This document shows positions 1-64,000 of a DNA stretch of 64,000 nucleotides, in pieces. The DNA lies in assembly GCA_038841535.1 (NCBI GenBank), contig JAWBTQ010000001.1:64001-128000 (forward strand), in the 5' to 3' direction. Origin of the DNA: Sulfolobales archaeon (GTDB taxonomy: Archaea; Thermoproteota; Thermoprotei_A; Sulfolobales; NBVN01). Positions within the stretch are counted from its first letter, which is position 1. Each line of letters starts with the position of its first letter. Below the pieces are notes generated by a model. It did no database searches. It saw only the letters and a program-made list of their open reading frames with translations, and was not told the origin of the DNA. Made by a program: the position numbers and the translations under genes.

Positions 1-129
1 ACAAACCATGGCAAACAGTCCCTCACTCGGCCTAACCTGGAGACTTATAGAACCTGAAGCTATCGGGTAAACTAGCTTTCAATAGCGAAAGTAGAGCTTC
101 CTAGCTGTTTCGCTACGCAAGGTTTGTTG

Positions 130-356
130 AGGTTACTGGCAACATCTTCCAGTCGGCGATGAGTTTAGTAATGTCGTCGACTTCGGGTGGTGATGCGGAC
201 CTAACCCGGAGCGACTCGGGGGATTGATGAGGTCCTGTGCCGTTAGACTCAGAGGGATACTCGTGACTCCTGCGTGGAGCGGCTTGTAGCTACGATGAGC
301 CACGGAATGGAAGCTCGATTTGCTCCGGGGGCCTACAAATCCTTAGGGCTTGAAGC
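130..356 (+). mobile_element. Decayed copy 1 of a structured non-coding repeat, probably the non-coding end (bridge-RNA-like region) of an archaeal IS110-family element
   Basis: Colinear similarity with 54851-55116 (AGGTTAC..GTCG.YGATGAGT.TAG..; CC.GAGC..CTC.G.GGAT; TCGTGACTC..GGCTTGTAGCYACGATGAGC; CCTA...CCTT.GGG). IS110 assignment is from recalled resemblance only. Confidence 0.55.
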
Positions 357-471
357 GAAGTAAGGAGATTAAGACAATGGTGTGAAACACGAGTTTAGAG
401 GCATCTTTTACTAAGAAGCGGGGTGTGATGGCTGAGTCCTAGAAATATTAGCTCCTAACACGTTCTTTGCT

Positions 472-527
472 TGGATGATGCGAACGACGGGCGGCCTGAT
501 GTTGATGAACCACTGTAGCGCTGACAA
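472..527 (+). ncRNA. C/D box guide sRNA (D' guide predicted for 16S C1402, E. coli numbering)
   Basis: ATGATGC(475)-guide-CTGA(496)-TTGATGA(502)-12 nt guide-CTGA(521). Guide CGACGGGCGG is complementary to the conserved 16S sequence CCGCCCGUCG. Confidence 0.85.
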
Positions 528-827
528 ACCCATCGCTTTCTATCGCCTGGACTCAAACACAGCTCAGACATTGACACCCGCTACCTGCTCTTTAGGGCTT
601 GCCCATGAGTCAACCTCTTAGCGTGTTCTCTGAGGTCTTAACTCAACACTCCTTAGTCATGCTTTCAGTAATTATTTATGGACTCTTGCGGAATTTGGGT
701 ATCTGTAATGTAACTCCAGATCCTTCAAATACTTATCGTGTTGCTCTCTAATGAGGAGTTTGCGGTATCTGGTTCAGGTAGTCATGTCTGGGTACTTATT
801 TTAGTTTACTTAAAACCAGTCTGGGTG

Positions 828-2675
828 ATGGACGTAGGGACTTACACTAAAGAACCGAGATTTATTCTCGCAACAGATGTAGGAAGTACTACTACTAAAG
901 CGAGGTTCTTCGGTAAGATAGACGGTGAGTGGAGGTTTTTAGCCAGTGGTGAGGCACCAACGACTGTCGAGAAGCCTGTAGAAGACGTTACTAAGGGTGT
1001 TAGAAACGCAGTAAGAGAAGTCGAAGAGCTGACGGGGCACAAGATACTCGACGACTCGTCCGAGGAGCTCAAGTTCGTCATGCCCCATAGGGGAGGTAAA
1101 GTAGGTATAGACGTCTACGTATCGACCAGTAGTGCCGGTGGAGGTCTCCAGATGCTTGTGGCCGGCGTTGTCAAGAGCATTACTGCTGAGAGCGCCCAGA
1201 GAGCTGCTCTAGGTGCTGGAGCCATAGTGATGGACGTTCTATCGGTAGACGATGGTAGGGAGGTGCACGAGAAAATAAATACACTGAGGTTTCTAAGGCC
1301 TGACATGATCCTTCTAGCTGGAGGAACTGATGGTGGTGATAAAACCCACGTACTAGAGATGAGTGAGGTAATAGCAGTAGCCAAGCCTCGGCCGAGGTTC
1401 GGGGCTACGTTTAGGCTCCCAGTGGTCTACGCTGGGAATAGGGACGCTAGAGAGGATGTGAAGAGGATACTGCCAGACGACTTCTTCGACGTTAGAATCG
1501 TGGACAACATAAGACCTCAGATAGAGGTGGAGAAAGTTGAGCCTGCGAGAAACGCTATCCTGGAGCTATTCATGGAGCACGTGATGGCCCACGCGCCAGG
1601 ATACGAGAAGTTAATGAAGCTTGTTTCTACAGACATCATGCCGACGCCGGCTGCTGAGGGCCTCATGATAAGAACCTTCGCCGAGATGAAGGAAGTCAAC
1701 GCTATCGGGGTAGGTATGGGCGGTGCTACGACGAACGTGTATTCGGTCTTCGACGGGAGATTTCTGAGAACCGTTAGCGCTAACCTCGGGATGAGCTACA
1801 GCATAGGGAACGTACTGAAGGAGGCAGGCTTAGAGAGCGTTAAGAGGTGGATACCGCTCGACTTAACGGACGACGAGATAATGGGTATAGTCTACAACAA
1901 AATGATTAGACCTACAACAATACCTATGTCTCTAGAGGACCTTGTAGTCGAGCACGCTGTAGCCCGTGAAAGCATAAGGATGGCCTTCAACCATCACAAG
2001 TACTTGGCTAGAGAGCTCAAGGGAGTTAAGAAGGAGAGAACTATATCTGATATATTCGAGGAAGTTAAAGCCGAGGAGACGTATATAGACATGAGGAGGG
2101 TAGACTACATCATAGGGACGGGGGGCCTCCTCTCTCGAGCTCCCAGGAGGGCTCAATCCATGATCATACTAGCAGACGCCTTTCAGCCGATAGGCTTTAC
2201 GTACATAATGCAGGACAGCGTATTCATGATACCCCACCTAGGGGTGCTCTCAAGGATATATAGAGAGATAGCCCTCGAGATATTCGAGAAAGAATGCCTT
2301 GTACCGCTTGGCACTCTAGTTGCAGCTGCAGGTATTGGGACTCCTGGGGAAAAAGTTGCCGATATCACTGTAGAGTACTCTGAGCAAGAGAAAGACCAGA
2401 TAGAGCTAGCGTTTGGAAGTATAGTGAGGATGCCTATACCCCAGTACAAAGAGGTAGTTATAGCCGTAGAGCCGACTAAGAGGTTCGACTTCGGGCAAGG
2501 ATTTGGCAAGAGAGTTAGGAAGAAAGTACGCGGTGGAGTTGTGGGAGTGGTATTTGATGGAAGGGGTAGACCGCTTTATATACCGCAAGACTCAAGAGAA
2601 AGGAGAAAGCTGCTTGTCTCGTGGTTTAAAGCCCTTGAGCTATACCCGGAAGATTTCGTTGTGAAACTAGGCTAG
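828..2675 (+). CDS. GlmL/MutL-like (glutamate mutase L family) ASKHA actin-fold ATPase
   Basis: Phosphate-1 motif DVGSTTTK, plus SSAGGGL, LLAGGTDGG, GMGGATT and FDGRGRPL. Start moved from 738 to the ATG at 828, just before the first motif. Confidence 0.85.
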   Translation: MDVGTYTKEPRFILATDVGSTTTKARFFGKIDGEWRFLASGEAPTTVEKPVEDVTKGVRNAVREVEELTGHKILDDSSEELKFVMPHRGGKVGIDVYVSTSSAGGGLQMLVAGVVKSITAESAQRAALGAGAIVMDVLSVDDGREVHEKINTLRFLRPDMILLAGGTDGGDKTHVLEMSEVIAVAKPRPRFGATFRLPVVYAGNRDAREDVKRILPDDFFDVRIVDNIRPQIEVEKVEPARNAILELFMEHVMAHAPGYEKLMKLVSTDIMPTPAAEGLMIRTFAEMKEVNAIGVGMGGATTNVYSVFDGRFLRTVSANLGMSYSIGNVLKEAGLESVKRWIPLDLTDDEIMGIVYNKMIRPTTIPMSLEDLVVEHAVARESIRMAFNHHKYLARELKGVKKERTISDIFEEVKAEETYIDMRRVDYIIGTGGLLSRAPRRAQSMIILADAFQPIGFTYIMQDSVFMIPHLGVLSRIYREIALEIFEKECLVPLGTLVAAAGIGTPGEKVADITVEYSEQEKDQIELAFGSIVRMPIPQYKEVVIAVEPTKRFDFGQGFGKRVRKKVRGGVVGVVFDGRGRPLYIPQDSRERRKLLVSWFKALELYPEDFVVKLG

Positions 2676-2684
2676 GTGGTTTAA

Positions 2685-3818
2685 GTGAGTGAGGAAAGCT
2701 TTGCGTATACCCCCGGTCTGGCGGTTACACCCCTCACCTACATAACTCGGGAGAGAAGTCTGCCGATTAGGGGAGAAACTCTGGTAGGTCAGGGAAGTAA
2801 AGTAAACTTCGATACGATCGTCAGTAGGTGCTATCTAGAGGGGCCCCCGTACATAGTCAAGGTAGCAGAGCTTCTAGGAGTAGAACCTGAGGAAGTAGTC
2901 AAGTACCTAAGAGTTAGGGTGGGAGATAGCGTTTCTAAGGGTACTAATCTAGCCAGCTACACCGCCTTCCTGGGTCTTTTGAAGAAAGCTGTTGAGTCAC
3001 CGATCGAAGGTGTTGTTGAGAGCTTTAGTGAGATTACTGGACACCTCACTATAAGGGCTCCTCCACGCGTAATAGAGTTGCGAGCATACATCCGTGGAAC
3101 AGTTCTGAAAGTAGTCCCAGGGGAATCCGTCACAGTCGGAACACCAGCCGCATTTATTCAAGGGATCATAGGGTTCGGTGGCGAGAGATATGGAGTAATA
3201 GAGCTAGTATCGTCTAGCAACCAGGACGTATTGGGTCCAGACCAGATAGGCGAACACCACGCTGGTAAGATCATAGTGGGAGGGTCTCTCATAACTTATG
3301 AAGCCCTCGAGAAAGCCAGAAAAGTCGGAGTTGCTGGTATAGTAATTGGTGGAGCTAAAATCACGGACTTGGAGAGGGTCTTAGGCTATAGAATTGGAGT
3401 AGCTATTACTGGAAGGGAGAGCGTCGGGTTCACGATAGTTCTTACGGAGGGCTTTGGAAAGCTACCTATGTCTAAGAGAGCGTTTGATATATTTAAAGAA
3501 AATGAGGGAAGGGAGGCTGCGATCAACGGTGCTACTCAGGTTAGAGCCGGTGTAATAAGACCAGAGGTAATAATTCCCAGAGACGATGAGAGCTTTGCGG
3601 GAATTCTGGAGCCCTTGGGCGAGGGTAAGATGAGAGTTGGAAGCACTGTTAGAATCATAAGGTACCCGCACTTTGGTGAAATAGGGACTGTAGTCGAGCT
3701 CCCCGTGGAGCTACATAAGATCGAGACCGAATCCCCAGTGAGGGTAGTTAGAGTACGCCTCCAAGACGGAAGAGAAGTGCTGATCCCTAGAGCTAATGTA
3801 GAGATAATCAGTGAGTAA
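2685..3818 (+). CDS. Uncharacterised GlmL-associated protein with lipoyl/biotinyl-like barrel-sandwich segments and a C-terminal KOW-like domain
   Basis: Starts 9 nt after the ATPase stop with a GGTGG RBS. Motifs VRVGDSVSKG..VESPIEGVV and C-terminal VGSTVRIIRYPHFGEIGTV..RANVEII. Confidence 0.8.
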   Translation: MSEESFAYTPGLAVTPLTYITRERSLPIRGETLVGQGSKVNFDTIVSRCYLEGPPYIVKVAELLGVEPEEVVKYLRVRVGDSVSKGTNLASYTAFLGLLKKAVESPIEGVVESFSEITGHLTIRAPPRVIELRAYIRGTVLKVVPGESVTVGTPAAFIQGIIGFGGERYGVIELVSSSNQDVLGPDQIGEHHAGKIIVGGSLITYEALEKARKVGVAGIVIGGAKITDLERVLGYRIGVAITGRESVGFTIVLTEGFGKLPMSKRAFDIFKENEGREAAINGATQVRAGVIRPEVIIPRDDESFAGILEPLGEGKMRVGSTVRIIRYPHFGEIGTVVELPVELHKIETESPVRVVRVRLQDGREVLIPRANVEIISE

Positions 3819-4164
3819 GCAACTTCCTCAGTTCCTCAGCAGCCTTCTTTATGGACTTCCTGTCTTTGGCGCTGACTTCGATCGTGCCCCCATCGACCAT
3901 TTCTACGATAAGTACTTCCTCCTTAGTGGCTAGTGTGACACCCAGCATTACCAGTGTGAGTACTGTATGTAGGAAGTCTTGCGTGTATATAGAGACTGCG
4001 GCCATAGCTATAACGAGAACGACGAGAATCCTACTGTACTTTCTCATAGTACCTACTCTACGTACAGAAGGCATAGGTACTCTGTCCATCCCCGTTGAGC
4101 CGATTAGGACTAAGTCCCCACCTTCAATATCTACTCGCAGTACCCTAACTCTCCTCACAGACAT
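3808..4164 (-). CDS. Small membrane protein (2 TM segments)
   Basis: 118-aa ORF with a hydrophobic hairpin, immediately downstream of the amidohydrolase on the same strand. Confidence 0.6.
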   Translation of the reverse strand: MSVRRVRVLRVDIEGGDLVLIGSTGMDRVPMPSVRRVGTMRKYSRILVVLVIAMAAVSIYTQDFLHTVLTLVMLGVTLATKEEVLIVEMVDGGTIEVSAKDRKSIKKAAEELRKLLTH

Positions 4165-4169
4165 TTAAA

Positions 4170-5414
4170 TCATCTTTTGAGGATTACGGACCCCTCTTTC
4201 ATAACGAAGACTACCTTCCTGAGAGCCTCTATTTCTGCTTCGGGATCTCCCAGTACACCCACTAAGTCTGCTACCATGCCCTTCTCGACTACGCCTATAT
4301 TGCTTAAGCCTAAGCACTCAGCAGCGTTTCTAGTTGATGCTATAAGCGCATCAACAGGCTTCATGCCGTACTTGACCATAGCTATAGGCTCATCTGCGTT
4401 ACTACCGAAAGCCCTAAGCGGAGGGCCGTAGTAGTCTGTTCCAGTAGCGATCTTTACTCCAGCTTTATACGCTGCCCTAAAGCTCTGGGGCATGTACTCC
4501 ACGCACTCTCCCTGCTTCTTCAGCCTCCATTCAGGGATCCCTGGAGGAGGGTTCTCCAGAGTCTTCTTATAGACCTCGACAAGGCACAGTGTTGGCACGT
4601 AGTAAACTCCTTTCTCTATCATGAGCTCTACGGACTCCTCATCTAGGAAGTAGCCGTGCTCTACTGAGTCAACACCTCCCAAGACAGCTATCTTAACGCC
4701 TTCAGCTCCCTGCGCGTGTGAAGCAACCTTCTTACCCACTCTGCGCGCTTCTTCAACAACAGCTCTAACTTCTTCAACGCTCATCTGCGGGTGCTTAGGA
4801 TCATCTTTTTCAGACCCTACTCCACCCGACGTCATGACCTTAATGAAGTCAGCTCCATCCCTTAGCACAATCCTAGCAGCCTTCTTACACTCCCAAGGGT
4901 TATCGCACAATAGGGCTGAAGCCCTCTTAATAACGTCTTCAAGTGGCATGTAGTGCGTGTCGCAGTGACCTCCGGTCTGACATATAGGTCTCCCAGAAGC
5001 CACGATTCGGGGACCTAGAACAGACCCTTCAGCAGTAGCTCTCTTTAGAGATAGAGCTATAGTCCCACCGCAGTCTCTTAGAGTAGTGAAACCGGATAGT
5101 AGAGCCTTCTGAGCATCCTGTGCTGCCCTAAGTACTCTCAGGTCTTGAGGAACTACCGCAACTTCCGCTGGATTATAGGTTCTCAAGCCTGTGAAGTGTA
5201 CATGAGCATCTATCAGCCCGGGCAGTAGGGTAACACCCCTCAGCTCTATCGCAGTAGACTGCTTCCCGATGTCAATCGAACCCGTGGTTGCCACATCAAC
5301 TATATACTTTCCCTCTACGACAACTGCTGGTTTACTCAGAAAGTTTCCCTTACCATCGAATAACCTATCCGGCAATAAGACGTACCTCTCACGATTATTC
5401 AAGTCTAACACCAC
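4170..5414 (-). CDS. Metal-dependent amidohydrolase (Xaa-Pro dipeptidase-like subgroup)
   Basis: PGLIDAHVH, GFTTLRDCGG, IKVMTSGG, SHAQG, SVEHG, GTD. Confidence 0.9.
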   Translation of the reverse strand: MVLDLNNRERYVLLPDRLFDGKGNFLSKPAVVVEGKYIVDVATTGSIDIGKQSTAIELRGVTLLPGLIDAHVHFTGLRTYNPAEVAVVPQDLRVLRAAQDAQKALLSGFTTLRDCGGTIALSLKRATAEGSVLGPRIVASGRPICQTGGHCDTHYMPLEDVIKRASALLCDNPWECKKAARIVLRDGADFIKVMTSGGVGSEKDDPKHPQMSVEEVRAVVEEARRVGKKVASHAQGAEGVKIAVLGGVDSVEHGYFLDEESVELMIEKGVYYVPTLCLVEVYKKTLENPPPGIPEWRLKKQGECVEYMPQSFRAAYKAGVKIATGTDYYGPPLRAFGSNADEPIAMVKYGMKPVDALIASTRNAAECLGLSNIGVVEKGMVADLVGVLGDPEAEIEALRKVVFVMKEGSVILKR

Positions 5415-5481
5415 TACTAGTACCTCTCCTTAGCTATATATGGTCGACCACTGTGCTAAAAGTTAAGTAAATATATTGAGG

Positions 5482-6567
5482 CTACTTCTCTTTACAAGTA
5501 ATTCTATCCGACGAAGCTTTCCTCAGTCTATTCATTACTGCTAAACCGATCCCTCTTTCATCTACACTCTCCGAGAAGGCTATAGAGACCTTCCCGCACT
5601 TATCCAGACTTCGCAGGATACTAAACAAGTTCTTAGCTACTTCAAATAGGTTTTCCCTCGAACCAAGTGTGAAGTAAGTTAAGGCATCCCCGAACCTACT
5701 CCTGACTTCCCTGACAGTCTCTCTAGATGCGATGAGTGCTGGGGACTCATTGAGAGAGTGCTTAAGCTGCTCTACTAGGAACTCTAAGTAGGAGGTGGTG
5801 TCGCATGAACCTCTCTCTACTAGCACTAGCTTCTTGTTGGGAGCGTAGTGTCTGTACTTCATTCCCGGAGAAGGAGGTTTTTCCTCGTAACTCGATAGCC
5901 CTCGGGCGTAGGCTGGCAGACTAAACCTAACCTCGAAGATCTTCTCTAGCTCTTCCGGACCTAGAGGTCCGGGTCTCAGGATCTGGGGTTTAGGCGATAC
6001 TAGATCTACTACTGTTGACTCGACGCCGAAGAAAGTTTCACCAGCGTCTAAGATCATGTCTACCTCGTTACCTAGGTCTTCATCGACGTGCTCAGCTCTA
6101 GTAGGTGAGGGTCTTCCAGCAATGTTGGCCGATGGTGCTGCTAGGGGCTTACCCACAGCCTCGATAAGCTTTAGTGCTACAGGATGTGCTGGGGACCTAA
6201 CCGCGACGGTGTCTAGACCCCCACTAACAACTGCTGGTAGAGTTTGCTTCCTCTTGACTACGACGGTCAGAGGACCCGGCCAAGCGATCGAGAGAGCCCT
6301 TACAACTCTATCGGGTACTTCTACTGCTACTTGATGAAGCATGTCGAGAGAGCTTACGTGGACTATTAGAGGGTTGTCTAGAGGCCTCCTCTTAACTTTA
6401 AAAACCTTAAGTACCGCCTCGGAGTTGAAGGCGTCAGCCCCGATGCCGTACACGGTTTCGGTTGGAAACGCTACTAGACCTCCACTCTTTAGCACTTCAG
6501 CTGCCTCTCTTATCACCTCCTCGCTTGGTCTTAGAGGTTCTACTCTAACTATCTTAGCTCTTGGCAT
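5482..6567 (-). CDS. sua5: Threonylcarbamoyl-AMP synthase Sua5
   Basis: VAFPTETVYG, KRRPLDNPLIVH, APSANIAGRPSPT, PGMKYRHYAP. Confidence 0.95.
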   Translation of the reverse strand: MPRAKIVRVEPLRPSEEVIREAAEVLKSGGLVAFPTETVYGIGADAFNSEAVLKVFKVKRRPLDNPLIVHVSSLDMLHQVAVEVPDRVVRALSIAWPGPLTVVVKRKQTLPAVVSGGLDTVAVRSPAHPVALKLIEAVGKPLAAPSANIAGRPSPTRAEHVDEDLGNEVDMILDAGETFFGVESTVVDLVSPKPQILRPGPLGPEELEKIFEVRFSLPAYARGLSSYEEKPPSPGMKYRHYAPNKKLVLVERGSCDTTSYLEFLVEQLKHSLNESPALIASRETVREVRSRFGDALTYFTLGSRENLFEVAKNLFSILRSLDKCGKVSIAFSESVDERGIGLAVMNRLRKASSDRITCKEK

Positions 6568-6644
6568 ACCATACAGACTCAGTCATTGGAGGTTTTAAGC
6601 GAGTTCGATAAGAAAAGCTTGGACGAAATGGAAAACCATTGAAT

Positions 6645-6698
6645 TAAATGAAGAGAGGCATCCTATCTGACTCGTGATGAGCCGGACTCCACTGAGGA
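6645..6698 (+). ncRNA. C/D box guide sRNA
   Basis: ATGAAGA(6648)-12 nt-CTGA(6667)-CTC-GTGATGA(6674)-11 nt-CTGA(6692), canonical archaeal spacing. Confidence 0.8.
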
Positions 6699-6786
6699 CT
6701 TAGAGGGACTTTCTCCCGAGGTCTACGTTGATGTTAGCTGATTTATCTCTATATCGGTTATTTAACTCACTTTCCTAAGCCGTTAC

Positions 6787-7771
6787 GTGGTAGTTAGTAT
6801 GAGAGTGAAGATCAAACCTCCTAAGATCAAGCATGGAGCTAGGATACTCCTTGTAGCACCATCAAGCTACCCAGAGTATCCAGATATGAACCTCAGCATG
6901 GGTATTGAGACGCTGAGGAAATACGGGTTTAGCCTAGTCTTAGGAGATAGCGTTAAGTACGCTATGAGGCGGTGGTACCTCGCCGCACCTGAGGAAGTTA
7001 AGGTGATGGACCTCGCTGAGGGTTTTAGGATGGAGGATGTAGATGCTGTATGGTGTGTTAGAGGAGGTGCTGGAAGCGTAAGGCTTCTAGACTCGATAGA
7101 CTACGATCTTATCGCTAGTAGTCCTAAGCCACTTATCGGGTTTAGCGATATAACGGTCCTACAGAACGCACTATACTCAAAGACAGGGCTCGCGAGCATA
7201 CACGGTGAGATGGTCGCAACAATACCTAAACTTGGTGACGAGATAGGTGCTGTAAGGCACGAGAGGAACCTGGAGATGGTCTTGAGAATACTTCAGGAGG
7301 AGGTACTCGAGTTAAGGCCTCCCGAAGATGGACCTTTCCCCAAGACCATAAACTCTGGAAAGGCCTCTGGAGAAGTTGTTGGAGGCAACTTAATTCACAC
7401 TAATTCAGGGAACACCATACGGAGTCAATATCGAGGGGAGAATAGTTTTCCTAGAGGATATTAGAGAGGATGCGTGGAGGATGGACAACTATCTCACGTC
7501 ACTAGCTTTGGGAGACCACCTCCAGAGAGCTTCTGGAGTAGTGTTTGGCGAGTTTCCCGAGCCCGAAGTGAAGACACCCTCACCTAGCATTGAAGAAGTT
7601 ATCACCGATAGAGCTAAAAGATACATCAAGACCCCGTCCTTCCTCAACTTCCCCTGCTGCCACGGTGGGGATGAGCATGGACATTACGTCTACCCACTTG
7701 CTATCGGTTCTACAGTCACCATCGATGCTGACGAGGGCTTGGTGTACATGGATGAACCCGCTGTTGAGTAG
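6787..7771 (+). pseudogene. S66 LD-carboxypeptidase/MccF-family peptidase split by a frameshift near 7393
   Basis: RGGAG, GFSDIT and GGNL in the first ORF. The shifted frame continues FTLIQGTPY..VFLEDI..MDNYL..CCHG into ORF 7481-7771. Confidence 0.8.
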
Positions 7772-7855
7772 GAAACTGGGTTAGTAGTCTCTATGAGTCA
7801 GTAAAGCAAGTTAAGTGGTAGATAGGCTCTCATGGTCTAATAGTTTTTGATGTCA

Positions 7856-9400
7856 CTACCTTACTCTAGAGCTAAAAGCAACTCTAGGTGTCTTACACTT
7901 TGTGTAGTAAGCTACTTCGCTGTTATGTGTGCTCGAATTGGTCACAGGCTGGAAAGAGCTCTTTACTTCAGTGCTCGCGGTCTCTACTTCTATTTTTAGC
8001 TTTATTTTGACTTCGCCACGTAGGTACTTAACTAAGTTCCTGAGTGCCTCTAGCCAGGCTCTCGATAAGTTCCGTATGTTGCCGACGTCAGAGAGGTAAT
8101 ACGCTAGTGTGCCGAGTGTTGCGTAGAGCAGTGGAGTTATTTGAATCATGTAGAAGCTGTACTGACTCTTATTACCGATGAGCCAGAGGAAGACGTACAT
8201 CAACCAAGTTATCCACGTGTAAGCCCAAAGTTTGCCTTCACCTGGTAACTTCCTCACGTGTGGTATGATGTAGATACTAAGTAAGGCTGTAGCTACATAG
8301 AGTACTGGGTTCCCTGAAGCCACTAAGTCTGCTACGAAACCTACCCCCATCTCATACTTGTAGTGAAGTATGAACGAGTTTGATCCCAGCAACCAATCCC
8401 AGGGTGAAGCAGAGGGAGGTCCCTTGCCGGGCTCTATCTTAGTAGCCGTATGCCACCTGACAGCACCTTCAACTGCTTCAGACCACCACCGAAAGAAGCT
8501 CCCCTTGAAAGTAATTAGCGGAACCGACAACACTATGAATACCGCTAGTGGAAAATATACTAGTAGTAGAATCGCTAGAGCTGGTGACGTCTTCTTAGAG
8601 TAATTGGAGTAGAGAGCTGGAACAGCAAAGGCCCCACTGAACTTAGTTGTAAAAGCTAGTGAGAGAAAAGTCGAGGACTTGAAGACCTTACCATATATCG
8701 AGAAGAAGAATGCTAAGAACGTAAAGAGGGCTAGAGGTGCGTCAAGCATGGCGACAAGCGTCATAGACCTAAAGGTCCTATCTAGTGTCGTCACGACAGG
8801 CACTACTAGCGACAGGACACCTCCCCAAAACCCTCTGAGAATGGTTCTAAGGAGAACGTATTGAGCCAGCAGTAACCCAGCTCCCGAGGCGATTGATGGC
8901 AGCCTCCAGCACAGTGGTCTATCTCCACACGCTACCATAGCTAAAGCTACGAAGTACTTACCTAGTGGTGGGTGCTCTAGGTTCATGTAGTTCAGTATGT
9001 TTCCGGCATTAGGGTAGCAATACCCGACACCATAGCCCTTAACGTACTGATGAGAGACTATAGATAGAAGAGCTTCTTCGGGTACGTCGACGCAGATAGC
9101 GTAGAGAGGGTTATCACCACTACCGTAGTACTCTGAAGACTTGATGATCCTCCCCCCTAGTCTCTCAACTTCCTCACCCATTTTCTGAGCCATGCTTACG
9201 TAATCACTCCTCCCAACTACTACTAGCTCTAGTGTCACTCTATGCCCCAGATTAGAGGCTCTAGGGTAGACACCGAAGACTTTGTTGAGATAGTTTCTAG
9301 CAGAACTAACGTACCATATCTCGTCCGATATGTAGTCCTCTATGGATAGAGCGTAACTTACCTGGTAATACCCGTAAGCGATTACGACAGCAACGAGCAC
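7856..9400 (-). CDS. GT-C protein O-mannosyltransferase-like membrane glycosyltransferase
   Basis: DEIWY, NLEHPPLGKY, WRLPS, multiple TM segments. The true start may lie slightly upstream. Confidence 0.85.
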   Translation of the reverse strand: MLVAVVIAYGYYQVSYALSIEDYISDEIWYVSSARNYLNKVFGVYPRASNLGHRVTLELVVVGRSDYVSMAQKMGEEVERLGGRIIKSSEYYGSGDNPLYAICVDVPEEALLSIVSHQYVKGYGVGYCYPNAGNILNYMNLEHPPLGKYFVALAMVACGDRPLCWRLPSIASGAGLLLAQYVLLRTILRGFWGGVLSLVVPVVTTLDRTFRSMTLVAMLDAPLALFTFLAFFFSIYGKVFKSSTFLSLAFTTKFSGAFAVPALYSNYSKKTSPALAILLLVYFPLAVFIVLSVPLITFKGSFFRWWSEAVEGAVRWHTATKIEPGKGPPSASPWDWLLGSNSFILHYKYEMGVGFVADLVASGNPVLYVATALLSIYIIPHVRKLPGEGKLWAYTWITWLMYVFLWLIGNKSQYSFYMIQITPLLYATLGTLAYYLSDVGNIRNLSRAWLEALRNLVKYLRGEVKIKLKIEVETASTEVKSSFQPVTNSSTHNSEVAYYTKCKTPRVAFSSRVR

Positions 9401-9520
9401 TAAGACCTCTACTACAGTATACCTTAACAGGGCCTACCACCCTAGGTTTTTATCCACCCACTAATACCATCACTGGAGTTTATTAGTTACTAGAGAAGCC
9501 TAAGTCGTGCTTACAACTGA

Positions 9521-9590
9521 AAACCTCGCTTGTCAGGGCAGGGGGAGGTCAGAGTTGAAGCCACCGCTCTTTAGGACTGAATGGAGTAGG
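9521..9590 (+). mobile_element. Degenerate IS200/IS605-type right-end remnants
   Basis: AACCTCGCTTGTCAGGGCAGGGGGAGGTCAG resembles the crenarchaeal IS605 end (ACCCTCGCCCTTCAGGGCGGGGAGGAGGTCAG). It is followed by GAAGCCACCGCTCTTTAGG. Confidence 0.5.
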
Positions 9591-9606
9591 GTGGGGCTCT
9601 CTGGAG

Positions 9607-10173
9607 TCACGGTTGCGGGGGACTGAAGACGCTGCTAAGTACAGTTTGAGGGAGTCTATCTCTATTAACTTCAGTAACCATGAAGTACAGGGTTCTGAAG
9701 GACTTCGATGCGAAGAGCTTCTTCACTTCTTCAGCTAGCCTTGCGTGTACTACGGCTATCGCTGGCTTAGGTCCGTATAGCGTACTCCATATCTTTTCTC
9801 TTAGCTCCACTACCTTGAGCTCCATAGGGCCTACTTCATCTATGGCAACGAAGTCGCACTCTCGCTCTGCGTACTCCAGAGACCTCACTCCAACTAAAAC
9901 TGCGTCATCTGCTTTAACGCAGTACTTTCCTACAGATATACTACTCAGACCACTCATTTCCCCGCACACGTACGAGAGAACCCCCTCTAGTGGGAGCCCG
10001 ATAGAGACTATCTTAAAGCCTTTCCTCACTCTGCCAACCCTTATCTCAGGGCAGTAAAACCCGCATACTTTATAACCTCTAGTCCTCAAACCTTCTACAA
10101 CCTTCATGAACACCGTCGACTTCCCCACTCCAGGTCTACCAGTGATCAACACCTTTACAGTAAGTTCCTCCAT
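9607..10173 (-). CDS. Nucleoside triphosphatase, THEP1 family
   Basis: ITGRPGVGKST Walker A, AIDEVGPMEL. Confidence 0.92.
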   Translation of the reverse strand: MEELTVKVLITGRPGVGKSTVFMKVVEGLRTRGYKVCGFYCPEIRVGRVRKGFKIVSIGLPLEGVLSYVCGEMSGLSSISVGKYCVKADDAVLVGVRSLEYAERECDFVAIDEVGPMELKVVELREKIWSTLYGPKPAIAVVHARLAEEVKKLFASKSFRTLYFMVTEVNRDRLPQTVLSSVFSPPQP

Positions 10174-10290
10174 CTAGATCCAGCCACAAAACCTCTACCG
10201 ACTATAATTAAAACAGCAGCTAGAACTAAATAGCAAACATAAAGCAAGTTTTTTAAGTACTGTCAAGCAGAGTCACGTGGTGTACTAAAG

Positions 10291-10971
10291 ATACGGAAGG
10301 TAGTAGTTAAAGTAACTGGTAAGGTGTTTGATAATGAGAACGGTGCTAACGTTCTAGCAGGTCTTTCTAGCCTTATTAGTAGTAAGGCAGATGAAGGATA
10401 TAGATTTGCTGTAGTAGTTGGTGGAGGAAGGAGAGCAAGAGATTACATCGAGCTAGGGAGAAGGCTCGGGTTAAGCGAGGGGCAGCTAGATGCTGTAGGT
10501 ATCGAAGTTAGTAGAGTAAATGCAGCACTACTAGCTTTTGCCCTAGGTCCAAGAGCCTACCTACCCATACCTAGAAGCATAGACGAGTTCCTGAGGGCGT
10601 GGACTTCCGGTAAAGTCGTTGTCCTTGGAGGTCTGCAGCCTGGGCAGTCTACTAATGCCGTAGCAGCAATTGTAGCAGAAATGACCAACGCAGATCTCAT
10701 ACTGAACGCTACCGATGTCGATGGCATATACGACTCTAACCCAAAGATGAACCCTCAAGCTAGGCTCTTAAAAGAAGTACACATTGGGGAACTAGAGGAA
10801 ATGCTCTCAGATAAGGAGCTAGCGGGATACTACGAGCTATTTGACCGCGTAGGGCTAAACATAGTAAAGAGAAGCAAGATCCCGCTAGTCTTTCTTAGCA
10901 TATACAACACTGAAAACATACGGAGAGCTGTCAATGGAGAAGAATTCGTCGGAACTAGAATAGTATATTAA
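10291..10971 (+). CDS. pyrH: UMP kinase
   Basis: VVVGGG..ARDYI, GGLQPGQSTNAVAA, ATDVDGIYDSNP. The conserved N-terminal strand VVVKVTGK lies upstream of the GTG at 10324, so the start is uncertain. Confidence 0.93.
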   Translation: MRKVVVKVTGKVFDNENGANVLAGLSSLISSKADEGYRFAVVVGGGRRARDYIELGRRLGLSEGQLDAVGIEVSRVNAALLAFALGPRAYLPIPRSIDEFLRAWTSGKVVVLGGLQPGQSTNAVAAIVAEMTNADLILNATDVDGIYDSNPKMNPQARLLKEVHIGELEEMLSDKELAGYYELFDRVGLNIVKRSKIPLVFLSIYNTENIRRAVNGEEFVGTRIVY

Positions 10972-11118
10972 CAACACTTGAGTTAAAACGAAAACATACG
11001 AAAGGACACTAGTATCTAGATCGTTATGCATGAAACCCAACTCGTAGAATGAGTCTCACTTAGAGACTACAAGAATGTCCACTTAAGTGAAAAAGACCTT
11101 TTATCTAAGCTTTCTTGA

Positions 11119-11673
11119 CTAACCGTAACCTAGAGTAAGGTATATAGCATTAGCTAATATACGGAAAGTGTTCTCTGGATGAGCTCTAAATGTCGGGTCT
11201 ATCCCAATTAAAACGACTATGGAACCTGTACTGCTAGTTCCGTGAACTATAACCGGCATACTTGCGGCACCGCTTTCCTTCCAGCGACTCCACATGCCAG
11301 AGACGAAGAATTCGCCTGTAAATATACGAGCGGATACCTTTACACCTACACCAACTCGTGTAAACCAAACAGGTCCATAGACGACGGCGTAGTCGTTCTC
11401 CGGGTATTGCGCTGTAATCGGATCTGCCGTCGAGATCTCGATCTTTATGATTCCATTGTCATCTGATAAACCGGTCATATAGCTAACATCTAGTAACCCG
11501 TATCTAGTAGCCAGGTCTACTCCTGAACGGCAAACACCTATGTAGTTACCACCTCTATTGAAGAACTCTCTGAGAGTAGCCCTACCTGTGTCTGTGAGAA
11601 CTCCCCATAGAAGGGACCAGCTTGAATGTATGAAAATCGAATACTGGAAGCGCGCTCTTAGGAATAAGACGAC
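11119..11673 (-). pseudogene. 5'-truncated gene fragment, C-terminal GATase-like region of an M14-type peptidase
   Basis: Open frame with no start until 11478. Contains LREFFNRGGNYIGV..EFFVSGMW..VLIGIDPTFRAHP..LANAIY. Confidence 0.55.
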
Positions 11674-11761
11674 CTAATAACCTAACTTAAATTATACCAT
11701 TAATAGCATTTTCCGAAGTCCCTCTCGAGATTTTAGTAGGTGAGGTGCGGCCTTCAATGAG

Positions 11762-11846
11762 TGCGGGGGGTGGGATTTGAACCCACGCAGGCCTACGCCA
11801 TCGGGGCCTAAGCCCGACCCCTTCGACCTGGCTCGGGCACCCCCGC
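11762..11846 (-). tRNA. tRNA-Leu(TAG)
   Basis: GCGGGGGTGCCCGAGCCAGG..TCGGG-CTTAGGC-CCCGA, long variable arm, GGGTTCAAATCCC. Confidence 0.97.
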
Positions 11847-11985
11847 CCACAGAAACCTACAATAAAAGCGTAATAAGCTTTAGTTTAATGAAGTTGTTTC
11901 TATGTCTTATTCGCACCAAGTTGATGGGGTAGGCGTTTAGTTATGTCTATATACGTGCGTGTGTTTTACTCCTTGGTAAACTAGT

Positions 11986-12879
11986 TTGGTAAGTGAGTGG
12001 AGTAGGCTAGTTAGGGAGTCGCTGAAGCTAGACTTGGACAAGGATGTAGTTTTAGAGCTCGTTAGGAGAGTTATTGATGGGAGAAAGTACGTTATCGTCA
12101 GCTCTGTTGGGCTCTTTAAGAGTGTTGGCAGGTACTTTACTCACTTATTGAACTCTCTAACCGGCGTGAATGCTTTCTATTTAGAACCACACGAGTTGAC
12201 GTACTACGTCGCACCGTACGATGAGGGTAGAGAGACTGACGTGCTAGTCGTGACTACTCCAGAAGGTGTTAACGATCTCTACATACTGCTCGACCAGCTG
12301 ACTCTTACGGGACACAGAGTAGCACTCATCACTGAGCCTCTACCGGAGGCTGTTAAGCATAGGTTCGACTGGGTGGAGAGAGCTGAGGTAGCCTGGAACC
12401 GAATGGGCTTACTTAAGCTACTCTGCTTACTGGCCTACACCGCGTCAAGCCTGGGTAGAAAGGAGATACAGGTGAGAACTAGGAAGATTAAGGAAGAGTG
12501 CCTATCTCTCGCCGAGGTTGCCGACGACTTGGTGGAGAGGTACGATAGAGAGCTAAAGTCTATTAGAGAAGCTCTTTCAGAGCCCTACTTGATTACGTAC
12601 ACGCCTACTCTTGAGCCCGCTGCCGAACTGGCTTCACTAGTACTCAGTAAGAGTATTGCTGTCACTGTTGGAATCCCCATTTCCCACCTCTATGTAGGCA
12701 AGTTCTCCAGTAAGGTACTAGCTTTCACGAGTGACGTTGAGGTATACACCATTAGGTACTACTTCAATAAGATAGTCGAGAAGGGTGGTACGATAAACGA
12801 GGTTAGACTGAGAACAGACCCCCTCACAGCACCTCTATACGCACTACTCCTGCTCTACTACACAGCATCGGGGAGATAG
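11986..12879 (+). CDS. Hypothetical protein, possibly a degenerate double-SIS-domain protein
   Basis: 297-aa ORF with a tandem alpha/beta pattern, 1 nt upstream of the next gene. Confidence 0.6.
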   Translation: MVSEWSRLVRESLKLDLDKDVVLELVRRVIDGRKYVIVSSVGLFKSVGRYFTHLLNSLTGVNAFYLEPHELTYYVAPYDEGRETDVLVVTTPEGVNDLYILLDQLTLTGHRVALITEPLPEAVKHRFDWVERAEVAWNRMGLLKLLCLLAYTASSLGRKEIQVRTRKIKEECLSLAEVADDLVERYDRELKSIREALSEPYLITYTPTLEPAAELASLVLSKSIAVTVGIPISHLYVGKFSSKVLAFTSDVEVYTIRYYFNKIVEKGGTINEVRLRTDPLTAPLYALLLLYYTASGR

Positions 12880-12880
12880 G

Positions 12881-13588
12881 ATGAAGCTAGCTCTCCTAAC
12901 AGGCTCGACAGGTGTTTTAGGGAGAAAGCTCGTTCCCTATCTAGCAAAGAGCTATAGGCTGGTACTCCACTATAGAAGCTCTGAAGAAGTCTTCAGCGCG
13001 CTCCTATGCGATCCAGTAGTCAGAAACTCGCTGGCTAAAGCAATAAAGTGGGACTTTAGTGAGGAGAGTGTGGGAGGGTTTATAGATGAAGTCGTTGAGG
13101 TAGGTATACCCAGCTTAGTAATCCTCTCCGCATCACACTTCGATTCAACACCTCTAAGTAGAGTAAGTGAGGAACTATTTGATTACCTAGTTAGAGTAAA
13201 CCTAGTAGCACCTACATACATAGCTCTAAAATTGGGAATGATGATGGAGGAGGGGCTCATAGTTTTTCTAACAGACATGATAGCAACGTCTGGTCACGAA
13301 GTATATGTCGGTTTAAAGCCCTCACTACCTTACGTAGCATCTAGAGGCAGTCTTCACCATGTGGTTAGGTACTTATCTAAGGAGCTAGCACCTAGAGTTA
13401 GAGTAGTCGGGATCGCTGTAGGCTGGGTAGATAATCCTAGAGCAAGCAGAGAGCTGAGAGAGTTAGCCATTAAGTCCATTCCTACTAAGACTTTCGTAAA
13501 CCCTGAAGAGGTTTACCGACTTATAGAGCTCGCAGCAGGTTCTCCAAGTCTTAATGGGGTGTTCCTAACGATAAGTGGGGGAATATAA
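12881..13588 (+). CDS. Short-chain dehydrogenase/reductase (pteridine reductase-like)
   Basis: TGSTGVLG, LHYRSS, VNL, YVASR, ELAPRVRV, ISGG. Confidence 0.85.
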   Translation: MKLALLTGSTGVLGRKLVPYLAKSYRLVLHYRSSEEVFSALLCDPVVRNSLAKAIKWDFSEESVGGFIDEVVEVGIPSLVILSASHFDSTPLSRVSEELFDYLVRVNLVAPTYIALKLGMMMEEGLIVFLTDMIATSGHEVYVGLKPSLPYVASRGSLHHVVRYLSKELAPRVRVVGIAVGWVDNPRASRELRELAIKSIPTKTFVNPEEVYRLIELAAGSPSLNGVFLTISGGI

Positions 13589-13593
13589 ATTAA

Positions 13594-13648
13594 GGTTCAG
13601 CCGCGGGTTCAGATATCACCACTCAACCCTTGTAAGACTCATCACGTC
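13594..13648 (-). ncRNA. C/D box guide sRNA, predicted tRNA targets
   Basis: Minus strand reads GTGATGA-GTCTTACAAGGG-TTGA-GTGGTGA-TATCTGAACCCGCGG-CTGA. Guides complement CCCUUGUAAG and (C/U)CGCGGGUUCA. Confidence 0.75.
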
Positions 13649-13805
13649 ACTACCTACTCTCTAAGTCCACACACTGAGTTGCTGTAGGCTTTATAACATA
13701 GTGAAGCCATTTCGAACCAGTCGGTGTGGGATTAGAGCTCCCCACTTAAGGACCTGCGATATTAAGGTTATTTCAGTCAGCAGAACAAGATATGGGATTG
13801 AGCTA

Positions 13806-15026
13806 GTGGAAGATGTAGTTACTGAAGTGATTAGGAAGGCCCTGGGTGAGAGTAAGGTCTTTAGGAATAGAGAAGCTCTCGCAAGCGATTATGTGCCTGA
13901 CAAGCTCCCACATAGAGAGGAATACATTAAGAGGATCGCTGAGTTACTATCGCCTGCCCTAAGAGGTGAGAAGCCTAGCAACATACTCATATACGGTCTC
14001 ACCGGGACCGGTAAGACGGCCGTCGTAAAGTACGTTATGAAGCGCTTCGAAGAGCATGCTGAGAAAGTAGGTATAGAGCTGTTTAAGTTTTCTTACGTAA
14101 ACTGCCGCAATGAAGACACTAATTACAGGGTTTTATTTAAGATAGGTTCGGATCTCGGTGTTAAGATCCCGTTCACAGGTCTATCAGTAGCCGAGCTTCA
14201 CAATAGGCTACGCGACTACGTAGACTCTAGAAAGCTTTCTGTAACTATCGTTCTAGACGAAATAGACTTTCTTGTAAAGAAGGTGGGTGACGACCTTCTG
14301 TATAGACTAACTAGAATCAACGACGAGCTTACGCGAAGTAAGGTCAGTATAGTAGGTGTAACCAACGACGTCAAATTTGTGGAGACTCTAGATCCCCGCG
14401 TTAGATCAAGCCTTGGAGAAGTTGAGGTAGTTTTTCCACCTTATGACGCGCTCCAGCTCGCAGACATACTGAGAGAGAGGGCAGCATTAGCGTTTAAGGA
14501 AGGCGTGCTCGAGGAGGGTGTTATAGAGTACTGCGCGTCTGCGGCAGCTAGAGAGCATGGAGATGCCAGAAGAGCTCTAGATCTCCTGAGGTTTGCTGGT
14601 GAAATCGCGGAGCGCGAGGGAGTAGCTAGGGTGAGCATAGCGCACGCTAGAAAAGCTCGTGAAGAGCTAGAGGTAAACGCAGCCACGGAAGTCGTTCGAA
14701 CTCTACCCTATCACAGCAAGCTGGTGCTCCTGTCTCTAGCAGTCATGAAAGGCTTTGCGGAAAGCACTGGCAGTCTCTACCTTGCATACAGGAGGGTATG
14801 TGAGGCTCTCGGAGTAGAGCCCTTAACTCAGAGGAGAGTTAGCGACATAATTAACGAGCTTGATATGCTCGGAGTTCTAACTTCTAAAGTAGTCAATAAG
14901 GGTCGCTACGGCAAGACTAAGGAGGTGAGCTTGGGGGTAGACCCCGCTACAGTACTGAAAGTACTTAGCTCAGACAGTAGGATTGGTGAGTATGTTAAGT
15001 CAGTTAAGATTAGTGGGAATAGATGA
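13806..15026 (+). CDS. cdc6: Orc1/Cdc6 replication initiator
   Basis: YVPDKLPHRE, GLTGTGKT, VLDEID, HGDARRALDLL, winged-helix C-terminus. Start trimmed to the GTG at 13806. Confidence 0.95.
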   Translation: MEDVVTEVIRKALGESKVFRNREALASDYVPDKLPHREEYIKRIAELLSPALRGEKPSNILIYGLTGTGKTAVVKYVMKRFEEHAEKVGIELFKFSYVNCRNEDTNYRVLFKIGSDLGVKIPFTGLSVAELHNRLRDYVDSRKLSVTIVLDEIDFLVKKVGDDLLYRLTRINDELTRSKVSIVGVTNDVKFVETLDPRVRSSLGEVEVVFPPYDALQLADILRERAALAFKEGVLEEGVIEYCASAAAREHGDARRALDLLRFAGEIAEREGVARVSIAHARKAREELEVNAATEVVRTLPYHSKLVLLSLAVMKGFAESTGSLYLAYRRVCEALGVEPLTQRRVSDIINELDMLGVLTSKVVNKGRYGKTKEVSLGVDPATVLKVLSSDSRIGEYVKSVKISGNR

Positions 15027-15579
15027 CGGGTTTTTCCCACCCGACTACAAAGAGCTGAAGCTAAGGACTATCTTGGTAGGAACTCTATATAGAGGCAGGA
15101 AACCAGTTGACGTCAAGTTAAGAACTATAACAGTAGATGGTACTGACGGCACTGAGAAAGCTGTTGAAATACTCGGTAGCTTGGGAGAGTCTGACGCTGT
15201 TTTTCTAGACGGTGTTACTGTAGCTGGGTTCAACGTAGTAGACCCGGAGGCCCTCCTTAAGCTCAGTAAGTCTGTAGTGGTAATCTACAAGTTTGAACCT
15301 GACATAGATAGAATAGAGAGAGCGCTCAAACACCACTTCAGTGACTGGAGGTTTAGGTACGACATAATACTTAGAGCCTACTCGAGGTCCAGCCTCGTGA
15401 GAACTAAATGGAAAACTATGAGGATAGCTGTATTCGGGGATACAGGTATGGGAGTCGACAGGCTAGTCTCCTACACTCAGCTCGTTTCATCTATTCCAGA
15501 ACCCCTTAGAGCGTCAGACATTATAGCATCAGCTATATCTAGAAACCCGGCTTTGCTGAGTAAGATATCTAGTGAATAA
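14983..15579 (+). CDS. DUF99 / endonuclease V-like protein
   Basis: VGIDDG, VDGTD, LDGVTVAGFNVVD, PEPLRAS. Confidence 0.85.
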   Translation: MVSMLSQLRLVGIDDGFFPPDYKELKLRTILVGTLYRGRKPVDVKLRTITVDGTDGTEKAVEILGSLGESDAVFLDGVTVAGFNVVDPEALLKLSKSVVVIYKFEPDIDRIERALKHHFSDWRFRYDIILRAYSRSSLVRTKWKTMRIAVFGDTGMGVDRLVSYTQLVSSIPEPLRASDIIASAISRNPALLSKISSE

Positions 15580-15657
15580 GTAAGTTCCTAGTTCCACTGA
15601 GGTTCAGCAACCTATACTACCAGCTACCATCAGGTAAGGTACTTTAAGTAGTTTCAA

Positions 15658-16248
15658 TTACAAAATTTCCTCAGTCGAGAACTCCTCAGTAATCTCTCTT
15701 AACGCACCTATCTCATCCAGTTTCCTGTAGATGTTTTGTACAGCTAAAACTACTTCCTCCTCACTCTTAGCTCCAGTTATGACCATCTTACCACTACTGA
15801 ATATTAAGAGAACAACTCGTGGATTACTCATCTTGTGTATTAGCCCGGGAAACTGCTCTGGTTCATACATTACGTTATCTAAGTACTCTGCCGCTATCTC
15901 TAAGTTAACCTCGGTGTTTAAGTTGGCTGAAGCTACAACGTTTTGTATCTGTATCCTCGGCTTCCCAGTTACGAGAATCCCGTGCTTGTAGAATAGCCTA
16001 AGTATCCTCTTAAACCCCTTAATGAGCATCTCAGTCTTTTTAGCACCAGTAATCACCATCTTACCCGTTCCAAAGACTAGGGCGGTGAGCTTGGGGTTAT
16101 CGAGTCTTAAAACAAGCCCCGGAAACTCTTCCGGGTCGTACTCGACGTTAGGTATGGATCTAGCTATAGCTCCTAAGTCGAGTCCTTGCTCCAGCGTAAC
16201 TGTAGCAACAATGTTCTCAATCTTAATTAGAGGAGTAACTCTACTCAC
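15658..16248 (-). CDS. tbp: TATA-box binding protein
   Basis: Two repeats of [35 protein letters not shown], acidic tail. Confidence 0.98.
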
Positions 16249-16394
16249 ATTACACCCTATGTAGGAGACTAATAAGGCTTATAAAGTTTATAAACCCGAG
16301 GTACGTCCCGCAGTAGCTAACATCAAGATTAGGGACCAGATGATGCCGCGGATTTACCGCTTCTCTACTCACCATCTCGTTATAAGCTATCTAA

Positions 16395-17177
16395 ATGAAA
16401 CTTGTTGGAGTGAGAGAGCTGGAGCTAGTGCCTGGGCTAGAGATAGTGGGTGAGCTCCCAGTAGCTTACTCTAGAAGGCATAGAACACTTATTCTTGCTG
16501 ACGTCCACATAGGGTTCGAGGAAGAGGTGCTATCGAGAGGTGGGTTCATACCCCGCTTTCAGCTCAAGAACACTATCAGGATATTGGAGGACGCTTTCAA
16601 TAGAGTGAGTGCTGAGAGAGTAGTGTTCGCTGGAGACCTAAAGCACTTGTTTGATGCGCTAGGTCGGTTGGAGAGAGTGGAGCTAATGGAGCTACTGACG
16701 TACGTCAAGAAGCACGTAGGTAGTGTGGTAGTCGTGCGCGGTAATCACGACAACTTCTTACCAGCAATGAGGAAGTGGATAGAGTTCGATATGGTAGATA
16801 GCTACTCTTTGCCACCGTACCTGATACTACACGGACACAAACCTCTAAGGGAGGAGCTACACTATCAGCAATGGGAGTACTTAATCATAGGGCACGAACA
16901 CCCTAGCATAGCGCTCAGGGACCCTATCGGCATAGTCGGAAAGTTCTCGTGCTTCCTCGTTGGAGCCATGCCCGCCATAAAGAAGAACATAGTCATACTG
17001 CCGGCCGTTGGAGCATACCAGACAGGGTCTAAAGTAACTCTAATGCGTGAGACGTATCTCTCACCAGTAGTTAAGGAACATGTAGACGTTGAAACCATCA
17101 AGCCTATAGTCGTTGGTACTGATATAGGAGTCCTTGAGTTTCCAACCCTCAGAGAACTTTATGACATAATAATATAG
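16395..17177 (+). CDS. Calcineurin-like metallophosphoesterase
   Basis: ADVHIG, GDLKH, RGNHD, HGH, GHEHP. Confidence 0.9.
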   Translation: MKLVGVRELELVPGLEIVGELPVAYSRRHRTLILADVHIGFEEEVLSRGGFIPRFQLKNTIRILEDAFNRVSAERVVFAGDLKHLFDALGRLERVELMELLTYVKKHVGSVVVVRGNHDNFLPAMRKWIEFDMVDSYSLPPYLILHGHKPLREELHYQQWEYLIIGHEHPSIALRDPIGIVGKFSCFLVGAMPAIKKNIVILPAVGAYQTGSKVTLMRETYLSPVVKEHVDVETIKPIVVGTDIGVLEFPTLRELYDIII

Positions 17178-17239
17178 AAACCACTTCTCTATCCAACATA
17201 TACTCCTCAAAACTCGCTACACTTCGCTAGATAAAGCAG

Positions 17240-17527
17240 GAGAGTTTAAGCAGCTGTTTCGAGTGGGATTCCAGGTATCGCGGTGGTTTATGCTGGTTGC
17301 TTTATCTCCTCGTTTCCGCTTCACCAGTACAGGTCTTGTAACCGCATGACCACTGGTGGCTTTCAGTGTGACCTACCTGGAGCACTAAACGCTTTAGGTA
17401 CGCAGGACAAGTAGATTATATTATCAACCAATACAAAACCTAAGGAGGCTAAACGAGGCTGAAGTAGTTCAAGCCTCGTACCACAGCTAATCAACTACAT
17501 TACTATAGGGAGGGGGGATGTTTTCAA
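17240..17527 (+). mobile_element. Highly decayed IS200/IS605 (tnpB 3' end and right end) remnant
   Basis: Relic codons DLPGALNAL (cf. TnpB D.NGALNI) followed by CTATAGGGAGGGGGGATGTTTTCA, which resembles a right end. Confidence 0.4.
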
Positions 17528-17564
17528 TTGCTGAAAAATTATCGAATGTAGGAGTAGCTAGTGC

Positions 17565-17619
17565 GAGTCAGTGTGAACTAGTGTCTTCACCTATCTAAGG
17601 CTGCCCACTTCATCATCTA
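17565..17619 (-). ncRNA. C/D box guide sRNA (D' guide predicted for 23S U2552)
   Basis: Minus strand reads ATGATGA-AGTGGGCAGCCT-TAGA-TAG-GTGAAGA-CACTAGTTCACA-CTGA. Confidence 0.8.
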
Positions 17620-17699
17620 TGTTGCAGTTGGTTTTGTTACTATTAAATTTATTTTTATACCGTATTTACTAAATTAGTGTGAATAAGACGGTGTCGTGA

Positions 17700-18662
17700 A
17701 TGTCGTCTGCTTTACTTAGTGTAAGCGATGTGAGGATATACTACTACACGCTTACCGGGATAGTTAGAGCTGTTGATGGTGTAAGCTTTCAGTTAGCGGA
17801 AGGAGAGGTTCTAGGCATCGCTGGAGAGTCGGGTTGCGGGAAGTCTACACTAGGCTACGGTCTTCTGGGACTAATCCCACCTCCAGGTAGGATCGTGCGT
17901 GGGTCTATTGTTTTAGATGGTATAGACATTGCCAAGCTCAAGCCAGCTGAATTGAGAAAGGTGAGGTGGGCTAAGGTCAGTATGGTCTTTCAGGGAGCTA
18001 TGAACGCTCTAAACCCTGTATACACGGTAGGTCATCAGCTAGCTGAGCCACTAGTCCTCCACAAAGGCTTGAGCGTGAAGGAATCCCTAGATGTAGCTTC
18101 TGAAATGGTTAAAAGAGTCGGTCTAACACCAGAAGTCCTCAAGAGATACCCTCACGAGTTAAGTGGAGGTATGAAGCAGAGAGTTATGATAGCTATGGCT
18201 CTCCTTCTAAAGCCCAGGTTAGTTATTGCCGATGAGCCTACTACGGCCCTCGATGTAGTGATTCAAGCACAAATAATGAATCTATTTAAAGAGATCAGGC
18301 AGGCGGAGAGAAACGCTATGATCTTCATAACCCACGACCTCAGCTTAATTGCTGAGATAGCAGATAAGACGGGTGTTATGTACGCTGGAAAGATGGTCGA
18401 AATAGGGTCTTCTGAGTCAGTCTTTGGCAACCCACTTCACCCGTATACCCAGGGACTTCTTAGGAGCATTCCAAGGCTGAAGGGGAAGGAGAAGATCACT
18501 TGGATTCCCGGGGTTCCTCCAGACCTCAGAATGCCTCCTCCTGGTTGTAGGTTCCACCCGAGGTGCCCGTACGCAATGGACGTCTGCAGGTCTGAAGAAC
18601 CCCCAGAAATAGAAGTAGAGAAAGGACGCACAGTTTCTTGCTGGCTCTACGCAAAGAGGTGA
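17700..18662 (+). CDS. oppD: Oligopeptide/dipeptide ABC transporter ATPase, OppD/DppD type
   Basis: GESGCGKS, LSGGMKQR, ADEPTTALD, C-terminal GCRFHPRC..C..C. Confidence 0.93.
   Translation: MSSALLSVSDVRIYYYTLTGIVRAVDGVSFQLAEGEVLGIAGESGCGKSTLGYGLLGLIPPPGRIVRGSIVLDGIDIAKLKPAELRKVRWAKVSMVFQGAMNALNPVYTVGHQLAEPLVLHKGLSVKESLDVASEMVKRVGLTPEVLKRYPHELSGGMKQRVMIAMALLLKPRLVIADEPTTALDVVIQAQIMNLFKEIRQAERNAMIFITHDLSLIAEIADKTGVMYAGKMVEIGSSESVFGNPLHPYTQGLLRSIPRLKGKEKITWIPGVPPDLRMPPPGCRFHPRCPYAMDVCRSEEPPEIEVEKGRTVSCWLYAKR
18537..18658 (+). repeat. 122-bp perfect direct repeat, copy 1 (3' end of oppD)
   Basis: Identical to 19599-19720. Confidence 0.95.
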
Positions 18663-18668
18663 TGAGCT

Positions 18669-19724
18669 GTGAGCTCCAAGCTTATATTAGAGAAAGCGTA
18701 TAAGTACTTCCCGTTAAGGAGGTCTCTAGTCGAAATATTAACGCTGAGGAAGCCTAGATACGTTAGAGCTGTGGACGGGATAAGCTTCGCAGTCGATGAA
18801 GGAGAGATTTACTGCCTGGCTGGTGAGTCTGGCTGTGGAAAGACGACTACTGGGAGGCTCGTAGTCAGGTTAATAGACTTTACTGGAGGTAGAGCTCTCT
18901 ACATGCCGAGGAAGGAGCTACTCTCTGAGATACCCTCGACATTCTTAGTTGACGGCAAGTACGTGGACTTAACGGAGAAGCTACCGAGATACGTAGATAA
19001 GCTATTGAGAAGAGACATCCAGATAATATTCCAGGACCCGTACGGGTCCCTTAACCCCAGGATGAGGATTTACGACATCTTAAAGGAGCCTTTAGACATA
19101 CATGGAGTGGGATCTACTGAAGACGAAAGAAGAGAATTAGTCTTTAAGGCCTTAGAAGAAGTAAAGATGACGCCTCCGGAGGAGTTCGCCGAGAGATATC
19201 CCCACATGTTATCCGGTGGTCAGAGGCAGAGAATAGCTATAGCGAGAGCTCTAATACTCAACCCGTCTCTCGTAGTAGCTGATGAACCCGTGAGCATGTT
19301 GGACGTTTCCATAAGAGCTGAGATACTCCAACTTATGCTGGACTTGAAGGCTATGAGAAACCTTACGTACGTATTCATTACTCACGACCTAGCAGTAGCT
19401 GCTTACATCTGCGACAAGTTAGCCATAATGTACTTAGGTGCCATAGTCGAAAAAGGCTCTATATCCAGTATAGTTAACAACCCACTCCACCCGTACTCTA
19501 AGGCGTTGATAGCGGCAGTCCCAGAGCCCGACCCTAGAAATAGGTTCAAAATTAGGGAGGTTCCGATAAAGGGAGAAATACCTAGTGCCGCCAACATACC
19601 TCCTGGTTGTAGGTTCCACCCGAGGTGCCCGTACGCAATGGACGTCTGCAGGTCTGAAGAACCCCCAGAAATAGAAGTAGAGAAAGGACGCACAGTTTCT
19701 TGCTGGCTCTACGCAAAGAGATAA
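18669..19724 (+). CDS. oppF: Oligopeptide/dipeptide ABC transporter ATPase, OppF/DppF type
   Basis: GESGCGKT, FQDPYGSLNPR, LSGGQRQR, DEPVSMLD. Confidence 0.93.
   Translation: MSSKLILEKAYKYFPLRRSLVEILTLRKPRYVRAVDGISFAVDEGEIYCLAGESGCGKTTTGRLVVRLIDFTGGRALYMPRKELLSEIPSTFLVDGKYVDLTEKLPRYVDKLLRRDIQIIFQDPYGSLNPRMRIYDILKEPLDIHGVGSTEDERRELVFKALEEVKMTPPEEFAERYPHMLSGGQRQRIAIARALILNPSLVVADEPVSMLDVSIRAEILQLMLDLKAMRNLTYVFITHDLAVAAYICDKLAIMYLGAIVEKGSISSIVNNPLHPYSKALIAAVPEPDPRNRFKIREVPIKGEIPSAANIPPGCRFHPRCPYAMDVCRSEEPPEIEVEKGRTVSCWLYAKR
19599..19720 (+). repeat. 122-bp perfect direct repeat, copy 2 (3' end of oppF)
   Basis: Identical to 18537-18658. Confidence 0.95.
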
Positions 19725-19793
19725 TTCGTACAGTTTATATAAGGTTTTCTTAGTCAACTTATTAAAACTTATATACTGTAGTCTAACACATAT

Positions 19794-20858
19794 GTGGTAA
19801 CTCCATTGGAAGCCGGTATTAGAGGGTGGGGGGTATACATACCGAGGTTTCGGCTGAGTGCGCACGATGTAGCCATCCTTTGGGGCTATGATAGTAGATT
19901 ACCTAAGGCTTTAGGTATGATCGAGAAGGCTGTTGCGGAAGAAGACGAAGATTCTGTTACTATGGGTTGGTACGCCGCTAAAGTAGCTATACGGCGAGCT
20001 GGAGTAAGTAGTGAAGAAATAGATGCGGTGTTCTTCGGTACTGAATCCAAGCCTTACGCTGTAAAGCCTTCCGCAACGATAGTGGCTGATGCTTTAGGGG
20101 TAAAAAAGAGGAAGCTCGCAACAGACTTAGAGTTTGCGTGTAGGGCTGCCGGCGAAGGGATAAGGATCTCTATAGGACTTGTAAAGAGTGGCCTTGCGCA
20201 AAACACTCTAGTCATAGGCTCAGATACGGCTCAAGCTAACCCGGGAGACTTATTAGACTTCACTGCGTCATCTGGAGCTGTAGCATACGTAATAGGTTCA
20301 TCTACTAGTTCAGTAGCTACAATAGAAGCTAGCGTAACCTATGTTACGGACACTCCAGATTTCTGGAGGAGGGACAGATCTCCGTACCCAGAGCACGCAG
20401 AGATATTCACAGGAGAACCAGCGTACTTCCACCACATAGTTAGTGCGGTCAAGCTCTTACTCGAGGAAACAGGTCTAAAGGTCACCGACTTCGACTACGC
20501 TGTATTCCATCAACCCAACGGCAGGTTCCCCCTTCAAGTAGCTAGACAACTCGGGATCCCGCAGGAGAAGGTCGCACCTGGACTTGTCACTCCGTACATA
20601 GGTAATACTTATAACGCCTCCGCCCTCATAGGGTTAGCTAAAGTTCTCGAGGAAGCGCGCCCAGGTAGCAGGGTTCTCGTAGCTACCTTCGGGAGTGGTG
20701 CTGGAAGTGATGCTTTCAGTATAGTCGTTAATGAAGCCGTACTCGAGGCAGTAAATAAAGGTCCGAGAGTCACTGATATGATGAATTCGAGGATCCAGAT
20801 ATCCTACGGGGAGTACAGTAAGTTTAGAGGTCTTCTCTTAAGGAACGTAGGTGATTGA
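19794..20858 (+). CDS. Hydroxymethylglutaryl-CoA synthase
   Basis: DEDSVTM, ESKPYAVKP, EFAC, HQPNG, IGNTYNAS, FGSGAGSD. Confidence 0.95.
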   Translation: MVTPLEAGIRGWGVYIPRFRLSAHDVAILWGYDSRLPKALGMIEKAVAEEDEDSVTMGWYAAKVAIRRAGVSSEEIDAVFFGTESKPYAVKPSATIVADALGVKKRKLATDLEFACRAAGEGIRISIGLVKSGLAQNTLVIGSDTAQANPGDLLDFTASSGAVAYVIGSSTSSVATIEASVTYVTDTPDFWRRDRSPYPEHAEIFTGEPAYFHHIVSAVKLLLEETGLKVTDFDYAVFHQPNGRFPLQVARQLGIPQEKVAPGLVTPYIGNTYNASALIGLAKVLEEARPGSRVLVATFGSGAGSDAFSIVVNEAVLEAVNKGPRVTDMMNSRIQISYGEYSKFRGLLLRNVGD

Positions 20859-21945
20859 CGTGAGGGCTCATATTGTTGGAGGTTCGGTTGTCAAGGTAGA
20901 TAGGCACTTCGAGCTAGGCTATAGAGACTTAGCCTATAAAGTGGCTCGAGACTGCCTCGAGTGTTCTGACGTAGATTACGTAATAGTTTCATCAGCCCTC
21001 CCAGAGCTATCCGCACACCAAGTAGACTTAGGTACTCACATAGTTCAGTGGATCGGTAGAAAGGTTCCTGTAGCTAGAGTAGAGTCTGGTGAATCGTCCG
21101 GTCTAGCTGCTGTAGAGCTTGCTGCATCACTAGTGGCTTCCGGTGCGTACAGGCGGGTCATGGTCATAGGGGCCGAGAAAGTCACTGAGTACCCAACGTA
21201 TATAGCTAATTACTTCTACTCTTTAACCCTAGACTACGAATATGAAGTCCTAAGGGGTGTTTCCCCACCCGTTTACGCCGCTCTAGCCATGAAGGAACTC
21301 ATTAAGTCTGGTGTCCGGAGAGACTGCTTTAGCAACTGGGCGATCAGAATGCATGAAAACGCCATATCAGTACCTCACGCAATGCTTAAATTCAAAATAA
21401 CGTACGAGTCCTTTAAGGATGCTCAGGTTCTATCGGATCCGCTAACACTCTACGACAGCTTTGCTTTTGGTGATGGAGCTGCCGCTATAGTAGTATCATC
21501 TACACCGGATAGGAACGGTTCTTCTGTTGAATTAGTCTTAAGTAAGACTGAAGTCGGTCTACCGGCATACGCTAGAGACAGTATATCAGACTTTATAGCG
21601 TCCACAAAGCTCCTAAAGGAGGTTTCCGAAAGGTTTAAGCTAGACTTAAGGAAAACGGCTGTCGAGCTTCACGATAGCTACACGACATACCCTATAGCTA
21701 TCCTCAGAAGTCTTGGGTACGTAGACGATAGGTGTGATCTTACTGAGTTTGAGTTCTTGAATACGAGTGGTGGACTAAAGGCTAGAGGTCACCCAATAGG
21801 TGCTACTGGTATATACCAAGCTTACGAAGTCTTCAAGGTTCTAACAGATGGCTTAGGTGGTAAGAGAGCCCTATCCGAGTACGGCTTAGTTCACTCAATG
21901 AGCGGTCCCGATAACTTGTCTCGAGTGCTTGTTCTAAAGAGGTGA
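20851..21945 (+). CDS. Thiolase-family protein (acetoacetyl-CoA thiolase subunit of the HMGCS/thiolase/DUF35 operon)
   Basis: GAEKV, DGAAA, ELHD, SGGLKARGHPIGATG, operon context. Confidence 0.9.
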   Translation: MIDVRAHIVGGSVVKVDRHFELGYRDLAYKVARDCLECSDVDYVIVSSALPELSAHQVDLGTHIVQWIGRKVPVARVESGESSGLAAVELAASLVASGAYRRVMVIGAEKVTEYPTYIANYFYSLTLDYEYEVLRGVSPPVYAALAMKELIKSGVRRDCFSNWAIRMHENAISVPHAMLKFKITYESFKDAQVLSDPLTLYDSFAFGDGAAAIVVSSTPDRNGSSVELVLSKTEVGLPAYARDSISDFIASTKLLKEVSERFKLDLRKTAVELHDSYTTYPIAILRSLGYVDDRCDLTEFEFLNTSGGLKARGHPIGATGIYQAYEVFKVLTDGLGGKRALSEYGLVHSMSGPDNLSRVLVLKR

Positions 21946-22355
21946 TGTTCTTGAAGCTATCTGTTCCCCAGTTTTGGAGAGTCAAAGAGAACCAGTATAA
22001 GCTAGTCATAACGGTTTGTAGCGAGTGCGGTAAAAAGACTATATTTAAGAGGCCTGTATGCCCTCACTGCGGATCTGGTAAGGTCGAGTATGTTGAATCT
22101 TCAGGAATGGGGGTACTAGAGAGCTTTACTAAAGTCTACTACAAGACGAACTCCAGTGAAGATAGGCTGCCTGAATTAGTTGGAGCAGTTAGATTGAGTG
22201 AGGGCGTAAGATTGATTGGTGAGATCGTTGGAGTAAGGGAAGATGAGCTTAGGGAGAACGCGAAGGTCGAGGCTGTCTTGAGGAGGTATTTGTCGGACGA
22301 CCCATACGGGGTTATATACTATGGTATAAAGTTTAAACCTGTTTTAACTCACTAA
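21942..22355 (+). CDS. DUF35 Zn-ribbon/OB-fold scaffold protein
   Basis: CSECG..CPHCG, IYYGIKFKP, context. Confidence 0.92.
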   Translation: MMFLKLSVPQFWRVKENQYKLVITVCSECGKKTIFKRPVCPHCGSGKVEYVESSGMGVLESFTKVYYKTNSSEDRLPELVGAVRLSEGVRLIGEIVGVREDELRENAKVEAVLRRYLSDDPYGVIYYGIKFKPVLTH

Positions 22356-22417
22356 ACACTGCTATAAAGTACTAAAAAAGCTTATTTTTTGCTATATACT
22401 ATACCCACGGTGTTCAT

Positions 22418-23629
22418 GTGGACTACACTAGGTTCATAGCTAAAGCATCTGAGGTTTTCAAAGCTTCCGAAATCCGCGAGCTACTCAAAGTTGTCGAAGC
22501 CCGCAAAGTCATCAGCTTTGCGGGGGGTTATCCAGACCCTCAAACTTTTCCACGGGAGTCTCTAGCTAAGATAGCCTATGAGGTCGTACTAAACTATGGA
22601 GATAAAGCTCTTCAGTATTCTCCAACTAAGGGAGTTACTGCCTTTAGGGAGACCTTAGTTAGGTACTTAAGGAGCAGTGAAGTGAAAGTAGCAAGCGAAG
22701 ATGACGTCATAATTACGACCGGTTCTCAGCAGGGGTTAGACCTAGTATCTAGGACCCTCATAGACCCGGGCGACTACATTGTTACGGAGAATCCGACGTA
22801 CTTAGCAGCACTAACTGCCTTTAGGACAGCTAAACCCAACATCATCGGGGTACCTATAGACGGTAGTGGAATGAAGACCGAGGTACTCGAGGAAAGACTT
22901 AAGGAACTAATGTCCTCTGGAAAAAGAGTTAAATTCGTGTACACGATCCCTATAGCACATAACCCAGCAGGAACCACTATGAGTCCCGAGAGAAAGAAGT
23001 ACCTCCTTGAGTTAGCATCTCAGTACGACTTCATCGTTATTGAGGACGACCCGTACTCTTTCTTTGTATACGATGAAGCTGATGTAACTAGGTTGAAGAC
23101 TCTAGACCAAGAAGGGAGAGTTATCTACATGAGTACTCTAAGCAAGATACTGTCTCCTGGTCTTAGAATCGGGTGGATACTGGGTCCCCGCCAACTCGTT
23201 GACGTGTTCGAGAGAGCTAAGCAGAGCATGGACCTACACACATCGACCCTATCTCAGTATATAGCTAAGGAAGCATTAGAGAGAGGTGTCGTTGGTGAAA
23301 CCATAGACAAAGCTAAGAGAGTGTACCGAGTAAAGCGTGATGCAATGCTGAGCGCGTTATCAGAGAACATGGTAGAAGACTCTTGGTGGGCTAAACCTGT
23401 AGGCGGACTCTTCCTAATGGTGTGGCTGCCACCTGGGATAGACACTAAGGCGATGCTTCCCGAGGCAGTGAACGAAGGTGTAGTGTATGTGCCTGGAGCG
23501 TCGTTCTTTGTTGACGAGAGCGGTAAGAACACTATGAGGCTAAACTTTAGCTACCCGAGCGTTGACGAAATAAAAACTGGAGTAGAGATCCTGGGAAGAT
23601 TAGTTAAGAAAAAGATGGGGAAAGCATAG
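22418..23629 (+). CDS. PLP-dependent class I aminotransferase (Aro8/LysN-like)
   Basis: ISFAGGYPDP, NPAG, EDDPY, SKILSPGLRIGW. Confidence 0.93.
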   Translation: MDYTRFIAKASEVFKASEIRELLKVVEARKVISFAGGYPDPQTFPRESLAKIAYEVVLNYGDKALQYSPTKGVTAFRETLVRYLRSSEVKVASEDDVIITTGSQQGLDLVSRTLIDPGDYIVTENPTYLAALTAFRTAKPNIIGVPIDGSGMKTEVLEERLKELMSSGKRVKFVYTIPIAHNPAGTTMSPERKKYLLELASQYDFIVIEDDPYSFFVYDEADVTRLKTLDQEGRVIYMSTLSKILSPGLRIGWILGPRQLVDVFERAKQSMDLHTSTLSQYIAKEALERGVVGETIDKAKRVYRVKRDAMLSALSENMVEDSWWAKPVGGLFLMVWLPPGIDTKAMLPEAVNEGVVYVPGASFFVDESGKNTMRLNFSYPSVDEIKTGVEILGRLVKKKMGKA

Positions 23630-23681
23630 ATTTTTGTTAATACCTGCTTTCCTCGACTTAACGTTTCTCGAGTTACTACTG

Positions 23682-23701
23682 AAGTAACACATGTGTTACT
23701 T
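23682..23701. other. Perfect 20-bp palindrome between convergent genes
   Basis: AAGTAACACATGTGTTACTT equals its own reverse complement. Confidence 0.6.
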
Positions 23702-23780
23702 TACTTCAACCTGAAGAATTTATTGAAGAATTGCTACATATAAGAAGCCCGACCTTGAGCTCAAATTACGTTTACTCGAG

Positions 23781-24674
23781 TTATACATTACTGGCTTCGT
23801 CAGGTGCTACGTAAGCTACGTGTGTTGAGTACTTAACAAGCTCAGCTACAGCTCTAAGGTTATCCACTATTTTGAACAAGTTCCCGATCTCGTGGCTTAC
23901 TCTCCGGGCTATCCCCAGCGCTTCAGCTATGTTGAGCTTAGCTTTCGACAATACCATTACCCTCTTTAGATTGCTTCCTAGGGGCGCGAGGTATTCGGGA
24001 ACTGAGGGTGATAAGTAGAGAGAGTCTACACATTTCCCCACAGCTACACTGTTTACGTACGGGTCTAGGGACGTTATGTAGACTATGTCAAATTCTCCTC
24101 CCACTATATCGCGTAAGTGAGCTCTTACTCCAAGCCTAGAAATTCTTCGTAAACCAGACTCACTAGAGCAAATAGCCTCCGTTCTAATCTCGTCTTTAAC
24201 TAGCTTAACGAGTATTAGTGCTTCATAGCCGCAGCCAGCTACTAGTATCGAAGACCCGGATAGACTTGATAGGGCTGTGGGTAGGTGAGCTAATAGTGAT
24301 ACATGTAGACCCATCGAACCAGTGATAGACTGAGGCACCGGCTCCAGGCAGCTTAAGTCAACACTGGCTTGGTCTGCCATAATACCATTTTTTACTAGAG
24401 CTAACTTGGTAAAGCACTTTGGAGATATTACGGCATTTTCTCCGACTACTAGGTTGGCTACTCTATAGCCTAAGTCTATAACTCTAACTAATCCTGCTGA
24501 TCCAATAATCTTTCCGTAGGTATAAGGAGTGTAACCTCTAACAGCAGCAACATCAAGAGGTGTTAGAGCTGCTGAGAGGACTTTGACTAGAGCTTCATCC
24601 TCTCTAGTGGGTGGTGGAGGTAGCTCAGAGTACCTCAAGTCACCAACTAGAACTACGGCACCCACACTCCTCAT
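23781..24674 (-). CDS. Degenerate medium-chain dehydrogenase (ADH-fold) protein
   Basis: N-terminal GroES-like pattern (PPPTREDEALVKV..D) and ILVAGCG; catalytic Zn ligands absent. Confidence 0.65.
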   Translation of the reverse strand: MRSVGAVVLVGDLRYSELPPPPTREDEALVKVLSAALTPLDVAAVRGYTPYTYGKIIGSAGLVRVIDLGYRVANLVVGENAVISPKCFTKLALVKNGIMADQASVDLSCLEPVPQSITGSMGLHVSLLAHLPTALSSLSGSSILVAGCGYEALILVKLVKDEIRTEAICSSESGLRRISRLGVRAHLRDIVGGEFDIVYITSLDPYVNSVAVGKCVDSLYLSPSVPEYLAPLGSNLKRVMVLSKAKLNIAEALGIARRVSHEIGNLFKIVDNLRAVAELVKYSTHVAYVAPDEASNV

Positions 24675-24731
24675 ACTTTATCTCTAGTATAGGTTAATTA
24701 ACCTAGCTAAAAATGTAGACTGGGTGGTGAA

Positions 24732-25295
24732 TTGTTTGAGGAGTTCACTAGCAGATTCTACTACTTACTACACCCAAGGCCCACACTAGTCATAGGAACT
24801 CTGTGTCCAAACGGCCGCACCAACTTCATGCCCGCTAGCTGGAATACTCCAGTTAGCGAGGAACCCCCCACTGTAGCAGTAGCTGTAGATTCTAGTGCGT
24901 ACACTAGGGATTGCCTCGACTTCTGCGGTGAAGCAAGCCTCAACATCCTCGGCCTAGATGATGTCCAACTACTCTACGACCTGGGTTCCGTGTCTGGTAG
25001 AGATATCGATAAGGTCTCAAGGTTCAGGCTGGAGCTGTTAGAGAGCTTAACGATCAGGCCTCCAGGGCTCCTACGATCTCTAGCAGTACTAGAGTCTAAA
25101 GTAGTAGGTAGGTACCTTATCGGTGAATCAGTTCTTTACGTATTCGAAGTCAAGAAAGTCAGAGTCCGCAGCGGTGTCGCAGACAAATTCGGGTTTATAA
25201 TATCAGACAAGACAAACCTACCACTTCACGCTAGCGGACGCTATTTCTACGGAGTTGGTTCAAGAAAGCTAGCTACGAGGAAGGCGTCTCCTTGA
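24732..25295 (+). CDS. Flavin reductase-like (flavoredoxin family) protein
   Basis: LLHPRP, NFMPASW, PPTVAVAV, GSVSGRDIDK. Confidence 0.9.
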   Translation: MFEEFTSRFYYLLHPRPTLVIGTLCPNGRTNFMPASWNTPVSEEPPTVAVAVDSSAYTRDCLDFCGEASLNILGLDDVQLLYDLGSVSGRDIDKVSRFRLELLESLTIRPPGLLRSLAVLESKVVGRYLIGESVLYVFEVKKVRVRSGVADKFGFIISDKTNLPLHASGRYFYGVGSRKLATRKASP

Positions 25296-25651
25296 GTAAA
25301 AAGCTGATGCTCTCGAGTGGTAAGATCTTCGGAAATTACTCACTACTTGAAAAGTACCTCGAGGTCTGCCAAGAAAAGAAGGTTGAGTCCCTGCCGAATT
25401 CATCCGACATAGAGTTCGTAAAGTATATCGCTAGCAGAGGACCTGCCTCCCTAGATAGGTTCCTTGAGGAGCTAGTTAGGAGGTTCAAACAGAGAGTTGA
25501 TCCAGCCTGCTCCGTCAGAGCTTCTAAAGAAGTGCTGAGTATGGAGCTGACCGAAGACCACGCATCCCAATTAGTGGCAACGCAACTAGCTGGCTGGACT
25601 CTCGAGATAGCGGAAGCCTTAGGAGTAATCAAGCTCAAGAAGCTATCATGA
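25292..25651 (+). CDS. Hypothetical protein
   Basis: 119-aa ORF overlapping the upstream stop by 4 nt. Confidence 0.65.
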   Translation: MSKKLMLSSGKIFGNYSLLEKYLEVCQEKKVESLPNSSDIEFVKYIASRGPASLDRFLEELVRRFKQRVDPACSVRASKEVLSMELTEDHASQLVATQLAGWTLEIAEALGVIKLKKLS

Positions 25652-25753
25652 CTTAGACAAAAGACTCCGCCAGCTGGCCTTATCGCAACAGCCGATAGGC
25701 TTTAGGTATTCATCCTATGATTAGAAGGCTTGACTCCATAGGTTTCTACGCTA

Positions 25754-26806
25754 CTACTTTAACTTTAGTACTGCTGACCCCCTAACTTTAGCCATTTTTA
25801 AGTCTCTGAGAGCTCTATTAACTTCCTCAAGAGCGTAAACCTGAACCTCTGTTTTCAAGCCGTATTTTGATGCTATACTCAGTAGCTCTGCGACGTCACT
25901 CCGTGTAACGTTAGCAACGCTTCTAACCGTCTTCTCGAGCCATAAATGACTGGTGTAGTCTAAGGTAATTGGTGTCTGCTTTCGGATCACGTTCATCACT
26001 AAAATACCTCCTCTGTCTAGAAGCTCTAGAGCTCTCACCGTTATCTCCCCGACCGGTGTAAAGTCTATGGCTCTATCGAGTCTCCTGGGTGGCGCGTCAC
26101 TAGGGAGTCCAGCCCAGTCCGCTCCCAGCTTCTCCGCCAGCTCTCTGTGCTCTAAGCTTCTACTGAATGCGTATACCTCTACACTGGGAAAGAGCTTCTT
26201 AACTACTTGCAGTATGATGTGTGCACTAGCACCGAAACCGAAAAGGCCGAGCCTCAACCCATCCTTGAGATTTGCGAGCTTAAGGGCTCTATAGCCAACC
26301 GCGCCAGCACAGAGTAGAGGCGCTATATTAACATGATCCGCACTGCTAGGGATTCTGTAAACGAAGTCTGCGTAAGCTATTGCGTACTCAGCGTAGCCTC
26401 CGTTGTGGTGGCACCCAGTTGCCATAAATTCGGTACAGAGGTTTTCTGACCCAATAGAGCAATAGCTACATCTCCCGCAAGTCTTTCCAACCCAAGCTAC
26501 GCCCACGGTTTCACCTATTACTGGGTAATTAATCCCAGCTTCAGGACCTACTTCGACTACTCTCCCCACTATCTGGTGCCCGGGGACTACTGGAATTCTG
26601 CATTGAACTCTTCCCTCAATTATGTCTATGTCCGTATAGCACACACCACAAGCTAGAACCTCTAGCATGACTTGCCCGGGACCTGGGGTGGGGTCTGGGT
26701 AGTCCTCGATAGCTAGTGGATCCTCACACCACGGTAGTTCTGGATACCTCCGAGGTAACCCATCAACTCTTATTTCTACAGCTTCACGTAGTACAGCAGC
26801 CTTCAA
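25754..26806 (-). CDS. Zinc-dependent alcohol dehydrogenase (AdhP-like)
   Basis: ACGVCYTD, GHQIVG, CGRCSYC..C, LLCAG, GFGASAH. Confidence 0.93.
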   Translation of the reverse strand: MKAAVLREAVEIRVDGLPRRYPELPWCEDPLAIEDYPDPTPGPGQVMLEVLACGVCYTDIDIIEGRVQCRIPVVPGHQIVGRVVEVGPEAGINYPVIGETVGVAWVGKTCGRCSYCSIGSENLCTEFMATGCHHNGGYAEYAIAYADFVYRIPSSADHVNIAPLLCAGAVGYRALKLANLKDGLRLGLFGFGASAHIILQVVKKLFPSVEVYAFSRSLEHRELAEKLGADWAGLPSDAPPRRLDRAIDFTPVGEITVRALELLDRGGILVMNVIRKQTPITLDYTSHLWLEKTVRSVANVTRSDVAELLSIASKYGLKTEVQVYALEEVNRALRDLKMAKVRGSAVLKLK

Positions 26807-26936
26807 CTAGATCCCCTGAATTCTGAAGCGACAGTGCTTAAAGTTAAGTCACTAGTCTGTTACTTCTGCTTTAAGTAACCTGCTGCCTCGCTATTAGAGC
26901 ATTAATTTGAGGATTTAAGGTTCCGCGCTAACAAAC

Positions 26937-27899
26937 TTGGAGACCGCGATGAGGTGTAGCTTGAAGACTCCACCATCTCTTCTTGTGAGAGGTATTGGAA
27001 TGGTGTTAGAGTGCTTAGATGTGGGTGTGAGTCTTACAAACCCAATTGACGATATTAAAACCTTCTTAACCGACCTAGTTAGCGAGTACGTAAGCATTGG
27101 TAGGGTGAGGATAGAGTTCACCGAGAACGAACCTATAGGAACGAGCTACGTGATCTTTAAGTACCATGTATTCGATAAAGAAGGCTTCATTACATCTTGT
27201 AGAGCGGTAGTAAGGAGGAGAGTGCTTGAAGAAGTGTTATGTACGTTCGACGCATCTAGACTAGCTAGTGTTCGGGGGAGCGCTTTTCGCGAGACCGGAG
27301 ATCCTAGGCTACCTCCAGCTGATAGATACAGCACCAGCGGTCTAGCCCCAGGTCAGTTCTACATAGATCACTTCATTATCTACAGGGTCCTAGGTACTCC
27401 GAATGTAGACGTAAACTCCTGGAGACTCAGAGTTCTAGGTATGGTGAAAAATGCATTAGAACTATCTTTAAGCGATATAGAGAGGCTACCTATGGTATCT
27501 CTAGTTAGAGACTTTCACTGCGTTACGGGCTGGTCGGTCAAGTCAGTTAAGTGGGAGGGAGTCAAGCTGAAGATAATAGCCGACAAAGCAGTACCGAGCG
27601 AGAAAGCCAGGTGGGTGTTCATCACGGGTCTAGACGGGTACTCGTCTATAGTTCCCTTAGAAGATTTCGCTTCGGAAGATGCACTACTGGTTCTCAAGAT
27701 AAATGATAGACCACTCACAATAGAGCAGGGATTTCCAGCCAGGATCTTCATCCCGCATTTATACGGCTGGAAGAGCGTGAAGTGGGTTTATCGAATAGAG
27801 TTTATTGATAAGTACATGGACGGGTACTGGGAAGCTCTAGGTTACCACGAGAGGGGTAACGTACTCCTAGAGGAGAGATTCAAAAAGACTCTACTTTAG
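26937..27899 (+). CDS. Sulfite oxidase-family molybdopterin oxidoreductase with an N-terminal extension
   Basis: PGQ, DFHCVTGWS, GFPAR, YGWKSVKW, GYWEALGYH. Start uncertain. Confidence 0.88.
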   Translation: METAMRCSLKTPPSLLVRGIGMVLECLDVGVSLTNPIDDIKTFLTDLVSEYVSIGRVRIEFTENEPIGTSYVIFKYHVFDKEGFITSCRAVVRRRVLEEVLCTFDASRLASVRGSAFRETGDPRLPPADRYSTSGLAPGQFYIDHFIIYRVLGTPNVDVNSWRLRVLGMVKNALELSLSDIERLPMVSLVRDFHCVTGWSVKSVKWEGVKLKIIADKAVPSEKARWVFITGLDGYSSIVPLEDFASEDALLVLKINDRPLTIEQGFPARIFIPHLYGWKSVKWVYRIEFIDKYMDGYWEALGYHERGNVLLEERFKKTLL

Positions 27900-28491
27900 A
27901 GTCTCCATCGGACTTGCGTGACAGCCTAGACCCTCCAGTGGATATGCAACTGCGGTGCCTCTTTAAGCTATATCGCATCTTATTGTACTTGGTCTTAGCT
28001 CTCCATGACCTCTCTTGGATAGCGTAGCTAGCGGTACCAAGAGCTATAGCTAGCGACACTGCTATCACAGCATGTGTTGAGTAGCTCATGAAGAGCGCGA
28101 ATGATGAACTACCGAGTACCGCGTACGGCAAGTACCCTCGCTTCCATGACAGCACATACAAGGCGAACACTAATACTAGTGAGACCGCTACAGCGTGCCC
28201 GTAATCTAAGCGCAACTCAGTTAGCTGGAAGAAGGCATGTGAGAGAGCAACTGAAGCAGAAACTGATATAGCGACTCTGTGAAGGAATAGCCCTATGACG
28301 AATGATACTGCGGATATAGGAATAGCTACAATGATGTAGCCGATCCCTAGTTGCGTACATAGAGTAGAGCCCGCTATGAGTAACGCAGTGACAGTGAGTG
28401 ATATAGCAGAAACCACTCTTCTAGCACTGTACCCGTAAACTGCTACTAAGGCACTGAGAAACGCTAGTAGGTATGTGGCTACCGTGTTCAA
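27880..28491 (-). CDS. Integral membrane protein
   Basis: Several TM segments, follows htpX on the same strand. Confidence 0.7.
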   Translation of the reverse strand: MNTVATYLLAFLSALVAVYGYSARRVVSAISLTVTALLIAGSTLCTQLGIGYIIVAIPISAVSFVIGLFLHRVAISVSASVALSHAFFQLTELRLDYGHAVAVSLVLVFALYVLSWKRGYLPYAVLGSSSFALFMSYSTHAVIAVSLAIALGTASYAIQERSWRAKTKYNKMRYSLKRHRSCISTGGSRLSRKSDGDSKVESF

Positions 28492-28496
28492 ACACC

Positions 28497-29651
28497 CTAA
28501 GCCTTTATCTCTCGCCCAAGCAGTGTTTCAAGAAACGCTATTCTCTTCCATATGGGTGGGTGAGTTGATAGAAGTTCCTCTAGCCCGATAAATGGCTCAG
28601 TAAAAGCGTAGATGAATAGAGTCTTAAGCCTACTGTTTGCTACAGTCGACTTGCCAAAGCGCTTATAGAATCCGTCTAGGGACCGCAGAGCCCCGATCAT
28701 GGCGTATGGAGACGTTACTTTAGCTCCATGCGCATCAGCATAGAACTCCCTCAACCTCGATAGAGCTAGCACGGCAAACTGAATTAGTATACTCAGGGCC
28801 ATTATGACTCCCCCTACAGCAACCAATAGAAGCCCCGAGCTACCGTTACGCCTTCTGCTGCCGTCTGCGTACCTACCTGAGTAGAGTCCAATAAAGAGAA
28901 GTAACCTGCCCATGTAGTATATAGCCGTGGGAAGAATCCCGAAGACCATCATTACTGAGTTGTCTCTATGCCTATGGTGGCCAAGCTCGTGGCCTATAAC
29001 AGCCTTTAGCTCCTCATCGCTTCTGAGAGTTCTAAGTAAGCCATCAGTAATAGCAACAAACCTTCCAGCTATAGGGGAAGAATACGCAAATGCGTTTGGC
29101 ACTGTCATGGACGACTTCATCGCCTTAGGAGGTTTCATACCGGCTTTTCTAGCTACCTCATTAACCAGCTTCTGGAGCTCGGGGTCGTACCTGCAGCCGT
29201 AGAATACGTTAACTAGATATGGAGAGAAAAGCCATGTAACCACTGAAGGTACAACCGCAAATAAGAACGCTATTGATGCTAGACTAACCGTCAGCTCCTC
29301 ACCCAAGAGGTAAGACACTAGTCCGATTATTAGAACTACACCACCAATTACAGCAGCCGCCGTAGATATCATTGAAGCTCTTAAAGCATCTATGTCTGCG
29401 GGAACTCTTTTTTCTATAAACCTACCCAGGATTACACCAGAGAGAACTAGTGTCACTATGGCTATGACGTACCCTAAGACGTCTACGAGCCACCACAACC
29501 ACATGAACCTAAAGATACCGATAGGAGCTATGAACCCTGGTGCGAAGTAGTGAAGGAGTAACTGGATGGCGAGTAGTGTCACGACCGCTATAGAGAGCAG
29601 AGATAGAGCCAGTAGGACCTTAGCCTTCACCGAGATCACCACTCCAAACAT
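28497..29651 (-). CDS. htpX: HtpX M48 zinc metalloprotease
   Basis: PNAFAY, HELGH, SRLREFYAD, STHPP. Confidence 0.93.
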   Translation of the reverse strand: MFGVVISVKAKVLLALSLLSIAVVTLLAIQLLLHYFAPGFIAPIGIFRFMWLWWLVDVLGYVIAIVTLVLSGVILGRFIEKRVPADIDALRASMISTAAAVIGGVVLIIGLVSYLLGEELTVSLASIAFLFAVVPSVVTWLFSPYLVNVFYGCRYDPELQKLVNEVARKAGMKPPKAMKSSMTVPNAFAYSSPIAGRFVAITDGLLRTLRSDEELKAVIGHELGHHRHRDNSVMMVFGILPTAIYYMGRLLLFIGLYSGRYADGSRRRNGSSGLLLVAVGGVIMALSILIQFAVLALSRLREFYADAHGAKVTSPYAMIGALRSLDGFYKRFGKSTVANSRLKTLFIYAFTEPFIGLEELLSTHPPIWKRIAFLETLLGREIKA

Positions 29652-30352
29652 CTTCCTTTATTTTCACTTAAAAATCTTCCTTGAGCCCTAACGACACTCT
29701 CAAGCGCTTCCCTGGGAGATGGGGCCGCAACAACCCTACTGCCAACAATTTCCACATCAGCTCCGTAGCATAGAGCCTCACCTGGTTCTGCTCCAGCCGC
29801 GAAAATCCCTGGTGAGAGAATGACGTACCTGTTTCTAAAGGTCTCTCTTAAGTCACGGATAATCGTGGTCTTGCTTGCCGGAACAATCAACCCGTCCGGG
29901 TCTACTTGAGGTATCATCTTCTTGATATCTGGGTACTTACTGTCGATCATAAAGGAAGCCGGGTGGTCGAACGTTATCTGAAGAAGTAGCTCGACCCCTA
30001 CGCTTTCACACTTCCTTGACACTCTATCTAACACTCCTTCATACCCCATGAAGGCGTTAACTACGACCCCGTTAAACCCGGTGTCTCTTACTAGCTCTAC
30101 GGTGTACTCGATTATTTGAGCTATGTCTCCAAGCTTTAAGTCGGCAATGAAGTACGTGCTCGGCGATGAGTCTATGAGGTTCTTAAGAGTCTTCAATCCC
30201 TTACTTAATATAAACGGCGTTCCTATCTTAAAGCCTGCGACGATGTTCTTCGTGCTAGACACGAGTTCTGCTGCAAAGCCTAAGTCTAGTTTAGGGTTGT
30301 CTATGGCTATCATCAACCTACTTTGAGCTCTACTGACGGCTTCTCTTATCAA
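29636..30352 (-). CDS. pyrF: Orotidine 5'-phosphate decarboxylase
   Basis: IAID, GFKIG, DLKLGDI, LSPGI, IVGS. Confidence 0.85.
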   Translation of the reverse strand: MIREAVSRAQSRLMIAIDNPKLDLGFAAELVSSTKNIVAGFKIGTPFILSKGLKTLKNLIDSSPSTYFIADLKLGDIAQIIEYTVELVRDTGFNGVVVNAFMGYEGVLDRVSRKCESVGVELLLQITFDHPASFMIDSKYPDIKKMIPQVDPDGLIVPASKTTIIRDLRETFRNRYVILSPGIFAAGAEPGEALCYGADVEIVGSRVVAAPSPREALESVVRAQGRFLSENKGRCLEW

Positions 30353-30760
30353 TTCTCAGCACCAAACTCTAGATTCGTATACGGCATTAAAACTACTCAG
30401 TATACTTATTTTTAAGTTGCACTAGCATTCGTCCGCAAAGACGTATATTGAGAGATCTTTATCACTAAACTAAAGGCTGCCCTTGGTATTTAATTTTGCC
30501 GGTATAAAGCTTCAGCACTATCTACTTCTCAGCTATCTCCTTAGAGTTGCTCACCGCAATTGCTCTACCGAGCTAGCTTGAGTTCCCGCAACCCTACACT
30601 CCAGCCCACCGAGTTGCGGGAATAGATCGAGTAAGGTATGAATACCTCAAAAGAATGAGACTAACTCGAGAACACCTAGTAAGAAAAACTGAAGATCGTA
30701 AAGATTTTATAAAGTATCCCACTAATCACGAGTCTGGAGTAAGATGTAGGTGGGACTTCC

Positions 30761-32146
30761 TTGTATGACTTAGTGGTGTTGGGTGGTGGTCCGGCAGGCT
30801 ACTTGGCTGCTGCTAGAGCTAGCTCCCAAGGGCTTCGGGTTGCTCTAGTCGAGAAAAGATTACTCGGTGGTGAATGTACAAACTGGGGCTGTATACCTAC
30901 TAAGACTCTAATAGAAGTATCTGAGAGCTATTACAGGATGAAGCTTATGCAGCAAGCAGGTTTTTCTTTTGATGTCAAGTCAATAGCGTGGGATCAGCTC
31001 GCAGATTATATATCTAGAGCGGCTTGGCGATCTCGGGAGGGTATCAAGACACTTCTCAGCGATGTCGAGATAATTGAGGGTTTTGGTAGACTTGCTAGTC
31101 CCAGGAAGGTTAGAGTAGAAGTTGGTGGATCTACTAGAGACCTAGAGTCTAAGTATATTCTAGTAGCTACTGGTTCGGACCCCAAAGACCTTCCATCCGC
31201 CAGAGTAGACGGTGAATACGTAATTACGAATAGAGAGTTCTTCGAGTTAAAGAGGCTCCCGGATTCTATAACCGTGATCGGTGCTGGAGCCATCGGAGTA
31301 GAGATAGCTACGGCGCTAGCTATGTTGGGTAAGGAGGTCTACTTAGTTGAGCTGCTTGAAAGACCTCTCTACTTTACTGACCCGGACGTCTCAGCTGTAG
31401 TCGAGAGGAATCTCAGGAGGCTAGGCATTAAAATGTTTTTTAGAGCTATCACTAAGAGTGTCGACAGAGTGAATGGAGCTACTACTACGACTATTTCTCT
31501 AGGTGACGGGTCGGCGAAGGTCTTGAAGTCCGAGAAGGTGCTGGTGGCCGTAGGGAGAAAACCTAACGTAGAAAACATAGGGCTTGAGGATGTGGGAGTG
31601 GAGTACGATACTAAATCCGGTATAAAGGTAGATGAGAGTATGGTCACAAGCGTGTCAAGCATCCTGGCGGCTGGTGATGTGACTGGACCTCCTCAACTAG
31701 CTCACAAAGCCTTGAGGGAAGCTGTAATTGCTTCAGACTTCATTGTGGGGTACAGGAATTCGTTACCGAGGACTCCAATCCCCCAGGTCGTGTTTTCCCA
31801 TCCACAGGTAGCTCTTGTAGGACTAACAGAGCAGGACGCTGTAGTAGCAGGTGTAAGCTACAAAGTCTTCAAATTCCCCTATGTAGCCCTTGGGAGAAAT
31901 ACTACCGCGCTAGTTAAGAGTAGTGAGGGCTTTGCTAAGGTTCTAGTAGCTAACGATGGTAGAATACTAGGTGCTCAAATAGTGGGCAACGAAGCATCGG
32001 AGCTGATCCACGTCTTCTGCTTAGCTATAGCTAAGAATTTGAGTATTAAGGACGTCGCTGACGTCGTCTATACGCATCCTACGTACTCCGAGGTAATAAG
32101 TGAAGTAGCGAATCTAGCCTTAGGGAGACCGATGCACATAAAGTAA
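30761..32146 (+). CDS. lpdA: Dihydrolipoamide dehydrogenase
   Basis: GGGPAG, GGECTNWGCIP, GAGAIGVE, HPTYSE. Confidence 0.92.
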   Translation: MYDLVVLGGGPAGYLAAARASSQGLRVALVEKRLLGGECTNWGCIPTKTLIEVSESYYRMKLMQQAGFSFDVKSIAWDQLADYISRAAWRSREGIKTLLSDVEIIEGFGRLASPRKVRVEVGGSTRDLESKYILVATGSDPKDLPSARVDGEYVITNREFFELKRLPDSITVIGAGAIGVEIATALAMLGKEVYLVELLERPLYFTDPDVSAVVERNLRRLGIKMFFRAITKSVDRVNGATTTTISLGDGSAKVLKSEKVLVAVGRKPNVENIGLEDVGVEYDTKSGIKVDESMVTSVSSILAAGDVTGPPQLAHKALREAVIASDFIVGYRNSLPRTPIPQVVFSHPQVALVGLTEQDAVVAGVSYKVFKFPYVALGRNTTALVKSSEGFAKVLVANDGRILGAQIVGNEASELIHVFCLAIAKNLSIKDVADVVYTHPTYSEVISEVANLALGRPMHIK

Positions 32147-32154
32147 TCGTTCTT

Positions 32155-33003
32155 CTATTTCCTATGGAACATCTCTAACTTCTTTACACTCTCAGCAGGT
32201 GGTTCCGCTAGAGAAGCTGCGCACTTTACCCCTAGCTGTGCGCATACCTCCATAAAGGCTTTGACTACGGATGACCACCAAGTCCTGCTCCTCGCAAGAG
32301 ACTCTATCTTCTCGATGTCTTTAACAACTGAGCTGAGAGAGCTGCGCACTCTCGGGGTGACCCTCAGTTTGTCTATGAGAACTGTGCTCGCGCACCCATG
32401 AACAGCCTCAAGAACTTTAGTAAATGAGTTTTTGTCATCGTTTAAACCTGGGATCACAGGTCCGTAGAAAAGCCACGTTCTTAATCCCTCTCCTGATACC
32501 TGAGTTAAAGCTTTAGCTCTCTGCGCAGGTATAGGGGCACCTGGCTCTAATAGAGAAGCTACTCCAGGGTCTAGAGTTATAATCGTGAAGCCGACGTCTA
32601 CCATCCCCCTAAAGCTCTTAAGGATATCGAGATCTCTTAAGACTAGGGGAGACTTCGTCTGAACACTTACCTTAAAGCCTCGCCTTAGTAGTACCTCTAT
32701 GGACCTACGCGTTAGTTTCTCGACTGACTCTACTGGTTGGTATGGGTCTGTAATAGTTGAGATACCTACGGTACCCGGCTTAAGCTTCCTGGTCTCCCTC
32801 TTCAATATACTAAGGAGATCCTCCTTAACGTATACGAGAGACCCCCATTTTTCAACAACTTCTGCCTGCCTAGTGTAGTCTCTCGCGTAACAGTACAGGC
32901 AACCGTGTAAGCAGCCGATGTATGGATTGAGCGAGTAGTCTAGGTCTGGTAGCCCGGACCTAGATAGAGCCGTCCTAACCCTAATCCTAGGGCACTTAGT
33001 CAA
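32155..33003 (-). CDS. SPL-like radical SAM protein
   Basis: NPYIGCLHGCLYCYA, TDPYQPVE, QTKS..RDLD. Confidence 0.92.
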   Translation of the reverse strand: MTKCPRIRVRTALSRSGLPDLDYSLNPYIGCLHGCLYCYARDYTRQAEVVEKWGSLVYVKEDLLSILKRETRKLKPGTVGISTITDPYQPVESVEKLTRRSIEVLLRRGFKVSVQTKSPLVLRDLDILKSFRGMVDVGFTIITLDPGVASLLEPGAPIPAQRAKALTQVSGEGLRTWLFYGPVIPGLNDDKNSFTKVLEAVHGCASTVLIDKLRVTPRVRSSLSSVVKDIEKIESLARSRTWWSSVVKAFMEVCAQLGVKCAASLAEPPAESVKKLEMFHRK

Positions 33004-34219
33004 AGAGCCTCCTACCTCTAGTTAGAAGACTCAGTATCCTCGATCGAGCCACTATGTTCTCTACCGGAACCCTAGTCAGACCTCTAATATCTTCAAGAAG
33101 TTCACTCAAGGTTTTGTAGCTCTTGTATTGAGAGCTAAATAGGGCTCTAACCATCTCCCTAACGAACCACACGCCTACTGGAACGTTGAAGCTCGGATAG
33201 ATCTCTCTATAGAGTACTGCTCCAGCTTGCCGCCCCAGCCTATTTAAGTACTCAACTACGGCCAGCCTTGAAGCATAGTAGCACCCTCCTATCGAAGGGT
33301 ACTCTCTTCTCCTACTCGTAACCTCCCAGTCTCCCTCTAGTACAACATCACCACCGAAGAGGTTCCAGGTCGACCCTGGAAACCAAGCCTCTATCCACTC
33401 GAACATCCATCGAGTAGGCAGTAGGATTGCTATGAATAGATTACCGCTACTCGATAGACAATACAACCTGAACTCGTTTATTGTCGGCTTATCAACTAAT
33501 CTCCTTATTAAAGCCTCGGATATAGTTGAGTCAACAGCCGTTATAGCCCACCTAGTAGGTACGAGCTTTCTCCTGCTTTCTCTACCTAGAGACCCTACGG
33601 ATAGTACCCTCATTATCGTGGATACCGGTACAGATGACCTATATAGGTAGAGAATAGCGTTTCTAGCATCTAACTCCCCGTCTCCGTAAACCTTCTCAAC
33701 GTGCTTGTCCACATATGGGTTTGAGCCAAGGTCTATCTTCTTTACTGGCGCTAGGGGACCCATTGGTGGTATGTGCTCATCTAGTAAGACCTTCGGCCTA
33801 ACACTTTTCTCGAAGTAGACTTCGACATCGACAGGTTTAGAGGACAGAGCAATCTCTCTTATCTTATCCGCAAAACTACTACTTACTTCATATACCCTGA
33901 GTGTTCTCCCTCCACGTATGAGAGTCAACCTAAACCTTAATATTTCGTCTAGCGGTAGCTCTAACCATTTCTCTGGTTGGTCGTATACCGAAGTATCCCC
34001 AACCTCTGGTGGGAGTCCTGCCGCCACAGTAACGCGAGGATAGCCTACCCAACCCACATAAACAGACGGAGGCGATGTACTTGTGAGTTCTCGAGAAACC
34101 TGTTTTAAGGTATATAGAGAAGATGTCCTAATAAGGACTGGACAATACTCTAAGCCGCACAGCCTTCTCGACCCACCGCGGCATAGAACGCATAGCCTGC
34201 TATCTATCAACTTCCTCAC
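32996..34219 (-). CDS. nreA: Nre DNA repair protein (PCNA-interacting)
   Basis: N-terminal CVLCRG..LCG..CP, SPPSVYVG, LVPTRWAITAVD, GGCYYASRL. Start trimmed to the GTG at 34219. Confidence 0.92.
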   Translation of the reverse strand: MRKLIDSRLCVLCRGGSRRLCGLEYCPVLIRTSSLYTLKQVSRELTSTSPPSVYVGWVGYPRVTVAAGLPPEVGDTSVYDQPEKWLELPLDEILRFRLTLIRGGRTLRVYEVSSSFADKIREIALSSKPVDVEVYFEKSVRPKVLLDEHIPPMGPLAPVKKIDLGSNPYVDKHVEKVYGDGELDARNAILYLYRSSVPVSTIMRVLSVGSLGRESRRKLVPTRWAITAVDSTISEALIRRLVDKPTINEFRLYCLSSSGNLFIAILLPTRWMFEWIEAWFPGSTWNLFGGDVVLEGDWEVTSRRREYPSIGGCYYASRLAVVEYLNRLGRQAGAVLYREIYPSFNVPVGVWFVREMVRALFSSQYKSYKTLSELLEDIRGLTRVPVENIVARSRILSLLTRGRRLFD

Positions 34220-34580
34220 GCGTATTGAGCTACTGCGGCTAATATTATCGCTACAACGGGACTTAGTTTGGTTGATATTCATGGTTGTTTTTAAGTCTGA
34301 GATACGGGGTCCTGACTTCACCAAACGAGCCTTAACTAAGTTAAACACTCTCTAGGCAACCGCCGCGCCGCAGATAAAGGCATCCAAAGATCTATTACTA
34401 ACGCTGTAGGCTTGTCTACGTGTCTATGGAGTCCAGTCGCACCTACAAGCATCTAAAAACCATTATAGACTGTAGACCCCGCAGCAGATTCTGCTTGCTG
34501 GAAGATAGATCCTCAGTAAGTAGTAATGTGTAGCGCTGTTTTTCTAAGACGCTGCTGTAAGCTAAGTAGCGGGCTGTCTG

Positions 34581-35048
34581 TTGGTAGTGCCTCCACAGTT
34601 ACTCTTAGGGCTAGGGTTTTCACCGGAACAGCTCGATTGCGCTGGTGTCAAGCTGACTCTATGTGAAGTCTACAACTTTGGCGATAGTGGTGAGGTTCTC
34701 CCGGAGAGTAAGAGAATTCCATTGTACCTAGAGTTAAAGCCAAATGATAGTGGGATGTTTATTTTAGAGAAAGGTGCGTACCTAGTTCGGTACTGTGAGT
34801 ACGTTAAAGTACCTGAGGACTCTATGGCTTTAGCATTCCCGCGCTCCTCTCTGCTGAGGTCGGGAGTGACTCTCTTTACTGCTGTATGGGATCCGGGTTA
34901 CGAGGGGAGGGGGTACGGACTGATGCTCGTTCTAAACAAGCACGGGATAAAAATAGGTGTTAGAGCTCAAGTAGCTCAACTAGTGTACGTAAAGCTTAGT
35001 GAAAAGTCGGCAATCCCGTATAGAGGAGCTTACCACCTTGAGAGGTAG
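34581..35048 (+). CDS. dut: dUTPase / dCTP deaminase family
   Basis: PRSSLLR, AVWDPGYEG, AQLVY, YRGAY. Confidence 0.88.
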   Translation: MVVPPQLLLGLGFSPEQLDCAGVKLTLCEVYNFGDSGEVLPESKRIPLYLELKPNDSGMFILEKGAYLVRYCEYVKVPEDSMALAFPRSSLLRSGVTLFTAVWDPGYEGRGYGLMLVLNKHGIKIGVRAQVAQLVYVKLSEKSAIPYRGAYHLER

Positions 35049-35052
35049 TTAC

Positions 35053-36432
35053 TCATGAGTGCTTACACTGATTGACTAGTTTGACTACTTTGTCTAGAAC
35101 ATCGCTTGGGGTCTTCCCTAATACTCTAATCATAGGCTCTTTACCGATATCACCCATGTCTGCTAGAATGTCTGGTACTCTACCTACTTGCTCAATAGCT
35201 TTTCTTAGCATCCAGGGGAGCGATGCTCCCTCTATTCTTCTTGTTTCCTCGGGTTCTTCTCTTCTATCGATTGTTGCTACAGACATTCCTAGCTTTCTAG
35301 CTGCCTCAACTAGTTCACTACTGTACATTATGTTCATGGCCGACCTAATGCTGGAGTCGTACTTCATAGCCTCGAGTACGAGTCTTGCGACATGAGATGA
35401 CGCCCCAGGCTGCGGATAAGCATAGACCCTAACCCTGCCTGCGTATTTAACGATCCTACCTGGAACCCCGACGACATCTGCTGTACTAAGAGCTAGGTGT
35501 CTAGGTACCGAGTAGACAAGGTTTGATTGAACTTCCGGGATTACCTGTGCTAGTTCTCTATTTAGAGGTTCTGAGGATATTCTATCTAGGACTTCTGTAA
35601 GAACTCTCTCCGCTCTAAACAGCTCCGCATCCAGCTCAATAAAAGCCGTTGGGTTGACTGGGCAAGACCCCTTACCGACTCTGTAAGAGCGGGAGATAGC
35701 TGTGAGAATGAAGTTCTTAGCTTCAACTATGGAATCCAGCACTGGAAGACCTTTAGCTAGATTGGCTGCTATAGCCGCTGAAAAAGAGCAGCCTGTCCCG
35801 TGAGTGCAGCCATCGACTCTAGCCGATTCAATGCGCTTGAGGACGCCTCCTATATAGGCTACATCAACGGCGTTAGATTCCTGCTGAAGGTGTCCGCCCT
35901 TAACGACTACTGCTTCTATACCTAGTTCGCGTGCTATGATTCTAGCAGCTTCCTCGGCATCATCTGGCTTCTCGATCTTGACACCTGAGAGAATTTCTGC
36001 TTCGAACTTATTGGGTGTAACTACCTTAGCTAGAGGAAGTAACTCTCTCTTGAGGGTCTCTATAGCTTCATCAGCTAGAAGCTTGGCTCCACTTTTCGCA
36101 ACCATAACGGGATCAACTACAAGCGGGAAGCCGTAGCTCTTAACCGACTTTGCTACAGCTCTAACTATCGATGAAGAACTAAGCATACCTGTTTTAGCTG
36201 CGTCAATACCCATATCCTCCCACACAGCTTTAACCTGTAACTCCACGAACTCCGCAGGAACCTCGTAGGTCCCTATGACTGAGTAAGTATTTTGAGCCGT
36301 TAAAGCTGTTACAGCAAGTGTTCCGTGAACTCCAAGAGCAGCAAAAGTCTTTAAATCGGCAGCAACGCCTGCTCCACCGCCGGAGTCAACACCGGCTATG
36401 GTCATAGCAACTGGGACTTCCCACTTCCTCAT
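35053..36432 (-). CDS. thiDN: Bifunctional HMP/HMP-P kinase and ThiN thiamine-phosphate synthase
   Basis: AGVDSGGGAG..D, DPVMVAKSG, THGTGC; C-terminal ThiN (PEVQSN, GASSHVAR, GKEPMIR). Confidence 0.95.
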   Translation of the reverse strand: MRKWEVPVAMTIAGVDSGGGAGVAADLKTFAALGVHGTLAVTALTAQNTYSVIGTYEVPAEFVELQVKAVWEDMGIDAAKTGMLSSSSIVRAVAKSVKSYGFPLVVDPVMVAKSGAKLLADEAIETLKRELLPLAKVVTPNKFEAEILSGVKIEKPDDAEEAARIIARELGIEAVVVKGGHLQQESNAVDVAYIGGVLKRIESARVDGCTHGTGCSFSAAIAANLAKGLPVLDSIVEAKNFILTAISRSYRVGKGSCPVNPTAFIELDAELFRAERVLTEVLDRISSEPLNRELAQVIPEVQSNLVYSVPRHLALSTADVVGVPGRIVKYAGRVRVYAYPQPGASSHVARLVLEAMKYDSSIRSAMNIMYSSELVEAARKLGMSVATIDRREEPEETRRIEGASLPWMLRKAIEQVGRVPDILADMGDIGKEPMIRVLGKTPSDVLDKVVKLVNQCKHS

Positions 36433-36559
36433 TTTGCTCCCTACACTAAGGCTATCTAAACATTAATAACGCCTACTGAGGGCTCTCTGCCGATCGTGGA
36501 CTCTGTGGTTCTTATTAACCTTGTTTTAAAATAAAGCTGTGACGTGCGGTGCTAGAGCT

Positions 36560-39496
36560 ATGAGTACCGTAGACGAGTTCATAGCGTTCTTGAGGAACTT
36601 GGCGGAGAAATGGTCACGTCTCTATTACGAGAGCAGGGTGTTCGAAGCCGACCCGTCCGATGGGGTTCCAAAGTACTTTCTGACAGCAGCATACATGTAT
36701 CCAAACGCACCTATTCACGCAGGTCACGGTAGGACGTATTTAGTGGCCGACGTACTAGCTAGATACAAGAGACTCCTCGGTTACAACGTTCTCTTTCCGA
36801 TGGGTTTTCATTATACGGGGACTCCCGTACTAGTGAGGGTAGAAGCGATTCTAGATAACAACACTAAAGAAATAGAGGCTATGTCGAGGTCTTTCAACGT
36901 AGATGTCGAGACTTTAAAGAAGCTGAGAGACCCGGTTAGCTTTGCTAGATACTTTCACGAGCTCTCTAAGGATGTAATGAAGAGGTATGGACTCAGCATA
37001 GACTGGAGGAGAGAGTTTACTACGATAGACCCAGACTACAAGGCTTTCATACGTTGGCAGTTTAATAAACTTCTCAAGCTAGGCCTACTAGTAAAGGGTA
37101 CTTACCCGGTAGGATGGTGTCCAAAGCATGGTATGCCTGTAAGCATGCACGACACTGAGGGAGATGTTGAGCCGGAAGTCGGGGATCTAACCATAATAAA
37201 GTTTGTGGACGAGCAAGGTATAGTGTTTCCAGCTGCTACATTAAGGCCCGAGACAGTTCTAGGTGTTACGAACGTTTGGGTGCACCCTAAGGCTAAGTAC
37301 TGCATATCTAGAGTAGAGAATGAGAGTTGGGTTATTTCCTGCGAAGCTGTTGGTAAGCTAAGGCACCAGCTAAAGAAAGTCGATGTCTTAGAGGAAGTAA
37401 CTGGTTCTGCCTTCATAGGTAAAGAGCTGCTGAATCCAGTCACAGGTGAAAGGGTTAAAATACTTCCAGCAACATTTGTTAACTCTAGGTTCGCTACTGG
37501 CATCGTAATGTCGGTTCCAGCTCATGCGCCATACGACTATGTAGCCCTTCGCGACTTTGTGGAGAAGGACCTCGGGGGTGTTTGGACGAGGGACCTCACT
37601 CCTCGTCCACTAATTAAGGTGTCAGGATATGGCAATCTACCTGCTAAAGACGTAGTAGAGGAGTTCAAGATCTCTAGTCAGAGTGACGTGAGCCGCCTAG
37701 AGGAGGCTACGAAAAGAGTGTATAGAGATGAGTTTGATAGAGGAGTTGTTAGGCAAGACGTCGTCTCCTACGTAGTTAGTGGGAACTCTAGAGTACTCGA
37801 GTACCTAGAGAAATACGTAGCCGGGAGGACTGTTCGAGAAGCAAGAGAGAACATCAAGACCCTACTGAAGAGTATCGGAGCTATGGACTCTATGTATGAG
37901 ATAATTAATGCGCCAGTCCGCTGCCGCTGTGGTACGGAGGTTATTGTAAAGGTTTTAGAGAATCAGTGGTTTATTGACTATGGAAACGAGAACTGGAAGG
38001 ACCTAGCTAGAAAAGCTCTTGCCGATATGAGAATAGTCCCTGAGGAAGCGAGGAAGGGCATTGAAGCTACTATAAGCTGGTTAAGGGAGAGGGCTTGTGC
38101 TAGGACTAGAGGTATGGGTACGGAACTGCCATGGGAGCCTGGATGGGTTATTGAAGCCTTAAGTGACTCGACGATATACATGGCTTTCTATACGGTAGTC
38201 CACAGAATTAGGAGCCTAGGTGTGCGAGTCGATAGGCTGGACGAGCACTTCTGGGACTACGTATTCTTGGGTATAGGGAGTGCCGAAGAGGTAGCATCTA
38301 AAGCAGGTATTACTGTAGAGGACCTGGTCTCAATTAGGAGAGAGTTCCTCTACTGGTACCCGCTAGACTCTAGGCATAGCGGTAAAGATTTGATACCTAA
38401 CCACCTGACTTTCTTCATATTCAATCACGTAGCACTATTTCCTAGAGAGCTTTGGCCGAAGCAAATAGTGGCAAACGGCTGGGTTCTCATTGAAGGAGCG
38501 CGGATGTCTAAGTCTAAGGGTAACGTTAAGTTATTGGGTAACCTCATAGACACTTATTCGCCGGACGCACTGCGCTTGGGGCTGGCTCTGAGTGCCGAAG
38601 TGGACCAAGATCTCGACTTAAACGAGGACACCATACTCACCGCAGTAAAACAGCTCATGAAGATCTACAACGCTGTCCACGAAATACTTAGTAAAGCAAC
38701 TAGTGAAGACGGTAGGTCACCAGATGAGTGGTTGAGGAAGGTCCTCTCTCACCATGTAGCTGGCTATATAAGCGAACTCGAGAGCGTAAAGCTGAGGGCA
38801 GCAACTATTAGAGTGTACACTAAGATGCTGGAGGACTTAGAGACTTACGTAAAGTGGGCTGGTACTCCAGGGAAGGCCTCTAGAGAGTATCTGATTACTT
38901 GGGTGAAGCTTATGTCCCCGATCACTCCTTTTATAGCTGAAGAGCTCTGGAGTGTGCTAGGCGGTCAGGGATGCGTGGCTAGAGCTGTAATAGATAGGGA
39001 GCTAGCTTTCGGGGACCTCCTCTTCGAGGTCGAGCAAAGATATGTTGACTTAGTTACTGAGGACATAAGATCTGTTCTCGAAGTAGTTAGTGGAGATACC
39101 GTAGTCGTTTACACTCTAGATAAAGAGCTTACGTGGGTCGCAAAGAAGGTAGCTGAAGAAATGCTTAGTGGAACTGAAATGAGTGACATTATTAGGAGGC
39201 TCTCACGTGAGCTAGCCGAGTCGGGTATTAAGCAACCAGATAGAGTGATCAAATCAGTGTACGAGGCAGTAAGTTACTTAGGGCCCGAGAAGCTGATTAA
39301 GTACCTAGAAGCAGCTAAAGAATTCGACGAGTTCAGCGTGTTATCTAAGTATCGAGGACTTATAGTTACCAAACTCGGTCTTAAAGACCTAGTTGTCTAT
39401 AGAGCAAGCGATCCTAAGGTACCTGACCTAGGTGGGAGAAAAGGTAGAGCACTTCCACTTAAACCCGGGATCTACGTTACGTCGAGTACTAGCTGA
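36560..39496 (+). CDS. leuS: Leucyl-tRNA synthetase (archaeal type)
   Basis: HAGH, CP1 editing ATLRPET and GIVMSVPAHAPYD, SGKDLIPNHL, RMSKS. Confidence 0.95.
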   Translation: MSTVDEFIAFLRNLAEKWSRLYYESRVFEADPSDGVPKYFLTAAYMYPNAPIHAGHGRTYLVADVLARYKRLLGYNVLFPMGFHYTGTPVLVRVEAILDNNTKEIEAMSRSFNVDVETLKKLRDPVSFARYFHELSKDVMKRYGLSIDWRREFTTIDPDYKAFIRWQFNKLLKLGLLVKGTYPVGWCPKHGMPVSMHDTEGDVEPEVGDLTIIKFVDEQGIVFPAATLRPETVLGVTNVWVHPKAKYCISRVENESWVISCEAVGKLRHQLKKVDVLEEVTGSAFIGKELLNPVTGERVKILPATFVNSRFATGIVMSVPAHAPYDYVALRDFVEKDLGGVWTRDLTPRPLIKVSGYGNLPAKDVVEEFKISSQSDVSRLEEATKRVYRDEFDRGVVRQDVVSYVVSGNSRVLEYLEKYVAGRTVREARENIKTLLKSIGAMDSMYEIINAPVRCRCGTEVIVKVLENQWFIDYGNENWKDLARKALADMRIVPEEARKGIEATISWLRERACARTRGMGTELPWEPGWVIEALSDSTIYMAFYTVVHRIRSLGVRVDRLDEHFWDYVFLGIGSAEEVASKAGITVEDLVSIRREFLYWYPLDSRHSGKDLIPNHLTFFIFNHVALFPRELWPKQIVANGWVLIEGARMSKSKGNVKLLGNLIDTYSPDALRLGLALSAEVDQDLDLNEDTILTAVKQLMKIYNAVHEILSKATSEDGRSPDEWLRKVLSHHVAGYISELESVKLRAATIRVYTKMLEDLETYVKWAGTPGKASREYLITWVKLMSPITPFIAEELWSVLGGQGCVARAVIDRELAFGDLLFEVEQRYVDLVTEDIRSVLEVVSGDTVVVYTLDKELTWVAKKVAEEMLSGTEMSDIIRRLSRELAESGIKQPDRVIKSVYEAVSYLGPEKLIKYLEAAKEFDEFSVLSKYRGLIVTKLGLKDLVVYRASDPKVPDLGGRKGRALPLKPGIYVTSSTS

Positions 39497-39670
39497 CCTT
39501 CTAAACCTCCTCACGAGGTTTTAACCCACGTACTCACTTCAGGAAGAAATGCCGCAATCGTAAAGCGTAGTCAAGTAAAATGGCTTGTCTTTATTGATGA
39601 TTTCGGTATTTGGTGGTCTTTATTTACACGCATGTACTTCTTATCTCTTGGTATTTAGTCCTTACTCGAG

Positions 39671-40768
39671 GTGGTGCGCGTGCCACGTGTGAGAGAAGCT
39701 ATAGAGATACCCTACTGGAAGTTGAAACCTGGACCCAGGAATTCCATTGTGGATGTTGAAGGTGTTCGCGTTGGTCACGAGACCTTAATCGAGGGCAAGG
39801 GCTCCTTAATCCCTGGGAGAGGACCTGTTAGAACGGGAGTTACTGTGCTCATACCCCACGATGGTAACTTGTACAAGGAGAAAGTGGTTGCTGCTGCCCA
39901 CGTAATTAATGGCTTCACTAAGGCCGTTGGTTTAATACAAGTAGAGGAGCTCGGTGTCATTGAAACCCCTATTGCTCTCACTAATACTTTGAACGTAGGG
40001 TTAGTAGCGGATGGTCTCATAGAGTACTCGATCCGGTCTAACCCCGAAATTGGGGTTATAGCTCCAACAGTTAATCCAGTAGTTCTAGAATGCAACGACG
40101 GGTACTTAAACGATATCCAAGGGAGGCACGTAAAGCAGCATCACGTACTTGAGGCTGTAAAGAATGCTAGTAGAGACCTTATAGAGGGAGCCGTTGGTGC
40201 TGGAACTGGAACGGTAGCCTTCGGGTTTAAGGGAGGTATTGGCGCATCTTCTCGTGTAGTAACGACCTCTTTGGGAACTTACGTTCTAGGAGTGCTTGTT
40301 CAGACTAACTTCGGTAGGATGGAGGACTTAACTATAGGAGGCGTTCCGGTAGGTAAATACCTGAGAGGCTCGGGCCCCGCTAGGTTCCCCGGCTCTGTCA
40401 ACATAATTGTAGCTACTGATGCTCCCCTCACTTATAGGCAACTGAAGAGAATTGCGAAAAGAGTTCAATCAGGGTTAGCTAGAGTAGGTGGATACGTCTA
40501 TCATGGTAGTGGAGAAGTTGTGGTAGCTTTCACTACTGCTCATAGAATTAAGCATGGAATTAAGGAGGTTGTAGACCTTAGGTCACTACCCGATGAAGAA
40601 CTCAACGAGTTCTTTAGGGGGGTTATAGAGGCCACCGAAGAAGCGGTGTTGAACTCCATGTTTAACTCTATTACGATGGATGGAAGAGACCATCACGTAG
40701 TCCATCAGATACCAGTCGAGAAAGTGGTAGAGCTGGTTGGAAACTATAGAGTACGCAACTCTACGTAG
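39671..40768 (+). CDS. DmpA/S58 L-aminopeptidase/D-esterase
   Basis: NSIVDVEGVRVGH, RTGVT, ECNDG, GFKGGIG, GS autoprocessing site, EATEEA. Confidence 0.93.
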   Translation: MVRVPRVREAIEIPYWKLKPGPRNSIVDVEGVRVGHETLIEGKGSLIPGRGPVRTGVTVLIPHDGNLYKEKVVAAAHVINGFTKAVGLIQVEELGVIETPIALTNTLNVGLVADGLIEYSIRSNPEIGVIAPTVNPVVLECNDGYLNDIQGRHVKQHHVLEAVKNASRDLIEGAVGAGTGTVAFGFKGGIGASSRVVTTSLGTYVLGVLVQTNFGRMEDLTIGGVPVGKYLRGSGPARFPGSVNIIVATDAPLTYRQLKRIAKRVQSGLARVGGYVYHGSGEVVVAFTTAHRIKHGIKEVVDLRSLPDEELNEFFRGVIEATEEAVLNSMFNSITMDGRDHHVVHQIPVEKVVELVGNYRVRNST

Positions 40769-40885
40769 AGATATGCGGCTCCTCAATTGATGCTATTTAC
40801 GTACTCCACTCTACTTGGAGTCGTTTTCTCCTAAGTTTTCGGGAAGGTTACAAACTTAAAAATCTTTATAGTCGCTGGAGTCTGC

Positions 40886-41530
40886 GTATCCGAGAAACTT
40901 TTGAGGCATAAGGAGGTTTGCGAAAAGCCCGGCGTTAGCTAACTTATATTGCAGAGATGGGTTGGGGTAGGCTGTATCTAGGCTATTGGAGCTATTGTTG
41001 GCAAGTGGGTGTTCCCAAGAGAGAGTTAGATGAATGCGTGAGGCACACACGAAAAAATTAGAGCCATGGTCTACGCTAGAGTCTCGCCTCGCGACCAAAG
41101 TGGGACCTGGAGAGGCAGATCAAGAACCTCCCAAAGCATTACGCCTCCTAGGATTATGGAGTAGTTGAGACGCAACTGACGTAGTGTCCAGACTGAAGAC
41201 AGACGAAAAAGTTTGAGGAAGTTGCTTGAGCTAGTAGTATCTAAGCAAGTTGATGACATAGTTAGAACCTGCTAAAATGGTTTCACGAGATTCAGCTTCA
41301 GTTAACTGGAATACTTCTCTAGTCAGTAAGGAGCTACAATAGAAGTTATCTTCAGAGGAATACGGAGAAACGCCTGCTAAGAGCTTGTAGAAGACCTAGT
41401 AGAGGTAGTAACGTCTTTTGCTGAAAACTATACAGATCGAGGTGCCATAGAAAGAGGAAGCAAGTAAAGGGGTTTAAGAAGTTAGACAGAAAAAAGGTGG
41501 TAACTAAAACAATAGCTGTTAAATTAGAGT
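40886..41530 (+). mobile_element. IS607-family remnant: serine-resolvase tnpA pseudogene plus the first codons of tnpB
   Basis: Interrupted frames give EKLLRHKEVCEK (MerR-like HTH), VYARVS..DQ..DLERQ, LRKLLELV, TRFSF, ELVEDLVEVVTSFA, then VVTKTIAVKL at 41497. Confidence 0.85.
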
Positions 41531-41562
41531 GGGTCAGCTAGTGTCTGGGTACGCAGATCCCG

Positions 41563-42519
41563 GTGGTGCTTTTGAGAGAGGTAAGCTATAGTGAGTACCT
41601 CGAGTTCGCTTCAAGGCATGGTTCTGTAGTTATAGAGAGCCAGGAGTTTAAGCTTGAGCCACTAAGAATTGAGAGATTTGCGCCACTACCAGAGGAGTTA
41701 ACGGATATTTCTACAACCGTTTGGAGCTTTCCCAAGAGAGGGTCATGGGCTACGCACAGGGGCGACTACAGGGGTAATTGGCCTCCTCAGATGGCCAGAG
41801 CCTTAGTCTCTATGTATACTGGGCCCGGTGAGGTAGTGTTAGACCCCATGGTCGGCTCTGGGACGACATGCATTGAATCTAGATTACTTAGGAGGAACTG
41901 TGTAGGAGTTGATATTAACTACAATGCCGTAATCTTAACTCTTCATAGGCTTTACTGGCTGGAGGAGTCTGCTAGGAAGTGGAGTGGCTTAGTAAAGCCT
42001 GAGGAGGTAAATAACTTGCTGAGTACGTGGAGCAAGATATACCATGGAGACGCTAAGAGGCTGTCCCTAATTAGAGATGCCTCGATAGACTTTGTAGCAA
42101 CGCACCCACCCTACTGGAACATTATCGAATACAGCTCTAGTGGTGAAAGTGAGGGGGATCTCTCGAGAGCTAAGACCCTTGAGGAGTATTTGAAGCTAAT
42201 GAAGGAGGTTGCTGGGGAGCTGTACAGAGTGCTGAAACCGGGGAAGTATCTAAGTATTCTAATTGGTGATACTAGGATCCATAAGCACTACGTACCCGTA
42301 TCATACTATATACTTCAAGTTTTCCTGAAGACCGGTTTCATACTTAAGGAAGAAGTAATTAAGGTGCAGCACAAGATGAAGACAACAAGAGAAGTTTGGA
42401 GCAAGTTTAGGGAAGGAGGTTTCTTACTGATATACCACGAGAAACTATACATTTTCAGAAAGCCTGTAGACGCTAGTGACTTAAGTAAACACAAATACAG
42501 TGGGAAAACCGTGATTTAA
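41563..42519 (+). CDS. Amino (N4-C/N6-A)-type DNA methyltransferase, apparently orphan
   Basis: DPMVGSGTT SAM motif, THPPY catalytic variant, RVLKPG. Confidence 0.85.
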   Translation: MVLLREVSYSEYLEFASRHGSVVIESQEFKLEPLRIERFAPLPEELTDISTTVWSFPKRGSWATHRGDYRGNWPPQMARALVSMYTGPGEVVLDPMVGSGTTCIESRLLRRNCVGVDINYNAVILTLHRLYWLEESARKWSGLVKPEEVNNLLSTWSKIYHGDAKRLSLIRDASIDFVATHPPYWNIIEYSSSGESEGDLSRAKTLEEYLKLMKEVAGELYRVLKPGKYLSILIGDTRIHKHYVPVSYYILQVFLKTGFILKEEVIKVQHKMKTTREVWSKFREGGFLLIYHEKLYIFRKPVDASDLSKHKYSGKTVI

Positions 42520-42725
42520 TTAAACCTGGGAACAGGACCCCGACCTAAAGAGATTTCGCTCCCTTAGTCGCTTGCTCATACAGTGACTTCTGAAACTACG
42601 AGTAAAGCCGAGGTTGAGGAGCGAACTAAACCTAGGTAACAGATTACGACGCTCAAACTTGGCACGACAGGGACGCACACTGCCCACACCGAGAAATCGC
42701 TTTTAAGACGGTAAAACACGAGAAC

Positions 42726-43280
42726 TTGATGCGTGTGCTGATACTGTCGGATTCCCATGTACCTGAGAGAGCTGCTTGGATTCCTAAGCCTATTGAGGAA
42801 TACATACTAAGCGAAAATTTCGATGTCGTAGTACACGCGGGCGACGTTATCAATGAGGGATTAATAAGGTTTATTAAAGAGAACGTGGTTAAAGATGTTT
42901 ATACCGTTAGAGGCAACATGGACTACCTTAAGCTCCCCCGATATGTGAAAATTTCATTAGAAGGGGTGGAACTAGGAGTAACTCATGGTGATAGAGTATA
43001 TCCTAGGGGTAATATAGCTATACTAACTAGGTTTGCCCATACTCTTGGAGTGAGAGTACTCGTGTCTGGGCACACGCACATGTCGTTTCTAGTACACGAT
43101 AAGAGTGGGGTCCTCCACATTAATCCGGGAAGCGTAACGGGTGTTTGGGGTGGAGGTGGTGGAAGCGGGATCCCTTCTTTTGCTGAGCTCACCGCAAGCT
43201 CAAGAACCATCACAGTGGCTGTCTACGAATTAGTGGGTAACTCTATTATAAAGAAATCTATACACTCCCACACTTTCTAG
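42726..43280 (+). CDS. YfcE/Vps29-family phosphoesterase
   Basis: SDSH, HAGD, RGNMD, THG, SGHTH, NPGS. Confidence 0.92.
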   Translation: MMRVLILSDSHVPERAAWIPKPIEEYILSENFDVVVHAGDVINEGLIRFIKENVVKDVYTVRGNMDYLKLPRYVKISLEGVELGVTHGDRVYPRGNIAILTRFAHTLGVRVLVSGHTHMSFLVHDKSGVLHINPGSVTGVWGGGGGSGIPSFAELTASSRTITVAVYELVGNSIIKKSIHSHTF

Positions 43281-43475
43281 TGCTAAGAAACTTAAGATTT
43301 AGAGAAGGTGTTTAGTAGCAACTGGAGCTACGGACTTAACATTAAATTAAGAGAATGGGGACTCAGAGAAGGAGCTGCTAGAAGCTTGTGGTCGAAGTAA
43401 TAGCTTAGTCAACGAGGAAACTCTTAAAATAGAACATGGAGCTAAAGGTAGCTTAGAGTAGACCTTGCTCTGTAT

Positions 43476-43976
43476 CTAGCCACCAGGTGCTCCGTGCCAT
43501 GGGACATCTTTCCAGACTTGAGTCCAGAATTCTTCTTCAGTGAAAACCTCCTTTCTAGCGATGTTTTTCTCTATGCTCGAGAGCACGCTGTGGTGAGTTA
43601 CCTCGTCTGCGTGTATAGCAGACACTATGATCATTACTCTAGGATCTGTCACCAAGTTCAGTAATCTTTTAGTTTCCTCAATCATTATGAGCTCGGTGCG
43701 TATGTGATTTGAGATCTTACTAGCTATCTCCCTAACATCATCTGCCGTTAGGAGTGGCTGTATTTCAGTTAGTAATTCAACAATAGCTTTATACATCTGA
43801 CTATGCTTAACGGAGTCTCCCGCTATAGCCCCGATGAGTGCTTTCAGAACTGGGTGCCTCAGCTCTTCGGATAGTGCTTTCAGCTCTGAAGCGTATTTTA
43901 GCTCTAAATCAGCTAGTCCCTGAAAGTGCTTTACTAGCCCCTCACTACTTGGTTCAACCATATCTATCTCCACCAA
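43476..43976 (-). CDS. Ferritin-like di-iron helical protein
   Basis: Paired E..DSVKH and E..DEVTH motifs, C-terminal WHGAPGG. Confidence 0.8.
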   Translation of the reverse strand: MVEIDMVEPSSEGLVKHFQGLADLELKYASELKALSEELRHPVLKALIGAIAGDSVKHSQMYKAIVELLTEIQPLLTADDVREIASKISNHIRTELIMIEETKRLLNLVTDPRVMIIVSAIHADEVTHHSVLSSIEKNIARKEVFTEEEFWTQVWKDVPWHGAPGG

Positions 43977-44147
43977 CTAAACTATGCTACCAATGTAAAT
44001 AAATAGCGGATTTTAGTTAAACAGAACCCATTTAACTCTTAGGATGTTCGAAACGTTTTCATCTCGACAGTGATCTCGATAGATTACCGACATACGTTTA
44101 GAAGCTCTTTTAGCCTACTTCTTAATTACCTTGGGCTGGTGATGTAG

Positions 44148-45182
44148 TTGAGTGAGATTGCTATAGTCACTGGCTTAGTGCTTTCAGCATGTATAGCGTG
44201 GTCTATAGGAGCTAACGACATGGCTAACTCAACTAGCATAGCTGTTGGCTCCGGTGTTCTGAGAATTAGAACTGCTATGCTAGTTTTCGCATCTATGCTG
44301 ACTTTAGGATCAGTTCTCCAGGGCTTCATGGTGATGAAGACTTTAGGACGGGGGGTCGTGTCGGATATGGACATATACTGCGCGATCTCGTCGTCTCTAG
44401 CTGCGTTTACTTGGATAATGGTTGCGACATCTCTTGGTTTACCCATTTCAACGTCTCACAGCATCACAGGTGCTGTCGTTGGGGTAGCTCTAAGTCGCCT
44501 CCTCTTAGGGGGGAGTAGTTCAATAAACCTTCACATACTTAACACTATAATTTTAAGCTGGATTACCTCCCCACTGGCTGCAGCGGCTCTAGCTGTTCCA
44601 TCGTATCTAGTCGTAGAGAAATTGTTTAAGAGGTCGGTATCTATAGGAGATAGTATAGCTAGATCCATTGTAATCGTTTTAACAGCGTTTTCTGCGTACT
44701 CCTTTGGAGCTAATGACGTAGCGAACGCAACCGGGGTCTATGTTGGAGCCATCTCTAAGTACTTTGGTACACCTGATCTCTACACTATGAGACTTCTATC
44801 ACTTTTTTCTTCCATAATTATGGCTTTCGGTGGTATAATAATGGGTAAGAGAGTCTTAGTTACTTTAGCATATAGAATTACTAGGCTAGACACCCTAATG
44901 GCTATAGCAGCAGGATTCGCAAACGCCTTTACTGTCTGGTTCTTCACTACTATCCCGTACCTGCTCCTCGGCTACGGGCTACCCATATCTACGACTTACG
45001 CAGCTGCTGGAGCTATTATGGGTGCCTCAATTGCGAAAAATAGAGGGTTTAAAGGTGTTAGAGTCCGCCAAGTGGTCGTAATAGTGATCGCCTGGGTTTT
45101 AACGTTGCCCGTAACTGCTGCTCTTGGCTTAAGCATATATTACCTTTTAAACTACTTATCACTACGACTCCTAGTGATGTGA
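44148..45182 (+). CDS. pitA: PiT-family inorganic phosphate transporter
   Basis: GANDMAN and GANDVAN, PISTS/PISTT repeats. Confidence 0.93.
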   Translation: MSEIAIVTGLVLSACIAWSIGANDMANSTSIAVGSGVLRIRTAMLVFASMLTLGSVLQGFMVMKTLGRGVVSDMDIYCAISSSLAAFTWIMVATSLGLPISTSHSITGAVVGVALSRLLLGGSSSINLHILNTIILSWITSPLAAAALAVPSYLVVEKLFKRSVSIGDSIARSIVIVLTAFSAYSFGANDVANATGVYVGAISKYFGTPDLYTMRLLSLFSSIIMAFGGIIMGKRVLVTLAYRITRLDTLMAIAAGFANAFTVWFFTTIPYLLLGYGLPISTTYAAAGAIMGASIAKNRGFKGVRVRQVVVIVIAWVLTLPVTAALGLSIYYLLNYLSLRLLVM

Positions 45183-45183
45183 T

Positions 45184-45846
45184 ATGTCCTTCTGGGTTTG
45201 GATGTCGGGTAGGAGGAGAAGGGACCTACTTAAGTTTTTCATTGTCCACGTAGCGGAAGTTGAGAAAGTAGTCGAGAAATCTAAGAACGTGATTAACGAG
45301 CTAGTTAAAGGAAATGCTGACTTAGTGGCTGTATTCTGGGGAGAGGTATTCGAGTCGGAGAGAAAGGCAGACGACATTAAGAGGAAGCTTTTAGCTGAAC
45401 TAGCTAGTGAGACCTTCCACCCGATAGATAGAGAAGAGATCGTGAGATTGGTTCTCACAACAGATGACATAGCAGCTTACGCTAAAGCCTGGAGTCGCAG
45501 AGCCATGCTGTACCTACCGGACCGATTACCCCAAAATATAGGTGACGCCTTATCGACGATGGCGTCAAAAGTCCATGAAGCCGTTAAGTACATCAAGCAG
45601 GCAGTTGAAGTCCTCTCCGAAAATCCGAGGAGCACGCTGGATTTGGCTAATAAGGTAGAGTCTCTAGAGGAGGAAGTAGACGACATCAGACACGAAGTAT
45701 TCAGGGAGGTTCTGAAGTTCTGCGATAGTAGCCGGAGCTCTAAGTGCATGCTGACGAAAGAGATCATGGACTCGATAGAGAATGCCGCAGATCGTTGCGA
45801 GGACGTAGCAGACGTTCTAAGAAGTATCGCCCTTCTATCTATTTAG
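45184..45846 (+). CDS. DUF47 PhoU-like phosphate transport regulator
   Basis: ERKADDIK, PIDRE, LEEEVD, ADRCED, adjacent to PiT. Confidence 0.92.
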   Translation: MSFWVWMSGRRRRDLLKFFIVHVAEVEKVVEKSKNVINELVKGNADLVAVFWGEVFESERKADDIKRKLLAELASETFHPIDREEIVRLVLTTDDIAAYAKAWSRRAMLYLPDRLPQNIGDALSTMASKVHEAVKYIKQAVEVLSENPRSTLDLANKVESLEEEVDDIRHEVFREVLKFCDSSRSSKCMLTKEIMDSIENAADRCEDVADVLRSIALLSI

Positions 45847-45961
45847 CCCCCAGTCTTGCTAGGCGAAATGCTTTCAGACCTCAAAGCTCTTGGAGTTTCA
45901 CTTAGGTAGCTACAGATATTCGCACCTATCAAGGAGACTGTGTAGTGTGGAAGTGAAATTC

Positions 45962-47923
45962 CTAGATCACTAGCGCAAGAGAGTCTAGTACTCTTGGCAC
46001 CAGTATCTCTACGTTTGGTGGTAATCCTACTTCCTTAGTCTTCTTAAACAGCGTGATCTTCAAGCTCTCTAGAGCTGTAGGCTCTCCGTGGTTTATGATT
46101 ATTCTCCTAGGCTTGGTCTCCACGTCCCTTAGGTATTTCAGGATTTGCGTTCTATCTGAGTGCCCTGAGAAGCCTTCAATAGCGTGTACTTCTAATGCGA
46201 CTTTAACTAACTCTATCTTATCACCTACTAAGATATGGGCCTCTTTAGCGCCGTCTCGTATTTTCCTTCCTAGAGTTCCCTCTACTTGGTAGTTAACGAA
46301 TACAAGAGAGTTATTCGGGTTTTCAGCCATAAGTCTAAAGTACTCGACAGCCGGGCCTCCATTAAGCATTCCAGAGGTTGCCAGTATTACACACGGATCT
46401 CTAGATTCGACTATCTCTGATCTCGCTACACCACCACCAACTACTTCAAATGTGTTGTACATAAACGGGTTTTCAGAGCTATATATTCTGTCTCTCAATT
46501 CTTTAGAGAGAAGTTCCGGGTACGCCGTATGTATTGCTGTAACCTCGTTTATCATCCCGTCTATATACACCGGGACCTCCGGCAACTTACCAGCCCTCAT
46601 GGCGTCAGCTATTATCAATAAGACTTCCTGAGACCTGCCGACAGCGAGAGATGGTATAAGTACCTTTCCACTTCTCTCCATAGTTCTCTTTATTATCTCC
46701 ACTAACTTCTCAGCAGATTCCTCTCGACTTGGCTGGTCAGAGCTACCGTAAGTACCTTCAATTATTAAGGTGTCCACTCTCGGGAACTTATTGTTTGCTT
46801 TATCAAGTAACCTAGTCTTATCGTACTTGAAGTCTCCGGTGTAAACTATATTGTGTAGTCCATTACCTATGTGTAGGTGGGCTATAGCTGACCCAAGAAT
46901 GTGTCCCGCGTTATAGAGTGTAAGTCTGACGTCTGGTGCGATGTCTGTGACCTCACCATACTTTAGTGATATTGTGTGTAGTAGTGCGTCTTGAACGTGG
47001 CGTGACTCGAAGGGCAGACTCCTTCCCTCCCTCTTCGTTAGCTCTAGTAGGTCCTTTTCGAGAAGCACCATGAGGTCTCTAGTTGCCTGAGTCATGTACA
47101 CTGGACCCTTGTATCCATACTTAAAGAGATACGGTACTAGCCCCACGTGATCTAGGTGGGCATGCGTCACGACGACAGCGTCTATCTCCTCTGGCTTTAT
47201 TCCAATAGCATCTATCCTGGGAACGAAGCTCTTCAGGAGGCTAGTTCCAGGGTTTAGGCCGAAGTCTAGAAGTATCTTCGACTCAGCTGTTTCAACAAGT
47301 ATCGACGACCTACCGACCTCCATAAAGCCTCCGAGAGCAGTTACTCTAACATAGTTATCCTTGAATATAACTTCTCTGTGTATTCTCTCTCCAGCAGCTC
47401 TCAAAAACTCGTGCCTCTCAGCTGATTGCCTAATGACGTAGTTTAGTTCGGACTCAAGTATCAGTGACTTTAGTGGTGGCTTTCTAACTATCCTGGGCCT
47501 CCAGCCGGTCTCTACAAATATTTCTTTAAACAGCTTTCTATCGTTATCTATAAAAGCTTGAGGTTGCGGAGTCTTTATAACGACTTCACCTAACACATCG
47601 TCGAACATTATATCGGATTCGCTCTCGATGTACTGCTTGGCTTTGGATATTATGAGTTTTCTGGCCTCACCCTCCCGACTTCTCCTCGATCCATCGACTC
47701 TAACAACGACTCTCTTCTTTATTGTCTTAGCTAGGCTTCTTACTGCCTCCTCGTTTTCGACTATGAACGAGGCGTTTCTGACGTAAACGACTACTTCAGG
47801 ACCTTCAAACTCTACTTTAGTTACCTGAGCTTCTGGTGGAAGCTTCGTAAATATCTCACTCCTTATGGTCTCACGTATATCGTCTATAAACCTTAAGTCC
47901 TTTACCGTCATAAAGTCTACCAT
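45962..47923 (-). CDS. fttA: aCPSF1/FttA beta-CASP ribonuclease (transcription termination factor)
   Basis: N-terminal KH domains, EVGRS, HAHLDH, AGHILGS, FSGHSD, HGE. Confidence 0.96.
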   Translation of the reverse strand: MVDFMTVKDLRFIDDIRETIRSEIFTKLPPEAQVTKVEFEGPEVVVYVRNASFIVENEEAVRSLAKTIKKRVVVRVDGSRRSREGEARKLIISKAKQYIESESDIMFDDVLGEVVIKTPQPQAFIDNDRKLFKEIFVETGWRPRIVRKPPLKSLILESELNYVIRQSAERHEFLRAAGERIHREVIFKDNYVRVTALGGFMEVGRSSILVETAESKILLDFGLNPGTSLLKSFVPRIDAIGIKPEEIDAVVVTHAHLDHVGLVPYLFKYGYKGPVYMTQATRDLMVLLEKDLLELTKREGRSLPFESRHVQDALLHTISLKYGEVTDIAPDVRLTLYNAGHILGSAIAHLHIGNGLHNIVYTGDFKYDKTRLLDKANNKFPRVDTLIIEGTYGSSDQPSREESAEKLVEIIKRTMERSGKVLIPSLAVGRSQEVLLIIADAMRAGKLPEVPVYIDGMINEVTAIHTAYPELLSKELRDRIYSSENPFMYNTFEVVGGGVARSEIVESRDPCVILATSGMLNGGPAVEYFRLMAENPNNSLVFVNYQVEGTLGRKIRDGAKEAHILVGDKIELVKVALEVHAIEGFSGHSDRTQILKYLRDVETKPRRIIINHGEPTALESLKITLFKKTKEVGLPPNVEILVPRVLDSLALVI

Positions 47924-48513
47924 CCCGCGGAGTAAGACCGCTCTTCGATTCCGTTAGGTCTAACTATAGCTACATCCACAGCTTCACCAGTAAAAACATC
48001 TCTCCTTATAGACGACCTAACAGCTTTTACCGCTAGAGCTACAGCCTCATCGTCGCTCATATCAGCTCTATACTCTGATTCGAGTACTCCTATGGCAACA
48101 GGGGACCCCGACCCAGTGGCTGTGTAAGTTTCCTCGAAGTAGTCACCGAAGAACTCTATGTTGTAAAGCCTCGGTCTGTCATCGTAACCGGCTAGTATGA
48201 ACTGCACTACGAACGGATAGTACTTATAGCTATTGAGTATTATCGAGAGGTAGGACGCCAGAGACTTTATCGGGATCTTGGCCTTATTAGATAAGACGTA
48301 CTCCGCTGCCTTAATTCTCAGTAGCGATGCTAGTACCTGTGTATCAGCTACTAGACCCGCTGTAGTTAGGACAGCGTGGTCGGATATTCTGACTATCTTC
48401 CTTACTAATTTATGAGCTATGTATGTTCCACTACTAGCTCTCCTATCAGCAGCTACTATTGCTGCCGTTTTTGTCACTAGACCCACTGTTGTTGTTCCAT
48501 ACAGAACCTTCAC
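47917..48513 (-). CDS. psmB: Proteasome beta subunit
   Basis: GTTTVG, ADRRAS, ATGSGSP, RRD. Confidence 0.95.
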   Translation of the reverse strand: MKVLYGTTTVGLVTKTAAIVAADRRASSGTYIAHKLVRKIVRISDHAVLTTAGLVADTQVLASLLRIKAAEYVLSNKAKIPIKSLASYLSIILNSYKYYPFVVQFILAGYDDRPRLYNIEFFGDYFEETYTATGSGSPVAIGVLESEYRADMSDDEAVALAVKAVRSSIRRDVFTGEAVDVAIVRPNGIEERSYSAGW

Positions 48514-48585
48514 TTTTAATACACCTTCTGAGCTAGATTCCCAAACTTAAAAGTATTGCCGGCTTATAAGTTTTAGTGAAACTAC

Positions 48586-49641
48586 TTGAAGCACTCGATT
48601 GACCTTTTCAAGAAGGTGGTCATAGGTAACGGAGTTAGTTGGGAGCTTGGAGCGCTGGTCTCGGAGCTGGGAGCTAGAGATAGGCTGGCCATAGTCACCG
48701 GCCCTAACGTTAGGAAGACCATCGCCGAAATGCTAGCTGAGAGAGCCTTAAGCAACTTCGCTGTCGAAATATTTGAAGCACCTTCACCCTCTGTTGAGGT
48801 TGCTGAGAGCGTGGCCGACTTAATTAACTCCTTCAAACCATCCCTAATAATAGCCATCGGTGGTGGTAAGAGCATCGACATCGCAAAGTATGCTTCACGT
48901 AAGACCGGTGTGCACTACGTGAGCGTTCCTACAGTTACCTCGCATGACGGTATAGCTTCACCCTTCGCATCCCTAAGAGGAATGGAGACCGTTTACTCAG
49001 TAAAGACCTCACCCCCTATAGCAGTCGTCGCAGATATAAGAATCATCGCAAAAGCCCCTAAGAGACTGGCTCTCGCTGGTGCTGGAGACCTCGTAGCGAA
49101 GGTGACTGCCGTAAGGGACTGGAGATTAGCTAATAGACTCAAGGGCGAGTATTACGGCGATTACGCAGCATCTCTAGCTCTATTATCTGCTAAGCACGTA
49201 CTCACGTTCGGTAAGACTATAGCAAAGTATACTCCTGCCGGTCTCAGGATACTTGTTGAGGGACTAATAAGCTCGTCGACAGCTATGTGTATAGCTGGGT
49301 CCACTAGGCCCGCAAGTGGCTCTGAGCACTTGTTTAGCCATGCGCTAGATATAGTAGCTAACTACCCAGCGCTTCACGGAGAGCAAGTAGGTCTCGGGAC
49401 TATAATCATGGGCTACATACACGGAATAGACTGGAGGAGGATCAAGAAGACCCTTAGAAAGTTGGGGCTACCTACATCAGCGCGGGAGCTCGGGGTCAAA
49501 GAAGAGCACGTAGTTGAAGCTTTGACAATAGCACATAAGATAAGGCCAGATAGGTACACGATACTGGGAGAAAGCGGTCTAACTAGGGATGCAGCAGAAG
49601 AAGTAGCCCTTAAAACCGGTGTCATAGGGAATGATGGTTAA
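48586..49641 (+). CDS. egsA: sn-glycerol-1-phosphate dehydrogenase
   Basis: GGGKSID, PTVTSHDG, SGSEH, HGEQVG, RPDRYTIL. Confidence 0.95.
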   Translation: MKHSIDLFKKVVIGNGVSWELGALVSELGARDRLAIVTGPNVRKTIAEMLAERALSNFAVEIFEAPSPSVEVAESVADLINSFKPSLIIAIGGGKSIDIAKYASRKTGVHYVSVPTVTSHDGIASPFASLRGMETVYSVKTSPPIAVVADIRIIAKAPKRLALAGAGDLVAKVTAVRDWRLANRLKGEYYGDYAASLALLSAKHVLTFGKTIAKYTPAGLRILVEGLISSSTAMCIAGSTRPASGSEHLFSHALDIVANYPALHGEQVGLGTIIMGYIHGIDWRRIKKTLRKLGLPTSARELGVKEEHVVEALTIAHKIRPDRYTILGESGLTRDAAEEVALKTGVIGNDG

Positions 49642-50071
49642 GACCTTGATAAGTAAATACGTTGCGAAAGAAGGATATAAGTTCCTTTTCTCAGGTCCTA
49701 TGACTGAGTGCCTGAGCTGTCGGTTCAAGTGCGCCTGCGTAGACAACCTTAAGGAGGGTGTGGCATATGAAGTAGTCAAAGTCCACCAAGTAGTCAATAA
49801 GTGTCCAGTGCTGGGGGAAGTCGTTACAGTCGATGTTAAACCAGCTGAATTAGATATAGCTCTAGACCCCAGAGCTGCTATAGAGGGAGCCATAGTAACG
49901 TACCTCCATCGAGATTGTGGTGTGCCCTGTCGGTACAGTGAGCTCTGCAGAAACCCGCTAATAAGGAGTGGAACTAGAGTAAAGGTTATTTCAGTTAGAG
50001 GTAGAGTAACCTGCAGGATTAATAAAAACCTCGTTAAGGCAACTGTAACTATGGGGTTTAGTTCTGCTTAA
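49631..50071 (+). CDS. UPF0179 family protein
   Basis: Cys-rich pattern ECLSC..C, conserved position after egsA. Confidence 0.85.
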   Translation: MMVKTLISKYVAKEGYKFLFSGPMTECLSCRFKCACVDNLKEGVAYEVVKVHQVVNKCPVLGEVVTVDVKPAELDIALDPRAAIEGAIVTYLHRDCGVPCRYSELCRNPLIRSGTRVKVISVRGRVTCRINKNLVKATVTMGFSSA

Positions 50072-50107
50072 ATATAGGTGTCTCTCTATTAGAGGTTGGT
50101 GTGCTGA

Positions 50108-50755
50108 GTGGCAACATTTAAGGTAGTGGTTGGGGATCCAGAGGCCAAGGACCCTAAGGAGGTTTACGTAAGAGTAGTTGAATCCAGCGAGTTGAAGCTG
50201 ACTGAGGCAATGAAAGAAGGGAGAGAGCTCTTGAGAGCGAGAGCTAACCCTAAGTTAGTCGAGAATCTCAAAACTCCTTACAGGATTGCCACGATTAGAA
50301 TATGGAAAGATAGAGCTAAGAAGGAAAAACTTAGTCTGACAGTGAGGCTCGAACTAGATCCCAGCGTTCCTGAAGGGGTTGTTTATGTTCCAGCAGGCCC
50401 TCTCTCGGAGAAACTTGGGAGTAGTGAAGCTCTAGCTGAGATATTTAGAGCAAAGAACTTCCAGATAGTGGTGGACGGCTCGAGAGCAGCAGCCTTTATA
50501 GGAAAAAAGATAGGTGACACCTTAGATGCTTCTATCATCGGCTTACCCGGGAAGAAGCTATTGATAACTGGAGGCTCGGATTCCTCAGGTTTCCCGATGC
50601 TTCAGAGCGTGCCTGGTTCCGCTAAGAGACTCCTCCTACTTTCTTCACCACCAGGGTACCACCCGCACAACGAAGGCGAAAGAAGGAGGAAAATGGTAAG
50701 AGGGAACACTGTAAGCGAAGACGTAGTTCAAATAAATACGAAGCTCGTTGACTAA
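50108..50755 (+). CDS. rps6e: 30S ribosomal protein S6e (long crenarchaeal form)
   Basis: FKVVVGDP, GKKIGD, ITGGSDSSGFPM, GERRRKMVRGN, QIN. Confidence 0.95.
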   Translation: MATFKVVVGDPEAKDPKEVYVRVVESSELKLTEAMKEGRELLRARANPKLVENLKTPYRIATIRIWKDRAKKEKLSLTVRLELDPSVPEGVVYVPAGPLSEKLGSSEALAEIFRAKNFQIVVDGSRAAAFIGKKIGDTLDASIIGLPGKKLLITGGSDSSGFPMLQSVPGSAKRLLLLSSPPGYHPHNEGERRRKMVRGNTVSEDVVQINTKLVD

Positions 50756-51166
50756 GTCACGCACCACCAATGATATCGTGATTAGTTATTCAAAAAGTCT
50801 TAAATAAACTCCCAGTTCGCTGTTTCTCGGCAGACAGAGCCACAGCAACCTTCATTTCCTCTCGCATCCGGTCTCCACATTACCTTTTCACGGTGGTGTA
50901 GTCCTAAACATCTAGCTGCCGTGCCCCCCAAGACCTTTAGAAAGCCTCGCCACCTTACAAACCTATGAACTCCGGGTCTGCCACACTAGCGGTACCCTTG
51001 AGTAAGAGAAAACTTTAGTGAACTAAAAACGTCTAAGAAATGAGGTAGGGGCTTAGATTCTGTGGTGTAGCCTATGCTATGCTTATGTAGAGAATATCTA
51101 TAATTACGGCCGTATTCTCATAATCACGGTTTAATGTGTACACGCTACTCTATTCATTTGCTATCC

Positions 51167-51424
51167 CTATTGACTTAGCTTTTCAATTTTACTTACAAGC
51201 TTTTCTACTTTTTCTGGGTCTTGGAGAACGCTGAGGAATATCTCCCCGTAATCTCCAAGTAGGATAAGGAGTGGCTGGAGATAGAGTCTAGCAAGCTGGG
51301 CCCATACTCGGCCCATGGGACCGAACGAACTAAGTAAAAAAATAACTATCGTATCGAGCTTGGAGTCTACTATTCTTTTCGCTAGCTTCTCTAGCAGTTC
51401 GTCCTCGCTGATAGGCCCCGACAT
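51167..51424 (-). CDS. Small uncharacterised protein, last gene of the membrane operon
   Basis: ATG at 51424 follows the upstream stop with a GAGG RBS. Sequence LEKLAKRIVD..IFLLSSFGPMG..EKLVSKIE. Confidence 0.75.
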   Translation of the reverse strand: MSGPISEDELLEKLAKRIVDSKLDTIVIFLLSSFGPMGRVWAQLARLYLQPLLILLGDYGEIFLSVLQDPEKVEKLVSKIEKLSQ

Positions 51425-51426
51425 AA

Positions 51427-52155
51427 TTACCTCTTTCTCAGGATACCTAGGATTATTGCTATAGCGGCTAGGATCGCTGCTATAATTGAGGCCCATGCCT
51501 GCGGCTGTATGTATATCAAGTAGATAGATATTAGGAACCCCACTCTAGTCATTATAGTGTTGGCGAAAAGTGCTCCGAAACCGACCATCATTCCGTAAAT
51601 ACCGATGTAATAGAAAGCTCTGTAGATTAAGTGCTGAGGAGACGCCCCAGCACCCTCTACTCTTCTTGGAAATATAGTAAAGAGGAAGTAAGTCAGTCCG
51701 CCAAGCGTTATTAAGACTAGTATCCAGTTGTTGAGCACCTTGACTGGGTCAGAACCCCAGAGTGGAACTATAGTAGCAGTAATCTGTCTAACTACGTTTG
51801 CTATAGGCACTGTTCTCAGAGCTAGCCCAGTACCAACAGCTATGTTAATAGCAACTGCGTACCTAGCCAGCCAGTAGTACTTTCTAGAGTATTTAATGAA
51901 CATCAGTGCGCCAAGTATGGCTGGAACTAAGTAGTGCCATGAGGTGCTCCAGAAGGTTCCAGGACTTTTAACTGCTGGTGACACGAGTACCTTATTCAGG
52001 CTGTCTAGAGCTAAAGCTATCGAGTAGCCAGCAGCAGTTCCTACGAACATGTGCTCAGCCACCTTATAGAACACGTTATCTCTATAAACAAAGCTGTATA
52101 TCCAGACGACCATGGCGGCACAGAGCCAGGCCCCGAACACTTCCCAGCCGATCAT
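51427..52155 (-). CDS. Uncharacterised polytopic membrane protein
   Basis: About 7 TM segments, YSFVYRDN..YKVAEH..VG..AGY motif, overlaps the upstream stop. Confidence 0.85.
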   Translation of the reverse strand: MIGWEVFGAWLCAAMVVWIYSFVYRDNVFYKVAEHMFVGTAAGYSIALALDSLNKVLVSPAVKSPGTFWSTSWHYLVPAILGALMFIKYSRKYYWLARYAVAINIAVGTGLALRTVPIANVVRQITATIVPLWGSDPVKVLNNWILVLITLGGLTYFLFTIFPRRVEGAGASPQHLIYRAFYYIGIYGMMVGFGALFANTIMTRVGFLISIYLIYIQPQAWASIIAAILAAIAIILGILRKR

Positions 52156-53003
52156 TTTGACTCACCTCTCTTGGCTGAAAACCTCTTGCTCCAGTACATG
52201 GCGTTCCCTATAACAATGAAGGCTACTATCAGCATGTGGGATGTGCTCTGCGCATCCATAGATGCTATACCAAGCCCGAGCCTCCCTACTAGAACCTCGT
52301 ACTCGGCCGCAGACCTCTGGCCGACAAGCATCCCTACGGCCTGCTTAGCACCTACGAATGGCTCTATTGAGGGGGCTATGACACTCAAAGCCGCGAATAA
52401 GAGGGGTACTCCGTAAGGTGTGTACCACTGCCTTATGTAGTATGAGAATATGTCAGTACCGGATGAGACTATGATTACTAAGTCAAAGTCTGTTGCCTTA
52501 TCTACTTCTTTCATCAGTGAGAGATCCTCTAACCTGTTACCGTAGTTATCGACGCTTATCGTACCCTTGATGCTCTTAGCTAGAGAAGCGGATGCTGCTT
52601 CCCCGCCCGCTATGTATCCAAGGTATACATAGTCCTTCCCGTACTCCTTGCCATCAAATAGGTCCGCAGCCATTGATCTAAAGAGAGAGAAAGCCACTAC
52701 ACCGAAAGCGCTTAGCGAGCCGTAGACTATCTTGCATCCCTTATCGAAGAAATGCTTCGTTAAAGCTATGAGATTAGGTTCTAGCTCCCCTCTAGCAGCA
52801 ACCTCGTAGTATACCTCTATGTAAACGCGGCAGCCCGGACGCAGATTCGTTTCGATATAGTTATACACGTCTCGAGTTCTCTGAGATATTTCAACCGGGA
52901 TTCCAAGGGGATGTAGTATCGGCAGGATAACTGAGAGTAGTAGAAGAGTGTAGAGGAGCTCTTTGGATCCCAGGATTTTCTCCAGGGAACTGCCTCCACT
53001 CAT
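52152..53003 (-). CDS. Uncharacterised membrane-anchored protein with a central alpha/beta domain
   Basis: N- and C-terminal TM segments, YGKDYVYLGY, G..GQRSAAEYE, MDAQS. Confidence 0.85.
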   Translation of the reverse strand: MSGGSSLEKILGSKELLYTLLLLSVILPILHPLGIPVEISQRTRDVYNYIETNLRPGCRVYIEVYYEVAARGELEPNLIALTKHFFDKGCKIVYGSLSAFGVVAFSLFRSMAADLFDGKEYGKDYVYLGYIAGGEAASASLAKSIKGTISVDNYGNRLEDLSLMKEVDKATDFDLVIIVSSGTDIFSYYIRQWYTPYGVPLLFAALSVIAPSIEPFVGAKQAVGMLVGQRSAAEYEVLVGRLGLGIASMDAQSTSHMLIVAFIVIGNAMYWSKRFSAKRGESK

Positions 53004-53004
53004 T

Positions 53005-53694
53005 TTACTCTCGCCTCCCCATCCAGCTCACCTCCCTCCACATCAGCAGTCTCAGGCCTAGGATTATAGTTCCTAGACCGGCACCTATAGTGATTGGCCT
53101 AAAGGCAGCAGTGTTTGGAACGGTCATTATCCAGTCCCTCAGGGGTAAGAAGCCGGGCCAGATCAGCCCACCAACAGTGGTGTTTCCGAAGATTACGATG
53201 AGTGCTGTAACGAGGAGCAGTAAAGCCATCGGGTTTCTGACTCTAAAAGCTCTATACGAAGCTGAAGCTATGTAGAAAACTAGTATTGAATACATAGCAG
53301 CATCGGCTGGAGCGTAGACGTTGAGATACAGCCATCTAAACTGAGGCTGAGTAGTTATCGTTATGCCTGCCTTAGGGTCGACATAGCTGAGGAACCAGCC
53401 GTACAAAGCGAAGAGAACCATGACCATGAGCAGTCCTATGGTAACCGCACTGAATGGTGCCTGCTTTAGGCCTTCCCTCTTTAACCTTACCAGGTGGAAC
53501 CTCAGTATATCGGTTCCTCCAACTATTAGAGCGAAGCTCGTGATAATTACGGCCCAATCACTCAGTGCTTTATCGGCTGTAGTGAAAGATTCTGCGATAT
53601 TTTTATTAATGTAGAGATAGTAGAAGGCAACTGTTAGTATTACTATGGTCGTAACAATGAGCTGGGGGATGTGTCTCCTGACAACTATACTCAT
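53005..53694 (-). CDS. Uncharacterised polytopic membrane protein
   Basis: About 6 TM segments, FYIASASYRAFRVRN, DWIMTVPNTAAFR..IG. Confidence 0.85.
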   Translation of the reverse strand: MSIVVRRHIPQLIVTTIVILTVAFYYLYINKNIAESFTTADKALSDWAVIITSFALIVGGTDILRFHLVRLKREGLKQAPFSAVTIGLLMVMVLFALYGWFLSYVDPKAGITITTQPQFRWLYLNVYAPADAAMYSILVFYIASASYRAFRVRNPMALLLLVTALIVIFGNTTVGGLIWPGFLPLRDWIMTVPNTAAFRPITIGAGLGTIILGLRLLMWREVSWMGRRE

Positions 53695-53698
53695 ATCC

Positions 53699-54592
53699 TC
53701 ACCCTACCTTCCATACCCAGTTGAGGGCATCTACCAGCTTGTAGCCTCCGAAGAGCAGCAATACCCCTAAGACGATTAGCACTATCGAGAGAACCTTACC
53801 TATGTCTTGACCCCTTATCGAGGCAAGAGTCTCCTTATCTCCCGATGCTAGTGCTCCTGCTGCAAATATTTCCTCGCCTATGAAGGAGTAGTCTGCTACC
53901 AAAACGAAGAACGGTATCTGAGTCTCTCTAGCTGTTCCTGCTATCTGAAAAGCGTTCACCATGTTTCCTGCCTCCATAAATATTAGGGACTCAGCGTAGA
54001 AGGGACCTACGACTATGTTGGCACCGACTCTTTCTCTAATCAGTGTTGCCTGAACAGCTGAGGCGTAAGCAAACTGCTGGTCTGTTAAGTACCTCACGTT
54101 ATATGTAGGGTCATAGAGCTCCGGTCTACTGGAGGAATAGTAGCCCTCTCTAACTATCTCTTCTGTCGTAGCTATTGCCTCAGGTACACCTAGAGTGGCG
54201 ATTAGCTTTGCTCCGTACCTACCGCACAATCTAGCAACGTGCGACAGTACCCCTAGGCCAGCGATAAATTGCGGTGCCATAGCAGACGATATGGTTCCAA
54301 AGCCAAAAGTCATGTGTACGGGCCTACCCATTTCAACTGATCTAGCTACAGCCTCCTCTATAGCATCAAAAGCAGGTATCTTTCTCACGGGAAATTCCTT
54401 ACCTATCTTAGCTTCAGACATAAAGATGTAGCCTACTACTAGCAAAGCTAGGAGTATTAAGAAGGCCGAAAAAGGAGCACGCGTTGAATAGAGCTGAACT
54501 CCTCGCAACCAGCTGATACCAGACACAACAGCTATGAGTACCAAAACAGCAATAGCCAATAATACCCCTAAAGAGGTCTTCAGATACGTCAC
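53699..54592 (-). CDS. DUF6754-like membrane protein
   Basis: N-terminal TMs, RKIPAFDAIEEAVARSVEMGRPVH, G.FYAESL..EAG, QIAGT, IGEEIFAAGA. Confidence 0.8.
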   Translation of the reverse strand: MTYLKTSLGVLLAIAVLVLIAVVSGISWLRGVQLYSTRAPFSAFLILLALLVVGYIFMSEAKIGKEFPVRKIPAFDAIEEAVARSVEMGRPVHMTFGFGTISSAMAPQFIAGLGVLSHVARLCGRYGAKLIATLGVPEAIATTEEIVREGYYSSSRPELYDPTYNVRYLTDQQFAYASAVQATLIRERVGANIVVGPFYAESLIFMEAGNMVNAFQIAGTARETQIPFFVLVADYSFIGEEIFAAGALASGDKETLASIRGQDIGKVLSIVLIVLGVLLLFGGYKLVDALNWVWKVG

Positions 54593-54850
54593 CTCACCAC
54601 TATCTTAATAACTAAGATTAAAAACTTTATACGATTAAAGCTTCAGAGTACTTTAAGAAAACGTTTCCACGAAATGAGCAGAAATAATTTAGTTGCCATA
54701 TTTATTGTAATCGTTTACGTTCTCTCTCAGAAACTTAGTCAGCGCTTCAAGGGCTCTTTAGTGAAGGACTCCGGCTATCAATACTTATATGAGCCCACAT
54801 GATACGGAAGATGAAGGGTTTCTTAGCTGTTTCACTGCGATATTTATCGA

Positions 54851-55116
54851 AGGTTACGCAATGTCTTTAAGTCGTGATGAGTGTAGCGCCTTTGCTGGTT
54901 CGGGGCGGCACCGACAGCCAACACCAGAGCTGCTCAGAGGATGAATAAGGAGATTTAGATGTGGGCCCCGCCCCGTTGTGCTCGAAGAGGGGTCGTGACT
55001 CTCGCACATAATGGCTTGTAGCCACGATGAGCTGCTGACAAAATCCCAACTGACCCAGAAAACCTAGAGAAACCTTGGGGTCGGTAGCCCTGCGGTAACC
55101 TGGCTCTACCTTCAGC
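54851..55116 (+). mobile_element. Copy 2 of the structured non-coding repeat (IS110-like non-coding end), with no transposase following
   Basis: Colinear with 130-356. K-turn-like boxes GTGATGA..CCGA and GTGA..CGATGA, and a TTCG-loop hairpin. Confidence 0.6.
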
Positions 55117-55201
55117 ATCCCCTAGTTTTGCATAGAGTCTCTCTAAAGTTTCACGAAAGTTCGTATATACTATTTAGGTAGATACTAACCGAGGTGTAAC
55201 T

Positions 55202-55729
55202 GTGAACAAGGGAACTGTTACACTAGTTTCAGCAGTCGCTCTAGCTTTAGCGGCTCTGCTAGCTACGGGTGCTGTACTGGCTTACGCCAAAAGTGCGAAC
55301 GAAAGATGGATGCTCGGAGGACCTGCCGCAGGCATGTTAAACTGGATTGGTCAGCAGACAAACTGTAACTTAACTAATAAACCAGCAAACCTTCTCAGAA
55401 TGAGGCTGCTCTACGAGAAAATGAGGTTCGCAAAAAGTCTTGGACCACGAGTCGAGATGAGTGAGGAATATAGGGAAAAGGTCCTCAGGATAACTACAGA
55501 GGATGCTGATGTAGCTAAACTCCTAGAGAATGGCTATAACATAACAAGTATAAAACCTATCATTAAGGCGTATGTAGAAGCAGACGGATCAGTTAGTCTT
55601 AGAGCTGACGAGGCTCTAGTTATATTGCGCAAAGAGAAGAGTATCGCGGCAGTTTTAGTGAATCTAAAGGAGGAAAAAGTAGCTAAGATAGCGATCTACT
55701 CCTTTTCGGTAACCGTAATAGAGAAGTAG
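55202..55729 (+). CDS. Secreted or membrane-anchored hypothetical protein
   Basis: Hydrophobic N-terminal signal, GAGGTG RBS. Confidence 0.75.
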   Translation: MNKGTVTLVSAVALALAALLATGAVLAYAKSANERWMLGGPAAGMLNWIGQQTNCNLTNKPANLLRMRLLYEKMRFAKSLGPRVEMSEEYREKVLRITTEDADVAKLLENGYNITSIKPIIKAYVEADGSVSLRADEALVILRKEKSIAAVLVNLKEEKVAKIAIYSFSVTVIEK

Positions 55730-55865
55730 ATTAAGGTATTAGCCAACCGAACAGTACAATGTTATTTTTATCTTTAATGGATTCTTCTGCTTTATTCTCT
55801 TACCCACTCACGTTCTCGTTTTACTGTATTTAGTATATTATACCTTATACATACCGTATTGTGGT

Positions 55866-56762
55866 ATGTATGTAGTTAGACCCTTCGATCCCTGGCGGTC
55901 TCCCCTGTGTACCTGCCCTGCTAAGTACGTGCTTCATCCTTACACGGGGTGTGGACATAGGTGCTTATACTGCTATGCTAGTAGCTACATACGCGACTTC
56001 TTTAATCCGAGGCCTAAGAAGGGCTTAGGAAGTAAGCTGGTCAGAGACCTCGAAATACTTTCTTCAGGTAGTGTAATCGAAGTATCTACGAGTAGCGACC
56101 CCTATACACCACCGGAGGAAAACCTACTACTTACTCGGGAAGCCATCTTGGAGATATTAAAGCGGGGCTACAGATTGCTTATAACGACTAAGAGCACTCT
56201 GATTCTTAGAGACCTCGACCTCTTAGCAAAGTATAGAGATAGAGTAGCTGTAGCTATCACTATTACCACTTTAGACAGTAAAATTGCCGCAGTTCTAGAG
56301 CCGGGCGCCCCCGAAGTATCAGAAAGACTTAAGGTAGTGAAACTGCTGAGTAAGTCTGAAATACCAACACTCGTTAGAGTGGACCCGATAGTACCCTACA
56401 TTAACGACGATTTCTCGGAAATAGCCAAGTTGGTGGATCATGTAGCTAGTGCTGGCGCTATTCAAGTCACTAGCTCAACCTATAAGGCTAGGCCGGATAG
56501 CCTGAGAAGACTGCTAAAGGCTTTTCCAGAGATTTCTTCACTATTGTTAGAGTCCTATAGGGCTGGTGAGAAAGTGGCGGGATACAGGTATCTGAAGAGA
56601 GAAGTTCGCCGCGAGTACATGAAGAGCGTGAGAGATGCTGCCGTAAGAGCTGGTTTAGCGTTTAATACGTGTAGAGAGGGATTTCATGAGCTAGCCTCGA
56701 AGGGCTTTAGTTGCGATGGCTCCTCACTCATAGGTAGATATCGGTCAGCCGTTAAGGCCTAG
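55866..56762 (+). CDS. SPL-like radical SAM protein
   Basis: PFDPW..LCTCP, PYTGCGHRCLYCYA, SSDPY, RVDPIVP, CREG..CDG. Confidence 0.92.
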   Translation: MYVVRPFDPWRSPLCTCPAKYVLHPYTGCGHRCLYCYASSYIRDFFNPRPKKGLGSKLVRDLEILSSGSVIEVSTSSDPYTPPEENLLLTREAILEILKRGYRLLITTKSTLILRDLDLLAKYRDRVAVAITITTLDSKIAAVLEPGAPEVSERLKVVKLLSKSEIPTLVRVDPIVPYINDDFSEIAKLVDHVASAGAIQVTSSTYKARPDSLRRLLKAFPEISSLLLESYRAGEKVAGYRYLKREVRREYMKSVRDAAVRAGLAFNTCREGFHELASKGFSCDGSSLIGRYRSAVKA

Positions 56763-57248
56763 TGCCACTCTGTACTCTTTGCTTAGAGTTTCCAGCTTCT
56801 TCAGTATGCCTGGGTCTCTCTCTATAATCTCACTCACTAGACTGAGGTACCTCGCGGCTCTCACCGCATCAGGAGATACTCTAACGAGCTCTTTCCCATT
56901 TACAACCACGAAGTGCTCTTTACTTAATCTTTCACCCAGTATGTATTCTGATTCATTAGCACTCGCATGCAATGTGAAGCAGTGAGGACTTCCGTCTATA
57001 GTAACTATGGTAATCCTCCTCGGCCGTGACGACCTGATAATACTCGCTATCTTACCGTAGTGAGTCGGATTCTCGCGCTCAGGACAGGCAAGCAGTACTG
57101 TTTTTCCTTGTGAAAGCTGCTTGAATAACTCCGGGTTAACTACAGGTAGGCACGCTGAAACTATTAAGATATCTGAGTTCGCCAACACTGGTGCTTTAAC
57201 CCACGTACTCCACAACCAAGAACAAGAACCGCACTCCATTTTTACCAC
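56745..57248 (-). CDS. Cys-containing putative Fe-S protein coupled to thiC
   Basis: CGSC, SACLP, LACPE, GSPHC; start overlaps the thiC stop. Confidence 0.75.
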
Positions 57249-58582
57249 ACCAAGCTACCACCTTCTCCATATCTCTCCAGTAACTCATCTGTCTTCAGCT
57301 CTCTTCCACTTACGTACTTCGATAACAAGAGAAACACGCAGTACTGACCACACATAGTGCATGAACCCAAATCCTGCTGAAACTGCGTCTTCAGTTTCGC
57401 AGCCCTCTCCGGGTCGTAGGATCTCGACAACTGGTAGTCCCAGTCTAGAGAAGCTCTCCTTATGCTCATTTCAATGTCTTCGTAGGCTACCTTCCTACCT
57501 AACTTTACTAGGTCACCGGCGTGAGCAGCTATTTTAGCTGCTATCAGACCCTCTTTCACTTGCTCTACTCCGGGTAGCCCTAGGTGCTCTGATGGTGTGA
57601 GGTAGCATATGAGGTCCGCACCTGCGGCTGCCGCTATAGCGGCTCCTATGGCTGAGGCTATGTGGTCGTACCCTACTGCAACATCTGTGACTAGTGGACC
57701 GAGTACGTAGTAGGGTACACCACCACTGAGGGACTTCATCAGCCTCACATCTGCGACTACTTTGTCTAAGGTCATGTGCCCTGGTCCCTCTATCATTACC
57801 TGGACCCCCCTACTTACCGCATCTCTAGCTAGCCTAGAGTTGTTCAATAGCTCCCCGATCTGTAGCTCGTCGTGAGCGTCAGCTGTAGCACCAGGCCTCA
57901 AAGCGTCACCTAGGCTTATCACGGCATCGTACTCTCTAAATAGCTCTACCAGGTAATCCCAGTGCTTTAAGTACGGGTTTTCCTCGCTGTTCTCTATCAT
58001 CCAAACGGCTATCATGCTCCCACCTCTACTGACTATCGGAGCGACTCTGCGGCTCTTTACAGACTTTCTAGCTAAGTCTAGAGTAATTCCAGCATGTATT
58101 GTCATGAAGTCTACTCCGTCCTTTAGGTGCTTCTCTACAACCGATAGAAACCACTCCGAAGGTATGCCGACACCTCCATACTTTCTAATACCTTCAATCC
58201 AAGCTTGATATGTAGGCACCGTACCGAACGGTACTCCTTCAGAAGCTCCTAGTAGCCTTGCTCTAATCTCGTCTAGGTTACCACCAGTACTTAAGTCCAT
58301 TAGTGTATCTGCTCCAAGCTTTACTGCCGTCTTAACCTTCTCGACCTCTAAGTCGACGTTGACTATCGTGCCACTCGTTCCAACGTTTACGTTTACTTTA
58401 GTCCTCAATCCCTCCCCTACTGCTGCGGGTCTCACTTTAGGTCTTCTGCTGTTTCTTACGATAATTACTCTACCTAGACCTACCCTCTTCTTAAGGGTCT
58501 CATAGTCTATGCCCTCAGATTTCGCTATACCGACTAGCTCGCTTATACTGTTACTGTTTCTAGCTTCAGTTATTATACCCAA
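57242..58582 (-). CDS. thiC: Phosphomethylpyrimidine synthase ThiC
   Basis: [47 protein letters not shown]. Confidence 0.93.
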
Positions 58583-58705
58583 CGGTCTCGACCGTGATAA
58601 GTTCTTGGGCTACCTTATATATGACCTGGTTCTAGAGCATTTAAAACCGAGTTATAGACGTGATGCCGATGCTGCGAAACGTAACTTATTTAGCTGTATG
58701 GAATA

Positions 58706-59653
58706 GTGCATTCTTTGGGACGCAGGTTGCTGCCAGGACTCGAGAAATACCTAAGCGATGAGCGCTCTGGCTACGCTATGCTAGTCGCAGGTCCTCAGTA
58801 CCCACACACTTGCTCCTCATTCGAGTATCCAGCTAGGTACACTATGTCTATCAAGGAGAACTCCGACACATCTCTACTATTCGTAGTCCTTAGGGGAAGA
58901 GATAGAGTTGAAGACATTAACTGGAGGGTTTATGTCAATGAAGTAAAAGTATCTAGAGTGTTCAAACCGCAACACTCCCTCGAGATACGAGGCGACCTGT
59001 ACTACGTATACGTTGCCGACGTTTCACCAATCACTAAGAGCACCAATACTGTTGAGCTCTTAGTAAAGTGCCACGCTAGAGACGTGCGCATAGAGTCGAC
59101 GGGTCTAGTGGCTCTCCTTCCTGGGGAGCTTCAAAGTAGGGTTGGTGTTTACGTAGGCGTCTCTAGAATCGAAAAAGAGTACAGCCTCTACGTTGGTGAG
59201 TACGGCTTCTCTGTTGTCAGTATAGTTGGTCGCGGAAACGGTGGGACTATTACTAGTAATGGTATGTCGAAAAAAGTCAACAACTCATTTGAGATTTCAG
59301 AGCTACTCTCCAACAACAGAATAGACATTGCAGGACCAGTAAACGTGTATGCTATGGTTGTAAACGCTTATGCTGGTAAACCACCAGATATTTCCATACC
59401 CAGTATCATAGTAGAGCCAGAGAAAGTCAAGTTGATACTAACTAACACCGGTGACTACGCAATCAGTAACGTCGAGCTGAAGCTCCTGCGTGGTACGCAA
59501 GCAGTTCAAAGGCTAACTATGAGGAAGATAGGGCCTAGAGAAAGTAGTGAGGTAGAATTAAATAAACCAGCACCTGGGGCTACAGCAATAAAAATAGCAT
59601 ACGAGTTTTCTGGTTACGTCTTCACGCGAGTAATTCAGCTAAGTCAGCCTTGA
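58706..59653 (+). CDS. Hypothetical beta-rich protein with a C-terminal CARDB/Ig-like domain
   Basis: PDISI..LTNTGD..NV..IGPRES motif. Confidence 0.7.
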   Translation: MHSLGRRLLPGLEKYLSDERSGYAMLVAGPQYPHTCSSFEYPARYTMSIKENSDTSLLFVVLRGRDRVEDINWRVYVNEVKVSRVFKPQHSLEIRGDLYYVYVADVSPITKSTNTVELLVKCHARDVRIESTGLVALLPGELQSRVGVYVGVSRIEKEYSLYVGEYGFSVVSIVGRGNGGTITSNGMSKKVNNSFEISELLSNNRIDIAGPVNVYAMVVNAYAGKPPDISIPSIIVEPEKVKLILTNTGDYAISNVELKLLRGTQAVQRLTMRKIGPRESSEVELNKPAPGATAIKIAYEFSGYVFTRVIQLSQP

Positions 59654-59931
59654 AATATTAAGTACACTTCACGAACCTCCTGAGATCCACTCTCACAAGT
59701 ACTGCTGGACTGAAGTGTACATCTGAAGACGCGACGTAATTTAGAAGTACTTACCGCATCTAACTGCTGAACTACTTATGGAGGGCATTTGCTATATTCG
59801 CATGTATTCCTGAGTCCTGATGCTCTCTAGCACCTAGATACCTACTTCGTTCACGTAAATAGTATTCCTGCTATCCATAAGCTAGCAACTATGGTCACTA
59901 ATAGCGGGAACTCTTTGAAGGGGCACGAAAG

Positions 59932-60008
<77 letters not shown>

Positions 60009-60062
60009 CATCTTACACATTTAATATCTTTAGTTTTAAGCTTTAAGTATTGGAGGCCTAGT

Positions 60063-60587
60063 GTGTCTATAAGGGTAGCTTATAGTGCGCTTAGAAGGAA
60101 GAACTCTAAAGAACTAGTCGAGAAATTCTGCGAGTTATATCCTAGAGCCTGCTTGAGTTTGGGGGCAAGTTCTACATCGCTAGTTTACGCAGCTGTATTC
60201 GATGGTGAAGTGATTTACGTAATAGATGGAGTCCCAGCAGCATTTAAGAGTGGGGAAATACTAGCTCCAACACTTGTTTCTGCTAGGATGACTGGAATCG
60301 AGGCATTTCACTACGCTGTCGTAGATGAGGGAGCTGTTAAACCGATACTCAATGGAGCTGACGTCATGGCTCCAGGAATATTGAGAGTAAGTGACTTTAG
60401 TGCTGGTGTTATCGTAGTCGTTTGGTCTAGAGACGAGAAAACACCTCTTGCTGTAACTCAAGCACTTATGGGTTCAAGTGAAGTGGTATCCAAGCGTAGG
60501 GGTAAGGCCTTAAAGAACTTGCACTACGCTGGTGACGGTATATGGAGGGTGTCTCTTGAAGTATTAAAGAAGTTCGGGAAAGTGTGA
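60063..60587 (+). CDS. PUA-domain RNA-binding protein (MCT-1/Tma20-like)
   Basis: VDEGAVKPILNGADVMAPGI, RGKALKNLHYAGD. Start trimmed to exclude the antisense tRNA. Confidence 0.9.
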   Translation: MSIRVAYSALRRKNSKELVEKFCELYPRACLSLGASSTSLVYAAVFDGEVIYVIDGVPAAFKSGEILAPTLVSARMTGIEAFHYAVVDEGAVKPILNGADVMAPGILRVSDFSAGVIVVVWSRDEKTPLAVTQALMGSSEVVSKRRGKALKNLHYAGDGIWRVSLEVLKKFGKV

Positions 60588-60637
60588 TCTTTGATTAAGG
60601 TTTATAAGCCCTATCATACGAATTTGAAGGGTCTGCT

Positions 60638-60865
60638 ATGAGCGATGCTGCTCAGCGCTTACTAGGTGAGAACTTAGGTCAAGACGTGCTAGTTAAGCTG
60701 AGATCGAGCGAGTTAGTTAGGGGAAAGCTGAAAGGCTTTGACCAACACTTAAATATCGTACTAGAAGATGCCTACGAGCTAGCGGAAAACAAACCAAGAA
60801 GACTGGGTACGGTAGTGATAAGGGGAGAAAACATAGTAATGATATCTCCAGCAACCACTGGGTGA
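60638..60865 (+). CDS. Sm-like archaeal protein (Lsm/SmAP1)
   Basis: [25 protein letters not shown], upstream of rpl37e. Confidence 0.95.
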
Positions 60866-60869
60866 GAAC

Positions 60870-61055
60870 GTGAAGGGTACTCCCTCGATGGGCAAGAGAA
60901 GCAAGGGAAAGACTCACATAAGGTGTAGAAGATGTGGAAGACACTCGTATAACGTAGCTAAAGGTTACTGCGCTGCTTGCGGTTTCGGGAGGAGTAGGAG
61001 GCTTAGGAGGTACTCATGGGCCTCTAAGAAAGTAAACAGAGTTAGAGTTAAATAG
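60870..61055 (+). CDS. rpl37e: 50S ribosomal protein L37e
   Basis: [24 protein letters not shown]. Confidence 0.97.
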
Positions 61056-61067
61056 TGGTATATTGAA

Positions 61068-61325
61068 ATGCCCCTCAAAAAGATAGTTCTCGACGTGCTT
61101 AAGACCATAAAAGGCACTTCACTAGTAGAACTTGCTGAAATGATCGTTAGACTAAATGGTGTAAGCAAAATATCAATTAACGTAAGTGAAGTAGACGTAG
61201 AAACCATAACCCTCAACGTCACTATCGAGGGTAACAACATAGACTTTTCTGAAGTAAGAGATATCATAGAGAAAGCTGGAGGCGTCATCCACAGCATAGA
61301 TTACGTTACAGCTGAGAAAGATTAA
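61068..61325 (+). CDS. DUF211 family protein
   Basis: VLDVLK, EVDVET, GGVIHSID. Confidence 0.88.
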   Translation: MPLKKIVLDVLKTIKGTSLVELAEMIVRLNGVSKISINVSEVDVETITLNVTIEGNNIDFSEVRDIIEKAGGVIHSIDYVTAEKD

Positions 61326-61346
61326 GCAAAACTAGTCGACTATAAA

Positions 61347-62486
61347 ATGGTGCTAGGAGAACTAGCTCTAATACTACTCTGTGTCGCACTATCTCACATA
61401 GCCTCTCTACCTCTCCTACTGCTTAAGCTACCTCCAATACCAGCCTACATAGCTGTTGGCATTCTGTTGCGCTCTACTCCTTTCAATATCTCTGGAATAA
61501 TCTGGGAGAACTTGGTCGGCTTCTCGCTAGTTTTCGTGGGTCTCCACGCCGGATTGTCGTCTAAGATCAAGCGAGATAGTATAAAGAGAATTGCGCTAGT
61601 ATCTCTAGTTAATGTCGGTGTTTCCGCAGCAGCTGTTTACATTTTCCTAGCTCTTCTGACAGGTGACTTCATCAAGAGCCTTTTAATGAGTGTACTGCTA
61701 GCTAATACCGCTACCGAGGGGGTACTGAGCTTGTCTAGGTACACTAAGCATAAGAGCGACGCAGAGATCGCTCTAGAAATATCTATCGGAGACGATATCG
61801 CAGTACTCTTGCTTTCCACTGTAGTTCTAGCACTCATAGGTACCCAGCAGACTTACGAGATATTGCTCGCTACCTTAGTTATAGCAGGTGTCACTATATT
61901 CCTCAGCGTGTTTTTAAAGAAGAATGTTGACCGAGCTATACTTAACACTATATCCATAGCAACTCTCTTCATTCTCATCGCTTTAACAGTAGATAATATA
62001 GGGCCACTAGTGGGGGGATACGTAGTTGGTATAGTACTAAGCTCTACGGCATCTTCAGGTGACCCGCTTTTAAAGGTAGCTAGAAACGTTGAAGCCTTAG
62101 TTGACGGACTGGAGCACGTTAACAGCTTAGTGTTTCTACCTCTAGTGTTCACGTATATAGGGCTGGGAGTCAGCATATCTGGGGCTAGCACACAGCTAGT
62201 TTGGTTAGGCTTACTTGGGGCTGTACTCGGAAAACATGCGGCTACCTCAGTATTGAAGAAGATAAATCTCGTGACTCCACTTAGTACTCGCGAAGTTGCG
62301 GCACTAATTACGGTCAGGGGCTCCCTAGAGTCAGCAATAGCTTTAACAGCACTAAAGTCTAAACTATTTACAGCTGAAGAGTTTGCGGCATTAATCATAA
62401 TATCTCTCTTAACTTACCCTATTTCAACAGCACTAGTAGCACTTAGCAGAAGGTCTATCTCGAAAGTGTTGCAAGTACTTACTTAG
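61347..62486 (+). CDS. CPA2-type cation/H+ antiporter
   Basis: About 11-12 TM segments, GDD motif, GK and RG motifs. Confidence 0.8.
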   Translation: MVLGELALILLCVALSHIASLPLLLLKLPPIPAYIAVGILLRSTPFNISGIIWENLVGFSLVFVGLHAGLSSKIKRDSIKRIALVSLVNVGVSAAAVYIFLALLTGDFIKSLLMSVLLANTATEGVLSLSRYTKHKSDAEIALEISIGDDIAVLLLSTVVLALIGTQQTYEILLATLVIAGVTIFLSVFLKKNVDRAILNTISIATLFILIALTVDNIGPLVGGYVVGIVLSSTASSGDPLLKVARNVEALVDGLEHVNSLVFLPLVFTYIGLGVSISGASTQLVWLGLLGAVLGKHAATSVLKKINLVTPLSTREVAALITVRGSLESAIALTALKSKLFTAEEFAALIIISLLTYPISTALVALSRRSISKVLQVLT

Positions 62487-62655
62487 CCTTTCAGATAGAA
62501 TTTTGCGCGTATACAGTAAAAAGCATGTCAGCTCTCCCTCACTCCACCACTTATTAATTATCGTGATATGACTTTCTGAGGACTTGAGAGAGGATCGGGC
62601 TTTTCTATGCTGCTAGTTACGTGAACAAAAAAGAGCTTGGCTTAGAGGTTCCCGC

Positions 62656-64000
62656 CTAGAGAGTTGAAGACCTTAGCACTAGAGCGTAAACATCTACCAG
62701 ACCGTAGCCGCTCTCTTGATCGTAGCCTGGGGAGCCTAGGTCTAACGCTGTAGACCTGGTTACCTCCATCATTTGCGCAGGTGTCAGCTTCTGCCTACCT
62801 GAAGCAAGCCTCATTGCTTGAGCTAGTGCGATGGCGGCTGATACGTGTGGGCAGGCCATACTGGTACCGCTTGCTACGACATGTCTGTTTCCTGGCCACG
62901 TCGATAGTACCCCGGACCCTGGAGCCACTACGTCCGGGTTCCTATTGCTCCAGCTAGGAACGCTATAGTACTTGTCAACCGCTCCAACCGCAATTACCTC
63001 GGGGTAACACGCAGGGCAGAGCGGGGTTGAGCCACCGGAGTTGCCGGCTGCTGCAACTAAAACTACTCCAGCACTATAAGCATACCTAATCGCATCATAC
63101 AGTACAGAGCTAGAGCCCCCACCAAAAGACATCGAAATAACGTCAGCATCGTCATCTGTGCCAACTACTCCATCGGGTCCCTTCACTGCCTCAACTATAC
63201 CTCTAGCTATGTCGCTCGCGTACCCCCTCCCCGAGGAGTCGAGGACTCTCACTGCGTAGAGGACTACCTTAGGTGCGACACCGGCAATACCCCAGTTGTT
63301 GAGTCTAGCGGCGGCTATCCCGGCTACGTGTGTTCCATGCCCGTTCGGGTCAGCACACTGAGATATGTCGCTACCTCTGTAGAGAGTGCCGCTTAACGAA
63401 GCAACACACCACACTACAGCGCCGGCGAGGTCTTGATGTGTGTAGTCTATACCTGTGTCCACTATGGCTAGCTGAACGGCTACACTATATCCGTATGCTG
63501 AGTCACCGTACTGAGTGCTCATTGCCCAGACCTTAGTTGCGTTAATTATCTGGACGTTCCACCCGATTGTGTCGTTATACGTTGTTGAGTCCGAGGGTGG
63601 GCTCGGGGTCTCTGGAGTGGGTGCCACCACTTTTACAGTTACGGTAGCTGATGCGTAAACGGAACCCCCACCGCTAGAGTCTACTACTGCTAGTGTCCAG
63701 CTGTAGGTGCCCGCCGTACTCGGTGCTGTAAACCCTAGCTTCCCTGAGTAGCTGAAACCCGCTGGTAAAGCTATGGTGTCCGTCCTAGCGACAGCTACAC
63801 CTCTTTCATTTCGTAACTCTACAACAACTAGGACGTCCACCTTACCTACGTTCTTGATAGTGAAGTACACCTCACCCTGATCCTCTACCGCAATTGTGAG
63901 CTCCTTTGTGTAGTCAGCTATACTTACTCTAGGCTTACTAACTCCCGAAGACTTACTAGAAGACTTACTACCCAACTCAAGCACTACGTCTTCCTCAACG
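62656..64000 (-). CDS. S8 subtilisin-like serine protease, 5' end beyond the window
   Basis: Triad motifs VDTG, HGTHVAG, AAAGN, GTSMA. The frame stays open to the window edge (..VEEDVV). Confidence 0.93.
   Translation of the reverse strand, partial: VEEDVVLELGSKSSSKSSGVSKPRVSIADYTKELTIAVEDQGEVYFTIKNVGKVDVLVVVELRNERGVAVARTDTIALPAGFSYSGKLGFTAPSTAGTYSWTLAVVDSSGGGSVYASATVTVKVVAPTPETPSPPSDSTTYNDTIGWNVQIINATKVWAMSTQYGDSAYGYSVAVQLAIVDTGIDYTHQDLAGAVVWCVASLSGTLYRGSDISQCADPNGHGTHVAGIAAARLNNWGIAGVAPKVVLYAVRVLDSSGRGYASDIARGIVEAVKGPDGVVGTDDDADVISMSFGGGSSSVLYDAIRYAYSAGVVLVAAAGNSGGSTPLCPACYPEVIAVGAVDKYYSVPSWSNRNPDVVAPGSGVLSTWPGNRHVVASGTSMACPHVSAAIALAQAMRLASGRQKLTPAQMMEVTRSTALDLGSPGYDQESGYGLVDVYALVLRSSTL

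Follow-up and report, generated by a model that had tools for sequence, protein, structure and literature searches.

A membrane-protein operon and a distant ATPase pair

The window (the whole 64 000-nucleotide stretch that was analysed, from a Sulfolobales archaeon) carries five co-directional genes, g1 to g5, and two further genes, A and B (Table 1). The reading of g1–g5 in a preliminary description as five tightly coupled genes was borne out by the open reading frames (ORFs) and by their spacings of 4, 1, −4 and 2 nt. The GlmL-like gene and its partner, also described there, are present at 738–3818, on the opposite strand and 47.3 kb from the cassette. No Pfam or NCBIfam family was matched by g2, g3, g4 or g5. 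Contigs of one RNA library span 51 580–54 593, which is weak evidence of expression, as such libraries may contain DNA; the zero cover of these contigs over g5 and the flanking intergenic bins is reported with nothing concluded from it.

Table 1. Features of the window (+ and −, strand; TM, transmembrane helix; AF2, predicted structural model).
Feature	Position	Strand	Length	Description
g1	53699..54592	−	297 aa	Pfam PF20539 (DUF6754)
g2	53005..53694	−	229 aa	polytopic membrane protein, ~6 TM; no Pfam/NCBIfam family
g3	52152..53003	−	283 aa	TM, Rossmann-like domain, TM; AF2 model
g4	51427..52155	−	242 aa	polytopic membrane protein, at least 7 TM; no Pfam/NCBIfam family
g5	51167..51424	−	85 aa	small protein; longest ORF to 51496
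A	738..2675	+		GlmL-related ASKHA ATPase; PF13941, 398.7 bits, E 4.2e-119
B	2685..3818	+		partner of A; no Pfam family (window protein)
Repeat	49..414 and 54798..55139	+ (both)	~300–340 nt	non-coding repeat common to both places

Rossmann-like subunits g1 and g3: The DUF6754-like assignment of g1 was confirmed with PF20539 (233.8 bits, cut-off 27; profile positions 10–246 of 257; E 2.3e-69). Both g1 and g3 were modelled as the membrane-anchored α/β proteins that had been anticipated. In g1 (AF2 pLDDT 84.2) a TM helix, a Rossmann-like α/β domain and a C-terminal TM helix follow one another, and the window protein has an additional hydrophobic N-terminal helix. The g3 model (pLDDT 95.6) has the same layout with a long C-terminal TM helix. 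Lysine plus arginine values in g1 were 3.9 for the domain flanks versus 0.8 and 0.7 for the termini (n=106), and by the positive-inside rule its Rossmann-like domain is predicted to face the cytoplasm. In g3 the termini are rich in lysine and arginine and the domain flanks are acidic; from the same rule and from the natural fusions described below, its domain is predicted to be extracytoplasmic. An hhalign comparison of g1 with g3 (E 5.8e-4, probability 29 %) suggests that g3 is possibly a distant paralogue of g1; all other subunit pairs, including g2 versus g4, gave no match. Identity between paralogues is 40.5 % for g1 versus approximately 30 % for g2–g4, which makes g1 the best-conserved subunit of the cassette. 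An invariant patch of g1 comprises R70, E80, R84, E87, R186, E201 and E207.

Structural matches of g3 were to generic Rossmann folds only (1kjn, Z 10.7, rmsd 3.4, 140 aligned). Its similarity to binding proteins (Foldseek, VIA) was weak (TM-score 0.14–0.17; Z 8.5 over 122 residues) and did not exceed its dehydrogenase matches, and no known binding protein was found among the structural matches of the g1 and g3 models, all of which were generic Rossmann folds. Comparison of the g1 and g3 profiles with PDB chains gave nothing meaningful, and in the ESM Atlas g3 and B matched nothing beyond clusters labelled 'hypothetical protein', with a structure for neither.

Polytopic subunits g2 and g4: Hydropathy, the lysine plus arginine profile and the positive-inside rule predict both termini of g2 to be inside. 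Its YRAFR motif lies at the TM4/TM5 turn on the predicted cytoplasmic side, and R148, F150 and R151 are near-invariant (alignment A2, 51 sequences). None of these 51 homologues matched a Pfam or NCBIfam family; TMD0_ABC matches below threshold in six of them (best E 0.001) were read as noise. In g4, E34 (of the AEH motif, in 47/47 sequences), W95, R98, F157 and F159 are invariant (alignment A4), so both segments singled out in the preliminary description, AEH and YRAFR, are conserved. The g4 N terminus is probably outside. An initial topology with the N terminus inside and six TM was dropped, as natural g3–g4 fusions (P0039 and P0044) contain one additional TM in the fusion linker. Topology throughout the cassette was assigned from the positive-inside rule and the fusions only. 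Like g2, g4 matched no Pfam or NCBIfam family. Its homologues amount to 2971 cluster representatives at 50 % identity (E ≤ 0.001), and a few homologues carry TIG or EF-hand inserts in a loop beyond profile position ~131.

Transport families: No ABC ATPase or ABC TMD family was matched above threshold by g1–g5, A or B, and no EcfA/A′, EcfT or S-component family (Pfam, NCBIfam) by any of the seven proteins. DctQ/DctM, TctA/TctB and MFS families likewise gave no match at the level of sequence comparison, to which this search was confined. The apparent lack of a transport-family signature in any subunit was counted against reading the complex as a transporter.

ATPase A, partner B and small subunit g5

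A matched PF13941 over the full profile (positions 1–450 of 450). Translation probably begins only at position 828 (ATG, M31); its homologues and the syntenic genes of the same genus start near 848. With GlmL/MutL (methylaspartate mutase accessory protein) and the GlmL-related Or-4 protein of ornithine degradation A shares the full profile match and the ASKHA nucleotide-binding motifs, DxGSTTTKA and GGATT being invariant in alignment A6 (mean identity 57 %). It differs from them in lying far under the cut-offs of the GlmL equivalog NF040745 (226.7 versus 475 bits) and of Or-4 (NF040744; 224.6 versus 600), as well as below that of the TIGR01319 subfamily (160.9 versus 204), in a C-terminal extension of ~125 aa, in an obligate partner B and in its link to a membrane cassette. 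A phmmer search of A against all PDB chains gave no match at E ≤ 0.01.

B comprises an N-terminal barrel-sandwich hybrid domain, a Rossmann-like middle part and a KOW-like C terminus. Among 37 homologues, weak Biotin_lipoyl and weak RnfC_N matches were each found in 26 and KOW in six (best E 2.3e-6); against the PDB, only a weak Spt5 KOW match was obtained. The columns that are invariant or almost so in the 37 sequences include no lysine, and hence no counterpart of the modified lysine of biotinyl or lipoyl carriers. Mean identity is 54 %; 36 columns are invariant, among them those of TEGFG and GATQxRAG. One contig (L127) encodes A and B as a single fusion ORF of 876 aa.

The g5 family (approximately 85–100 aa) is without a clear TM, no hydrophobic window reaching KD 1.6, and without a Pfam family. 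A g5 HMM retrieved 30 homologues in the fetched loci, nearly all immediately upstream of A. In 24 of the 29 loci containing A or B, g5 adjoins A; in the other five A lies at the sequence edge, so that its upstream gene is not visible. The gene is single-copy in 5/5 genomes tested, belongs to the ATPase module in most genomes and is joined to the cassette here. The count of seven components given in the preliminary description thus holds, g5 being a conserved family that is usually found directly upstream of the ATPase.

The cassette, A–B and g5 are co-inherited and co-arranged across bacteria and archaea

Gene order: The colinear order g1-g2-g3-g4 was found in 77 of 80 loci (100 cassettes) from many bacterial and archaeal phyla. 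A or B lies within 10 kb of the cassette in 29 of the 80 loci, most commonly in the order A-B-g1-g2-g3-g4, and as many as three tandem cassettes follow one A–B. The remaining 51 loci have no A–B within 10 kb; ten genomes with such loci were spot-checked (one of them duplicating a genome counted before), and 10/10 contain a PF13941 gene (600–660 aa) elsewhere.

Co-occurrence: Among 301 genomes of the archaeon's own phylum, DUF6754 was found in eight and PF13941 in seven, which are the same seven; the eighth DUF6754 case is a partial protein of 82 aa encoded where its contig ends. In a Bacillota class, PF13941 is present in 79/79 genomes with DUF6754 versus 35/131 without it (Fisher 2e-30, a value to be read with the reservation that related genomes are not independent and that the lists were compared by hand). 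PF13941 was thus present in all tested genomes with DUF6754 (7/7 full-length cases, 10/10 spot checks and 79/79). The link between the cassette and the GlmL-like pair, put forward in the preliminary description, is therefore upheld by gene order (29/80 loci) and by co-occurrence at the genome level. The system is also carried by two Symbiobacterium contigs (L067 and L083), a genus with cultured strains.

Copy number: Seven, four and eight cassettes were counted in genomes G080, G272 and G278, respectively, with one A each. Eight is the highest archaeal count, and some Bacillota genomes of ~2 Mb contain at least 11 cassettes (~44 genes). This suggests that a common ATPase module may serve interchangeable membrane modules. 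A is single in the archaea tested; because Bacillota have three to seven A paralogues, 'one shared ATPase' is not universal.

Split locus: Two genomes of the same genus (G519 and G523) keep g1–g5-A–B contiguous, which indicates that a rearrangement did separate the cassette from A–B in the present genome. The opposite strands and the 47-kb gap could also be taken to mean that the cassette is independent of A–B here, the gap reflecting uncoupling or the decay of one part. This is very improbable: all seven ORFs are intact in the window, the split is kept with both parts present in G520 and G525, and distance between cassette and ATPase is common among the 80 loci, with A found elsewhere in every genome spot-checked.

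The rearrangement had been proposed before, with an IS110-like element upstream of both parts as its mark; the first half of that proposal stands and the second does not. No transposase family was matched by window ORFs of at least 110 aa, and PF01548 and PF02371 (IS110 DEDD transposase) were absent from the 84 %-complete genome, whereas 6/14 control genomes were positive. What is common to both places is the non-coding repeat, which is dispersed (22 nhmmer hits genome-wide); its consensus structure was not convincing (RNAalifold −9.5), and Rfam gave no match at the repeat. As G520 has the split yet no repeat at either site, the repeat is no marker of that event. A repeat-mediated inversion was also rejected, the copies being in direct orientation, one lying off the breakpoint and both being absent at the matching G520 sites.

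Proposed function and alternatives

The g1–g4 cassette, g5 and A–B are read as one seven-protein, ATP-dependent uptake system with ECF-like modularity, to which a probability of about one half is given. In favour of it are the gene order, the co-occurrence, the copy numbers, the conservation of g1 among paralogues, the A–B and g3–g4 fusions and the invariant nucleotide-binding motifs of A, with the RNA-library cover as a weak addition. In such a system one energising module (A-B-g5) would power many membrane modules, g1 would be the constant subunit for coupling and would receive A-B-g5, and specificity would lie with g3 together with g2 and g4. The ATPase would thereby drive transport and dock on the membrane module; that the cytoplasmic domain of g1 is the best-conserved part of the cassette suggests a common protein contact. 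An uncontrolled complex prediction with A, g5 and the g1 domain (63–256) only gave a median score of 0.31 versus a mark of 0.32 and is weighed on neither side of the docking question.

Three known systems offer comparisons. Group II ECF transporters are organised alike, one cytoplasmic ATPase module serving many dispersed membrane modules of differing substrate specificity, as one A and one g5 accompany 7–8 cassettes here; there is no homology, and here the ATPase is an ASKHA protein and the variable unit a set of four proteins. ABC importers with anchored binding domains likewise combine polytopic subunits, an outer domain (predicted for g3) and a cytoplasmic ATPase, but ABC_tran, BPD_transp and SBP were not matched, and g3 is a single Rossmann-like domain between two TM helices. 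The diol dehydratase reactivase DdrAB and EutA are ASKHA proteins acting on Rossmann-like subunits. By analogy only, an ASKHA ATPase is here joined by a partner with a Rossmann-like part, and g1 has a Rossmann-like domain predicted to be cytoplasmic; in contrast to them, A has no PDB match in the phmmer search and no B12 enzyme was found in the window.

Those GlmL relatives that have been characterised assist B12 enzymes and are not motors, as is partly apparent from the names of NF040745 and NF040744. This tells against the uptake reading, as do the purely generic Rossmann matches of g1 and g3, the several A paralogues of Bacillota and the lack of a substrate signal among neighbouring genes. 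A-B-g5 might be a maintenance or gating factor, comparable to GlmL and the reactivases, which would assemble, reset or regulate membrane complexes that are themselves ion-coupled transporters or channels, with ATP not used stoichiometrically. The relationship of A to GlmL fits this proposal, the invariant buried charges of g2 and g4 (E34, R98 and R199) recall ion-coupled carriers, and one A-B-g5 set beside 7–8 cassettes is equally compatible with a helper acting catalytically and with a common motor. It is nevertheless considered unlikely: A–B stands very often in the cassette operon and in fixed order, as would rather be expected of stoichiometric subunits, and no B12-mutase family (GlmS/GlmE context) was found among window ORFs of at least 110 aa.

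Peptidases and amidohydrolases recur beside cassettes, and certain cassettes adjoin oxoprolinase-like, creatininase and amidohydrolase genes. Peptidase and amidohydrolase genes made up 11 of 128 nearest neighbours versus 7–8 of 150 distal genes (p 0.22–0.34). A peptide or amino-acid substrate, suggested in the preliminary description, was consequently dropped as a conclusion from gene context, neighbours of this kind not being enriched. The same neighbours have a bearing on a metabolic link, in which g1–g4 would serve in the membrane as sensor, enzyme or carrier and A–B would be a cytoplasmic, ATP-dependent, hydantoinase- or oxoprolinase-like ASKHA enzyme acting on the compound of the cassette. 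Going by its Pfam family description, PF13941 may resemble the hydantoinase branch, and conservation as extreme as that of B is often seen in catalytic subunits. A link of this kind is held to be quite improbable, since one enzyme pair would need to serve up to eight cassettes of 30–40 % identity, the neighbour enrichment is not significant and the conservation of the g1 cytoplasmic domain points to a shared protein contact.

A more far-reaching form of the uptake reading, advanced tentatively and with more doubt than confidence, is that the system would form a class of its own among primary active transporters, powered by an ATPase of the actin/Hsp70 (ASKHA) fold and not by an ABC, P-type or rotary ATPase. 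The shared module A-B-g5 would dock on the conserved, cytoplasmic Rossmann domain of g1 in up to a dozen interchangeable four-protein modules, and the outward-facing domain of g3 would select the substrate. In full-text literature searches no paper was found that treats a DUF6754/PF13941/GlmL-like system or an ASKHA-driven transporter. Known ATP-driven membrane transport relies on few ATPase folds; the present system, if it is indeed coupled to an ASKHA ATPase, would extend that list. Six of the seven proteins are without functional annotation (five lack any Pfam match, and that of g1 is to a DUF), in a family that is large (as the g4 representatives indicate) and spread over many bacterial and archaeal phyla. 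Its hosts are mostly uncultured anaerobes and thermophiles, the metabolic models of which may omit a major membrane function.

The membrane cassette and its neighbouring genes

The membrane cassette g1-g4 (g1, DUF6754; g2 and g4, polytopic; g3, bitopic) and the gene for the small protein g5 were found as five ORFs, head to tail, in a window that was archaeal by its ORFs (Cdc6, TBP, Nre, S6e, FttA, a glycerol-1-phosphate-dehydrogenase-like Fe-ADH and a proteasome subunit). The tight coupling first reported for these genes was confirmed (intergenic gaps of 4, 1, -4 and 2 nt), as was the presence of a GlmL-like ATPase gene (A) and its partner (B), 47.3 kb from g5. The source genome (1.56 Mb, 84% complete) carried one DUF6754 and one PF13941 gene. 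No family match was obtained for g2, g3, g4 or g5 in Pfam or NCBIfam, and no paper was found under the family names of the system in the full-text literature (mostly outside subscription journals, supplements excluded). Contigs from one metatranscriptome library covered 51580-54593, which is weakly suggestive of g1-g4 expression.

Features of the window (window coordinates)
Feature	Position	Strand	Length	Assignment
g1	54592-53699	-	297 aa	DUF6754, PF20539, E 2.3e-69
g2	53694-53005	-	229 aa	
g3	53003-52152	-	283 aa	
g4	52155-51427	-	242 aa	
g5	51424-51167	-	85 aa	
A	738-2675			GlmL-like, PF13941, E 4e-119
B	2685-3818		377 aa	partner of A, unannotated
Repeat upstream of A	49-414	+		
Repeat upstream of g1	54798-55139	+		
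Tandem ABC ATPase genes	17700-19724			oligopeptide-type, ABC_tran + oligo_HPY
Stretch common to both	18537-18663, 19599-19725		127 nt	
S6e ORF	50108-50755		215 aa	ribosomal protein S6e
PUA-domain ORF (longest)	59931-60587			
tRNA-Ala	59932-60008	opposite to PUA ORF		

The longest ORF of A opens at a GTG; homologues and same-genus DNA similarity start near 848, the family N-terminus lines up with M31, and the ATG at 828 is the likely true start (∼615 aa). Elsewhere in the window, the two ABC ATPase genes were 98% identical over the common stretch at their 3′ ends, which could be due to gene conversion between paralogues. Pfam matched only residues 115-214 of the S6e ORF; the ∼100 residues before them are unassigned and reflect either a mis-set start or an added segment (extension or insertion). 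The PUA-domain protein probably starts further downstream, because its longest ORF overlaps the tRNA at the 5′ end.

Gene order across genomes and the split within the genus

The order g1-g2-g3-g4 was found by tblastn with the window proteins at all 12 fetched DUF6754 sites of three other same-phylum genomes (in genome G125 the contig stops after g3), and wherever A and B were found in these genomes they formed an adjacent pair. A scan with a g1 alignment, using one genome per GTDB species, confirmed 609 loci, of which the best 80 were analysed. These came from archaea (Bathyarchaeia, Methanomethylicia, Culexarchaeum and others) and bacteria (Bacillota, Zixibacteria, Eisenbacteria, Ignavibacteria, Phycisphaerae, Armatimonadota, Acidobacteriota, Cloacimonadota and others). 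A full cassette in colinear order occurred at least once in 77 of the best 80 (100 cassettes in total); of the other three, one had only g1, another gave no g2 match and the third was cut by contig ends.

A or B lay within the 10-kb flanks in 29 of the best 80 loci, arranged as A-B-g1-g2-g3-g4 (ten), A-B with two tandem cassettes (three), A-B with three (three) or otherwise. A g5 HMM identified 30 homologues in the fetched loci. As g5 was present in 24 of the 29 loci with A or B, nearly always directly upstream of A, it is a genuine seventh component of the system; in the remaining five, A stood at the edge of the DNA covered and the upstream gene was outside the view.

In five Bacillota loci (L049, L060, L067, L074 and L083), two A-B pairs in succession came after the cassette (g1-g2-g3-g4-A-B-g5-A-B); the first B gave a split tblastn match, which suggests an insertion. 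In two archaeal genomes (L034, 9543-11496; L042, 4293-6242) one cassette came immediately after co-directional genes for an oxaloacetate-decarboxylase-alpha-like carboxyltransferase and a biotin carrier, and also adjoined 5-oxoprolinase-like CT_A_B/CT_C_D genes; these neighbours may hint at the substrate or energy coupling of that paralogue.

DUF6754 was found in eight of nine other genomes of the genus and in the one genome of the sister genus, and in none of two genomes from other genera of the family or eight from other families of the order. Two same-genus genomes (G519 and G523) carried g1-g2-g3-g4-g5-A-B contiguously on one strand; in the sister genus (G528) the cassette and B-A were adjacent and convergent; in the window, G520 and G525, A and g1 were 53-56 kb apart on opposite strands. 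Within the genus, therefore, an inversion-type rearrangement broke the operon at the g5-A junction, leaving g5 with the cassette here. The contiguous order is probably ancestral, being the common state elsewhere; the window's gene order and that of G519 differ by more than one event.

The preliminary description suggested that an IS110-like element upstream of each part could mark the split. The rearrangement is borne out by G519 and G523, but the marker is not. No IS110 transposase was found in the window or genome; the ∼300-340 nt element shared by the two regions is a dispersed non-coding repeat with conserved blocks (22 nhmmer matches genome-wide, 20 beyond these sites), without an Rfam match or a convincing consensus fold. 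G520 has the same split but no repeat at either of the corresponding sites, so the repeats were inserted later and did not cause it; on the same grounds the repeat appears to have been recently mobile, perhaps MITE-like.

Protein anatomy and predicted topology

Confident AF2 models were obtained for g3 (pLDDT 95.6) and g1 (84.2), each showing a three-layer Rossmann-like domain between one TM helix and a second, long one at the C-terminus. Foldseek and VIA-align returned generic Rossmann matches only (1kjn: g3, Z 10.7, rmsd 3.4, 140 aligned; g1, Z 9.8, rmsd 3.1, 132 aligned; dehydrogenases, sirtuins and RCK/KTN domains, Z 8-10), and no binding-protein or enzyme family stood out. An hhalign comparison (E 5.8e-4, probability 29%) gave a hint of distant paralogy between g1 and g3.

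By charge bias, the g1 domain is predicted on the cytoplasmic side (K+R 3.9 at the domain flanks versus 0.8 and 0.7 at the termini; n=106), and the g3 domain outside (K+R-rich termini, acidic domain flanks; n=52). The g2 sequence reads as six TM helices with both termini inside, and its YRAFR motif falls in a turn on the cytoplasmic side. Natural g3-g4 fusions (P0039 and P0044), the linker of which holds one extra TM helix, together with charge bias suggest at least seven TM helices for g4 and an outside N-terminus; a few g4 homologues carry TIG or EF-hand inserts in a loop predicted to be extracytoplasmic. Cysteine and histidine are absent from the invariant columns of g1-g4, and the only histidines of note are the nearly invariant H275 and H467 of A, which argues against redox cofactors.

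The phosphate and adenosine motifs of A were invariant, and its columns averaged 57% identity across domains of life; A scored under every NCBIfam GlmL cut-off and has a C-terminal extension of ∼125 aa. B combines a barrel-sandwich hybrid N-terminus lacking a conserved lysine with a KOW-like C-terminus. In an 876-aa A-B fusion (L127, 5390-8020, G310:C10), the A-like domain is diverged (41% identity) and the B-like region is 30% identical; no cassette was present in the 12 kb retrieved, and the fusion may represent a paralogous A-B system with another partner.

Co-occurrence, copy number and function

Among 301 genomes of the window's phylum, DUF6754 was found in eight and PF13941 in seven, the same seven; the DUF6754 of the eighth is a fragment (82 aa) lying at a contig end. 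Genomes chosen for a DUF6754 locus without A-B carried PF13941 elsewhere in 10/10 cases (open frame 600-660 aa; one repeats a genome already counted). In a Bacillota class of 210 genomes, DUF6754 was found in 79, all within the 114 with PF13941 (lists matched by hand); without DUF6754, PF13941 was present in 35/131, the listed frames being mostly ∼450-560 aa (Fisher 2e-30, which overstates the case because related genomes are not independent). In these three samples, therefore, the membrane genes do not commonly occur without a GlmL-like gene at the genome level, and the refutation named in the preliminary description was not borne out. A rival reading of this association is that cassette and A-B are linked metabolically rather than physically.

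Genomes G080, G272 and G278 carried seven, four and eight DUF6754 genes, with one PF13941 gene each; many Bacillota had at least 11 DUF6754 matches in ∼2-Mb genomes, beside three to seven PF13941 genes. In 5/5 genomes tested, including G080, G278 and G303, g5 was single-copy. Among the paralogous cassettes of G080, g1 was the most conserved subunit (mean identity 40.5% versus 30.2, 31.4 and 29.7% for g2, g3 and g4; the L037 cassette, with a split g2 ORF, was excluded). As an alternative to the uptake system proposed below, the ATPase could assist or gate ion-coupled carriers. The peptide or amino-acid substrate first proposed drew no significant signal from the neighbouring genes (peptidases and amidohydrolases, 11/128 nearest neighbours versus 7-8/150 distal genes, p 0.22-0.34).

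The proposed function that fits best is a modular ATP-dependent uptake system. It would account for the multiplication of cassettes beside a shared, highly conserved ATPase set, for a variable domain predicted outside and a conserved one predicted inside, and for the invariant charged residues of the two polytopic subunits. The organisation resembles that of ECF transporters, to which the proteins show no homology.
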